From Podarcis cretensis (Eukaryota): DNA of 64,000 bases. Position 1 is the stretch's first letter. Every line of letters begins with the position of its first letter. Below the pieces are notes generated by a model. It was given only the letters and a program-made list of their open reading frames with translations. It had not been told where the DNA came from and made no database searches. This document shows positions 1-64,000 of this stretch, piece by piece. Both the position numbers and the translations under genes were made by a program. The stretch lies in assembly GCA_951804945.1 (NCBI GenBank), contig OX638156.1, forward strand, positions 49,166,001 through 49,230,000, given 5' to 3'.

Positions 1-134
1 GCTGAGCCAGCGGCTCCGACGTCTCTACCCGGCTGTAAACCAGGCCGAGACGCCGCTGCCGCGCGCCTGGAGCCCCAAGGACAAGTACAACTACATCGGC
101 CTCTCCCAGGGCAACCTGCGCGTCCACTACAAAG
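1..134 (+). CDS. RANBP10: RANBP10 coding exon 1 (5' part outside window)
   Basis: From position 2 reads [45 protein letters not shown], the start of the RanBP9/10 SPRY domain. GT donor at 135. Confidence 0.96.
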
Positions 135-600
135 GTAGGGGGTGGGGAAGGCGGCGGGGGGAGACGCGCTGAGGGGGGAGAAGATTCCGGGCGGGGGCGG
201 TTGGGGCGAAGGCCTGGGGCTGTGGGGGGGTCACCCTCTGAAGGTGATGAGCGGTGGGTGTGAAGGAGAGAGAGGCGAAGATGGTGACTGGGTGGAAAAA
301 CGCTTCGGGGAGAAGGCGTTGAGGATCGGCAGGAGGGTTTCAGGAGGGGAGTGAGGTGGCAACGGGCCCTTGTCGCATCTGAGGGGTATCGGGGGGAACT
401 GATCCATGGGAGACCCTGCCAAAGGGCAGTTCTCCTGGGGCGCTGTTTGAGGATCCGGAGCGCGGGTGGGTTTGGGGCTTGGCTCGACCTGACTTAATTG
501 AACTTGCCTGTTGCGCTGCCAGCGATGGGATCTCTCCAGGGGTCAGCGCAGTTCCTGTGAAGCAGGCAGAAGGGGATTTCCTCCCTGTCCTGATAGCTGT
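1..600. promoter_or_regulatory. CpG-island-like GC-rich region over exon 1 and the start of intron 1
   Basis: Visibly high GC and CpG density compared with the rest of the window. Confidence 0.7.
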
Positions 601-920
601 GTGGGGTTGGCACGAGCCTTTCCCAACAGCAGACAGCCAGATTATTGTTTACATGATCAAGGCAGAAAATCATTCCTTTGTGCCTTCCCTGGAATTTGGA
701 GTGCTGATCTGTTTGCCCCCAAATAGGGCCCTAGTGCCTATATTTCTTGTTGTCTTTTCATGAGAACTGACAAAGGAAGAGACAGAACCATGCATGCTGT
801 TTCCTCGTCCTTTCCCCCATGGTGCAGTGCAGGGGCCCACTGCTTTGTCAACCAAGCATCATCTTAAGGGTTTCTGTGCAGAATGATTCTGGCTCTTTTA
901 AAGTCTGTGTTCTAGTCTGA

Positions 921-1118
<198 letters not shown>

Positions 1119-2544
1119 TAAGTGTGTTCTTCTAATGCCTCTTGGACAGTTTGTCTTTCTTTTTAGAGGGTTTGGAACAAATCTCACTGCATACACTTCA
1201 ACTAGATAGGGATGCTTTGTATGTGGGGGGAGCCATATGGATTATATCAAACTCATACTTAGATCCACTGAAATTAATGGACATGACTGATTTAGGTCCA
1301 TTACTTTTACTCTGAGTGTGATTCAGGTAGGTAAAACCTAATGTGTCTATGCAGCCCCAAATGTAGGATGTTGCACTAGTTTTAATTTTAAAATAGGGAA
1401 CTGAGCCAGGTCTTTGGTTTTGATTCAGGTTCAGTTGGGAGGATACAGCTGTGATTCAGGTTCAACTCCAGTTCAAGAAAAAAAAAAACCGGTTTGACTT
1501 CCTGCCATCAAATGCCAAGCCAGTAATATAGACCTAGATGAGGCATGCTTATTATGCTGCTCCCTTTGCTGGCTGTTATGGATAATTATACCAAGCAGAC
1601 GTCTTAAAATTCCAGTGTGGCTTGTTAGTGTGTTGGGACTGAAATCCAATATGGCAGTGACTGTAATGGATGTGGAGGAGAAGAATCCACATAGCTGAGT
1701 GGAGCAGAAGAAAGTGCTATTCTGTTTGTAGTATTAAAAATGTGTATAAGAATTCTCTTTTTGTATTTGCTCAAGACAAAATATATGGGTGACATGCTAG
1801 GTAGTTTTATGGTCATGAGGAAAATGAGAGCATAGATGGTCCACTAAATCTACAGGATAGTTGGAATTGCAGTTCAGTAATCTCTGATCAATAGGAAAAT
1901 GGCAGCTTTCATCTGTTAAAGCAGCATCAGAAAATCTTTTTCCATGTGATACCACATAGGCTATAGACTTGAATACATTATGCCAGGAGAGTCTTATTGT
2001 CTTCTTTCTTGCATGTTATTATTATTTAAATTTATTAGTCACTATATCTTGCTGAGGGCAACCCAAAGCAACTTGCTATCCAAAGCATACTTTACAACAA
2101 GTAGCTTTGAGGTATTGAACTCTTAATAATGAACAAAAAGGGTTTTTTCAAAGATGAAGGTGCTGAAAAAAAGAGGCCACGGCCAAACGTAGAACTCTTC
2201 TAAGAAATTTCTTCATTTGCTTTGCCAGAAATTGTGTTTGTACATTGAACAGTTGATAACTTGGAGAGAAAGGAAATAAGAGCTTAGCAATGGGAGGTGG
2301 ACTTTGGTGACTTACATTTGACAAATAGTTACAACTGTTTGTTGGGTGTGGTGATATATCTGTGGGCACCACATCTTTATAAATCCAGTGTCACAACATG
2401 GGTGTGGAGACTGAAAAAAACCTCTTCTAAATACTGTTTACTCCCTGTGGTACTATAGTAGAATTTTTTGTGTCATTGTTTCAGTTGCTGAAGTGAGAAA
2501 TCAGATACCAGCTGCTCTTGAATATCTGTTTACTCTTGGCATTG

Positions 2545-2725
2545 TTAAGACCAGGATTCAAATCTCTTCTCAGTCATGGAGCTCACTGGGTCTCCTTGGA
2601 CCAGTCACCATCTCTTAGCCTAACCTACCTCACAGGATTGTTGTGAGGATGAAATGGGGAAGAGGAGAAACATGTATACCATATCGAGCTCCTTGGAAGA
2701 TAGAGGTGGTGTATAAATAAATACA
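2545..2725 (+). mobile_element. CORE/MIR-like tRNA-derived SINE (squamate)
   Basis: B-box-like ggattcaaatc, then ctcactgggt...ttggaccagtcac...cctacctcacaggattgttgtgagga. Confidence 0.75.
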
Positions 2726-5555
2726 TAACTTGTACCAGAGGCTCCATTTTTAGGGTTCCATATAGACAATTGATGACCAGTGGAGGTAGATAATGTTTAG
2801 ATTCGTAACCAAATATCCTTTGGGGAGCAGTGATTTATACCTTATTAGCTATGCCCAGAAGAAGCTGCTAGTGGAGGCATTGGTATGGTATTTAGCCAAG
2901 CCATCCTCTTATATTGTACAAAATTTATAATCAAAGTACTAAGGTGCAATCTGACATAAAGCTTCTTGTGTAAGAATGGGACTCTCCTTGCTTCCTTGAG
3001 ACTGTCTTTGTCCAAAGAGTGGTGGATATGGGATGATGCTTTGTTTGTGAGTCCTGTTGAAAAGGCACAGTTGGGGATTCCACCGCAGCTAAGGGTGGGA
3101 GGCCTGGTGATGAACTTGGGAAAGCAGAGGTCTGCTTTCCAAAAATATTGGAAACTAAGTTATGCAGATATCTTCACCCTGGACCACCAGGTGTGTTTTC
3201 TAGGCCTTAGAGAAGTATTTCACCTGCAACTAATTTCAGTCTCTTTGGGGTTCAAACTGGGTGTATTAATTAATTTTCATTTGGCTAACCAAATATGGAG
3301 CGTGGAGCAATGTGTCCTAGGACAGAATTTCCTTGGTGGTTTTTTTGATGCCATCATTCCACAAGAGCTTCAAAAACATCCAGTAAAACAACTCCTGTGG
3401 TATATATGGTCTGTTTTTGTTCAAAAGACACTCATTTTTGTTACCATTTAGTCATGCTTATTTATCCTTCAAACTGGAGAACTAAAATAAAAACCACTTG
3501 TACTTTTGGGTTACAGGCCTGCGGAAAGTGCAATTACCAGGCATTAATTTTGGCTATATTTTGTGTGGGTCTGCATGTGGAGACGCCATTTCTGTTTTTA
3601 AGTTCAGGATGCATCTTGCCTACTTCATGAAGACTGAAGCAGCATTACCCAGCAGCTAAGTCATTTCCCTTCAAAAGAAACTGAGGAAGAAATATTGGCT
3701 GAACAGAGTGGCTGAAAACTTTCTAAAGTTGGGAGGAATTTGATGCATTGAAGTCCAAATAAAAATCTCTGCAAGGTTCTAGAAATGATAGCAGCATGGC
3801 GTTGTCTGAGAAATACCTAAGCCATTTAATTCTGAAGCACTTTTTTTGTAGGTTCTACTGCCTGCTAGGTCCTGTTCAGTTAACCAGAAAACACTACCTG
3901 TGCCAAGGAGCAAAGTTTACTAATGTCTGCAGCATAAAATGCTTTCAGTATCACATTTACTCTGAATATTATTACTTCCTTCCCTAATGCAGGGAGGAGA
4001 ATAGTGGGGTAGAGAAGAGCTGGACAAAATCTCATAAGTTTTGTACATCCTGCCCCTTGTATTTTGTCCCCCAGCTCCTTGTGGAGTTTCCTAATCAAAT
4101 AATCTATCTGGCATAAAGTGTACTGATAGTAAGATTTTAAGTTGCATAAGATTGGAGACAGCAGTCCAAAGAATGTAGAGTGAATTGCTATTAACAGAGG
4201 TTGAATTGGAGGATGTATTTCAACATTCTGTTTCCAGAAGATGTTATCCAGCGGTGGATACAGCTCTAGATCTATGTAGATAGACACGTATCAAGACATG
4301 GGGTTGTTTCTGGCTAAGTCAGAGGAGATCCATAGAAATTAGTGGATTAAAGTTCATCATGACTAAAATCCACTTATTTCAATGGGTCTACTCTTAGTGT
4401 TATTTAACTGGATACAGCCTATTGGCTTACACAATTTGGTGAGTGGATCTGGATCAGATTTTATTACAGCATTGCTTTTAAGTAGTAAACGCTTCTGGCT
4501 GGAACAAATTTAATTTGTTATGCAGTTCCCAGAATGATTGTAAATATTTGGTATCTGATACTAACTGGTAGGTAAAGACAATTTCCAGAGTGACCATGAT
4601 TGCCACAGAAGTGGTCTGTGGCCTATAGTGATGTGAGGATTACCCTGTAAAGTAATTTTAAATTGAAACCTTGGTCATAAATCCAGTTACTGGATGTTGA
4701 TTGTTTTAACTAGAGCTCAGAAAAAGGGGCTACTATGCTGTTCCTACGGCAGGTGAGAATTGAATAGTTTGCTATCAGTGGTGTTATCAGGAAGTATTCT
4801 GTACACAACAACTGACTCAAAGTGATCAGATCCATGCAGACTAGAATCAAACTTCTGAGGATAACTTGAGTAAATATCAGGTATGTAATATTTCTGCACT
4901 TTCCCAGCTGTAACCAGTTGGTCTTGGCAATACAGAAACATTGATTGCATTGTCAAGTCAGAGAGAGGCTGAGCCTGGTGGTGGAAACAGTCGTTCCCTG
5001 AATGTGGCCTATTGCGGATCCGGTGGGAATTGTCACCCCTGAAGCTGCTGGAATCTTAAGAGTATATCTAGCTGCTGCTAGCTTCCAAAATTATACTGAT
5101 TCATTCTGATTCAACCTCATGGAAGGAGAGCATGTATATAAAAATTGAAAGTAAAATGGTTCACTTTAAGAACTGGGTTGGTAAACAGTTGCTTAGTACA
5201 GTGTGGTAATACATATAGTTGTGCCATAGCATCTAACCCAGCAGTCCGTCCGTCCCCCCCAAAAAAAAAGAACTATTGAGATCTATAGAAAAGCTCACAC
5301 ATTCACTATGCATTTGTTAGGGACTGCGTGAAACCCATTCCATTAATGGAATGTATGAACCCTTCTCCCATATAACCAGTGCAATTGCAGGCTGTGTTGT
5401 CAGCAGCAAAGACTTCCTTCTTGGATCTTAGGCTCAGGTGAATCCAGCAAAAAAATGCTATTTGGAGTGCATTTGGTGGTGGCTCACTTTGGTACCCTAG
5501 GCTTGTCTGTTCAGACAATTGTTGGATATGTTGCATTGTGGGAATGGACCTATAC

Positions 5556-5888
5556 CAGGGATATCCAACAGGTCGACTGTGATCGACAGGTCGACCCCGG
5601 GTTGTTAGAAGTCAATTGCAGTCGATTGCAGGTTCATTTTTGTCCACGGGTTAAAAGGAGCATTTGGCCTGCCCCTCCCTCTTTCCTTTACTGCACACAA
5701 TTTCAAGAGCGGAAGACGGAGTTTCTGCTGGTGGAATGACTTATTGTTTATCTGTTTTTGTTGCTGCCCTCCCCAAAAAAGGTCGACAATTTCGACCTCC
5801 CTCCCCCCCCCAAAAAAAAATAGGTAGATCACTTCCAGTTTTTCATTCTGTGAGTAGATCACAATCTCTTGGGATTTGGACGTCCCTG
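5556..5888. mobile_element. Non-autonomous hAT-like DNA transposon
   Basis: TIRs CAGGGATATCCAA / TTGGACGTCCCTG, imperfect 8-bp TSD (acctatac/aactatag), subterminal GTCGAC/GATC repeats. Confidence 0.7.
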
Positions 5889-8800
5889 AACTATAGTATA
5901 TGCTTTATGGATATAAAGTGATATTGACATTATGGAAAGAGGTCTTGTTTGTATATGTTTGGTCCTTAATTACAGAATACCCAAAGTTTCAAACCAGTAT
6001 GGTATGGGGATGACAAGAGAATGAAATAGCCCAGTTCTTTAAAAGAGTGATACTGGCTACCAAGAGGCTGATTTGGCCAAAACGAAAGCTCAAATGAATA
6101 AGATTATAAATCACTTGGGTTTTTTGTGACCCTTGCAGTAATTGAGAAAGTAGCCTATATGAAAAGGGAGATGTTTGAAGGTATTTTGCAAGGCTTTTTT
6201 TGGCCTCAACAGGGTTAAGGAGGTGCTTACCTGGGGCAGCTGACAGAGAATCAGGGACACACCTTTTTTTCTTACATATATTATTTATCATATTACTGAA
6301 TCCTTTCTCATTTTCACTGTTTTAGTCAGCTTGCCATTTTGATTTGGGTATCTTGGAGTTAGGACTTTGGGAGGGAGGAAGAACTCTTAAGGGATGTGTA
6401 AAGTTCTATAAGGAAGGGGTAGGTGGGTTGGGAAAAGGAAGAGTTAAAAACTCAATTTGAACCTTTTTTTTTTTTTTTGTATTTTGGTTCTTTTAGCATA
6501 CCATAACATTTCAGATAGTAAAAACTGAATAATGAAAGGAGGGGTGATGTTAGCATGACAGTAGCAATTAATAATACTTGTTATTTGCACAGTGTGTTTC
6601 TACAATACATTGATAGAGTTTTGACTTTTATATCAGTAAGCTTTACAGCAGCCCTGTAAGGTAGTCTTGATGGGTGACCCTCAGATTACAGATGGGAAAC
6701 TGAGATGTAATGACGGTTGTCTAAGGTCACCCTGCAGGTTCATGACTGAGCTGGGTATTGAATCAGGGGCTTCTGATTTCTTAATTGTTAAATGACAAGA
6801 TTGTTTTGAATAATTAGGACCCTGAAGAAATAACTAAAAATGGAGACACGTGGAATGCCTTTGGAAACAGAAGCAGATTTTCTTCACAGGAAAGTGAGAA
6901 GTCACTCCCATGTTGCAGTTCTTCTGATAGTACATTTCTGTCACAATAGTAGCTATAAGCTACTACTGCATAAGCATTTCCAGGGTAGCCTAATGATATG
7001 GAACACCCTTCTGTTAGGATTTAATGCATAGTGCCAAGGGCTAACTTAGACAAGGAGTTCCTGTACCAGGGTTTGGGGCACTCTTTCAGTAACAAGCAGA
7101 GCCACTAAGGATCTTAGCCTTCTTATAGCTGAAAAACTGTCTTCTCAATTTTAAAGTGGTGGATGATTATGCCTAGACCATTCCTTGCAGAGCAGTGGGT
7201 TCATGCCAGTACAAGTGCCAGCTAGCTGTAATGACAAGTGAAAGCAAGTGGATATTGACATCAAACAGTAGCTGAAAGGAATTGTAAGGAAGAGATAATA
7301 AAAAATGGGGGGGGGGAGCCCTCAGGAGCAGAGGCAGCTCAGTACAGTAAGAGCTCTCAATGAAGGGATTAGACTGTCTGCAACTTATTCCTGTAGGCTT
7401 CCAAAAGGCTGAATTCATCCAGCATCTGTAGCTGTAGGCAAGCCATTTTAAGTATTTGCACTTTTCCATTTGACCATGCTAATACCAGCCAGTATATGCT
7501 GTGCCGGTGGTGAATGTGTCAACTTTGATGACAGAACACGGTGGATTTCATAGTAACTGTTAGTAAAAATGGCACAGTGCTTTTTGTGCTGTTAACTATG
7601 GCATTGATGCTTATGCTACTCAGCTGGTGATGCTGGGTTGGGTGAAGTTTTGTGTTTGAAATAATTGTGATGCAAAGAGTGCTGTACAGTTGCTTTGTAC
7701 TGTAAGAAGGTTTGTATAATTATTGTACAGTCATACAAAGACCAGCGATCTCATGTTTTTAATATTTTGTTGGGAGCTTCCCAGAGTAGTTGTAACTGCC
7801 CAGTTGGAAGGGCGGCATAAATAATAAAGTTGTTATTGTTGTATTTTTCCTGGAATACTGCAATTTGGCAGCACCGACATTGCAACACGGTAGTGTGTTT
7901 GGACATGGGAATCTATATATGTTCAGTCATGACATCTCAGTGGAGCATATCAGTCTTTCTGCCTCATTCCATCTGCAAAATGGATAACAGTTATCCTAGC
8001 TCATAGTATTCTTGCAAGTGTGGTGTCCTGATAATACATACCTGCATGTGCATATATAGCTGTAGTGATATGGCATGGCACGATGGTATTGTTGGATTGT
8101 TTGCTTGGTTTGGAATTCTGTACCCTGGTTGTACCCGTAAATAGTTTTCTGCTAAATTGGGTGTTTATGCTTGGCTGTGAGAATGGCTCTTCTTTAGAAT
8201 GGGGATGAGCTATTAATACAATAAACAGCATGAACTGTGTGACTGTCACAACTAGTATTTCATCCCTGGCATGCAATGTTTATAAAGTACATGGATTCTT
8301 TCATATGAGTTACATACACTTAAAAAAAACTATGCTCCAGCTATTGTTCATAATGGGGTTGGAATGTGTCCAGTCCCCTTGAAGCAAACAGAGGTCAGTG
8401 CCAGCTGCCCACTGGAGGGCATTTTAATTTTTGAGAGCAACAGTTTTTCTACTTTGGCACCCAAACCTTTAGCAATCTACCAGTAATCTGGACTGATATG
8501 AAAGAGTGCTTCTACTTGTAGAGTTGCCTGAATCTTCTTATGGGAGCCATTTTGCTTTGCCTTCCCCATAGACTTTGTGAAAGTCATAACTTCTGGTGCT
8601 TAAGAACAGTTTTTCTATGTTTAAGAATTTGAACCAGATCACCAAGGATTGGTGTACTTTTAAATGGGGCACTTGCTTTTCCTCTGTGTGCCTGCAGAGC
8701 AGTTAATCACAAAACATACAAGCTTAAAGCATAAATGCAATTTAAAAACATAAGTAAATGCCACAGGAAGAAAACAGATAACAGAGAAACATTTCAGAGG

Positions 8801-9055
8801 ATTTTCTTTCTTTTTCTGTACAATTACTCAGCTCCCTGAAATTAAAAACAACAACAAAAACAGGAAAAACAGTTATTGATGAAGTTCAATAGAACCCCCT
8901 TCTTCCTGAAAATATCATATTGTTTGAAAACTGATTAATAGTGAAATAATTGGGGGGAGAGGGGTTTCTCTCCATATTGACAAGAATAAGATCTACTAAA
9001 GATGTTCTGCTGTGTAAAAGTAGGAATCTTTGCAATGGGCTTAGTGGTATTAATA

Positions 9056-9269
9056 CAGTGGACCCTCGGGTTACGTTACCTTGGGTAACATAACTTTCGG
9101 GTTGCGAACCCGGCAAACCCGGAAGTGTATATTTCTGGGTTTCGTCGCATGCACAGAAACGCTCTATCATGCCACATGCGTGCGCAGAAGCGGCGCTTCT
9201 AGATGCAGATTTTTCGGGGTGTGTATGGACCCCCGGAACGAATTAAGTTCTTATCCGGAGGGTCCACTG
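9056..9269. mobile_element. Tc1/pogo (Tigger-like) MITE
   Basis: TA|CAGTGGACCCTC...GAGGGTCCACTG|TA. Confidence 0.88.
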
Positions 9270-9499
9270 TAATCAGCTCTGGTGGTAAGGAGCACTTCTT
9301 CACATTAATGCAAGGCATTCAAAACAATCCCTCCAAGATCTGAAGAGCTGTAGCATGGAGGCTAGGTTGTTTTGGTAGCATATGAGCACAGTAGCAAGGA
9401 GGAGAAAACATGAGAAAAAAGTTAGCAACTTTAAGAGTATTTAGTTAGAAATACTGAAATATGGTAACTAAAAGTGGGTAGACTGCTGAGTGGTTCAGC

Positions 9500-10050
9500 C
9501 AACTGAGATTACGTAGCTGTGGCCTTGAAAGAGCTGCACTGGCTGCCAGTATGCTGATAACCCAAATTTAATGCACTGCTAGCAATGACTCATAAAACCT
9601 TATACAAAATGGGACCAAAATGCTTGAAGAAGCATCTCTTTCTGCATCAGCCTGTCTCCACTCTTCATGCTAAGATCATTGGTTGGATTTCCTCCAGTTG
9701 AGATCAGTTATGTGGCAGCTTGGGAAAGAGCCTTCTCTGTGGTGGTGCCCCATCTATGTAATGTCTTCCCTGCTGAGCTAAAGCTGATGTTGAATCTTAC
9801 TAGATTTTGTTTAGAGGTGAAGAGTTGTCTCCTGACAAGGGCCTTTATGGTTACAGGTTATTAATGCTTGGGCCAGGTGCTGAGATGGTTGTACTGGTTT
9901 TGTTCTGTGTGTGTCCTTGCTGAGGTTCTCTCTGCCCTTGTTTTATGGCATTACAGTTGATACTGTGGCTTTTTATTTTTATTGTACCATGTTGTGGGTT
10001 GCTTTGCAGTCAAGAGCCAACTTACAACACTTCTAAATAAAAATAAAATG
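9500..10050 (+). mobile_element. L2-type LINE 3' remnant
   Basis: aaagagctgcactggctgccag (ELHWLP) and gagccttctctgtggtggtgccccatctatg (RAFSVVVPHL), ending in an A-rich tail. Confidence 0.65.
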
Positions 10051-11326
10051 AATAAATCCTTTTAAGGATTTTGGGTAAAAACTGGACTAGAGTCTGAGGT
10101 ATGGGGGCATGTGATCAATTCCTTCCAGCTTCAATATCCTATTAATATTATTACTGCCCAGGGCTCTTTTGTGAGGAAAAATAGAAATTTAATAAATGAA
10201 TAAAAAATAACTGATGGACTTATCTTTAATTAGAGCTAGACTAGACAGTGCTCTGGACACCTCTCAAGAGTCATCTGCTGTAATACTGGAGTCAAGTTCC
10301 TGGTGGATGCAAGCAATTTTGTCCTCATAATGCTTTGCAAACAATTCATAGCAAGCTACCCTTGGTTCTGTCACCTTCAGGTGTGCAGCAGTGACTCAGA
10401 CATAGGGAGGTCAGGTGAGCAGTGCAGCCCCACCACTCCATCCAGTATGGGTAGTTGGTCTGTGCATATCAGGTAATTAAATCTAGGCTTAGAATTTTGA
10501 ACATGGACCCTCTTCCAAACTTCTGTTGTCTGTTTTGGAGTAAGGACCTTAACTTCTCCTGTCTTTACAATGGCAGTTAAATACTGCAGGTTCTTTGAAT
10601 GTGTAAACCTCTTTTTACTTGTCCCAACCAATTAGGTTTCCTTTTGTGTGAAACGGTAAGGCCAAGGATTACAATGTAAAAAGATCAGAAGCTTCATGAA
10701 CTGTGGGAGGCCAAGATGGGGAAGAACTCCTGCCAGCAGTAGATAATTCAACCATCCTATCTCTGCTCGACAATGCACCCTGCTTAGTCACTGGAGAAGG
10801 AAGCAGCTTGTGTGCAGCTGGAGATGAGGCATGCATGCAGTGCTTCTACAAAGCTGCTGTTCCCAGATTGCTGCATGCTAATTCTGACTGGGGGGTGGGA
10901 TGCCGCCCTGTTTAAGAGGCATCTCTGTGTACAGTTCTTACCTTTGGGATAGGCCTCCTAGCAAAATTAATTTACATGCGTTACCAGTGACTATATTTTA
11001 AAAGCATATACTTTTTGATATTCCAGCAAAGGGGAGGTAGTTTGCTGAGCACATCAAGAAGGTTTGATAAGGAACTACTGCCTTCTTGCTGACCACCGGC
11101 AAGAGGCCCCGGTGCCTGGGAAGGGGAGTCAGCCTTTCTCGGGGGCCGATCACCAACACTGCCCTGGCTAGCTGTGCCATTTTGTGCAGGATTTCAGAAG
11201 GAATCTGATCACAGCCTCTGTTGAATGATAACTTAAACTGTGCTTTCAGTTAGGAATAGCAGCATTGTGTGATTTTGCTTGGCCATTCTCTCTCTGCTGT
11301 ATTAACACACTTTTGTTTGCTTGAAG

Positions 11327-11379
11327 GTACATGGGGATAGGACTCTCAGCCCAAGGTGTCAACATGAACAGACTTCCTG
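11327..11379 (+). CDS. RANBP10: RANBP10 exon 3
   Basis: ttgaag| YMGIGLSAQGVNMNRLP |gtgagt; 53 nt. Confidence 0.96.
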
Positions 11380-12600
11380 GTGAGTCATTATTAATAATTG
11401 TTTGTGCTTGTCCTGTGTGCCAGTAACCACTACGCTGGAATTGTACACTTCTAAGAGGGGGATGTGCTCACTACTTTTGGAGCCAGAACTTTGTTTGGAG
11501 GGAACTTTGCTACAAATTTACTACTTAAAATTTGTTAAACACATACAGCTTATGAAACCTCTTCCAACACCCTTGAATCTTACGCTTCCTTGCTTTTCTT
11601 TCCACAAACCTTTAGCTGTCCTCCAGTCTTTCCATTTCTATAATAGGATTCTGAGTTGCAGTACATCTTTGATTGCAGCATAGTTCCTTTGTGCCACAGA
11701 ATGTCACTTGATCTGTCAGATGGGTATGGCGCGTAGGAGAAATGGGCATTGTCGCTTTCTGTTCTCTTCTGCATCGTGCAGATATATTTCTTCTGTGTTT
11801 CCGAACATATGTTAAATCACTTAATATTTTATTCTGTCCCCACGGCTACTTTTTTTGTTAAGAATAGGAGTCACTAAGTCATTGTCTCAAAACAGAATCC
11901 AGCCCTTTGAGAAATGCTACTTCTGCCACGCACCACCATCACCCACATTTCCCAGTCCCTCACTTAGGTGTGGTATGCCTAATGCATGCTTGTTGACTGG
12001 CACCAGTTAGGGTGTTGTGGGTCAGTCTAGGTATTGACATGTGTGTTCTGGAAGTGCCTCCCTTGCTGTGCTAAGCTGACTAGATGCTGCCTGGGTTCCT
12101 CCCAGTCCTGGTGATATTATTTGACCCCAAATGGTGGTAATTTAGTGGCATAGTTCCGGTGCAGACCCTAACTATAATGGACTTGGTTTATCCTTGGCAT
12201 TGTAAGGATTGCTCACAAGTTTGAATAAAGTCTTAGGATATTCAGTCCTCAAATCCTATATCAGTTAGCACAGAAGGACTTGCATTGTGCATGAGTTACT
12301 CAGTAACACCAGCTAATCTTGTGGTGATGATGATGAGAGTACAGCCCTAGTTTGCAGTCATTTTATAACAAATGTATTGATCAAGATTGGAAGAGCCACT
12401 GCCTCTGTGTACTGACTCAACACCCTCAGGAGCCACACTACCTCTGGTTAGCTTTTTAACCTCTGTTGTCCACTATGAACAGCAACAGGGTTTACTAATG
12501 CTTTCCCCTTTGTATGCACTGTAGCTCAGCTGAAACTGCTGTATTTCAGATCCCTTCCAATCATGTGCATTTATACTTATAACGCAGGATAACACTTCGT

Positions 12601-12726
12601 GCTTCTGATGAAGTGGACTCTGTTCCTCAAATGGTTATGTCCTAATAAACGTGTTAGTCTTTAAAATGACACAAGACACTTTGCTGCGGTTGCTGTGACA
12701 GACTAACATGGTCACCACACTGAAAC
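12601..12726 (+). mobile_element. Penelope-like element terminal remnant
   Basis: ttctgatgaagtggactc...aataaacgtgttagtctttaaaatgacacaagac...cagactaacatgg resembles reptile Penelope pseudo-LTR ends (recognised from memory). Confidence 0.6.
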
Positions 12727-15700
12727 TCATAATTTTTCTTTGTCTTGATCTGAGTAGCAAAGGTAGAGCCGCCACCAAGTTCTTCAGGGGCATCTTTTGC
12801 AATTGTTCTTGAACTTGTCTGAAGCAAACAGGCCAACACTCCCTCTCAGTGAAATGAAGAGCTCATTTCAAATTCCACAGATGGAGATGCATGTCCCCAT
12901 GTAAGGGAGTGCTAGAGTTTGGGCAGTGGGACTAACTTTCCTTTTGGCCCCTCGTGCTCCTGCTCGTAGACAGTTCTGCATCCTTTTGCAAAGTGGTGGG
13001 AAACTGCTGCAAAATGGAGCTCCCTTTACAGGTTGAAAATGTGTGCCACTCCCTCGCTCCTGCTTTCTGCTTAGCTCTAGTTTGAGATGCATAACCAGAC
13101 AAGGCTCTGCCAAAACCTACTGTTGCTTTTCCCTCAAGAGAGCCCTTGGCTTGTCAGAAGTGGGTAATGGATTGGGATGTAGGATCCTTGGGATCAGGAG
13201 TTAAACTAGGAGCTGGATTAAGCCCTGAAATGGCCAGATGCCTATCCCTAGGGCAGCAGTTTTGTTTGCTGTCTGGTATCTCCTGACTGCCATTTATTCA
13301 AAGCTCAACTTTTTATCTTCATGTGTTTGAGTTTATTTTGGAATCTGTTCTTCAGATAGACGGTTCATCTTTTAAAAACAACATCCTGCAGTGGTACTAA
13401 TTAATGATCGGTCTTTAATAACAGCTTCTTACTTGGCTTGGAACTGCACATGCTCTAGTATTTAAACTTGATTGCAGGGTCACATGGAAATGACAGTGTC
13501 AGGCGAGATCTGCAAACATTATTAGAGAGTGCTCATGTGATTTGTTCTAAATGCAGGTCTTTGGGGCTGTGTTTGCCATTTAACACCTTTGTCACTGGCT
13601 ACTAGAAATGCACTGGGCTGCAGCTTCCCATAGAGAGTCCATTCATATGGTCAAAGGGCTGGCCTGTGGCCAGACTTTTCTAGTAAAAACATTTTGACAG
13701 TGGGTTGCTAGAAACAGCAGGTGTTGAATGTTAATTTGCAAAATTTGTGAGAGATGATGACTCTATCCTGAACATGCTTAGGCTGGTTTTTTATATTAGA
13801 GCAGAAGGAATAATTCAGAAGGGAGAACAGTTGTTCCACATGCCGCTCTGGACTTGTAGAATTACTTGGAGCTGGAATTGGCCACAAGCAATGTATTTGA
13901 AAATATCACTGTCGTTAATCTAAAATGGTTTGTGGTAATTTGTGGCCTGTCAAGTTGAGCACAACCTATGAGTTGTATGTTGTGATCAGTGAAGTACTTG
14001 AGCTGCCCATCTGCAGTCCCAAACAGACAACAAAAGCAGGTTTGAATCCTGGTGGACTGTCATGCAAAAGGAGGTAGTAATATTGCCCCAGTGTACTTCA
14101 AGCCGAGTTGGCAAGTGGACAGTTTATTCCCATTTTATCCTTCCAGTATACACTATGAGGTCACTCAGTGAGATTCATGGCTGAGCTGGAGTTTGAATTT
14201 GGGTCTTCATTATCCAAGCCCAACTTTCTACCCACTATTTCACAGTGGTTCTCATAACTATCATGCTAAGTTATGTCCATGTCTGACTGTATTACACACA
14301 GCTGCTAAATGACATTAGCTGTGTTATGCTAGAGATGTCTGTTCTGAACTCAGTGGGGCTTACTTGTGTGAGACTTGCATCCAGGCGAGTATAGTAATGT
14401 ATACCACTTTTCATGTTAGTGATTTGATATTGCCTCAGTTTTCCATAGTTCATTACCAGGAAGGGTGAAAATAGGTTGTTACTGCGTTGTGCTTGGAACT
14501 GTGGGAAGGGCAGCCTTCCCCAATCTGACAAGTTCCAGATGTTCTGGAGTAGATTACCCATCAGCCCCTATCAGCATGGCTGTCCAAAACATATGAAAGG
14601 CACTAAGTTGGGAAAGGCTACTGTGGAAGAAAACACTCTTTAAACTTTAACATTCACTGAAAACTCCACAAAGTGTTACTTTAGATAAGTCTTTCCAACT
14701 TCTGTAGGTATGTGTTTAAAAGATAACCTTTGCCGAAAGGTGGAGTGGGTTTGGCTTTTCTTTTTCTGTTTTGTGACTTTTGTATTATTTCTACATACTT
14801 CTAATTCCAAGCATTTAATCTTCTTCAGCTGGGTGTAGACATAACTGGGAGGACCCTTTTGACACCAGGATTTTCTGGAGACAAAGGAATTTAGGGATTT
14901 TAGATTTCTATTCAAAATTTTACTGAGAGGAAGGTCCTATGGTACTAATAGTCAGGTGCCACAAATTTTAGCTAACGTTGGTAGCAAGCTGTTATTTATG
15001 ATTTCCCCAAATCTTCCTCCACTCTTATCAGTTCTCTGGAACACACAACAGACTTGGCATAGACGGGTAAGTTAACCTTTGCCATAGTGCTTTGAAGGTA
15101 CTCAGAAGTAGTTGGAAGGATTCTTCCTAGATCCTAGGATCTGCGAGGTCCAGTGCAAAAGTGAGAGGCTGACCTTCCCTCCCCCAAGACCCTTGCACAT
15201 ACCAAAGGAGTTAGGCAAGAGTGGGTTTTCTCTCCCAAGTAAGATAAGTCTCCCTCCCTTGTTGTCATGCAGAGAGAACCTTGAAGGGAAGGGAGGGAGG
15301 GATGTATCACATCACTCAGGGACTGGGCAGATAGTTGCCAGGAAGACATGACTGTATTTATGGAACTCTATTAATGGGACTTCATAGTCAGCATGTTCAT
15401 AATTACTTTTAATGTAAAAACAGGGCAATTGGCAGTGTGCGCTTTTGTGCCGCTCTGTTGAGATGCTTTGTTCTAGACATTTCCAAGGTCTCATTCAGAA
15501 ACATACTTCAACAACTGCAGATTTCAGCCATTGAGAATCTAGTGGGGTTGCAAAAGTCTTATTCTGTATTCATTTTTTAATGAACTTTATGTAATGCAAA
15601 ACCTTATTCTAAAGTGTGGTATGTTGGTAAGGTGTCTGTTGGTTTCTGAATTTTGTCGCAGAATCCATTTGTGCCACTTATTATAAAACAGAATGTTGTA

Positions 15701-18700
15701 GTGCAGAGAGCTCCTGTTCAGCAATGCCTTTTCTTTCCCTCCAACAGATAGTCAGCATTCTGTGGTTACTGAGCATGCACTGGGATCTTTGGGTCCCCCC
15801 CCCATTTAGGACTTTTTTGTTTATACAAATTTGTGGGTTCCCCCAAGCCTGGTGATACTTTCTTCCTCTTGCTTGTGCTTTCTTACCTACATAAACGATG
15901 GTATTCACAGAAGTATATAATGATTTTAGGTAGCTGTGGTTGGCAATTTCAAACCCTTCGTTATACTATTTTTGTACTTCCACTTCTTTTCTTTCCAGAA
16001 TAGAAATTACCTGGTTGAAGGACATTCCTCTCTTAACCTCATTTGTTACTGATGTAAAGCAGCAGCTGTACCCATTGTGAGGGAGGCTTTGCAGGTGTGC
16101 GTGTCTGGCTCTTTGGTTTGTCTCCAAAGCTTTTACTGCAGTTTCATTCATCCAGTCCTGTTTCCTGTTGTCTGCTTTCCTGGTGCTTATCGTGCAAATG
16201 GGAGCAGCTCAGGATCCAGAGTGCCCTAGTGGCTGGGTAATTCAAGTGCACTTTCAGAAGGGTGTGATGACTAAGAAGTCCTGGAAAATACTGGTGACTC
16301 CACTCCTCATTTGTCATATGGGTGTTCACTCTAGAAACTATTGTTGCAAACATCAGATTGTTGTTCATCATTCTTAAATTAGATGATTACAAGCTTGTGG
16401 CTCTAAGAATGAAGTAGGTCACTCTGTTCCTTTTTGATTCTGGCTTAATAAGGAAGAAGTTGTTTTCAGGTGGAGGAGTTTGGTATATACTCTTGAGTCA
16501 TTCTAGATAAAGGTGTTGACAGCGTTTGGGATAGTCTGGCAGTTAATTAAAAAGTACTTAGAAAAGGAAGCTCTACATGCCATGTGCCCAAGCGCCTGTG
16601 ATGCTGGCCATGAGACTGCAAAGTGGTGTTTACAGTTCCTTTTGTAAACTTCATGTCAGCAGATCCAACGTGACATGGAGTATAGTACTACTCCAGAACC
16701 TGCTGCTTTTGAAATGGAAGCATTGAGACCCCGTATTGTGTGTGAAATTCCACAATATGCTTTACATCAGGGCGACCAACACGATGCCACCCAGATGTTG
16801 TTAGGGTCCCAGCCCCTTTGTTCCTGACAATTGGCCATTTTGGCTGGGGCTGATCTGAGTTGGCGTTTAACATCTGGAGGGCAGCACACTGGCTACCCCT
16901 GCATTACATACATTCAACTACAAATAATCCAGTCTGGACCTAAGTGGCTTCACTTTCACTTCTCAAAAGAAATCCAGGAGGCAATCTGTTGCCCTGGGAG
17001 CATAGGGCAATATCCTCGTGCTTTTTTGGCTCTGAATTGCCAGGACTCTTTGTCCTGAACATGCAGTGGGTTATTTTGGTAGCTTTCCTCTCGGGAGTGG
17101 GATCCCACTCCTCTGCCAGCCCATGAGTCCTTGTGGAGTAGCAAAGTATATTTAGTCCATGGTGACTGGACTGTGGTTTGTGTAACATGATGCTTCAATG
17201 CCTCCTTGACTGGAATCTCTGTGGTTTATGTTAAAAGAAAGAGAAATGTGTCTGCACCATGTGGCTGAACATAAATCTGCTGGAAGCTACACAAGAGCTA
17301 GTTTTGTCGACTACAAGGCCTTTCTATTAAAACAAAGAGGCCTTCTCCGCAGCTGCTGAAAGATGGGCTTTCAAGGAGGATTCTTCAGCTTTCCTGCAAG
17401 ATGCAGGTGCTTATTCCTGGCTCTTGGCAGGCAGCTGGAATCAAATAGTGCTGAAGGCACCAAAGGTGGCTTACAGTCAGCCCTTCATCTCAATCAGAGC
17501 TTCATTTTCCACACACATGTGTCAAGAGAACAAAAAACAACAACCTTGCAATGTTAGTGCTGTTCCTATACAGAGATGCTAGCTCTGCATATATGCAGTT
17601 CTCAACTCTGGATAAAGGCTGATAGGTAACTGTGTTTTCCTGCAAGATCTATAGCCGAATACAAACATAATTTCTTAATAGTGATTAAGAGATTAGAATG
17701 GGGCCATGGGATCACCCCACTTTCCTTTTTAATTAGAATTTGAAGTCAAGACTTGGAGCTTATTCACCAACTTTGGGTAAAATGGGATCTAATAATTAAG
17801 GCTGTTAGAAATTAAGACATTAAGGTTGTGAAGTAATTGAGAAATTTAAGCTAAAGAGGGCTGGGGGAGAAAGCATGCATTCCATAGCATGCTCCCAATA
17901 TCATGGCCATAGTTAAGAGATTGACAGGAGAGAGGCCTATGTGTGAACACCACCCTTATATCTTAGACTTCTTCCTGCTTTGTGCTGAACACTGTTGATC
18001 ATGTTGTTCACACTAAGCATGAAATGCTTCTTCCTGTTCTGGCTGTTATATCCACTCAATAGCAAAATGTGCTTCCGATTTAGGGGTTCATCCATTTGCT
18101 ACCCAAGAGTGCCACTCCCAGAATTGCACTTGGATACTGACTTAACCCTTGCAAAAGGGTGAAAACAAACAATATTTAACACTAGTACTAATCAGTTGAG
18201 CTGCCCTCACCACATTCATTTATTTGTAGGTTATTTACTGCTATATGTTTAAAGAAGGACAATGGAAACTTTTCAGCCTGTCAGAATAGAGCTTTAGCTC
18301 TCTGACCGCAGAAGGCCAAACTGGATAGGTGAGCTGCTGTCTTTTGGAAAGAAAAATGCTTCTTTTAAAAATGGATAATTTTTTAATTCACAAAGGAGCT
18401 TGCAGAGCCCTTTACCTGGTGCTTCCCAAGAGCCTGCTGTCATCTTTGCTCCCTGATCTGTAAAAATGGTTTTGTAAGAAGAATCTCATGTTTGCTTTTT
18501 GTATGTGCTGCATTGGAAGTTGCCACTGATAAGTCCTTCCATGGCAGTAAACAAAAGTGTGTCTTTGAAACAATACCAGAACAGTTGACAGTCCTCCTTG
18601 ACCTACTGAGTTTATAGAGCTTTCTCAAGTGCCCTCTATCTCCACAGTAATGTGACAAGAAAATAGGAAGAAAAATGTATACTAGCGGGGGCTGGCACTC

Positions 18701-19209
18701 AGAATTTAATGCAAGACTTTCTTGACATAATATGCCTCTCCTCAAGATAGCAGGTAAATTGGATTACTAGAAGTATTCCTGGTCATTACTGCAAGAATTG
18801 CTTTACCTTCCTTTCCCCACCCCACCCCTCCTTGACTTGGTTTATTTATTTGTTGTTAGTGCGGCGTTCTTTAGTTATTAGCTATTTCTAACCTGTGTAT
18901 TAGTTGATCTGAGGATGGGGTGTATTTCATTGAAAAAATCTCTGTATAAATAGTCGAATAAAACCAGAACTGACAAACCAGAACTGAAAAACATAAGAAC
19001 ACTGAGCAGATCAAAATACTTAACTGCAATCAAGAAAGCCTTAATTCCTGAGTAAACAACCAGGCATTGGTGCTGAGACAAGGCCAGTGTTGGTGCTCAT
19101 TAGACCCTCAGAGAGGAGGGTATTCCATAAATGGGGCAGCACAGCAGAGAAGGCCCTTTCCCATGTCACCATATAGTGTATGCACTGCCTGGGAATTTTT
19201 AGAAACAAA

Positions 19210-20140
19210 AAAAAAATGTGATTTTTAAATGGATAGTATGATTGGTGAGTTTGGACCCATCATGTCAATGACATATTGGTCCACCATCTTTATTCAAATT
19301 GGTACCTGGCATCAGCCCATCACCCCCACCTTGCAGCCCATCACCCCCACCTTGGGAAACATTGTACTGAATTTGGTGATGATCTCTTGAGAGAAGACGA
19401 AACATAATGCCAAGAAATGGGCAAAGTCATGCCAAAGTCATATTTTGATCCACCATCTTGATTCAAAATGATGCCCAATGCTCACAAAGTCTGCAACCCT
19501 TACTTTGAGAACCCTCTGGCCTAGTTTGGTGATGATTTTCACCCCCTCCCATTGCAAGAATCTCCTGATCTCCTGTTTTCAGAAAGGAGGGGGCAGAAAC
19601 TGCTCTTCGCTTCTTCTGCTCCTGCCTGACTCTGTGGAGGTCTGTGTGTTATCTATGTAGAGATTAGATGGCTGAGTAAGAGCTGTAACACTCATTCAAG
19701 CCAGTAGCTCTTTAGTTTAGTTTGCAGTAGCTATTAGAAAATAAAGAAGTTATGCTTCACAGCTTTCTTCCGTGTTGTTCATATTCTGCTGAGTTTGGTG
19801 CTCACAATGGGCAGTTGTGGGTCCAGTGCACTTAGACCTGCTTTCCAGGAGTGGAAGGTCTCTGGAAGTGCTCCAGTCACCTAGCCCAGTCAGGGCAGAA
19901 GAAGTTGTTGAGCCCAGTCGTTGACATCGGCTCAAAGGTGTAATAACAGATATCTCAAGAGGCAGGCAAACCTATGCCAGAAAGGGCCCAGTTACATACC
20001 ATAGTCACAGTTTGGCCATCAATTCAAAATGGTGCCTGGCACCTAAACATTGAATAGACCCCCCCACCTCAGGACCCCTTGTGCTGCATTTGGCGATGAT
20101 ATCTTGAGAGGCACCCGAATGTATAGAGAACAAACTGACA
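19210..20140 (+). mobile_element. Fragmented repeat, possibly a non-autonomous Helitron
   Basis: Recurrent ccaccatctt..attcaaa and tttggtgatgat motifs (~19280, ~19450, ~20020) ending gaatgtatagagaacaaac. Includes a 21-bp tandem duplication at 19313-19354. Confidence 0.4.
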
Positions 20141-21537
20141 ATCCACTTCCCAAAGTTACTGTAGAATTCTCAGTGGCTGAAATTTGCAGTTATTGGGGTA
20201 GGTTTCTAAATAAGATCTTGGAAATTTCTGGAACCATTACTGACACCTTGAAATCAGACTGGGAAGCATGTTGGCAACCAGCGCAGTTCTTTTAGAACTG
20301 GAATTATATGGGCCCTCTATGCTTCCACTTAAGAAGCTAGCCACACATTCTGCGGTAGCTGCTGCTTCCACGTCACCTTCAGATTTGTCACAGAATGTAG
20401 CACAGTGAATTGTACAGCCATTTCCAACCTTATCCCTGCAAATCCAGCCGCCTTATTGACTTTCAGGAGTATACTACATGTCTCATTTCTTATAGGCTCT
20501 GGATCAAAATCAGAAGAATCAGTTAAGCCATGAATTACAACTATGGACAGTAGCGGGAGCAGGGACAGCTCAAATGAATAATGTAGAACCCCTGTAATTC
20601 AGCAGAAGAGTCTTGAGGCTTGTAGATGAGCTCCTGTCTGTTCTCTCTGCCAACAGTTGGGCATACTTACCTAAGACGGGGTCATTTGAGGACATTTGGT
20701 GCTGCCTGGGTTCTCTTATCTCTCAGGCACAGCATATGTGCCTAGTCTGCTGTCCTCAACAGTTACAGCATCCTTTGCTAAAGGGAAGAAAATGCACTCA
20801 AGATATAGCAGAAAGTGTGTGCTGCCAACAAGTCTATAGGTTAGGAGGAAAAGGAAGACCACTTGGAAATGTACATGGGAACAAGTTAGCAGTCCCACAA
20901 AAAGTCACAATAATCCGTTGTGTATGAAAGCAAAATTAATAGTAATTTGCTCTTAAGAATGAATGGAGGAGTGGGTGAGAGTGTATGTGTATGTATACAC
21001 ACACAAACCATGCACATGCACATACGTACGTGTGTGTGTGTATGTGTATGTGTTTATTATCCAAACTGTGCAGAGAAACAAACTGAACAAGAGGGAATGA
21101 ATTTTGATTGTTATTAGTACATTAATGTTGAAAATAAAAACCTGATAGTCTAGTTGTATCAGTACTGAGTCAGCTCTGTGTGCAGTACAGCACGTAATTT
21201 CAAACACTGGTTACATCCATCAGAACTGAGACACTCAAATCAGTCTGCTCATCAGAATTGGATTTCTGCTACAGAGTGCTGAATAGCTTGATGGTGTAAG
21301 GGTTACCAGTCACCATTTTTCTGACTTCTCCTCCAGAGCTTATTTGTGTCTGATATATGAGAGCTCAGAAGTTACCACCTTGTATTTTAGTAATTCTTCT
21401 TTTCATTAATGCTCTCAAATGTTAACTACATGTCTCTTTACTCCTGCTTTGTATGAGGATATATCTCTGCCTCTTCCCTGTTTATGTATCCTATAATGTA
21501 CTTTTTGTTCCTATTGTCAGGCTCAGCCATCGTTTAA

Positions 21538-21825
<288 letters not shown>

Positions 21826-22399
21826 TGATTTCTTGGGTGAAACAAAACCAACATGATCTCATTTATTTGTGTCAATACTGGTAAATTACAACTACTGCTG
21901 TGAACAATTCATGTATCTACATCCAGTTTTTTCCTTTACTGCTATCTCTGTCCCAGCTGGAAAGGAAGGACTGATAAAGACTTACCAGTGGTACTCCCAT
22001 TTCTCATGGTTCAGATTGGGAGCAAAAGTTCAAGGTTATTGCTCTATATACACTAAAGCAGACTGTCAGCCCCACTGCAGTTCTCTAAGCAGGTGAATAT
22101 ATTGCTATGTGAATATACAAGATTGAGTGGGGAGGGGGAGAATCTCAGTTAATATTCATTTTAGGGATTCTTGAGCTCACCGTGAAGTGTCTTAATGATT
22201 AAACTGATTGCTAGAGAAAAGCAAGCAGCAGCTGAGGAATATTTGATTCAGGATAAATGATGTCTAAGGAATTATAATGAAAATGTTTTAATTATCCAAA
22301 TAGGGAGGGTAGAACTAGACATTGAAAATCCATGGGCATATGACAGCAGTCCAAAGAGGCCAAAATGCCATAGGATAAAACTCATGTGCCAAAGACCTT

Positions 22400-23690
22400 T
22401 GGAGAAGAAGACCCTATATAAGTGTTTATATGCTGATGCTAGAAGCCTCAGAGCCAAGATACATGAGTTGGAGCGCCTGGTTTTAAGGAGAGCAAAGGTA
22501 CAGTGGGCATCATGGAATCCTAGCGGAACAGAGAGAACCAGTGAAATAAAATTATCTCTGGATATAATCTCATTCGGAAGGGCATACTGGATGAGTTGTT
22601 GCTGCTTATGTCAAAGAGGTTGTAGAATCCCACAAACTAAAAATCTTAGAAGGGACACCCATCTCAACAGAATTGCTGTGGGTGGCAATACCAAGCCGCC
22701 AAAATAATTTACTACTGGGGATCTTCTAAAATGTTCAAAGCGATCTTGGGATGGAGAATGATACCAAAGAGGTATCCAGAGGAGGAAGTGACTTCAATTA
22801 TTTCCACATAGACTGGGTACATGCACATTTTAGTCATGACAAAGAGGTAACATGACTGAGCCCTAGAAGAGTTGGTCATGGAGCTGACCAGAGGGGAGGT
22901 AACCCTGGACTCAATCTTAAGTAGTGCCCAATGTGATGTGAGAACTAATGGAGACCAGAAACCACGGCACTGTCAAATTTAGCTATTTGTAGACAATTGC
23001 CAAAAAAAGTCCAACACAGTCACATTTGACTTCAAAAGGGGAAAGTTCCCAAAAATTAGGGGATTGGTAAAAAGAGTCAATGTTCTCTTAAATGCTTAGC
23101 GGTTATTCAAAACTGCAAAAATAGAAGCTCAGCTAGAAATATACTGCAGAGCAGGAAAGGGAACACCGGGGTCAAGAATATGGTAGCAGAGTCAAGGAAG
23201 GCTTTCATCTAAAAAATAGAAGTCTTATCCAAATGAGGAGAACCAAAAGGAACATAAACTTTGGCAAATAAAGGGCAGGCAGACAGTAAGGGATGTGAAA
23301 AAAGTGAGGAGCACATTGCTGCCCGAAAACATAAAGACCAACAACTAAAAAGTTCTTCAGATGCATTAGAAGCAAGCAGAGAGAGAGGCAGTTGGACATT
23401 TGGATGACAGGTATACTAAAGGAGACAGCACTGAAGCTGAGTGAATTCTTTGCATCTTCACTGTGGAAGATACAGGGAAAATCCATGTACCTGAACTTTC
23501 TCAGGAAGTGAGTCTGAGGAACTGAGGTGTCAAGAATCAGGTCGAAGGAACCAGATATGAAAAGGTCCAGATGGCACTCACTCAAGAATTTTTAAATGTG
23601 AAGTTGCTGATCTTTAAGAGAAATGTGTAATTTGTCCCCAAGATCAGCCTCCATACCAAGAGAAAGTATGCAGATGACATTATATAATCA
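22400..23690 (+). mobile_element. Degenerate CR1 LINE ORF2 fragment
   Basis: KCLYADARSLRAKIHELE resembles the CR1 endonuclease start (CLYTNARSMGNKQEELE). Later eroded motifs include tatgcagatgac (YADD) near 23667. Many stops and frameshifts; boundaries approximate. Confidence 0.8.
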
Positions 23691-24118
23691 CATGTGCACA
23701 AACTTACTCTTCATTTTGATTTGGGGCTAAGCTGTGGAGGTACTGGCCAGAGACTAGAGAGCTATGTAGAGCATGGTATTCATTTTCCTATCCACTAAAG
23801 CCCCGCCCCCAAAACCCTATGGTTTATTTTCCTTTTCTTTCTGAGCCTTCTGTATCATGGTGAGAATGTAGTCAGGTTTTTTTCTTGTAATCCATCAGTC
23901 TAGGTCAGGGATGAGCACCTGTGGCCCTCCAGTCTATGTTGGACTTCAGCTCCTTTAATCCCTGACCATTATCCATGCTGGCTGGAGCTGATGGGAGCTA
24001 TAATCCAGCAAAATGTGAAGTCCACAGGTTGCCTGCTCCAGTCTACACAAAGAACAAGTTCAGCATCAAATACAGCTTCCACTGAAGAATTATCAGTGAG
24101 GTCCTCTAGTGAAGGCAC

Positions 24119-24663
24119 TGAGGAGATTTCACCCCTCCCATACCCAAGAATCTCCTGAGAATCTCCTGAGGTCTCTGCTGACTCTACAGAGAGGAGGAGC
24201 AATGTACTGCTCTCTACTTAATTAGTCAAGTGAGTGAATCTGTGTGTGAGAGAGAGTCAGTCAGTGTGTCGGGGAGAGAGTGCAAGAGACCGTGTTTATA
24301 GATAAGATTGCTGCTAAGAGCAGCTGCAGGCACTCAGAGTATAGCATTAATTTATGCTCAGAATATTTAGCTCTGTATATAGTTTGTATCATAGCTGTAG
24401 TTATAGAATAAAGGAGGATATTTTACAGAGCTGCTCTCCGAGTGGTTTATACTCTGCAAGACTCTGCAAAACGCTGCTGCGCAACGACTGTATAATTGAG
24501 ACAGTGAATCCGGTGCTCTCAGCTCCAAGCTGTGAGTCCACAGCACTGTGACCTGTTCCTGTGGGAAAGGAGGTCTCTGGCAGTGCTACCCAGCTCGCCT
24601 AGCCCAGTCGGGGCTGTAGTGCATGAGTCCAGTTGGTACACTGGCTCAAGGGTGATGCTGACA
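24119..24663 (+). repeat. 5' LTR (545 bp)
   Basis: TGAGGAGA...GCTGACA, direct repeat of 27907-28451 with 4 substitutions by eye. AATAAA at 24407-24412. Confidence 0.97.
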
Positions 24664-24665
24664 TC

Positions 24666-24679
24666 GGTTATGGGCCCAG
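24666..24679 (+). promoter_or_regulatory. Primer-binding site complementary to the anticodon arm of initiator tRNA-Met
   Basis: GGTTATGGGCCCAG is the reverse complement of CTGGGCCCATAACC in eukaryotic tRNA-iMet. It starts 2 nt after the LTR. Confidence 0.92.
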
Positions 24680-25007
24680 ACGTTGTTCCAGTCGTCTGAC
24701 CAGTTGTTGTTCCAGTCGTCCCAGTCGCCAGAGGTGTCTGTTGCTGATCGCTGGACGGCGGAACGGAGGCTGCATACTGGACTGATTTGTAGTGCCTAGA
24801 AGCAGAGCTGTGTTGAAGCAGAGTGTTCAAGCTGCCGCTGTTGCTGTTGCTGCTGCTTGAGGTATGTTGCTGACTGCCAAAGAAAGAAGATAGCATCCCT
24901 GTTTGCCTGTTAATTGCGCTCTGAGTGGGAGAGAGAGTGGCTGAAGAAGTCCAAGGCTTTATCTGTGTTTGCACGAGGGAAGTGTCTTGCTCTAAGTAAT
25001 AGCAGAC

Positions 25008-26243
25008 ATGGCCTGTGCACATTCTGGCCAGATGGCTCTATCCTTTCCCCTCCTCACGCCTGAAAACTATGCAGTTTGGCAAGTTAAGATGAAAGCGCTT
25101 TTACAGAGGGAAAAGCTATTTCACACGATAGAAGATGACCCTCCAGATAAAGATGATGATGATTGGGCTGAGTGGCATGCTGCAGATATGAAAGCCCGAG
25201 GGACAATTGTTTTGAGTGTTTCAGACCACTTGCTGGTGAACTTAGAGGGTCAAGAGACTGCACAAGCTGTTTGGCATAAGTTGAGAGATATGCATCTGAG
25301 ACAAAATGCTGGTTCCAGTGTGATTTTCTTCAAGAAGCTGTGCAGGTTACAGTTGGAGAAAGGTGGTGATTTGCCTAGCCATCTATCTCAGTTAAAGCGT
25401 CTCAGACAGGACCTTGTTCAGCGAGACCTGGCTATTTCAGAGGCTGTGTTTGCAATGCTGATGATAAATAGCCTAGATGATTATTACGATGGAGTAGCTG
25501 CCCAGATTTCTACAATGCCTGGTGACCGTCTAACAGAAGATTATGTGTCTAGCGTGCTCTTGAATGAGTGGGATCGCAGACAGGCTGTTAGAGAAAGCCG
25601 GGACTGTGCTGCTAAAAATGTGCTTGAAAATGTGCCTTCAGCAGGGGAAAGTGAAAGTGAAACTGCTGCTGTTAAAGCACTAAAGTTGAAGCGGTGCTTT
25701 TCATGTGGAGCACAAGGCCATTTGAGTTTCCAGTGCAAGAAATCTTCAAAGAAGAAGGGAAACTTCAGAGGCAGAGGGGGAGGAGGACGAAATCCCCAAG
25801 CACCTGCTACTTCCAAAGCCTTGATCTCTCGCTGCTCTAATCAACGTGGGCGGAGTTTCTTCGTGATCGACTCTGGCTGTTCCAACCACGTAGCCAAAGA
25901 TAAGGATCTCTTTGTTCAGCTTGAGAAGCAAGAGAAAGAAATTCATCAAGCAGATGGGACAGTTCTCACGAGTGAGGCTAAGGGAACTGTGTTCTTAAAG
26001 AGCCTGAATGCAACTATTAAGAATGTCCTGTATGCGCCTGATATTCAGGACAATTTGTTGAGTGTTTCCCAGCTTGATCATCAGGGTTTTAAGGTGGTGT
26101 TTGCTAAATCTCGCTGTGAAATTCGTCGAGATGGCAAGCTCATTCTATATGCAAAATGTGTAAATGGTCTGTATCAATTGCCTTTTGTTTCAGGTACAGG
26201 TACTGCAGAAGCAACTGAGAAAGAGTTGCAATTTGTCTATTGA
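25008..26243 (+). CDS. Copia Gag-protease ORF (411 aa)
   Basis: Copia Gag N-terminus (LLTPENYAVWQVKMKALL), zinc knuckle CFSCGAQGHLSFQC (CX2CX4HX4C), aspartic protease VIDSGCSNHV, and NVLYAP...NLLSVSQL. Confidence 0.95.
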   Translation: MACAHSGQMALSFPLLTPENYAVWQVKMKALLQREKLFHTIEDDPPDKDDDDWAEWHAADMKARGTIVLSVSDHLLVNLEGQETAQAVWHKLRDMHLRQNAGSSVIFFKKLCRLQLEKGGDLPSHLSQLKRLRQDLVQRDLAISEAVFAMLMINSLDDYYDGVAAQISTMPGDRLTEDYVSSVLLNEWDRRQAVRESRDCAAKNVLENVPSAGESESETAAVKALKLKRCFSCGAQGHLSFQCKKSSKKKGNFRGRGGGGRNPQAPATSKALISRCSNQRGRSFFVIDSGCSNHVAKDKDLFVQLEKQEKEIHQADGTVLTSEAKGTVFLKSLNATIKNVLYAPDIQDNLLSVSQLDHQGFKVVFAKSRCEIRRDGKLILYAKCVNGLYQLPFVSGTGTAEATEKELQFVY

Positions 26244-27537
26244 TAAGAATGAAAAGTTGCATGACCAATGTATTCATTATTACCATCGTGTTTATGGTCA
26301 TTTGAATTTCCAGGCTGTGGCAAAAATGCCTGATATGGTTCAGGGTATGAAGCTGAAAGAATGTCCCTACCACATGAAATGTGTTTCTTGTGCTGAGAGT
26401 AAGGCAAGGCAAGCTCCCAAAGGTACAGAGTCTGGGAGAGAGGCCAAGAAACCATACGAAGTCATTCATGCAAACTTAGTGGGGCCTCTAGCGCTCTCTA
26501 GAGGCAATTCAAGGTTTTTCATGGTTTTGATAGACTCCTACTCTAAATATGCATGGATCTATATACTACAGAAAAAGTCTGAAGCCTTTACCAAGTTTCG
26601 TCAGTTTTGTAAATGGCTCAGGAATGTACATAATGAGAATGTGCATTGTGTTTTCACTGACAGGGGTGGAGAGTTTTGTTCAGAAGAGTTTGAGGCTTTT
26701 CTTTCTGAACAGGGCATTGAGCATAGGACTGCCACGCCCAGATCGCCCTGGCAGAATGGTTTATGTGAGAGAATGAACCAGACCCTGCAGCAAGGAATCA
26801 GAACATTGTTACATGATTCGGGGCTGCCCAATCCTTTTTGGGCCGAAGCTCTTTCGTTTTTCTGTTACATGTATAACAGGAGGTACCAGTCTAGTGTAAA
26901 TTGCACCCCATATGAGATGCTTCACGGAAGGAAGCCATGTGTGAAGCACTTTAAAATTTTTGGTTCGGAGGTTTGGGTGCACACCTCGCAGGGTGACAAA
27001 CTGAGTAAGCGTGGAGAACATGGTGTTTTCCTAGGATATGAGAAAGGGTCTTATCGTGTCCTGATCACAGACACGAAAACCATAAGGCTGACCAGGAGTA
27101 TTGACGACAATCCACAATGGGACAGAGTTGGCGTTTTTCAGTGTCATCCCATTTGTGATGATGGTGCAAAAGGGGCAAAGAAAGTTAAGAGGGAGGCAAG
27201 TTCTGATGTGATTGATAATCCTGATGCCAATGTAGATCCAGATGATGGCACAGATTATCAGAGCCCAAAAGCCTCAGGTGAGTCTGACGCTGATTCAGAC
27301 TTAGCAGCTTCATATACTTTAGCTCCCCATTCTCCCAAAGAGGAGGAAGCACCAGAACAAGAGGATCAAAGAGTTTTGCGCAGATCTGAGAGAATGACCA
27401 AGGGGGTACCACCGAAAAGGTTTTCTGAAGAGTTTGCAAAGGCTGCGGTCACATGCAACTCTGGTGGGGTTTTTAAACCTAGCATGAAGTGTGCTGAGAG
27501 TAGTAGCACAAAACGCTTCATTGATTTCCTTACCTGA
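26164..27537 (+). CDS. Copia integrase ORF (457 aa), +1 frame relative to Gag-PR
   Basis: HRVYGH...CVSC zinc finger. Catalytic core HANLVGP / TDRGGEF / QNGLCERMNQTL. Also FWAEA, TPYEML, GVFLGY and the C-terminal RRSER...PPKRF motif. No RT domain follows. Confidence 0.93.
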   Translation: MVCINCLLFQVQVLQKQLRKSCNLSIDKNEKLHDQCIHYYHRVYGHLNFQAVAKMPDMVQGMKLKECPYHMKCVSCAESKARQAPKGTESGREAKKPYEVIHANLVGPLALSRGNSRFFMVLIDSYSKYAWIYILQKKSEAFTKFRQFCKWLRNVHNENVHCVFTDRGGEFCSEEFEAFLSEQGIEHRTATPRSPWQNGLCERMNQTLQQGIRTLLHDSGLPNPFWAEALSFFCYMYNRRYQSSVNCTPYEMLHGRKPCVKHFKIFGSEVWVHTSQGDKLSKRGEHGVFLGYEKGSYRVLITDTKTIRLTRSIDDNPQWDRVGVFQCHPICDDGAKGAKKVKREASSDVIDNPDANVDPDDGTDYQSPKASGESDADSDLAASYTLAPHSPKEEEAPEQEDQRVLRRSERMTKGVPPKRFSEEFAKAAVTCNSGGVFKPSMKCAESSSTKRFIDFLT

Positions 27538-27872
27538 TATTTGAAGCAAGCGTGTGTTTGTGTTTAAAGTGGTTTGTTCAAATCTGCCTAATTAGAAATG
27601 TAAATTTGTATTTGAGAGGAAGAAATGTGTATGAAGATTTTTCCAGAAGCTGCTTATTCATTTGTGTATTCACAGTGTGTATTTTGTGTAAACTACAGGT
27701 TGAGATTTATGTTTTAACTCTTTCCTAATAGACACAGAGAGGTTGTAGTAACTGTTTAATGATGTGATAAAGTGTCTTAGATAAGGGGGAGAAAGATACC
27801 TGCAAATATGTTACCAAGGTTGTAAGCAGAGAACAATTTTTGGAGTGTGTGTGCAAATTGCAGTTATGTTAA
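27538..27872 (+). pseudogene. Eroded RT/RNase H remnant
   Basis: VYEDFSRSCL at 27627-27656 (cf. copia RNase H IYEDNQSCI). ANM-(frameshift)-TKVVSREQFLECVCKLQLC* at 27802-27872 (cf. ADMLTKxL..F). Possible YLKQA at 27538-27552. Confidence 0.65.
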
Positions 27873-27892
27873 AGATTCTTGAATGGTCGGAT

Positions 27893-27906
27893 GAAATGGG
27901 GGAGGA
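27893..27906 (+). promoter_or_regulatory. Polypurine tract
   Basis: GAAATGGGGGAGGA immediately before the 3' LTR. Confidence 0.9.
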
Positions 27907-28451
27907 TGAGGAGATTTCACCCCTCCCATACCCAAGAATCTCCTGAGAATCTCCTGAGGTCTCTGCTGACTCTACAGAGAGGAGGAGCAATGTACTGCTC
28001 TCTACTTAATTAGTCAAGTGAGTGAATCTGTGTGTGAGAGAGAGTCAGTCAGTGTGTCAGAGAGAGAGTGCAAGAGATCGTGTTTATAGATAAGATTGCT
28101 GCTAAGAGCAGCTGCAGGCACTCAGAGTATAGCATTAATTTATGCTCAGAATATTTAGCTCTGTATATAGTTTGTATCATAGCTGTAGTTATAGAATAAA
28201 GGAGGATATTTTACAGAGCTGCTCTCCGAGTGGTTTATACTCTGCAAGACTCTGCAAAACGCTGCTGCGCAACGACTGTATAATTGAGACAGTGAATCCG
28301 GTGCTCTCAGCTCCAAGCTGTGAGTCCACAGCACTGTGACCTGTTCCTGTGGGAAAGGAGGTCTCTGGCAGTGCTACCCAGCTCGCCTAGCCCAGTCGGG
28401 GCTGTAGTGCATGAGTCCAGTTGGTACACTGGCTCAAGGGCGATGCTGACA
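27907..28451 (+). repeat. 3' LTR (545 bp)
   Basis: Near-identical copy of the 5' LTR. AATAAA at 28195-28200. Confidence 0.97.
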
Positions 28452-28768
28452 GGCACTACATGGGCCTGTTCTCTTTCTAGAATATCAGCAGATTTTAGAC
28501 AGACTTTCCTGCATTCCCATTGGTTGTTTCCTTGCATGGATGGATGTTGTCTATAGAATTCAACTGCATTTTGTGCTTTAGTTGTTAATTCTGATTGCAG
28601 TCAGAGAGAAAGCTAACATACTGGGGGATTTTTAGTTGTGAGAGAAGTCTGCCAAGCTCTGGTCTCCTTTAATTATCTTTGAGAGACAGCTGAGGTTTTA
28701 TATAATGATCCATGGTGTGATGGAAGTAGGGTTTTTTTCTCTATCTCTCTATAAATTGATTAAGAGTA

Positions 28769-28975
28769 CTGTAAGCCCGCAACTTACACAGGGGTTATAT
28801 TGCGAGGATCACACCCAAGGCCAAAATTATGTATAGTCAAACGCATCAGGTTCAATGGTGAGTGGGATGGCCAAAGTATTTTTTCCTAGACTGCCCCCTT
28901 TCTTTTTTAAAAAATTGCCAAGCACCTAAAGCTGAACATACACAAGTTAAATGCATGTAAGTTGCGGACTTACTG
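28769..28975. mobile_element. Tigger-like MITE
   Basis: Imperfect TIR CTGTAAGCCCGCAACTTAC / GTAAGTTGCGGACTTACTG with TA on the left flank. Confidence 0.7.
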
Positions 28976-28979
28976 TCAT

Positions 28980-29080
28980 TTCAGGACTGGTCAGAGAAAG
29001 TACTTCTTCACACAGCACCTATCTGATTGCCTCAGTGCAGTGAAGGCTGTTGGCTTAGATAGCTTTTAAGGGGTACAAAT
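28980..29080 (+). mobile_element. CR1 3'-end remnant
   Basis: agaaagtacttcttcacacag...ggcttagatagcttttaagggg resembles CR1 3' ends. Boundaries approximate. Confidence 0.55.
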
Positions 29081-30781
29081 TAGTGGTGGCTTTCCACTTT
29101 GTGGCTTCTGGGTGTGATAGCTGAATGGAAAGATCCTGATTAAGAGGCAGCATGCCATTGACATCCATTGCTGAGGGACAAAAGTGGGAGATGGCTCTTG
29201 CCTCCATCCCCTGCTGGTGGGCTTATCTGGCTGTCCATTTGTGAAGCTTTGCTGGATTGGAGAGTCATTTGGTCTAACCCAACAGATGTTCAGATGGCCT
29301 GCTACCAGAACTGCAAGCTTTGTTCTTCTGGATTGCTTCATTGAGGGGAGGATTTTTCCTACTGTGGAGGGCAAAGTTGAGAGACCAAACCTATTCCTAA
29401 AAGAACTTCTTGTTGTTGATGGGAATAATAACCTGCTTTCAGAGCATTCAAGTTATTTATTTTAACAATCATGTGCTATGTTGCAATTACATTAGCACTA
29501 ATGTGTTTCATGCCCTACTCTTCCCTATATAGTGCTTGTCGTCCTTTCCAGCCTCCAGCATTGCTGGTCTGTACGTGTTAAAGCTGCTGTGCTTGGCTAA
29601 AACTGGAAGCAATCTGTCCTGAGATGCTCCTATTTTAGTGACAGCTTTCTAAATGCCTGTAGAACAACTGTGTCACCAGAGACAGGCAGCCTCTCGTGCA
29701 AACCCCAATTAGGGTTAAGTGCACAGAGAGTTGTTCTGGCAAGAGGGAGAAATTGGATGAGCTATCTTCCTGGTATATATCCGTAGTATATTATTGGCTT
29801 AGTTCAGGTGGGCCCAGACTGAAGCATAAAGGTTGGTTGGTCAGTCAGTGTAAATTTCACTGATAGGATATTGCACTATAGTTTATGCATATTACTTTTT
29901 CCATTAAGGCTTGTTTCTGGATCTACACATCACCCTGGATCTAAACAGACATGTTTGAAAACTGATATTGTCTGACCAACAGGTCAGATGAGTAGTTTTG
30001 TATTCTGGGAGCTCTTTCACACTATTGGATAGAAATTGTTGCATTTCTCAGAGTGTTTGTCTATCCAAAAGTGAACAAAGAGCAAATTCTCTAAAATCAG
30101 TTGGACAACAGAAAAATCTTTAGGTGTTTACAGTCAAGAAAGGTAGGACAAAGACAGAGGTCTACAAGGAATGATTTCTGCATGGAGGAACTGTCATCTT
30201 CAAGCCTGAGGTGCAGTAGTGAGATCCCTAAAAAGCAAGTGGTATCTTAATGCAAATTCCCCTCCATGGTAAGGATATGAAAAAAATAGGTCTCAAATGT
30301 AGTGAGGGCCTATGCTGTTGTTTGGTTGCTTAAGATGTGGAGATGATATTTCAGGGCTTCTGAAAATAAGGTGTGTTTTGCAGGGCTGGTTATTTCAATC
30401 TAATACCAAATCCTTGTTCTAAAAAAAGAGTCCTGATAGAATTTGACAAAGTAAGAAATCAGTACATTTTGAGGATGGCAGGGAATGCTTGTCACAACCC
30501 AAGCTCCTAGTATTCAATTCTGTAGGATGAGTCTGCCTGACATTTTCCACCCTGCTGTGAAAGAAATCTGCCCCCTCCCCAATAGCTTAATCTGCTAAAA
30601 GGGCTAGGGTATTTTTGGTTCAGATTCCAAATGAAACACCAAAGTTGAAACACCACAGTTGTTTGAGGGGAGGAAATAGATATTTGCTGAATAGCCAGAA
30701 ACCATAATTTTAATTTTCAAACAAGAAAGCACAAGTGAAGTCTGGGTAGAAATAACAAACCAGTGATATTAAGTTCAGTAA

Positions 30782-30808
30782 TCTCTCTCTCTCTATATAT
30801 ATATATAT
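30782..30808. repeat. (TC)n(TA)n compound microsatellite
   Basis: Direct reading. Confidence 0.85.
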
Positions 30809-32968
30809 GAATCTCTTGTTAATATGTAATCTTATATTCTAGGGCTCAACATCTATACTTGTGAGATCTTAATTTATCTAAGTTGGTACTCAGCATCTCT
30901 TTCAAACCTTCAACCTGGTTTGGAGAAGCCTGATTGTATCAGATGTGGCAAAGGGGAGCAGTTGCAGGCTCCCTGATTCTGCCAGCTAAGTTGACAGCCT
31001 TCTTGAGAGCCCTACAACCTTCTTTGAAACTTCTCCTTGAGAGTCCAGTAGTGCATTGCTTTCTTGAAAGGAAAAGGTGGTGATGGTGGAACATCTAGTT
31101 TATTGGGAATTAGAGCCGGCAGTGTAATTGACCTTAATCTGGAAATGTACCAAACTCTTTACTTTGAGTTCTGTAACCCTCAGTGTCTTATCTTATCTCA
31201 CTTGGGTGGAGTGAAATGGCTGTAAGTAGGATACCCTCTGTTAATGCCAGAAACTTCCCTTCCCTTCCCCAAATACAAAGTCTCTATCCCTTATATATCC
31301 TGTGTTAAAACTTTCATTCAGATCTTCAGTGCACTGTCAGAGGATTATTTTCTGTGGGACAGAATTACTTCTTGGGTGTTGCTTTAATAACAACACCAAA
31401 AGCTTTGATTAGATGTGCCTGGAAGCCATTTTGAATTATGCAAAGTATAATGCACAAAGTATCTGTGGTTTTTCTTCAATCAGTGAAAGCTATAGGGGTA
31501 GAATGTAGGGTTCTGTGTGTGTGCATATGCATGCAAATTCTTCTGTAACAAGTAACGTGAAAACTGTTGCTCTTAGACCTGTTTCAGACGTTACTGCAGG
31601 GCACCCATATTACAATGACTTTCGTGTCACTTGAATGATTAAGATAGTAGTTTCACTGTGGATGCAGTCAGCTTGTTTCCATCTTTCTCTAAGTTAGGGT
31701 GGGCAACCTGTGGCGTTCCAGATGTTGTTGGAATCTATTTTCCATCAACCCTAGGGATGATGGAAGTTGTAGTCCAACAACATCTGGAGGGCCACATGCT
31801 GTCCACCCCTGCTGTAAAGAGTGAAAGTGACATCTAACAATTTCAAAGTGAAACATGTCTCCTGAAACAATGGTTCTCTCCAGTACTATGTGCAGTTACC
31901 CTGTAATTCTCATTTTAAGGAATGGTATTAAATCATTTGAGTGTGGCAGTGTGTTTTTCTAAGGTGTCACCCATGTTCCTAAAATTTTATAGACTAACAT
32001 GACAAAGGCCTGGTTTCTACTCTACGGGGCATTCAACCTGAACTTTGTAACTGAAGGAGATGACAGAAAGTGGAAAGGGAAAGTCAGAAATAAGAGAATG
32101 AATGTACACAGATGTAGTTGCAGGTAATTGGGCTTTCCTGCAGCCGAAAGCAAAGAGAAGAGGAAGCTCAGAGCCAGCTCAGACCTTCCAAACCTTTCTG
32201 TCTGGGACACTTGGGACTCTTGCTTGGCCACACCCCTCTCCAGGCCACATTCCTCTCTTACTTCATCTGAATCCTTGCCTGTTTTTGTCTGTCTGAAATA
32301 AATCCTTAAATCATGATGATGTCTCCCATGTTCCCCACCTCTGCCTTAAAGAAACAAGTAAAACTAACTTGAGCTTTTAAACTTTGGATGAGTTTTATTG
32401 TCACTAACTGATCTGCATTAAATTAACACACACACCCCTAGTTTAATTTGATTCCTTATGTAGGCAAACTCTGAACTACTAGCTCAGATCCTATGAATTC
32501 CATTGGTATGAACCCATTCACTCTGTTGCAGCCTTCCTGGAGGGCAATAGAGGGCAATTAAATTTTGGTGTTGGTCTTTGTCTGAAAATTTATTGACAAC
32601 TTTAACCTCCCTGAAAAGGTTCTAATTCACAATGTGAGTTAATTCACTATTTATGAAACCTTTAGTTCAGCCTTAAGTTGAAGGTTAGGTTGAGGAACTA
32701 ATGCTACAGTCCTAAATATAATTGCATGGAAGTAAGAACCACCAAACACAGTGGGAATTGCTCCTGAGAAAGCACAAATAGACTTTGCAAGTCTTCCTAA
32801 TGTCACCGAAGATTGCAATACATGGAAGATTATGCTTCACAAACGACAAATTGCTTCTGTTGAGGCCCAACATAGAATTTATTATGCTGTAGTATGTGTA
32901 ATACATTAAAGTTGTAGGCAAATGGGAGGAAATCCTTTGTCTTAATTTTAATATTTTTTCCCCCACAG

Positions 32969-32991
32969 GTATAGCCTTTACAGACCTCCCT
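32969..32991 (+). CDS. RANBP10: RANBP10 exon 5 (23-nt microexon)
   Basis: ttttttcccccacag| (G)IAFTDLP |gtaagt. Needed to join phase-1 exon 4 to phase-0 exon 6. Confidence 0.94.
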
Positions 32992-34745
32992 GTAAGTACA
33001 ACTATTTTCAGTATTTTAACAAAAGATTCAAATTGAAGGGAGGGGGGAAATTGACTGAGATATTTTGATGTCTTCTCTTTGCCATGCCATCTGGAAGTGG
33101 TTAGTATGAGGCTTCTTGCTTGATGTGTTTGCATTGAATCAGGTTGGCAAGTTTCTTTTAGCAAAACTAGCTACAGAAAGAGTGCTGGTTATTATCAGGC
33201 TTTTCTTGGAACATACTGGAAGTGTAGGGAAAACTCAAATTATTGCAAGGTTGTTTGGAATTCAATAGTTTTTCAGGGATATGGTTTGCCTGCTTTAAAA
33301 TAAACAATGCAAGACGTCTGTCTAGAATAAAGCAGGACCTCTATGTTGCCTTGGCTGCCTCAGGCAAGCTAAAAATAACACGAGTTAGTGAATTGTTCAG
33401 CAATGCAAGTTAGCCAAGCAAACAAAGAGAATTCCCAGTTTCTGAAATGTTCCATTTTGTTTTTGCTATACAAACTACTACATCCACAATCCAAACATTT
33501 CCTTGCCTCTTGGACTTGCTAGTTGGAGTCCAAATCTAACAACACCGTAGCAAATCAAGTAAGAAATTTCTTTTCAGCATGAGCAAAGTTCAAGGGCTTT
33601 TGGATAAAAATGGTAGTCTGAGGGTTGATTTGTTCTATGGAACTTTGTACAAGAGTCCCAGAGCTGATAACAAAATGCACATGCATTGGTTCTATTAGAA
33701 ACAGTGCATGTATGTGTAATTTTTCCCTCTTTAGAAATGTGCATCAGCATGTGGGCTGATGCATTCTTGCTTACCACTGGAGCATGCGGCAAAGGAAAAG
33801 TCTGAGATTATGCATTTTGTATGCTGGAATCAGCACCAGAGTACAAAACATGTAAGCAGTTGCACTTCCGAAACATGCAAGACAAACAGGCTTACAAAAA
33901 GAAAAATTTGCAACAGCAGTAGGGAGAACAGGTAGACCATTCATGAGTTAGGTTAGGAGTGGGAACCTGTGGCCCTCCAGATATTGCTGGGTTACAACTC
34001 TCATTTGCCCTGACCAGCAGATCTAATGGTGAGGGGTGATTGGATTTGTAGTACAACAGCATCTGGAGGGCAATAGACTTAACTTGAGCATATGCAAGCG
34101 CTGGAATTTGCACTTTGAAAGCTATAGCAAAGATACCAACCTTGTATTTAACAACTTGCTCGGTTGCCATGGGCAACCAAGAATTTCATGCAGGCAAGTG
34201 AGCAAGCTGGCAGAAGAGGAGCATTCACTCCATCACTTTTCCATTAGCCCACTTGGTATCTGTGCTAGCTGTGGAAGAAAAGAAGTCATTTTCCTCCAAT
34301 AACCATCAGGGAAATGCAGCAGATTAATGTAGGGATGGATTGCTTTTTATCTTTTCTACTTGATGGAAGGCGTTAAAAAAAACAACCACCCGTTAACAGG
34401 CCAGTAGTTTGCATATACATGCTGCCCTCTCTTCCACAGCCAACATGGGACACACAGGGTACTAACCCCTAAGCAGGTTAGCATCCGCACTCCCAGATTA
34501 GTAACTTTGGGGAGCTAGTTTACAAGGCTGGATAATATTGCAATGCCAAATGGAAGTGTGCATTTTGGGGGTACATAGCATAATAGACCAGCTTAATACT
34601 TTAAAACTTCTTGAAAATCAAAACCAAAATGTATGTACATGCAGATATTACATGCCCCATGGTTGCTTAGCTTTGAAAGCAACTATTTAACAACCAAGGA
34701 ACAAACTTTTTGGGGGAGGGAGAGCTTTGTTTGAAACCTTCAAGT

Positions 34746-34881
34746 CAGGCTTCCTCAACCTCAGCCCTCCAGATGTTTTTGGCCTACAACTCCCATGATC
34801 CCTAGCTAGCAGGACCAGAGGTCAGGGATGCTGGAAATTGTAGTTTCAGAACATCTGGAGGGCCAAGGTTGAGGAAGTCTG
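34746..34881. mobile_element. Palindromic hAT MITE
   Basis: CAGGCTTCCTCAACCT...AGGTTGAGGAAGTCTG, core ccctccagatgtt...aacatctggaggg, 8-bp TSD cttcaagt/ctttaagt. Related copies near 14500, 16770, 23906, 31695, 33955, 35260, 48525, 49710, 58790 and 61040. Confidence 0.85.
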
Positions 34882-36404
34882 CTTTAAGTGCAGCTGAATT
34901 GCAGTCCAAGGTTTTCATTGCTATTATCAGTCTGGTTGTTTCGCTGTTATCTGTTGCTGCATTCAGACATGTCATTTGTTCAGATGATTTGTAGGTAGCA
35001 TTAGTTCCTTTCAGAAAGTGTTCATGATCAGTTAAAGATCCAGCCAAGGAGTAGGGCCCCTGCTTGTTTAAATGTAAGTTTATATAATTGCAAAGTTCAC
35101 TCTTAGTTGGGTAGCTGCAAACAATTTAAGAGGTACTTCTTTGCAATGGCTAGTTCCCTCCCCAATTTGCTTCCACGTCCTGCAGCACATCCAATATCCT
35201 GCCTACATGCTGTGTTTCGGGCCAGTCCTAATGAAAGATAGAATGCTACATTTTCTAGTCAGCCTTGGCTCCCCAGATTTTATTGGACCACAATCTGCAT
35301 CAGCCATAGCCAGCATGCCTAATGAACAGGGACGATAAGAATTGTAATCCAACAATATCTGGGGAACCATGCTTGGAAATCTGTTCTAGGTTATGGATTT
35401 GGTTACTGCATATGGACTTCCCTGTGATCCAGAACCGGAGGATATTGACTTCACTAGTAGAGTGTGAATTACAATACAATGCAAATTCAATATAGTTCCA
35501 GAATCAATAAAAATAAATGAAAACACCTAAATCATATGATTTCTAGCACCCACTGTTAGAAAAGAAATTAAGTTGGTTCAAATCTGTGAACGATGATGCT
35601 CTTTTCAGAGATCATCTGCTTCTCCTATGCTGAAAAGTTCTTACGCAATCAGTCTGCAACTCCATGAAATACTTGCCCACGATAAACATTCTTTGCCCTT
35701 TTGTCTACAGTCTGCTATTTCTGAAGTTGTCTTCTTTTTCCAGTTTAGTAGCAGTCCTTGAAGCTTAAGCTGCCTTTTATCTAATCCTTCCCAGTACACT
35801 GGTTTTCTTACTGCAGTTACTCTGTTGCTTGGAAGAGTGTTGCATGAGTCTTACTCTGAATTTTAGCTCTTCAGCTTCCTTTCTGCCCAGGCACTGAACT
35901 CTTCTCTACCTGTCCACTTAATTCTGAACCTTTGGATATTCAGTTCTTAGCTGCATGGCAATGAATTTATTTTTTGTGAGGGCTGTTCCTGTAGCATCAC
36001 TTTAATTCAAAATCAGCTGGAAAGGAGACCGGCTATATACAATCTTGACTTGACTGGTATCAGGAAAGATTTTGGATTTAAAAAATACTGTGAGTCATCT
36101 GATCCAATCAGATGTGATTTTAGACTTCTTTCTACTTTGAAATTACAACCAACAGGATAAGGTACTCTTCCAACCCACCCCTCTTCTTTACTGTCACCCT
36201 CTACACAGACTCAGGCTGCATCTAGTCAACCAGCCTGCCCATTCTTCCTCTCCTGGTGTGAAAAGTAATGCAATTCTAAGAATGTTTCTTGCTGAGAAAA
36301 AGTGAGCAGCATATGTAAGGACTTCATAATATTCCCGATAAAGTACCTAGATATTCAGAGCATGCTTGACCATTGCTTCTCACTAAGGGTACTGGGTTTC
36401 AGAT

Positions 36405-36630
36405 TTATTTATTTTTTAAATTACATTTATATATCACCTTTTCCTCAAAGGAACTCAAGGTGGTGTACATGGTTCTCCCTTCCCATTTTGTCCTCACAAC
36501 AACCCTGTGAGGCAGCTTAGACCTAGAGACTGGCTGGCCCAAGGTCACCCAGTGAGCTTCATAGCTGAGTGAGAATTCAAACCCTGGTCTCCCAGGTCCT
36601 AGTCCAACACTCTAACCATTACACCACCCT
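36405..36630 (-). mobile_element. CORE/MIR-like SINE
   Basis: Reverse complement of the 2545 family (cctcacaacaaccctgtgagg...cccaaggtcacccagtgagcttcat...aacactctaaccattacaccac). More eroded copies lie near 6640-6780, 14130-14250 and 48150-48280. Confidence 0.8.
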
Positions 36631-37039
36631 AGCACCTGGAAGGGAATGCAAGAAATGGATCTTCTAGCTAGCAAAAAGAAAGCAGCACAGCAAGGTTACC
36701 TGAATGAAGATAAGGAATAGAAGGGAATATTGGGGAAGGTCGTAGCTCAGCAGTAGAGCACATGTTTGCATGCAATTGGGAAAAGACTTCCTGGAGATCT
36801 GCTACTGAGATACTCAGTACTGAGTGTAGACAGTACTAAGCTAGATGGGGCCATGGTCTGACTTGGTATACAAGGTGGCTTCCTATGTCGCTTTCCACAA
36901 AAATATGGACAAGCTCACTAGAAGGTGAAGTGTAAGTTATTAGGGAGGTCAGACGAGTAATTTGGAATGAATGTACAAGATAGATTAGAAAAGCACAATT
37001 CACTGCCTGGCATGACTTTTTGGAAAGGAAATGTAGATA

Positions 37040-37245
37040 CAGTGGTACCTTGCTTTTTGAATGTAATCCATTCCGGAAGACAGTTCGAGTTCTGAAACAT
37101 TTGAAAACCAAACAATAGCCAACAGCTAGGCCTCAGGATCTTGCACTCAGCAGAAGCCGCGTGGTATGTTTGACTTCCAAGGCCTGTTTGAAAACAGAAG
37201 CATTTACTTCCGGGTTTACGGCGTTCGAAAACCGAGGTACCACTG
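37040..37245. mobile_element. Tigger-like MITE
   Basis: TA|CAGTGGTACCT...AGGTACCACTG|TA. Confidence 0.88.
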
Positions 37246-38150
37246 TATGGGCTAAGTATCTTACTTACCTCTTAAAGCCTTGTTTTGTAATTATTTGGTA
37301 TATAGGCCTTGTGACAGTAATCAACGCTGCTTTCTCTTAGTTGCGGGTATGTTTTTCCTCTGCTGGTATAAGGCCATTTGATCCCTGTATGTTATTTAGA
37401 GCTCACCTGTGATTGTTGATTTCTATTTTGATTGGACTGGGAAATACTGCTTGCCTCCAGATGCTGAAAGCTCTCTTTCAGTTCTCCATAGTAGCTTTGC
37501 TTTATCTAAGCTGTCTTTTTCTTTCTTTCTCAAAACTGTTGGTGCTGTTAAAGCTCTATCCAGCACACATTGCTTGTACCTTTCTTAGAGGCACTTAGAG
37601 GATATGTTTACAAAGTATTTTTGCCATAGGTAACTACAAGCACGAAGGTAAAATGTTGTGGAGGTTCTGGAGTAGCTTTCATTCTAGTCTTGGAAGATTA
37701 TGAGTACATATTCTGTGACTGTCATTAAGGCAAATGATCCTTCCTCCATTCCCACAGTCCGTTTTTAGGAAGACTGAAGTCCCTGGGGAAACTTGCAATC
37801 TGCAAACTCATGCAAGGATTGACATGGAGCCATGTGTGTTTAATTTTGCTCTCTCACTTCCCAAACTGCTCTTGGAAGTCACAAAGATTCAGTAAAACCT
37901 TATAGCTATGTCATAAAGGGTTGGGGGTTTTTTGCTAGTTGGTTCCTCATATATTGTGTTTGGTTTCTTATAAATTGCTCTGCATAGTGCTCGTCACATC
38001 TACCTAATCTGGAGGCTTCATTTGAGCTTCCTCTAAGATTAGCACCCTTGCTTGTTTTCAGCTGATCCTTGGAGGCTCAGAGAAAAATGTATGTTAGCTT
38101 TCTTCCCAAAAAGGGCCCTATTTTTTAACTGGGGTTTCTTCTTTTGGCAG

Positions 38151-38335
38151 GCCAATTTATATCCCACTGTGGGGCTCCAGACACCCGGAGAGATAGTGGA
38201 TGCCAACTTTGGGCAGCAGCCGTTTGTGTTTGACATCGAAGATTACATGAGGGAGTGGCGAGCAAAGATTCAGGGCACCATTAAGCGGTTTCCCATAGGT
38301 GACCGGCTAGGTGAATGGCAAGCCATGCTACAGAA
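38151..38335 (+). CDS. RANBP10: RANBP10 exon 6
   Basis: ggcag| [61 protein letters not shown] |gtgagt. Confidence 0.97.
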
Positions 38336-39496
38336 GTGAGTGGGAGCATTAATTTCTTTTTACTTAGAAGCTTCATTAAAGAACATCAATTGCTATAGAG
38401 TGGTCTGCTTATAAAGTACGTCCTGCACCCCTCTTCGTTTATGTTGGACAATTTTTGTGTGTGTTAAAGTTCCTTAATGCTAATGAGGAACAAAGAGCTT
38501 ACTGTTTGCTCTGCACATGTGTATCGTTTTTAAAAAACAAAAACCTGCACAAATCTCATTTTCAGTAGCAATCTCAAGAGTGGAGGGCTGCTTTCAGGAA
38601 CTGTCTGGCTTGATTGCTTTTTAGCCTGTCTGAGGACAAGTCACTGGCAAATCACTGAACCAGATGCGGAGGGAAAGGCGATGGTTTGGAGAAGCATTAC
38701 AGCTTCTATATCTTTGTGTCCCAGACAGAAATGAGGGGAAATGAAGCACAGAGCTCCAGAGCACAGAATTTGAAGTGACCAAGAATCTGATGTCCCCTCT
38801 TCCCAGAAATTTTTTTGGATGAAGCTTTGCAAAATCAACAGGCAGTTGACCATTGGTTGTGAATTGTAGACCACAACACCTGGAGGGAAGCATGTTACAT
38901 TCCAGAGGACAGGGGTGCTATCGCTTTGGATTTTTTATATATTTTGACATATTTTTATAATGCCCTTTGATTATTTTTGTAGAGTGGTTTACAGAACAGT
39001 GATTAGTGTTCTATTATATATGACTTTCAAAAAGGATTAGATAGGCTTATAGGACTGCTACAGACCTCAGTAAGACAGGCAGTGTATTTAATGGTTCATT
39101 ATAGGATTTCCAGTAAATTGGTCCAGGGTCACTTGCTGTTCACCTACATTAATACAGTATCATTTTGAACATCTTATGCAGTGATACTAAAAAAAAATGT
39201 TTGCAACATTAATGTAGGTTTCCTTCACCATAATGCATGCATTTCCTGGGTGCTCTTTAATAACAGTTTGACTGTTCATACCCAAGCAGAAGTTGATCTC
39301 TTCCCTTTGGCTAGCCTAACTCCTGTGTTGCATGTGCGAATGTACCAAGAGTAGTGTCTTCTGTTCCCTTCCCAAAATGCTTTTGTTCACCATATAAGAG
39401 TGTGACATTTTCATTGTAGGAAGCAGGGCCAAGGACAACTCTGGGATACACCGTCTGACTTCAAATTAATGTGATCCTCCCAGATATATTTTACTG

Positions 39497-39832
39497 CAGG
39501 GATAGCCAACTTCCAAGAGATTGTGATTTACTCACACAATTAAAAACTGGCAGTGATCTACCCCTTTTTGGGGGGTCCTGGTCAAAGTTGCTGAGCTTTT
39601 TTTAGGGAGGCAAATCCCGTTTATTGGGGGGATCAGGGCAGGGGAATAAATAATAAGTCGCTCACCCCAAGAGATTGCTAATGAAACAGTCAACATTGCA
39701 GCGACAGCTCCGTCTTCCGGCATAGCAGTCTAGGGGGTGGGGCCAGATAGAGGAGTCAGTGATCATCCACGATCTACAAAAACCTCCTGAGGATTGACCA
39801 GTAGATCATGATCGACCTGTTGGACAGCCCTG
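39497..39832. mobile_element. hAT-like MITE, same family as 5556-5888 in the opposite orientation
   Basis: CAGGGATAGCCAAC...GTTGGACAGCCCTG; shares the ends of the 5556 element in reverse. Confidence 0.7.
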
Positions 39833-39907
39833 CTTTACATCCTTGCCATGGCTCTGTGCTGACAGAGATACCCATTCTACAATTTGCTTTCTGTATTCTC
39901 CCCCCAG

Positions 39908-40020
39908 TATGGTCTCTTCCTATCTGGTCCATCACGGGTACTGTGCTACAGCAACTGCCTTTGCCAGGGTGACAGAAAGTACAATCCAGGAAGAACAGAT
40001 CTCTATAAAGAACAGACAAA
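39908..40020 (+). CDS. RANBP10: RANBP10 exon 7 (LisH)
   Basis: cccag| [37 protein letters not shown] |gtaagt. Confidence 0.97.
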
Positions 40021-41113
40021 GTAAGTTTATTCTTACAACTTCCTCACAACTTTCCCTGAAGACTTGAGAGACAGCCCTTCCTGCCTGCAGCACGACTTCA
40101 GTCCAATATCCACATATTCAGATGCCAAATGGAAGTGGTTACTAGGTAGAACCTCAATATCCTGCACAACTTCCCTTGGGTCCTCTTCTGTGGCTGCCAG
40201 TGTTCCAATGTCTCATCATTTCCCCCCCTCATCATGCCACTCCCAAACCAAATGTTTGGTTTGAGAACTTTAGAAGCAGGATAGTTTACTCAAGGAAAAT
40301 AGGTACTCTTTTATTATTTAATCTGCCAAACCTATATTTTTATAGGTTATATTTCTATTTTTTTAAATGCATACATAAAAAAAGCCTTGCATGTTGTCTT
40401 TGGCCTTCCTTTGCAAAGAACTCACTGCTTTGGGTACAGAGTTATACCTCTAACTCCATGCAGGATTTATGGCACATGAAAGACCACTATCTTCTCTCAA
40501 TTGCTGAATTACTAATATTTATTTGCAATATTTATTGATAATCTTTCTGCTATAAGAACTCCCATAATGGTTCACAATGAAAATAAAATCATTTTATGTG
40601 GGGGGTTTTCCTTTTGCCTCTTAACAAGTTCTCAGAGTAGCTTTCATATAAAGTAATGTAAAGCATCAGTAAACAACTATCAGGTACAAAGTTCACACAT
40701 CAATAAAATTAATAAAATCAATAAACCAACAGGAAGCAGCATGAAGGTATTGCAACATCAGCAGATAAATCAGTATTACTATTCAGTTAAAAACTTAAGA
40801 CAAGAATAACACTTTTTATCCGACACCTAATAATCTGCAGTTGGCACCAGGTGTACCTTCTGGGGAAGAAATTCCACAACTGGGGTGCCATCACACTGAA
40901 GTCCCTATTTGTGGTCACTTTTATCTATCCTCTGAAGTTAGGAGTATCTAGAAAAAGGCCTTTGAACATCATCTGCAATTACTTAGGTTCATGTTCTTCA
41001 GGTATTCAGATAGTCCAACATTTTTATTGCCTGTCTACCTATGGGATTATATGCCGCCTGTCATTATAGGCAATCTTACTGTTCCATCCCAGTGATTCTG
41101 CTTTCATCTGCAG

Positions 41114-41222
41114 GAATACAGAAGCTGGTCTTGGCAGGAAGAGTGGGGGAAGCCATTGAAGCCACACAACAGCTATACCCAGGACTCCTAGAGCACAATC
41201 CTAATCTCCTTTTTATGTTGAA
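41114..41222 (+). CDS. RANBP10: RANBP10 exon 8 (CTLH)
   Basis: ctgcag| [35 protein letters not shown] |gtgagt. Confidence 0.97.
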
Positions 41223-42187
41223 GTGAGTACATCCAAATCCTTTCAAGTACAGTAAGACCTGCAATGTGAGGAACATAAGAAGACAGAGGCTTATACTGGA
41301 ACTACTGGCTGTGATCTATCAAAACGAGTCTAATGATACAATGATACAAACATTCCAGGTTTTTACTTTGTCAATTACAATTAGAAGCTGTCAGGAGAAG
41401 ATCACTGCACTTTGAATGGTGGTTAATAAATTTATTAAATGAAGGAAGAATAAGTGATGTGTAGTGCTGAAAAGGTGACCCCATTGGTTAGGGTAGCAGG
41501 CTTGAGCCACATTCCAACTTATTCCAGAAGAGCTGGGGATGGCAAATCATCCAGTGAAAGGTTGCTTTACCTATAGAATGATGCTTTAAACATCTCTCTA
41601 TGTTAAGACATTATTTGCAATGGCACCGTTTTCCTCCATGGTATCGTTCCTTGTCCTTCTCTGTACTTCAAAACATGCATTCAGACCTGAATTGCTTGCT
41701 TTCGTTATTAACACTCATAAAACACCTAACATTTTTAATTGCTGTACAAGCTCACAATCTAATAATCTAGTACAGGTAGATCATCTGGTTGTAGTTCATC
41801 AACATCTGGAGATCCAAAGGTTTCCCACACTGGATCTAGTTGGTCATACTAAGTAGTGGTCTGAACCTATACCACTTTCACAGAGAATCAACTTTTTTTA
41901 CTCTAAACACACCTGTGATTTTAGAAGTGGCTGTCTGCAATGATGGAACATGGAACAAGGTGCTAGGCTTTGCTGTATCTGTTCCTTCAAAAGTGAACTA
42001 TAAAAGGGTCTTGTAATTAATTAATTAATTTGATGCCAAAGTAGGCTTCTAAGCAGCTTATCAGTATAGAAACTTGTCTCATTTCTTCTTCATGGTTCTC
42101 TTATTAACACTTGCTGCACAATTCTAATTCTTTTCCATGAGAAGCAAAGCTTAAGGGTGACTGGTTGCTCCCAGTGTGAAGCCAAAA

Positions 42188-42360
42188 TGCTATGGCTCAG
42201 TGGTAGAGCACATGCTTTGCCTACAGAAGGTCCCAGATTCAAGCGCTGGCATTTCCAGGAAGGACTGGGAAAGACCCCTGCCTGAAACACACCCTGGATT
42301 AGACAATACTGAGCTAGATGGATGACTGGCCTGACTTGGTGTAAGACAGCTTCATGTGTT
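42188..42360 (+). mobile_element. tRNA-derived SINE (second squamate family)
   Basis: A-box tggctcagtgg, B-box-like gattcaagc, 3' part gacaatactgagctagatgga. Same family on + at ~36735-36890 and ~54290-54485. Confidence 0.75.
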
Positions 42361-42775
42361 GACCTTATCTACTAGCTCCAGCTCCTGAAGAATACTAATT
42401 CAGCAAGAGAGAAAATTTTCACTCGTTAGTGCCACTTTCAGACATTTCAGTAAAAAGATTTTGCTCTGTGGCTGGAGTGGTTTCCTGTCTTGGGAAGGGG
42501 CTTAACATGTGTCTGTTCCTTTATACTGGGCTTTTGAATGGAACATTAAATTCATGCATCATCTTGCGGGTGACATCTCTAGCTGAAAACTTTGCTTTCG
42601 ACACTAGAATGCTGCTTTTCTCATCTGGGTGTTTCTAAAGATCCTTGTTTGTTCTAGGCTGCAGCTACTAATGGGTGCTAAAATGCTTGCATGTTTCTCA
42701 TGATCCATTGCACAGCATCCATTGCTCTGGCATTTTGTGTTTCAAAATTTTCTCTTCCTCTCTCCTTGCACACAG

Positions 42776-42924
42776 GTGCCGGCAGTTTGTGGAGATGGTG
42801 AATGGAACAGACAGTGAAGTACGTTGTTTCAGTGCCCGCAGCCCCAAATCCCAGGACAGCTACCCTGATTCCCCCAACCTAAGTCCAAGGCACGGCTCTA
42901 ACAATTTGCACATTCACAGCACTG
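42776..42924 (+). CDS. RANBP10: RANBP10 exon 9
   Basis: cacag| [49 protein letters not shown] |gtaagt. Confidence 0.96.
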
Positions 42925-43165
42925 GTAAGTGTTGATTACTCTGCTAGGAAATCAGTTACTTGGCTTTCTTCTACAGAGCACTCTAGCAACATTCAGGCCT
43001 TCTGCAAATGAACCCTAACCCTTTTAGTACTTTTCCAGCTCCCTGCCCAATGGTACTTATTACACAATGTGCACCCATAATGAAGCACTTGAGATGTTTG
43101 GGGAGAATTCTTGGTGTGTTCACACCTCACTCCACTTGTTAGGAATTCTCTCCCTGTACTGTGAG

Positions 43166-43518
43166 CAGGTGGCGCTGTGGGTAAAACCTCAGTGCCTAGG
43201 ACTTGCTGATCACATGGTCGGCGGTTCGAATCCCCGCGGCGGGGTGCACTCCCGTTGCTCGGTCCCAGCGCCTGCCAACCTAGCAGTTCAAAAGCATCCC
43301 CGGGTGCAAGTAGATAAATAGGGACCGCTTACTAGCGGGAAGGTAAACGGCGTTTCTGTGTGCTGCTCTGGCTCACCAGAGCAGCTTCGTCACGCTGGCC
43401 ACGTGACCCGGAAGTGTCTGCGGACAGCGCTGGCTCCCGGCCTATAGAGTGAGATGAGCGCACAACCCTAGAGTCTGTCAAGACTGGCCCTTATGGGCAG
43501 GGGTACCTTTACCTTTTT
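43166..43518 (+). mobile_element. Sauria SINE
   Basis: caggtggcgctgtgggtaaaacc...ggcggttcgaatccc...gggtacctttacc tail. TSD TACTGTGAG at 43157-43165 and 43519-43527. Confidence 0.92.
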
Positions 43519-43611
43519 TACTGTGAGAGAAGAGCCAAAGCTCAGGAGGGTGTGGAGAAGTACTGTCCTATAGGCCTTACCACTGTGTTCATTCAGTGCC
43601 CTGTCTGTACA

Positions 43612-43790
43612 TAGGAACATAGGGAGCTGCCTTATACCGAGTCAGACCCCTGGTCCATCTAGCTCAGTACTGTCCATGTTGACAGGCTGTAGCTCTACAG
43701 GGGCTCAGGCAGGGATTTCCTCAAACCCTACCTGGAGAGGCCAAGGATGAAATCGGGGATCTTCTGCATGCAGAACTATGGCCCTTCCCC
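43612..43790 (-). mobile_element. tRNA-derived SINE, same family as 42188, antisense
   Basis: gagctgccttataccgagtcagacccctggtccatctagctcagtactgtc is the reverse complement of the 42300-42360 segment. Another antisense copy lies at ~46760-46930. Confidence 0.75.
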
Positions 43791-44490
43791 ACTGTAGGTT
43801 CTGTAGGCCTACAGGGAAGGCCAAACTAGAAATGACCTTGACGTGTAACTGGATATCCTGTCTAATTTTAAACTTTAAAAAAAGTCAACAGGGGAAACAG
43901 GCATTCAGTTAGATCAGGGCCACAACACTAAAGGATGGGGCTGGGGCCAAACTTTTCCTCTTGTGCCCTTTGCCCATTTTAAAACTCCTTCCACTTCCAA
44001 GAAGAATTGTCTCTTAAGTGTTTTCCTAATAAGGAAGATAGCAGGAAGAGAGAGGATAGTGTCACCTCCTCCCAGCACCACAGTCTTGATCAGAACCCAC
44101 ACACAGAAATGTAAGTAAATGGCAGATCCATGGGTGGGGTGAGAGAGGTGTAAATCCTCTGGCCTTGCAATGCTGTCTCGGGGATCACAGAATTGCTCCT
44201 TAAGGTGCTTGTCTTTAGAGGTATTGTCCAATATGGATGTCCATGTCACATAACCATTGCATTAATTAATATCCATGTTGCTTAGGCACATTCCTCATAC
44301 CATTTTATCTTGCCAGTGCCTGTCTACTGATAGCAAGTACTTGGCCACTTGCCTTTGCCTGGATATGTGTGTTCTGTGCACATTTCAGTAAGATGTATTG
44401 GGGTGTGTGGTTTTCAGCTTCGAGTAAGCATTAGATCAGACCAAGGTCTTGCTGCTTGTGGTTAGCAGCATCAGAAATAGGGACTAAGTA

Positions 44491-44914
44491 CCATATATAC
44501 TCGAGTATAAGCCGACTCGGATATAAAAAGCCAAGGCACCTAATTTTAGGACAAAAAACTGGGGAAACTTATTGACTCGAGTATAAGCCGGTTCAACACA
44601 CCACAAACTTGGTGGTGGCGGCAGCGGAGGAGGAGGAAGAACAAGCAGCCTGAAAGGGCTGCTTTTGGGCTGCTCGTTCCTCCTCTGCCACTGCCAACAG
44701 TGGCGGAAGAGGAGGAAGAACAAGTAGCTCGCTTCGCTGCCGCCACTGCCAACAGGGACAAAGGCAGAGGAGGAGGAAGGTGCAGCTCAAAAGGGCTCCT
44801 TTCTTGCCGCTCGTCCCGCCGCCACCGCCTGCCTCACTCAAGTATAAGCTGAGGGAGGCTTTTTCAGCATTAGAAATATGCTGAAAAAGTCGGCTTATTT
44901 TCGAGTATATACGG
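44491..44914. mobile_element. Tc1/mariner (Tc2/pogo-like) MITE with GC-rich interior
   Basis: TA|CCATATATACTCGAGTATAAGCCG...CGGCTTATTTTCGAGTATATACGG|TA, with internal repeats of CTCGAGTATAAGC. Confidence 0.85.
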
Positions 44915-45012
44915 TAGTCTAAGGTGGACATTGAAGTGGGTTTGTCCAGATCCCCTTGCAACATTAAAACAGAGCAGGGGCACCAGTCCTCATTCTTTTC
45001 CTTCTGTTTCAG

Positions 45013-45208
45013 GAGCGGACAGCCCAAGCTGTAGCAATGGAGTTACTTCCATAAAAAACAAACAGAGCCACTGTAAATATCCAGCACTGAGCTCGTCGTC
45101 ATCATCCTCTTCCTCGTCATCCCCTTCATCGGTGAACTACTCAGAGTCTAACTCCACAGATTCCACCAAGTCCCAGCAGCACAGCAGCACCAGCAACCAA
45201 GAGACCAG
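45013..45208 (+). CDS. RANBP10: RANBP10 exon 10 (poly-Ser)
   Basis: tttcag| [64 protein letters not shown] |gtagca. The poly-Ser tract is typical of RANBP10 rather than RANBP9. Confidence 0.95.
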
Positions 45209-45327
45209 GTAGCACAGAAGCGCTCTTTCTAGTGAGAAGTGTGTAGCAGGCAGCTGTAACAGGGGGTGGAAACTGATGTAGCGTCCTGCTTCTTATGCCT
45301 AGTCATTTGCAAATGCAGAAGCAGCAG

Positions 45328-45352
45328 ACACACACACACACACACACACACA
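45328..45352. repeat. (CA)n microsatellite
   Basis: Direct reading. Confidence 0.9.
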
Positions 45353-45580
45353 AATCCATTTTCCTGACCCAGTTGAATTCCCTTTCAATATAATTTGACA
45401 CTTGTGTTAATCACAGCAGTATATACATTTTATAATTTCAGTCTGAAAATCCACCAAGAACTTCTGGTTGATGTGCAGTGTGCTTTAATCCTCACTGACG
45501 CTGTCTTTCCTGTTAGCTATTCCTCTCATTCTCCCAGGCAGACTCCTTTGCTTTCTAAGACCTTCTTTTTTTCCACACAG

Positions 45581-45705
45581 TGACAGTGAGATGGAGATGG
45601 AGGCAGAGCATTACCCCAATGGAGTCCTTGAGAATTCTGCTACAAGGATAATGAATGGCACTTACAAACATGAAGAGATTCTGCAGACAGATGATTCCAG
45701 CATGG
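45581..45705 (+). CDS. RANBP10: RANBP10 exon 11
   Basis: cacacag| [41 protein letters not shown] |gtaggg. Not represented in the ORF track. Confidence 0.95.
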
Positions 45706-46474
45706 GTAGGGTTTAGTGTGGAAAGCATCTTCTCATCTCTGTTCCAGGGAACACTCAGCTTAGCAAGTGTGGGTGATGTTCCCTAAGGAAACTGCTACTT
45801 GGGGTGCCTCTTCCAGTCCAGAAACCTGCAGAGAGGGCATGGGATGCAAAAAAATTTTGTTTCTAAAATTAGTTAGATCATTAGAATATCAAACAGTAAA
45901 ATTTTGAAAACGATGAAGTAATTTCTTGCACCACGATTGAAGTGCCAATGTAATTTATAGCTGCTGATGGACAGCATTTTAAAACTAAATGCCAGAGATT
46001 TACCAACTGCCTGCTGCAAAACCAGAACAATTTAACTTTTTAAAATGTCTGCATTTTATTAGTACCTGAATATTAACCTCAACATTTCATTGTCCTGTTA
46101 TATGTCACTTAAAAGCTATAATTTCTGTTTGTAAACCAATAGCCAGGTGTGTACATCAAAGCAAGCATTTCTTTCTTTAATCTTACACTTAGAGCTGCAC
46201 TTCACATGTGCTTTGGCACAGGATTTTGGTCCAGTCTTAACAATTTTACGCTACATGTTTTTGGAGATAGCTAATGCTGGAAACTTAGCAGCCCAAAAGG
46301 ACTTTTGATCTTGCTTCTAGTGGTGGGACTTCCCTGAGCCTTCTGCTGTTGACCTTACTGGAATTGAACTAACTGGCTTTTTGAGAGACAGAGATGGAGG
46401 AAGGTGATTGCTTTGGTGCTCCAGCCCTTCCCTTCTTTTCACTTTCCCTTCCTTTCTTCTTTCCTTTACTCTAG

Positions 46475-46620
46475 AAGATGGCTGTCCTCAGAGGCAGCTC
46501 TGTGGAGGGAACCATGCTGCCACTGAGCGGATGATCCAGTTTGGGCGGGAGCTGCAGACCCTGAGCGAGCAGCTGTGCAGAGAGTATGGGAAGAATACGA
46601 CACATAAAAAAATGTTGCAG
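46475..46620 (+). CDS. RANBP10: RANBP10 exon 12 (CRA)
   Basis: ctag| [48 protein letters not shown] |gtgtgc. Confidence 0.95.
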
Positions 46621-47608
46621 GTGTGCCATGTGACTGAGAACCCCATTCACATTCGTGACCCAGAACTTGAAACCATTCATTCATTCAAAATATCCCCATT
46701 TCACCTCTCAATATAAAATTGCTATGGTGGTTGCTTGCAATAAAAAATAAAAACAGTATAATAGGAAGCTGCTTTATAGTGAGTCAGACCTTTAGTCCTT
46801 TCAGCTCAGTCCATACTGACTGGCACCAGCTCTCCAGGATTTCAGGCAGAGGACATTCCCAGCCCTACTGGGAGATTCCAGGGGTTGAATTTGGGACTTT
46901 CTGCATTCAAAACATGTTCTACCACTGCAATAGAGCAGTGTCGCAGGAGGAGTTTTTAAAACTAATAAAACCATCAACACCCAATTGGTCACTTAAAACT
47001 GTTTTAAAACCCAAGGAAAATAGTACTGTGTTGACCCTGACACCTAAGGGTTTTAGATTCGCTACCAAGAAATAGCTAAAAGAATTCCACAGATGAGATA
47101 CCACTGCCAAGGAAGCCCTGGAGCCCTCTGTTTCATATCAGGAGAAAGGGTTGCACAAGAAGGACACTCTATGCCCTCCCGTTTTCCAGAGAAGTCACCT
47201 TGGTTTGCACTTATCATAGTTCATAACCCAAACTACCATTCAGGCTTTCAAAGATAGAACTGGCAAAGATGTAGATTAGTGTCACTTGCCTGCTTTCATT
47301 TCTGTATACTCATCACTTAGCTTTATCTTTGTGCCTGCATCCATGGTGCAGTAGCCATAACTGCGGTTTGTCACATGAGATGGGATTCCTTAAGCTTGGT
47401 TTTTCATACTGCCTGAACTGAGCCATTACACATCTTGCTTGGACCAAGAATAGTAGTTAAATACCAACAGGACAAACTGCTCTTTGTCCTCTTTGGGTTA
47501 AAAACTATTTAGTTCAGTATTTTAAAACATGTTGGGAATCCATATAATCGTTTCCCTGCAATTTCTTTAGATCCACTTTCTCCCAAGCAGAGCAGTGAGT
47601 TCATGTGA

Positions 47609-47917
<309 letters not shown>

Positions 47918-48719
47918 TGAGGCTACTGATGCTGGAGGGCAGCTGGCAGAATTATTGCTTGCCTTGCAAAATCTCTGCAGTGTTCTTTAATTTCCCCCAA
48001 CATTTTGCTTAGTTTTCCCCATGTTCCATGAAGACCTCCTGAAATATTATAGTGTTATGCCGCTGCCATAGTTTTAAGGACTGCTGAGCGAAGCCATAGC
48101 CACTGTGTGTGCTTTTGCTGCACACATATTTATCATCACAGAGCTGAAAGCTGGAGTGGGGAGCAGACTTGCAAAATCTCACCTCACCCATGAATTCAGT
48201 AGGTAGCTTGAGCTTCAGCCACCCTTTCTGTAACGAGGGCATAATGCCACTAATTTGCCTTACAGGGTTATTATATAGAGTAATGTGGCAACATATGTAA
48301 TGAATTTGGGATACCTCGATAAAACTTGAAGGCATGGTCCAACAGATGCTGAGCTTTCATCGGTCTCACTGCTTACCATGAAATAAAGCTATGACTGTGT
48401 ATAATTTTCATATTGAAACCAGTGGGCTGCAACCTTGCTGAACTTGGGCCAGATTCATGTACTTAACCTTTGAGTGTCATCAGGCTTCAGATCTTTCCCT
48501 TCGTAGGGGCTGCGTGCATTCCAGAGCCTGTGTCCCTCCAGGTTGCTGGACTACAGCTCCCATCACTCCTGACCACTGGCCGTGCTGGTTGGGGCTGGTG
48601 GGGGTTTGGAGCCCATTGACAACTGGAGAGACTCCCACTCCTCTTCTGTGTTTTACAGTCCTCTGCGGGGAAGAGCCTTCTTGCAGCTTTGGGGTGGGGG
48701 TGGGGAATGGAATAAGTAG

Positions 48720-48917
<198 letters not shown>

Positions 48918-50743
48918 CCACTGAGTGTGACAGAGTGACCCCTCCAGTGCTGCCACCATCACTTCCCCCTGCCTCGCATTTTCCCACTGCCCCCAAGGGC
49001 AAGCTGCCCAGTGGAAGGACACATTGCTGACTGAGGGGGAATCCTTGTGATGCCTTCATTTCTCACCTTGGAAACTGCTGGCAGGGCCTTCCCCCTGTCG
49101 TCGTCACCACCACAGCCTGCTCTGCCCTGCAGCCATTGCAGCACTCAGTATTTTCACTGGTCATTCTGATGTAGCGCCTTTCCTACTTTAGGATTTTATT
49201 TTATTTTATTTTATTTTCTGACTGAGCCACCAGTATTTATATCTGGAGAGTTTGTGCTGAGCTGGTTTCTACTAATTTAGAGATAAAAGTGTATCTGTTG
49301 GTGATGGCCTGCTTTTATTTTCACGAGGGGAAACTGCTGGCACGCATGTCACCAGGGCAGTGTTGTTCTCTAGTGCTAGTCCCCTTAAAGGCAAGAGGCT
49401 TTGTGTTTTGACTGGAGACCAACCTGTGCCACCACATCTCTACTGCCGGAGCAGAAAGGCTCATTTGTCTCTTTTTTGCCATGTGATATTCAAGTTCAAG
49501 AACTGACAGGTGGCCATTGGAACTTCTGTGGAGAAAAGCTGAGAATGAGAACGAAAGGTGTGCAGTATTTTGCTCTCATCTTCTAGTAAAATGGCCTGAT
49601 ACTCTGAGACAGATGGAGATGGTCTTAACCGAGCATACCCCACCCCCACCCTAAACATGGTTGAGAGCAGGAACAATGTCTTGCCTAAACACATCCAACA
49701 TTATAACACAGGCAGCTGAGATGATGACCTCCAGATGTTGGACTCCAGTTCCCATCAGCCCCAGCTAACATGATCAGTGGTCAGGGATTATGGGATCTGT
49801 AGTCTTAACAACATCTGGAAAGCATCATCTTAACTACCTATGCATTAGAGGAAGGGATCATAGGCCCAATGCAGTTTGATTAGCACATTTAATCCAATAT
49901 GGGCATTTAGGTGGCAGCTAGCATCAAACAAATGGGACTTGTCCCATAGAGATGTTGAAGGCAGAGTGACTTTACCTGTCTTTTAAATGGAATATTGTCA
50001 GATGATGTGGAAACTGGGAGATATGTGTCACTCTAGCCTTTTCTATTTGAGCTAGAGACTCTCCTAGGGGTTTTCACTTGGACTGCTGTCTGCTTTTTTA
50101 TACAGTTGCACGCCCCCTGTGTGTTGGGGTCGTTCATAGTTGACAAGCTCCCATTCCAGGTTTGGGGCTCCGGTAGATCAGATCACAACCTCCCTCATTA
50201 CCTGTGGATCTTTGTTCCACACTGAACTTGAAGTCCATCAGATGCTTGAATGACAACTGATCAGCCACAAATGAAAATGTGAAATTGAGGACATAAGCCA
50301 ATATTTAGTTTTTCCTTTTAAAAAAAGTGTACAGTTTTTATTCCAAGGAGTAGCCATTAAAAAAAAAAAAGGACTGACACTTCTAAACCAGGGTATTGCA
50401 GAAATCCTCACAAAAAGTTGCTAGGCATAATGGGTGAAAAACTCAGGTGCCAGTCTAATTTATATGAGGGTGTATATATGTATATCAAGAGAGGCACACT
50501 ACTAAAAGCAATTTTGTCAGATTATAGTATGGATTATGCAGCTTCAGAATTGTTGCTTTGCTGGCATATTTCAACATCTTGTCTAGCTTTTAATATACAT
50601 TTCTGATGGGAAAAGTGACTCCTATAAAATCAACAAGCGAGACATTTAGCTCAAGTGGTTTTTCAGTATTGCAGAAGGTTACGGGGAATGTGCTAAATAA
50701 GAAGTGTGCTTCTTGAGGTGAAGAACAGTGGTCACATTTAGAA

Positions 50744-50872
50744 AAGGCATAGGCAAACTCCGGCCCTCCAGATGTTTGGGACTACAATTCCCACCATCCC
50801 TAGCTAACAGGACCAGGGATGGTGGGAATTGTAGTCCCAAACATCTGGAGGGCCGGAGTCCGCCTATGCCTG
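50744..50872. mobile_element. Near-perfect palindromic hAT MITE in the 3' UTR
   Basis: AGGCATAGGCAAACTCCGGCCCTCCAGATGTTTGGGACTACAATTCCCACCATCCCT, then a loop, then the reverse complement. Confidence 0.9.
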
Positions 50873-50952
50873 CATTAGAAAGAAGCTGACAGTTTGGGGC
50901 TTGGAGGTATAACGGTGAATAACACACGTGTGTGCAGTAGACTTGGAACATA

Positions 50953-51301
50953 CAGTGGTGCCTCGCAAGACGAAATTAATTCATTCATTTTTTCATCTTG
51001 CGATTTTTTCGTCTTGCGAAGCACGGACTTTGGAAAAGCTTCAAAAATCACCAAAGTCTTCAAAAACCTTAAAAAAGGCTACCACACCGCGTGCTATGAG
51101 TTGCTCCTCGAAGTGAATGCACGGTTTTAAGAAAAAGGAAACAAACTTGCAAGACAAAGGAAACAAACTTGCAAGACGTTTCCGTCTTGCGAAGCAAGCC
51201 CATAGGGAAATCCGTCTTGCGAAGCAACTCAAAAAACGAAAAACTCTTTCGTTTTGCGAGTTTTTCGTCTTTCGAGGCATTCGTCTTGTGAGGTACCACT
51301 G
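50953..51301. mobile_element. Tigger-like MITE in the RANBP10 3' UTR
   Basis: TA|CAGTGGTGCCTCGCAAGACG...CGTCTTGTGAGGTACCACTG|TA, with repeated CGTCTTGCGA motifs. Confidence 0.88.
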
Positions 51302-54201
51302 TACAGAATGAGCATCACATTCAAGAATGTGACCTGTACCTGTAATGGGAATGATCCTGCACAGTGCTCATCAGTTGTAGACCACCTCTATTTTCATGTG
51401 TTTGTGTGTAAAGTAGTGGTGGTGGAAGTAAACACAGTTTTCATCCCTTGTTCTGCTGGGCTGACTATTACTGAGAGACTACAGAAACACTTTAAAATTA
51501 AAGAGATGGCTGTGGAAGACACAGTTCCAAATTCAGTCTCCCCTGCACTGATAGTGTTACATAACTGGCTATGATGGCTCTCTTGCACAGGTTAGATCAA
51601 AGCAAAATATCATCCTGACTGCATTGAATAAAGGAAAGCATTATCCTTTTTTGCCAGCTGCCATCAATAACTGGTCAACATGATACTCAAATGTGTAGTG
51701 TTGTTTTAACAGTTCTATCCTGTCTTAGAGCTTTTTTAAAGAGTGTTCAGTGCTAGCTTACACATCAATAAGCAAATCCTGTTTAAAACACTGATTTTAA
51801 AGTCCATCCCTAATTGTGTCTTGGTGTGAAAACTGACATCTTCATAGCTCCAATCTCATTTTCTGCACCAGCAACTTATCAATTGGCTGCTATTGCTGTA
51901 TGTAGCTCTTAGGATTTAATTTTTAAATTTTACCTATTTTGGATGAGTCTTTAACCAGCGATTCCCTGCCTCCATAACATTACTTTTTACAGAGTTGCTT
52001 TGAATATTTTCTGAGAAACAAGTTACCCACACTTATGGTGGGTAATATGCTTTTGATCTAAAGCAATCTGATGAAAGCTTGAAATCCTATAGACATTGGA
52101 GGTACTCTGTGTCACACTTGAGGAAGACTTTCAGTACCAGCCAGCTCAGCTCAAGAGTTTCCTTGTGGTACAACTGCTGTTTAGACCCAGAAACTCCTGG
52201 AGTGTGTAGCCCAAACGTGGCTGTTGGTATCAAAGCCTATAGCAATTATTCTTAAATTAACAGTGTAAATGTACTTTAGAGGTTAAAATTAATTCAATCA
52301 AAAACACTATGGAACTTGTGAAACAAAATCTTCCCAGATGTGTTCATATTCATATTGATGAAATAGTATTCTCTTTTCACAGCAGCTAACTATGAATACT
52401 CCACTTTGGATACAAAATACTCATTTTTTTAGTAGGTGGTCATCAGAGCCATTATGATCAAGAGCAACAAGAAATAACATGCATAGGGCATATCTGTCTA
52501 GGCTATGGGGTGAAATGGCAGAATTTACAACAACCTCCCCTTCTAGGGCATTTGCCATATAGATGGAATAGAGATTGAAAGTCTCTAGTTGTGGTGTCTA
52601 GAATCCAACAGCGTCACTGCTGGTTGCTCTTCAGTCTGGCAGTAAAATAGTCTCTCTAGTCTACAGCTGTTTTAAACCATTCTTTGAAATACTATGCTGA
52701 TGCATCACTTGATAAAAAAAACCACACTCTCTTGTCTATATAGTCTCCCCATACTATAGAAGCTCTTAACACTACAAATGAAAATTTCCACATATAAGGA
52801 GTGTTATATCTGATCTCATATTAGGAGCAGGAGATATAAGACAAGTGGAGATAGGGTTCTATAAAAGGAGGGTCACAGATTAGCCACCCCTGTCCTAGAA
52901 TGTAAATGCAGTACACTCATTACTTCTTCACTCTGACCCCAAACAGTTCCTTTTGCGCAAAAGAAGAGTGATTTTGCTTTTAGATTAACATCTTATTTTT
53001 GGACAACCTATCTGCCTTGCAGGGTGAGATTACCAGACCATAGACCTGAGCTAGAGCTTTGGTTCTGTAGGCCTTTTGTAACATGGCAGGTGGCACTAGA
53101 GGTTCAATAAGGTACATGTTTCTGATGCTTCCCTAGATCCATCATTTTAACCACAGGCGGGGTAGCATGCCTCCCAGCAGCACCCAAACATCCATCCTTT
53201 CATCAAGCCCAAGCTGCTCTTACTCATCTTCCATATATACTTTGTAACTTACTTGAGGAATTCTTTGTTCTAAATTAGTGGCAGGTTTCAAGCACCGGGT
53301 TCACCAGTTGGTGATCTGTTGGCCAAAACTGGTCTCCTGGATGCTAGTTGCCAAACCTGTTCTTTAAATAAGGGGGGAAATGAAGCAAAAGGGGTGGTGT
53401 GGAAATTGTTGTTGACATGCCACTGGGCATTAGAGCCATGTGCACCACACTTCCCTTCAGGCAAAATTAGTTGCTGACTAGGACTCTCCTACAACCAAGT
53501 AGCTTTTGTATGGTGGGGCTGCATTGCTTGGGGAAGTAATCTGAAGCATATTGAAAAGAAAAGATTGGCATTTACTACAAAGAAACATTATTTAAGGTTT
53601 AAAACTATGGGTTGGTGGTTTTTTGCATTTTTAATTTTGGGGTGTCTGTGTTCTCATCTTAAATTGGCTGACAGCAACGTGAGGTGGGTGGCAGAGTGTG
53701 ACTGGATTGCATCTTGGATGTCAAGCTAGGACAAAAACAAAACAAAACCCTACTCAGTGAAGTGCTTATTTTAATTCAATTATCTCCCACCCTACCCCTG
53801 CCTTTTCCAGTTGTTCAAAACTCAGGTACCAGCTCTAGCATGGAATGTCAGGACACTTTTTTGTTAACTTTTTTATAGCATCATCAACTGTACAAAACAA
53901 AAAAACCCCAATCACCAAATAAAACAGGCTGAGCAGAACCTCAGCTCCACCAGGCTTCCATCATCACTTGGAGTTCTTTCTCTTCATTGAGGACATTGAC
54001 TCAGTGGACATCCTACCAAGCTGTGCACATTGGTTCAGTCTCTGCTTAGTATTTGTGAGTTCAGTTATCCAACGCGAGCATGAAACCCTTCCGAGGGGAG
54101 GAAATTTTAACTGAAGAAAAAGAATATTGGGGGGAGGGGTGTACTGGAAATATGGTTTAAAAAAACCCCACATTCTGTTGTATTTTGACAGAATTATTTT
54201 T

Positions 54202-54207
54202 ATTAAA
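54202..54207 (+). terminator. Candidate polyadenylation signal ATTAAA
   Basis: ttattttt-ATTAAA-atatacatcc followed by a TG-rich tract. Confidence 0.55.
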
Positions 54208-55639
54208 ATATACATCCATGTGCACCTGCCAGTGTCCTGTGTCACTCTCCTATGCTCCATGCTGGTACTGTTTGTGTATGTTGTCTGCTTGGGGAAGGAC
54301 CATAGCTCAGTGAAAGGGCACATGCTTTCTATGTACAGGTAGAAGGTCCCAGATGCAGTCTCCAGGTACCATTGCAAAGCACTCCTATTGGAAATTCTGG
54401 AGAGTCACAGCTGGTCAGCATAGACAGTACTGATCTAGATGGTGAATCAGTTGTCTGACATGATACGATACAGCTTCCTTTATGTGTGTTTGCGCGTGTG
54501 CACACATTTGCATTTGTGCCCATACTCCGTGCGCCACAACATTAGTTTGTACATTGTTGTGCAGGATTGTAAATATTAAAAAGCACACTTCATTGTGTGC
54601 TTCCCCACACCTTAAATATTAACAGTAGGCCACTGTGATCTTGTATATACATCATTATGAAATTGGGTGAAGACAAGCTTTAGGTAGGCAATACCTACAA
54701 TGAATAACATTTCATAGATTAGAGCAGGGGTTGCTCACAAGCGCATGTTCATCCACAGAGGCTTTCCCTTATGCCCACAGGGTCCTCTTCCCCCTGCTGA
54801 AATTAGGCTTGAAAGAAGCATTGGGTTGTAGTTAATAACCTAGGTTGTGGTAAGTGCTTGTTTGCAGTGTGTGTGTGGTGCCCAATACACAGCTTCTCTA
54901 TTTTCAAATGTGCCCACAAACCCAAAATGTTTGGCGATCCCTGGATTGGAAATGTAGGCTTTATCCAGGTAAGCTCATGCCGTGAAGGATTCCCGTTAGA
55001 CAAAGGAAGATTAGAACTTGCACACATTGACTATCAAGAGTCTTAAGTGACTTCTATTGCCAAATCAGGTGAATCTTAAATGTTTACCATAATTTTTTAA
55101 TGCAAAGAGCGAAGTTGACATTCACTGGTAAATCTCAAAGCCTTCTCCATACCTTCAATAAATATCTATAGTCCTATTTTCATTTACTGTTGAAGAACAC
55201 TCTGTGACATATTTGACTATGTCACACAAAACTCCCATTGCTCTCAAGCGTCTGAGAACAAGCAGCAAAGAAGAATTTGTTCCATGGTGTCCTGAGTTTT
55301 CACTAGAATTTGCTGAAATTAAGAAGTCCCACCCATTTTAATAAGCAGGTTGTTAGTTTGGCAAAGGATGGCAAATGTGCTGTGTAAGAATTAAGGTCCA
55401 CATCTTCTTACTATTTAATTAAAATGTAAGAGATCACACTGCTGTTTGCCTGGCTGCTGACAGCGCTCCAAATTACATTTATTAAAGAAAACTACTCTTC
55501 ATCTATATAGCCTTCATTGCTCAAAGGTCACAATGAAGTGGGGGGGGGGGGGACATAAAATAAACTTTTGAAAAGCATGAAGGTAGAACGTATCTGTACA
55601 ATACTAACAACTTAATATGCTGATTATGTTATATATTAA

Positions 55640-56008
55640 GGGACACAGGTGGCGCTGTGGGTAAAAGCCTCAGCGCCTAGGACTTGCCGATCGAAAGGTC
55701 GGCGGTTCGAATCCCTGCGGCGGGGTGCGCTCCCGCTGCTCTGTCCCAGCGCCTGCCAACCTAGCAGTTCGAAAGCACCTCCGGGTGCAAGTAGATAAAT
55801 AGGGACCGCTTACCAGCGGGAAGGTAAACGGCGTTTCCGTGTGCGGCTCTGGCTCTGGCTCTGGCCAGAGCAGCGATGTCACGCTGGCCACGTGACCCGG
55901 AAGTGTCTCCGGACAGCGCTGGCCCCTGGCCTCTTAAGTGAGATGGGCGCACAACCCCAGAGTCTGTCAAGACTGGCCCGTACGGGCAGGGGTACCTTTA
56001 CCTTTACC
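55640..56008 (+). mobile_element. Sauria SINE (full length, young)
   Basis: gggacacaggtggcgctgtggg...(ACCTTT)n tail. TSD TATGTTATATATT at 55625-55637 and 56009-56021. Highly similar to the copy at 43166-43518. Confidence 0.93.
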
Positions 56009-56132
56009 TATGTTATATATTGTTACCTGCTCATGTCTAGAAGAAGTGAGACGTTCCAGAGGCAATAGAGCCGAACTGTTTCCTGTGGATGAAAACACAT
56101 GAGGGACTTGAAATGCTGGCTTTAGGCATAAA

Positions 56133-56250
56133 CGGTGCTTTTTTCTGGGGGGATGCAGAGGTATGCATACCCCTAAACATTTTGTGAATCTTTCAATGTG
56201 GGTAGGAAAATGAGAGTACCCCTAAACATTTTTTAAGAAAAAAAGCACTG
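56133..56250. mobile_element. Small MITE
   Basis: TIR CGGTGCTTTTTT / AAAAAAGCACTG and an internal repeat of tacccctaaacatttt. Confidence 0.6.
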
Positions 56251-56415
56251 TATATAAATATATGAACAAAGCTGACTCCTGCAAGGTAATAGGTAACAAC
56301 CTGAGCAGCCCCCAAGGCTGCATCTCTCAGTTCTAGTCAATTTTTGTGTAAAACATATCAGCTATATCTGTAACACCTCCTTACAGGTGCAGCATTCTAC
56401 TGTGGTAAGTATATA

Positions 56416-56641
56416 CAGTGGTACCTTGGGTTAAGAACTTAATTCGTTCCGGAGGTCCGTTCTTAACCTGAAACTGTTCTTAACCTGAAGCACCACTTTA
56501 GCTAATGGGGCCTCCAGCTGCTGCTGTGCCGCCGGAGCACAATTTCTGTTCTCATTCTGAAGCAAAGTTCTTAACCCGAGGTACTATTTCTGGGTTAGCG
56601 GAGTCTGTAACCTGAAGCGTATGTAACCCGAGGTACCACTG
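56416..56641. mobile_element. Tigger-like MITE
   Basis: TA|CAGTGGTACCTTGGGTTA...TAACCCGAGGTACCACTG. Confidence 0.85.
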
Positions 56642-58548
56642 AACAGTCTTTCAATTCAAACTGGGTACATTACACCAGTACATCAAGTAATATGGTTTTA
56701 CCCTGAGGCAGTTTAATTTCATAGCATATGCCAGTATTGCAGAAAATGGAACAACCCCTCCCACAGCATTTGGCTCAATGTGGTTAATCTACATTTAAAT
56801 TTAAACATAAAATTATTATCTTCATTTTGAAACCACACACCCCACGTTCATCAATATACAAACAATATATTGTTTTATTGGTAACATCAGAGGTAAAATG
56901 ACTTATTACTCATACTTAATCTAAGCACAACCCAAGGGCTCCTGATTAGGCATCTAGCTATGCAATGTTATCTGTTAATTCCGCTCTATCCTGTTTTTCG
57001 CTTTGTTTTTATTTACACCAACTCACGAACCATAAACTTTCAAATTGACCACTAATAATGAACCACAGGTCGCAGATATTACTGCAAATTTATTGTGCTT
57101 TCTGTGATATACAGATGACATGAGGAGACCTGGTCTATTTATTTGTAGCATTTACTATTCCTTATTATTAAGGAAAAATAAAAATATATACTGTAGTTCA
57201 CCTGGAAGTGCCCACACGCTCTCAACAGACTTCTTACTTCAGGAGTAGTTGTTCTCCCTCTCCTGCTGGGGTGTGGTAGCTGCCACCCTAACTAGTAGAG
57301 CAACTAGGAGCATCTCCCTTACCTGTTTTCTAAATTTTCTAACATCATCATCATCATTTTTTTATTTATACCACGCTCTCCCCAGCCAAGACCAGGCTCA
57401 GGGCGGCTAACACCGAATATAAATACAGTAAAAACATTAACAACAACAAACCAAACAAACAGTTGATTAAAATATAAGTTAGAATGCAGCTTAAAATGCA
57501 GCTTAAAATGCAGCCTTGTTTTAGTGGTAGCCTTGAAATCACCTGCCAGACCAGTTTAAATGACCTTTATTAGTAGTCTTCACTTACCTTATTCCAATCT
57601 TGTGGACTTTAAAAAAACACCAAACCCTTATTAACACTATGAACAACCCATAAGTGCAGTAACAGGTTGTTGCATCATACCATATATAAAGCAAACGAAC
57701 AATAAATAGTAAGAGAAAGAAGTGATGACACATCAATATAAATCAAGACCTCCATATTTCATGAGCTAGTGTGGATGGTGAATGTTGAGCATCTAAATCC
57801 AAAGCATAGGAAATAAAATCCGACCAGATCCCATAAAATCCTCCTGGATCCTCCAACCCACTGGAAACACTGAATTTATGTGCAATTTCCCCCCACAATG
57901 ACTTCCGCAAGTTCTTACGCCACACAGCCAAATGCAGATCTTTCAAGGTTTTCCTTTTCTAGGCTATTGAAACCCTAGCTGCAGCTAACATGCATGTCAA
58001 AAGCTTTTTACAGTGAAAAGCTTTCATCTTCTAAGTGTTTGTAAAGGAAGCTAAGGAGTAGGTACAAAAGCATATCAGTGAATGTGGCCTGAACATAACT
58101 TTCCCCCTCATCTTCCTCTGAGCTGTGACCACCCTCAAACTCATTGTAAATCTGAATTGTCTTCTTCTCTGGAAGTGTCAGGCTGGGGAGGCGATCTCCA
58201 CCATTTCTCCTTTGCCCAGTCCCTGACATTCGGTTAGTTTTTATATGCTGGTTAATATAGTCCCTAGTGACACGGTATGCTTTTTTATCATTTTTTCACA
58301 TTCTTTCACTAATGAACTTGGGGTACATAGTTATTTGCTTCACCCTGTTTTTTAAATCTTCATAACAATCTTTCATAGCATTTTTTCCATTGCTAATGTT
58401 ATTAAAACGCAGAAGTGGCCAATGAGCTAGTCAGCAAATGAGGTGTTGCGTACAACATAAGCTTATCTGAAGATCAAAGGAGGTGCTTAGTTCCCATAAA
58501 AGCATCTCATGTGACGAACCGATGCTCTTTGAGGCAAGTGTTACAAGC

Positions 58549-58728
58549 ATGGAAGCCAAAGGCTGCAGCACTAAGGGGATGGTGACAGATTTCCCTGTTC
58601 AGAGTGTTCTGGTGACAGGATCCAATTCGGGAATTGGCCTGGGTCTGGTGAAGCAGTTTCTGAGGCTGCCAACTCCACCTCAGTGGGTCTTTGCTACTAC
58701 CCTAGACATGGATGGACCAAAAAGCAAG
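58549..58728 (+). CDS. C-factor/CsgA-like short-chain dehydrogenase/reductase, exon 1
   Basis: MEAKGCSTKGMVTDFPVQSVLVTGSNSGIGLGLVKQFLRLPTPPQWVFATTLDMDGPKSK |gtgagg, containing TGxxxGxG. Start is uncertain (in-frame ATGs at 58522, 58549, 58579). Confidence 0.88.
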
Positions 58729-59259
58729 GTGAGGACCAGGAATGTAGCATAAGAGAGTAGTGATGTTACTATGTTGTAAGAATGTAATGTCAGCTTTCTG
58801 TGCTGGATGGGGTTGATGGGAGTTGTAGTCCGAAACATCTGGAGGGCGCCCGGTTGGAGAGAATGCTGTTGCACTCATGACCTGCTTGCAGGCTTCCCAT
58901 TGCCATCTGGTTGTGAGATCAAGAGGCAGGACTGAGTGGGCCTTTGGTCTGAAAGTCCTTATCTTTGGTTTTTTTCTTTAAAAAGCAAGGTTTTGATTTA
59001 AGCTTAACTATAGATGCTAAACTAATTGTTTTCAGTTTTTGTAATTGCCAGTGCTCCCCAACTGCACCATGAGCCCTGTGGGGAAGAGAGATAAGGCCAA
59101 CCCAAATGTGCCCCTTTGTTTGCCCTCCCTTCCAGTTACCCTTTCTCTGCCAGAAATAGATCAGTATCTATTTCTACCAGGCTGCCAAACACTCCCTTGT
59201 GCCTCCTCAATAACATTTCTTAGTAGTGTAGGCTGGGTGTAATCATAGAGACCTTAAGG

Positions 59260-60064
59260 TATGGTTACCAGACGTCCCCGTTTCCTGGGGACAGTCCCCA
59301 GATTTACAAATCTGTCCCCGCACAAAATGTGTCCCCAGAATGTCCCTGGATTTCATTTAATGTCCCTGGATTTATATTTTAAATGTTGTAGATTTATTAG
59401 TAGGGAATGAATGTTGCGTGAATGGTTCAACGGCACAAGACACATCATATGGGACTACCGGCGAGGCAAAATGGTGGGCGCCACAGCAGCGAGCAGCTCC
59501 TGAAGCCAACCAGAGCCTACTGCGCTACCAGGCTGGCTCCGGGCTGCTGAGACTGCCGCTGCTGCTGCCACCTCCACTGCCAAGAGGAAACGAGGGATGC
59601 CCGGCGTGTCAGCTGGGGAAACCAATGACACCCCCCCCCCCCCGGTGACCCAAATCAAGCCGGGAGCGAGAGCACCTGGCCAACTGCCCATCGGCGCTCC
59701 GGGGCCAGGAAAACCCCGGAGACAATGCAGGGAGAAGGAGGAGAGGAGAAGGAGAAGGAAGAAAAAGAGGAAGGAGAAAAAAGAGGGGAGCCCTGACCTT
59801 GCCGCGCTGCTGCCGCTGCTGAGGAAGACAGGTAGGAGAGCACCGGGAGGGCAAGGACACGTGGCCAAGCCCAGGCCCGGCCCGATCATACTCCACAGTG
59901 CCTAGCGCTCCAAGAGAGCAGCCCGGGGTGCAGAGGAAGGCCACGTGACAGAGGAGACCACAGAAGAGAATATTTTTTAATACCCTTAAAAAAAAAAAAA
60001 CTTTCACCCTCTCTTTAAAAAAAAAAGTTTCCCCAGATTCTTTGAAAAAAATCTGGTAACCTTA
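59260..60064. mobile_element. Non-autonomous hAT transposon (805 bp) in SDR intron 1
   Basis: TIRs TATGGTTACCAGA / TCTGGTAACCTTA, perfect 8-bp TSD CCTTAAGG (59252-59259, 60065-60072), subterminal GTCCCC repeats. Confidence 0.92.
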
Positions 60065-60769
60065 CCTTAAGGACTTGTGAGCCAGGATTAAAGTTTTAAT
60101 AAAATGATTAAAAAGTCATTCTTAGGAAAAAGGTTCTATCTTATGAATGGTTACATTCAAACAAAGCCATCCCCAAAGGAGCTAATAGAGAAATTAAAAT
60201 AAGACCAATGCATCCTAATATCCTTTAAATAAAACAGTGTCCTAACAGCTGAAGTCTTACACTGGAATTTATGTTGATCCTCCACAGTTTCCCTTCAGTA
60301 CATTCCCCTGTGGGCAACTTTCTGGGGGCCGTGGGGGTGGGGTCAGAAGCAAAAGTGGGCCAGGCAACAGATATGGCTGCTGCCCTTGTATAATAGGCTA
60401 CATTCCACGGATGCAAAAGTCTACATGCACCTCTCTCCATCCTCCATCAGAACAAGTAAAAGGTACCGTTACAGTACAAGGGCATATTTTAGCCAGGCAA
60501 AAGCATTGAGGAGGGAGGAGGAGAATGAGGACTTTCAGACTCCTTACCACTTTTCCTTACACCAGGTTTTCTGCCCATCTCTGATAGTGTGCTCACCCTA
60601 TTAATATTGGAGAGGAGGATGTTATCCTGGCAAGGGTTTGCTCTGAGTGAGATTCCTAAGTGTCTGTTACTCTGCTAAGCATTTTCAGGAATCAGCTCTA
60701 AGGCTCTGGGTCTCTCTTGATGCCTAGTTCCAGTTTAAACAAGGAGGTAAAACATTTCTTTTTTGACAG

Positions 60770-60821
60770 GAAATAAAGGAGTTGGCATGCCAGCATCAGA
60801 ATCTGGTGGTGCTGCAGCTGG
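60770..60821 (+). CDS. C-factor-like SDR exon 2
   Basis: ttttgacag| EIKELACQHQNLVVLQL(D) |gtaagt. Confidence 0.9.
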
Positions 60822-61937
60822 GTAAGTCTCACGTTCCAAGTGTGGGATGAATAGACATTCCCAGCACCAGTGGAAACCAGTACAGTCCACAAAGCAGTAA
60901 CTGGAAAACAAGATGATTTGCTCCCCTGTTACAGAATATCAGTGATAAGTACTTTTGATTCTTCCCACAACTTCAGTGAAGCTTTGAAATGAGATGCACC
61001 TAAATGTAGTCTCTGTCCATATCGTCACATAATAGATGTGTCGGGAAGGTTTGGCCCACCATATGTTGTGGAACTACAACTCCCATTATCCTTGGCCATT
61101 GACCATGTTTTCTGGGACTGATGAGAGTTGTAGTTCAGCAACAATTAGAGAGCCATAAAGGAACTTTCCAAAATGGCTTACAAAGACATGGGCTAACGCT
61201 GTCTCTTATGGGTACTCCATACCTTTCGGTGTCTGTGAATTCATATAGAAGCAATATGACACAGAAAGGCAAGGCTTCCAGAACAGGTACCACAACCCGT
61301 TGTATGTTACCATAGTCCACAGAATAAAGCTCAGGCACCTCCCCACTAAGGTTATGAACCGGCTGGGTGGAGGTGTTGATTAGCAAGCATGCAAAGCAGC
61401 CTAAGCAGGTTTCTTCTATACGTACCTTTGGCTGAATGTCTGCTTGCTACTGTATATGCAAGGCCTGAACTGAGAGAGACAAAATATCCCTACAGCTTTC
61501 TCCCTAAATTACACACAGTAAAGTGTTGCCAAACTTTTCTCTCTGAATTCCACCTACATTAGTTAAGTACTTTGACCTTACAATTGCCTTGCCTTGAGCT
61601 CATTTTCTGACGGAGTGATATGAATGTGGTGCAAACATTTTTAAAAGCCAGGCCTTCACTGTGCTCCCTCTAAAAACACACACACCTCCATGATTCAGAG
61701 AAGAACTTGTTCTTCCTCCTCAAGTGGACTGTGGTAGCTTCTACGCTAACAAAAAGAGCTGACAGGCCAAGGTGACAAATAAGTGGACCAAAAAGCACCT
61801 CTCATCCTTGAATGGACTTAATCTGTAAGATCCCCCCAAGCCACCTGCCTTGGTAGTTTTAAAAGGGCCTTTTTATTTGTCCCTTGGGCATCCCCACACC
61901 ACCCAGTTCTTAAGGGCCTAGAAATGTCATTCTGCAG

Positions 61938-62125
61938 ATGTCACTGACCTCCAGAGCATCAAGGCAGCTGTGGAGCAAGTGCAAAGGTGTGTTGGAGAAT
62001 GTGGATTGAACCTCCTGATGAACAATGCTGGTGTTATTTCTGGAAACGACCTGGAGAAAGAAAATGCAAAGGACATGGCAGATGTATATGCCGTCAATAC
62101 TATTGGGCCACTTCAGGTGAGCCAG
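61938..62125 (+). CDS. C-factor-like SDR exon 3
   Basis: ctgcag| VTDLQSIKAAVEQVQRCVGECGLNLLMNNAGVISGNDLEKENAKDMADVYAVNTIGPLQVSQ |gtaagt, containing NNAG. Confidence 0.92.
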
Positions 62126-62965
62126 GTAAGTTTTTGCTTTTCATGGTGCCGCAAATCCCTTCACTCACTATCCATTGCCCTGCTAATAACTGTGATGTTC
62201 TGGCCCTTTGGGAGAATTAAACAAAAGCAACATATTGGGAAGGTGAAAAGCAGTATTTGTTTGAGCAATTAATTTTCATGAGGATTTTAAGAAAATAATT
62301 GCAAACTGATATGGAAATTCAGAGAATTGAACTTAAGGTAGGAAAATTGATAAACCAACCTTGATAGATCCACCAGTTGCTGAACATCAGTCTGGCATAA
62401 AAATAGTAATGCTTTCTGCCTTTCCTTCCCCAGAAGTTTAATGGGGCTGCTCTCATGAACAGGCAGACAATTTTTTTTAATAGAATGGATCAATATGGCT
62501 ACTTTCTGGAAAACAGATGAAATTATTGCCTTTCCTATCTTAGTGTGCTATGCACACACATAGTAAAAGAGAGAGTATGCAAAAGCCTAGAATACATTGT
62601 CAAACAGTTGTTGGAGAAGGAGAACTTTAAAATGCCAAGAATCGAACTAGAAGGAAGAAACATGGGTGAGACCTTAGAATAGAGCAGCTTCAGGACCTGT
62701 TTGGGGCTGCATAAAATGAGGCCAGGGCACAGGTTGCCCAGCTGTGTTTTCAAACCATTCTAAATGTATACTAAGTCTTATGGGATCCTTGTGCAAAAGC
62801 TTATAAAAAGTATTTTTGGATCAGAAATCCTAATTCTGCTACAAGCATCGTTTATATATAGCTTCAACTTTATACAGTGCATGCAGTGCTTTCCTCTGGT
62901 ATCACTGCCCTAGGATAACTGCATTCATTAACCTAACAACAGCCATGACCTCTATTCTCTTTTAG

Positions 62966-63124
62966 GCATTTCTGCCCCTGCTGAAGATGGCAGCTCAGAG
63001 ATATCCCCAGGAAGGGCTGAGCTGCTGCAAGGCAGCCATTATCAATACCTCCAGTGCTGCAGGCTCCATGGAAGTTATGCTGCTATGGGAAGTAAAGATG
63101 AATATTGCCTATCGCTGCAGTAAG
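62966..63124 (+). CDS. C-factor-like SDR exon 4 (catalytic)
   Basis: tttag| AFLPLLKMAAQRYPQEGLSCCKAAIINTSSAAGSMEVMLLWEVKMNIAYRCSK |gtacct. Catalytic Ser and YxxxK present. Confidence 0.93.
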
Positions 63125-63634
63125 GTACCTTATGTGAAATCCATGTGAAACTGTCTGCAGCCTCCTCTGCCCAGCTGTGACTATCTTTCCAAATGATAGC
63201 TGTCTGTGTGAATCTGGGCAATAATCATGCATTGCCCACGGATAAATGTTGAGAGACAAACTTCTGGTCTGAGGATGTTGCATTTTCTAAAACAGTGGGT
63301 GGCATTAAGGGAAGATACCAGGATGTTTTCTACAAATAAATAGCATGTGTAGTCTTTCTCTTCTTGCAGAACCTAGAACAAACATCTAAAGCTAGAAATC
63401 AGTTAGCAAAATGATGCAGCCAACAAGCATGGAGAACACTCACAAATGCCTGTCAAAAATCTTGTTCAAGAGTGGTGTCCATGATAGATAACTTCCAAGT
63501 TGCTAGTTTTTGTGTCAGGAATGCTCAGTGATGTCCAGTTTCTCTTACAAACCTCTCTTGCAGTAATCCATATTAAGCAGCTCCCCACAGTTCAATGCAC
63601 CCTCTGCTCATGGTTTGTTTTTTCTCCCTTGTAG

Positions 63635-63739
63635 GCTGCTTTAAACATGCTCACCAAATGCCAGTCACTCACGTATCCAGCTTATGGGATTCTGTGTGTT
63701 TGCATCCATCCTGGCTGGGTAAAAACTCAAGGCATGCAA
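63635..63739 (+). CDS. C-factor-like SDR exon 5 (last exon beyond window)
   Basis: ttgtag| AALNMLTKCQSLTYPAYGILCVCIHPGWVKTQGMQ |gtaagt. Confidence 0.92.
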
Positions 63740-64000
63740 GTAAGTGCTCAAGGCTTCTGGTAATCCTGGAAAAGGTGGGCTATAGGGCTATAGCACGATA
63801 TTTCTTTTAACAAATTGCTTGACATTTTTAGTTGGATGGTGGTGCCTGAGTAGCTCCAGTGCCCCATCCTTCACTGCTTGGAGGTATTAAAAGCACAAGA
63901 GCAAGGCAATGAAGGCAGCATCTATGAGTTGGTGCTTCTAATAATATCCAAAATTGCTCCTGGAAAAGCAAGCGTAGTCCTCTGAGGCCTTGCAGTGAAC

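What the first reader, a model, noticed from the sequence alone, without database searches (positions are those of the whole stretch)
24119..28451. Young copia retrotransposon with no reverse transcriptase but long open Gag-protease and integrase frames
Seen: all cis signals are intact (TG..CA LTRs, PBS, PPT, 5-bp TSD) and the LTRs differ at only 4 of 545 sites. Only ~370 bp separate the integrase stop from the 3' LTR, where copia elements normally encode RT plus RNase H. That gap holds heavily eroded RNase H scraps (VYED..SCL; ANM/TKVVSREQF with an indel). Over ~2.5 kb, gag/PR/IN show no in-frame stops and one frame break. Inference: RT-RH decayed long before this copy inserted, so an RT-less lineage has kept replicating while retaining its own capsid, protease and integrase and borrowing RT in trans. 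This differs from LARD/TRIM elements (no coding capacity) and TR-GAG elements (Gag only), and points to a helper/dependent pair or a capsid-providing element in a vertebrate.
Basis: partly seen in the sequence, partly recalled or inferred. Interest (0 to 1): 0.85.

Follow-up and report, generated by a model that had tools for sequence, protein, structure and literature searches.

The report
Copia retrotransposon lineage lacking reverse transcriptase
This is a recently inserted copia-type jumping gene that lacks reverse transcriptase; its lineage has kept capsid, protease and integrase genes open while the leftover RNase H rotted, so it must be copied by an enzyme borrowed from a relative, and this copy is itself already broken.

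Summary
Window 24119-28451 is a 4,333-bp Ty1/copia element. It has 545-bp TG..CA LTRs differing at 4 sites, a GGCAC target duplication, a polypurine tract and a PBS matching the anticodon arm of initiator tRNA-Met. It encodes Gag-protease (25008-26222) and integrase (26224-27537) with no stop codon and one frame break.

There is no RT. About 393 residues are missing relative to the nearest RT-bearing relative (P0153, 68% identical). Window 27564-27869 is a real RNase H C-terminal remnant with 4 stops and 3 frame changes.

The deletion is not private. Four distinct 845-aa proteins from independent assemblies read Gag-PR-IN in one open frame. They end at the same truncated C-terminus and are 95% identical to the window copy.

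Relative-rate tests show Gag-PR-IN evolving as slowly as in the RT-bearing relative, while the RNase H remnant carries about 4-5 times more unique changes.

The best reading is a semi-autonomous, RT-less copia lineage mobilised in trans. The window copy is dead: it has the frame break and Asn in place of the first catalytic Asp of integrase.

No helper, copy number or dN/dS could be obtained, because no DNA of other copies was reachable. This is a new variant of a known kind, of moderate interest.

The parts
24114..24118 (+). 5' target-site duplication GGCAC
   Evidence: Identical 5-mer at 28452-28456.
24119..24663 (+). 5' LTR, 545 bp, TG..CA
   Evidence: 541/545 identical to the 3' LTR.
24666..24679 (+). 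Primer-binding site GGTTATGGGCCCAG, complementary to the anticodon arm (about nt 26-39) of initiator tRNA-Met
   Evidence: Window sequence compared by eye with the antisense tRNA-iMet oligonucleotides printed in PMC5648532 and PMC1797187.
24664..25007 (+). Untranslated leader
   Evidence: Lies between the LTR and the first ATG of the gag frame.
25008..26222 (+). Gag-protease reading frame. Gag domain about 25089-25586, zinc knuckle about 25692-25742, protease about 25860-26090 with DSG. The frame stays open to 26243.
   Evidence: Pfam Retrotran_gag_2 6e-23, zf-CCHC, Pol_BBD 8.5e-20. 96.6% (gag) and 94.6% (PR) identical to P0003.
26223..26223 (+). Frame break between protease and integrase, private to this copy
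   Evidence: Frame 0 matches the 845-aa relatives up to 26222 and frame +1 matches from 26224. The four relatives read straight through.
26224..27537 (+). Integrase reading frame (ORF from 26164). Zn-binding part about 26263-26403, catalytic core about 26449-26748, SH3-like domain about 26923-27102, acidic C-tail, stop at 27535-27537.
   Evidence: Pfam rve 7e-10, SH3_retrovirus 3.5e-15, gag_pre-integrs. 94% identical to P0003 406-845.
26473..26475 (+). Codon for Asn at the position of the first catalytic Asp of the integrase D,D,E triad
   Evidence: The window reads VIHANLVGP. P0003, P0184, P0185, P0186, P0153 and P0190 all read HADLVGP. The role of this residue rests on established knowledge of retroviral-type integrases.
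27520..27563 (+). Junction zone of the RT/RNase H deletion. About residues 852-1244 of P0153 have no counterpart, including the whole RVT_2 domain at 861-1103.
   Evidence: Homology to P0153 ends near its residue 851 and resumes at 1245.
27564..27869 (+). Eroded remnant of the RNase H C-terminus. Stops end at 27717, 27759, 27762 and 27780. Frame changes lie near 27655, 27678 and 27809.
   Evidence: Frameshift-aware alignment score 81 versus shuffles 29 +/- 5. 39/92 identical. Ends on the same LQLC-stop as P0153. No Pfam hit on the pieces.
27893..27906 (+). Polypurine tract GAAATGGGGGAGGA
   Evidence: Directly abuts the 3' LTR.
27907..28451 (+). 3' LTR, 545 bp
28452..28456 (+). 3' target-site duplication GGCAC

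Best explanation
The element belongs to a semi-autonomous Ty1/copia lineage. That lineage lost the reverse transcriptase and the N-terminal two thirds of RNase H through an internal deletion of about 1.2 kb, and went on transposing afterwards.

Shown: five independent sequences share the truncated Gag-PR-IN reading frame. The RNase H leftover is far more decayed than the LTR pair or the coding part. The element has intact ends, PBS, PPT and a target duplication, so it integrated after RT was lost.

Inferred: intact members translate one Gag-PR-IN polyprotein that builds particles, self-cleaves and integrates the cDNA. RT/RNase H would arrive in trans, most plausibly as the polyprotein of a related autonomous copia co-assembled into the same particles. 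Priming would use a 5' fragment of initiator tRNA-Met, as in Drosophila copia. The slow evolution of Gag-PR-IN implies that these proteins, or at least their translation, matter for the lineage's own propagation.

The window copy itself is a dead insertion. It has a frame break at 26223 and Asn at the first catalytic Asp of integrase. Its LTR divergence of 0.73% suggests an age of a few million years, if an assumed neutral rate of 1-2.5e-9 per site per year applies.
For: Structure and cis signals.

No RT: no RVT_2 hit in any frame piece. tblastn with P0153 finds gag-PR (65%) and IN (70%) but nothing for its residues 852-1244.

Shared truncation: P0003 is 845 aa, 94% identical over the integrase, and the match runs to its last residue. 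Its 90% cluster holds four 845-aa variants that differ at 2-5 residues, on contigs of 3,146-3,766 bp. These contigs are too short to hold RT-RH after the ORF. The 3,766-bp contig is close to the window's internal-plus-one-LTR unit of 3,788 bp.

Control: another copia cluster (P0160/P0187) mixes an 837-aa truncated form with a 1,430-aa RT-bearing form at 90% identity or more. The P0003 cluster does not.

Constraint: relative-rate tests give unique changes of 32 versus 37, and 34-49 versus 27-40, for Gag-PR-IN. For the RNase H remnant they give 10-17 versus 2-7. Lesion density differs with p = 1.2e-6. In a neutral simulation, a divergence of 0.1 per site already puts about 8 stops in 842 codons, and 0 of 300 runs were stop-free.

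Post-insertion decay: the window lineage has 16 polarised changes against 8 in the other RT-less copies. The excess matches the roughly 9 substitutions expected from the LTR divergence.
Against: No helper was identified. The nearest RT-bearing relative is only 68% identical and its source is unknown.

Copy number, other TSDs, LTR/PBS sharing with a partner and true dN/dS are therefore untested.

The recent divergence among RT-less copies (95.1% aa identity) falls no more often on variable sites than on conserved ones: 12 of 36 differences lie where the outgroup differs from both. It is compatible with neutrality: 13% of neutral runs at that divergence stay stop-free.

The contrast between the coding part and the remnant assumes that both share one history. 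Recombination could break that assumption.
Confidence: 0.72

Rival explanations
1. Recombinant origin. An old non-coding or decayed non-autonomous element supplied the 3' end (RNase H remnant plus LTR). It recently acquired a fresh gag-PR-IN segment from an autonomous copia by template switching between co-packaged RNAs. On this view the coding part looks conserved without any selection in the RT-less state.
For: The coding part and the remnant differ sharply in decay, which a chimera would also produce. Template-switch recombination among LTR retrotransposons is well documented (PMC6894440 listed; PMC11302176). A related LTR without coding sequence lies at 19530-19948.
Against: No RT-bearing protein closer than 68% was found in searches that accept lengths up to 1,479 aa, or any length. 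The same junction is shared by copies that are 5% diverged in protein, so the RT-less state has in any case persisted and spread.
Confidence: 0.12
2. The frames are kept open for RNA-level reasons, such as translation-coupled packaging or avoidance of decay of RNAs with early stops. Alternatively they are open simply because all sampled copies are young. On this view the Gag, protease and integrase proteins themselves are not needed.
For: Differences between the window copy and the 845-aa copies are spread almost evenly over domains and do not favour variable sites. A stop-free frame at this divergence occurs in 13% of neutral runs.
Against: Amino-acid change in Gag-PR-IN since the split from P0153 is no faster than in the RT-bearing lineage. 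All catalytic motifs (DSG, HHCC, D,D,E) are intact in the four 845-aa copies. That points to constraint on the proteins, not only on frame openness.
Confidence: 0.12
3. A one-off defective copy: a private deletion in a single insertion of an otherwise autonomous family.
For: Internal deletions are common in LTR elements. The window copy carries other private lesions.
Against: Four further sequences share the truncated end. The remnant is far more decayed than the 0.7% LTR divergence allows. The intact TSD, PBS and PPT show that the element transposed in this form.
Confidence: 0.03
4. Assembly artefact, or a host gene domesticated from a copia element.
For: None specific.
Against: Independent assemblies give the same ORF end. 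There are no N runs in the window. LTRs, TSD, several near-identical variants and a broken window copy do not fit a single-copy host gene.
Confidence: 0.01

Closest known systems
Semi-autonomous GAG-protease LTR retrotransposons of wheat (RLG_Sabrina_SA, RLG_WHAM; PMC9744471) and RLG_Quinta/RLG_Cereba (PMC11302176)
   Same: These are LTR elements that keep an intact ORF for some structural or processing proteins but lack RT. They persist for millions of years and are thought to be mobilised by an autonomous partner while contributing their own proteins.
   Different: They are Ty3/gypsy elements of plants, lack integrase as well, and have identified partners with shared PBS and LTR termini. Here the superfamily is copia, the host appears to be a lizard, integrase is retained, and no partner is known.
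TR-GAG, LARD and TRIM non-autonomous LTR elements
   Same: They have LTRs, PBS and PPT, lack RT, and depend on enzymes supplied in trans.
   Different: LARD and TRIM have no coding capacity. TR-GAG has Gag only. The recent sugar-beet survey describes a continuum that includes families with partly decayed POL domains (PMC13570524). Here an 845-codon Gag-PR-IN frame is intact in four copies.
BARE-2 of barley (cited in PMC13570524; details from my own knowledge)
   Same: A copia-type element that has lost one function and is complemented by a close autonomous relative.
   Different: BARE-2 lacks Gag expression and keeps Pol. This lineage is the reverse case: it keeps Gag and lacks RT.
Partly deleted endogenous retrovirus lineages of mouse (IAP I-delta-1, ETn/MusD; from my own knowledge, not checked here)
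   Same: Vertebrate LTR elements with internal deletions that remain highly mobile through trans-complementation.
   Different: They are retroviruses (Retroviridae) with different deletions. Their helpers are known and were tested experimentally.
Autonomous squamate Copia (Mtanga clade, PMC11889832; Repbase Copia-6 of Anolis and the corn-snake OCA2 insertion, PMC4657000) and Drosophila copia
   Same: Same superfamily, 5-bp TSD and gag-PR-IN order. The PBS is complementary to an internal part of initiator tRNA-Met, as I recall for Drosophila copia (Kikuchi et al. 1986, from memory).
   Different: Those elements carry RT and RNase H. Clade assignment in metazoan surveys rests on RT/RNase H, which this lineage lacks.

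Membership tests
Ty1/copia (Pseudoviridae) LTR retrotransposon | Copia-type Gag, aspartic protease and integrase in the order gag-PR-IN | tested here: met
   Pfam Retrotran_gag_2, Pol_BBD, gag_pre-integrs, rve and SH3_retrovirus, in that order.
Ty1/copia (Pseudoviridae) LTR retrotransposon | RVT_2-type reverse transcriptase and RNase H downstream of integrase | tested here: not met
   No RVT_2 in any frame. Only a decayed RNase H C-terminal remnant is left. The element descends from copia but is not an autonomous member.
Ty1/copia (Pseudoviridae) LTR retrotransposon | TG..CA LTRs, 5-bp target duplication, tRNA-iMet PBS, PPT | tested here: met
LARD / TRIM | No protein-coding capacity between the LTRs | tested here: not met
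   2.5 kb of Gag-PR-IN frame is present.
TR-GAG | A single ORF for Gag only, with no enzymes | tested here: not met
   Protease and integrase domains are present.
Semi-autonomous LTR retrotransposon (sense of PMC9744471) | A lineage-wide intact ORF for part of the protein set, with RT absent | tested here: met
   Four 845-aa intact Gag-PR-IN proteins share the truncated end.
Semi-autonomous LTR retrotransposon (sense of PMC9744471) | An autonomous partner with the same PBS and LTR termini (criteria quoted in PMC11302176) | not testable with these tools
   No DNA of P0153 or any other RT-bearing relative could be fetched.
Semi-autonomous LTR retrotransposon (sense of PMC9744471) | Many transposed copies with different target duplications | not testable with these tools
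   The source genome is not searchable here. Only one full copy lies in the window.
Metazoan Copia clade (for example Mtanga, PMC11889832) | Placement of the RT/RNase H domain in the clade tree | not testable with these tools
   The element has no RT, and no reference clade sequences were at hand.

The most novel reading that the evidence does not exclude
A vertebrate copia lineage has lived for a long time without its own reverse transcriptase, while selection keeps its Gag, protease and integrase working. That would be a division of labour. The RT-less element supplies its own particles and its own integrase, perhaps matched to its own LTR ends, and uses only the polymerase of an autonomous relative. 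It could compete with or regulate that relative. Such lineages would be invisible to RT-based surveys of animal Copia elements.
Probability: 0.3. Interest if true: 0.65.

Novelty: new variant of a known kind. Interest (0 to 1): 0.5.

Why it matters
Non-autonomous LTR elements that keep part of their coding capacity are documented mainly in plants, and mainly as Gag or Gag-protease forms. Here a copia lineage, apparently from a lizard, lacks only RT/RNase H and keeps an 845-codon Gag-PR-IN frame that evolves as slowly as in an RT-bearing relative. If that reflects selection, then integrase and Gag act preferentially on the RNA or cDNA of the element that encodes them, whereas RT can be shared. 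That makes the cis/trans rules of copia replication testable in a vertebrate.

In practice, surveys of metazoan Copia that detect and classify elements by RT/RNase H (PMC11889832) would miss such lineages. Squamate Copia content may therefore be undercounted.

Tried and rejected
A megablast of the element against the phage collection was irrelevant and found nothing.

The Gag-PR search restricted to 226-719 aa found only remote hits. The family's relatives are 845 aa or longer.

Scans of metagenome, viral and prokaryotic genome contigs with P0003 found no relative.

Pfam on six stop-free pieces of 27382-27910 gave nothing. The RNase H remnant was only recognisable against the family's own relative.

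A plain single-frame alignment of the remnant understated its identity (27%). A frameshift-aware alignment gives 42%.

One script that held typed alignment strings was not run. The step was redone by recomputing the alignment from the files in /data.

dN/dS could not be computed because only proteins of the other copies are available. Relative-rate tests and a neutral simulation were used instead.

A programmed frameshift at 26223 was considered and rejected, because the four relatives read straight through.

The antisense ORF at 24519-25022 and the other ORFs of 130 aa or more in the window have no Pfam match.

No tRNA gene and no Rfam family was found in the window.

The broken frame was read through only with X at the break, inside scripts.

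No spliced model was involved.

Full report
1. WHAT IS THERE

Window 24119-28451 is a complete LTR retrotransposon of 4,333 bp.

- The two LTRs (24119-24663 and 27907-28451) are each 545 bp. They begin TG, end CA and differ at four positions, all transitions.
- The pentamer GGCAC flanks both ends.
- A polypurine tract (27893-27906) abuts the 3' LTR.
- Two bases after the 5' LTR lies GGTTATGGGCCCAG (24666-24679). This is not complementary to the 3' end of a tRNA. It is complementary to the anticodon arm (about nt 26-39) of vertebrate initiator tRNA-Met, as that tRNA is printed in two papers. From memory, not checked here, this is the unusual priming arrangement described for Drosophila copia.
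- The window contains no N, no tRNA gene and no Rfam family.

2. CODING CONTENT

ORF 25008-26243 (411 aa) carries the copia-type Gag domain, a zinc knuckle and the Pol beta-barrel (protease) domain. ORF 26164-27537 (457 aa) carries the pre-integrase zinc-binding region, the rve catalytic core and the SH3-like domain. These are the two longest ORFs of the 64-kb window by a wide margin.

The two frames overlap and change register at 26223. There is no in-frame stop in 842 codons. No RVT_2 or RNase H family is detected in either ORF or in any stop-free piece of 27382-27910.

3. WHAT IS MISSING, AND WHAT THE 369-BP GAP IS

The nearest RT-bearing relative found is P0153, 1,338 aa, with RVT_2 at residues 861-1103. 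It aligns to the window's gag-PR at 65% and to integrase at 70%; the overall figure is 68%.

Homology stops near P0153 residue 851 and resumes at residue 1245. About 393 residues (1.2 kb) are therefore absent: the whole RT and the N-terminal, catalytic part of RNase H.

Window 27564-27869 is the leftover of the RNase H C-terminus. A protein-to-DNA alignment that allows frame changes scores 81, against 29 +/- 5 (maximum 51) for 100 shuffles. It has 39/92 identities, four stops and three frame changes, and ends on the same terminal LQLC followed by a stop.

4. THE TRUNCATION IS SHARED, NOT PRIVATE

An exhaustive HMMER search of 1.84 billion representative proteins with the integrase ORF gave one close hit. 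This is P0003, 845 aa, 94% identical, with the match running to its last residue. The next hit is only 36% identical.

P0003 is Gag-PR-IN in a single open frame and ends ..KRFIYFLT, where the window reads ..KRFIDFLT followed by a stop. Its 90% cluster holds four distinct proteins, all 845 aa, differing from one another at 2-5 residues. They sit on Logan contigs of 3,146-3,766 bp. After a 2,538-bp ORF these contigs have no room for the 1.46 kb that RT-RH occupies in P0153. The 3,766-bp contig is close to the window's internal-plus-one-LTR unit of 3,788 bp (this last point is inference from lengths only).

A different copia cluster serves as a control. It mixes an 837-aa truncated protein with a 1,430-aa RT-bearing one at 90% identity or more. 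That is the picture expected for sporadic damage in an autonomous family, and the P0003 cluster does not show it.

A search with P0003 that accepts 465-1,479 aa found no RT-bearing protein closer than P0153.

5. DIFFERENTIAL DECAY

With a Podarcis muralis copia-like protein (P0190, 48% identical to both) as outgroup, the RT-less P0003 and the RT-bearing P0153 have 32 and 37 unique changes. In the PR-IN core the counts are 20 and 21. Eight more distant outgroups give 34-49 against 27-40, and only one of the eight is nominally significant. Gag-PR-IN of the RT-less lineage has therefore changed about as slowly as that of an element that still needs all its proteins.

The RNase H remnant, tested the same way, has 10-17 unique changes against 2-7 in P0153, with p of 0.001-0.06 for seven of eight outgroups. 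Disabling lesions number 7 in 306 bp of remnant against 1 in 2,526 bp of coding sequence (p = 1.2e-6).

In a neutral simulation on the window's own coding DNA, a divergence of 0.1 per site already yields about 8 stops, and none of 300 runs stayed stop-free. The remnant's loss of identity (42%, against 68% for the rest) corresponds to roughly 0.1-0.25 substitutions per site. The LTR pair implies only about 0.004 per site since insertion. RT loss therefore long predates this insertion, and the coding part was protected over that interval. This holds provided the coding part and the remnant share one history.

6. LIMITS OF THE SELECTION ARGUMENT

Only proteins of the other copies are available, so dN/dS could not be computed. 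The window copy differs from the 845-aa group at 36 fixed residues plus a 2-residue in-frame indel; against P0003 itself identity is 95.1% (41 of 842 residues). These differences are spread evenly over domains. They fall on sites that also vary in P0153 no more often than chance predicts (12 of 36). At that divergence 13% of neutral runs stay stop-free.

The recent history alone therefore cannot show selection. A recombinant origin, meaning a fresh gag-PR-IN joined to an old 3' end, would also mimic the long-term contrast. I rate that rival at about 0.12.

7. STATE OF THIS COPY

Polarising with P0153 gives 16 changes on the window lineage against 8 on the lineage of the four intact copies. The excess is close to the roughly 9 substitutions expected after insertion from the LTR divergence.

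Two of the private changes are disabling. One is the frame break at 26223. The other is Asn (26473-26475) at the position of the first catalytic Asp of the integrase D,D,E triad. All relatives, including P0190, keep Asp there. The DSG protease motif, the HHCC motif and the other two triad residues are present. The window copy is thus a dead member of the lineage.

With an assumed squamate neutral rate of 1-2.5e-9 per site per year (my assumption, not a tool result), the LTR divergence of 0.73% dates the insertion to roughly 1.5-4 million years ago.

8. HOW IT MOST LIKELY WORKS

Shown: the lineage lacks RT yet produced at least this integrated copy with normal ends and a normal target duplication, and several intact relatives exist.

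Inferred: intact members make a Gag-PR-IN polyprotein. RT/RNase H must be supplied in trans, most plausibly as the full polyprotein of a related autonomous copia co-assembling through Gag. Reverse transcription would be primed from a 5' fragment of tRNA-iMet annealed at 24666-24679. The element's own integrase would insert the cDNA.

In copia the gene order is gag-PR-IN-RT-RH, so a single 3' internal deletion leaves exactly this set. The gypsy order leaves Gag-protease instead, as in the wheat semi-autonomous families. Why integrase stays constrained is unknown. Matching to the lineage's own LTR ends, or a role in particle assembly or nuclear import, are possibilities from general knowledge of Ty1.

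9. COMPARISON WITH WHAT IS KNOWN, AND NOVELTY

Partial-coding non-autonomous LTR elements are established in plants. Examples are TR-GAG, GAG-protease 'semi-autonomous' RLG_Sabrina_SA and RLG_WHAM, the Quinta/Cereba pair, and the continuum described in sugar beet.

Copia elements are known to be abundant in squamates, but surveys detect and classify them by RT/RNase H. Four full-text searches found no description of an RT-less copia lineage with an intact Gag-PR-IN frame in a vertebrate. That is absence from a limited search, not proof of absence.

I file the element as a descendant of Ty1/copia that fails the RT criterion of an autonomous member, and as a new variant of the semi-autonomous kind. 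The partner criterion for that kind could not be tested.

10. SOURCE ORGANISM AND SURROUNDINGS

The source was not determined.

The element sits among ordinary repeats: a palindromic repeat of about 100 bp, tRNA-derived SINE copies, and a related LTR at 19530-19948.

11. PROCEDURAL REMARKS

- Read-through of the broken frame used X at the break only.

Noticed in passing
window 19530-19948: A 419-bp LTR related to the element's LTR lies in the same orientation, 4.2 kb upstream. It has similar TG...CA termini and is 70-84% identical in the terminal parts. Its flanks (TTTGG and GATAT) do not match, and there is no gag or integrase similarity nearby. It is probably a solo or truncated LTR of a sister family.
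   Followed up: partly
window 24666-24679: The primer-binding site pairs with the anticodon arm of initiator tRNA-Met rather than its 3' end. This implies a half-tRNA primer, as I recall for Drosophila copia. The tRNA sequence was taken from oligonucleotides printed in two papers.
   Followed up: partly
window 43183-43516 and 55664-56005: Two copies, about 350 bp each and 90% identical, of a tRNA-derived SINE with a GGTTCGAATCC box B. They are ordinary interspersed repeats, not an LTR pair.
   Followed up: partly
window 33972-34071, 34764-34863, 35268-35367, 61054-61153, and about 23920-24030: A palindromic repeat of about 100 bp (GCCCTCCAGAT...ATCTGGAGGGC) occurs at least five times. One copy lies immediately 5' of the copia insertion. 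It looks MITE- or SINE-like.
   Followed up: no
P0190 and P0191 (database proteins): Two NCBI gene models carry copia gag, protease or integrase similarity: Podarcis muralis LOC144324910 (733 aa) and a Podarcis lilfordi 'vomeronasal type-2 receptor 26-like, partial'. They are probably transposon sequence annotated as host genes.
   Followed up: partly
window 24664-24860: The leader between the 5' LTR and gag holds short direct repeats (GTTGTTCCAGTCGTC twice, and a GCTGTTGCTG run). An antisense ORF of 167 aa (24519-25022) has no Pfam match.
   Followed up: no
P0160/P0187 cluster: Another, unrelated copia family has an 837-aa RT-less protein and a 1,430-aa RT-bearing protein in one 90% cluster. 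This shows what sporadic truncation inside an autonomous family looks like. It was used here as a control.
   Followed up: partly
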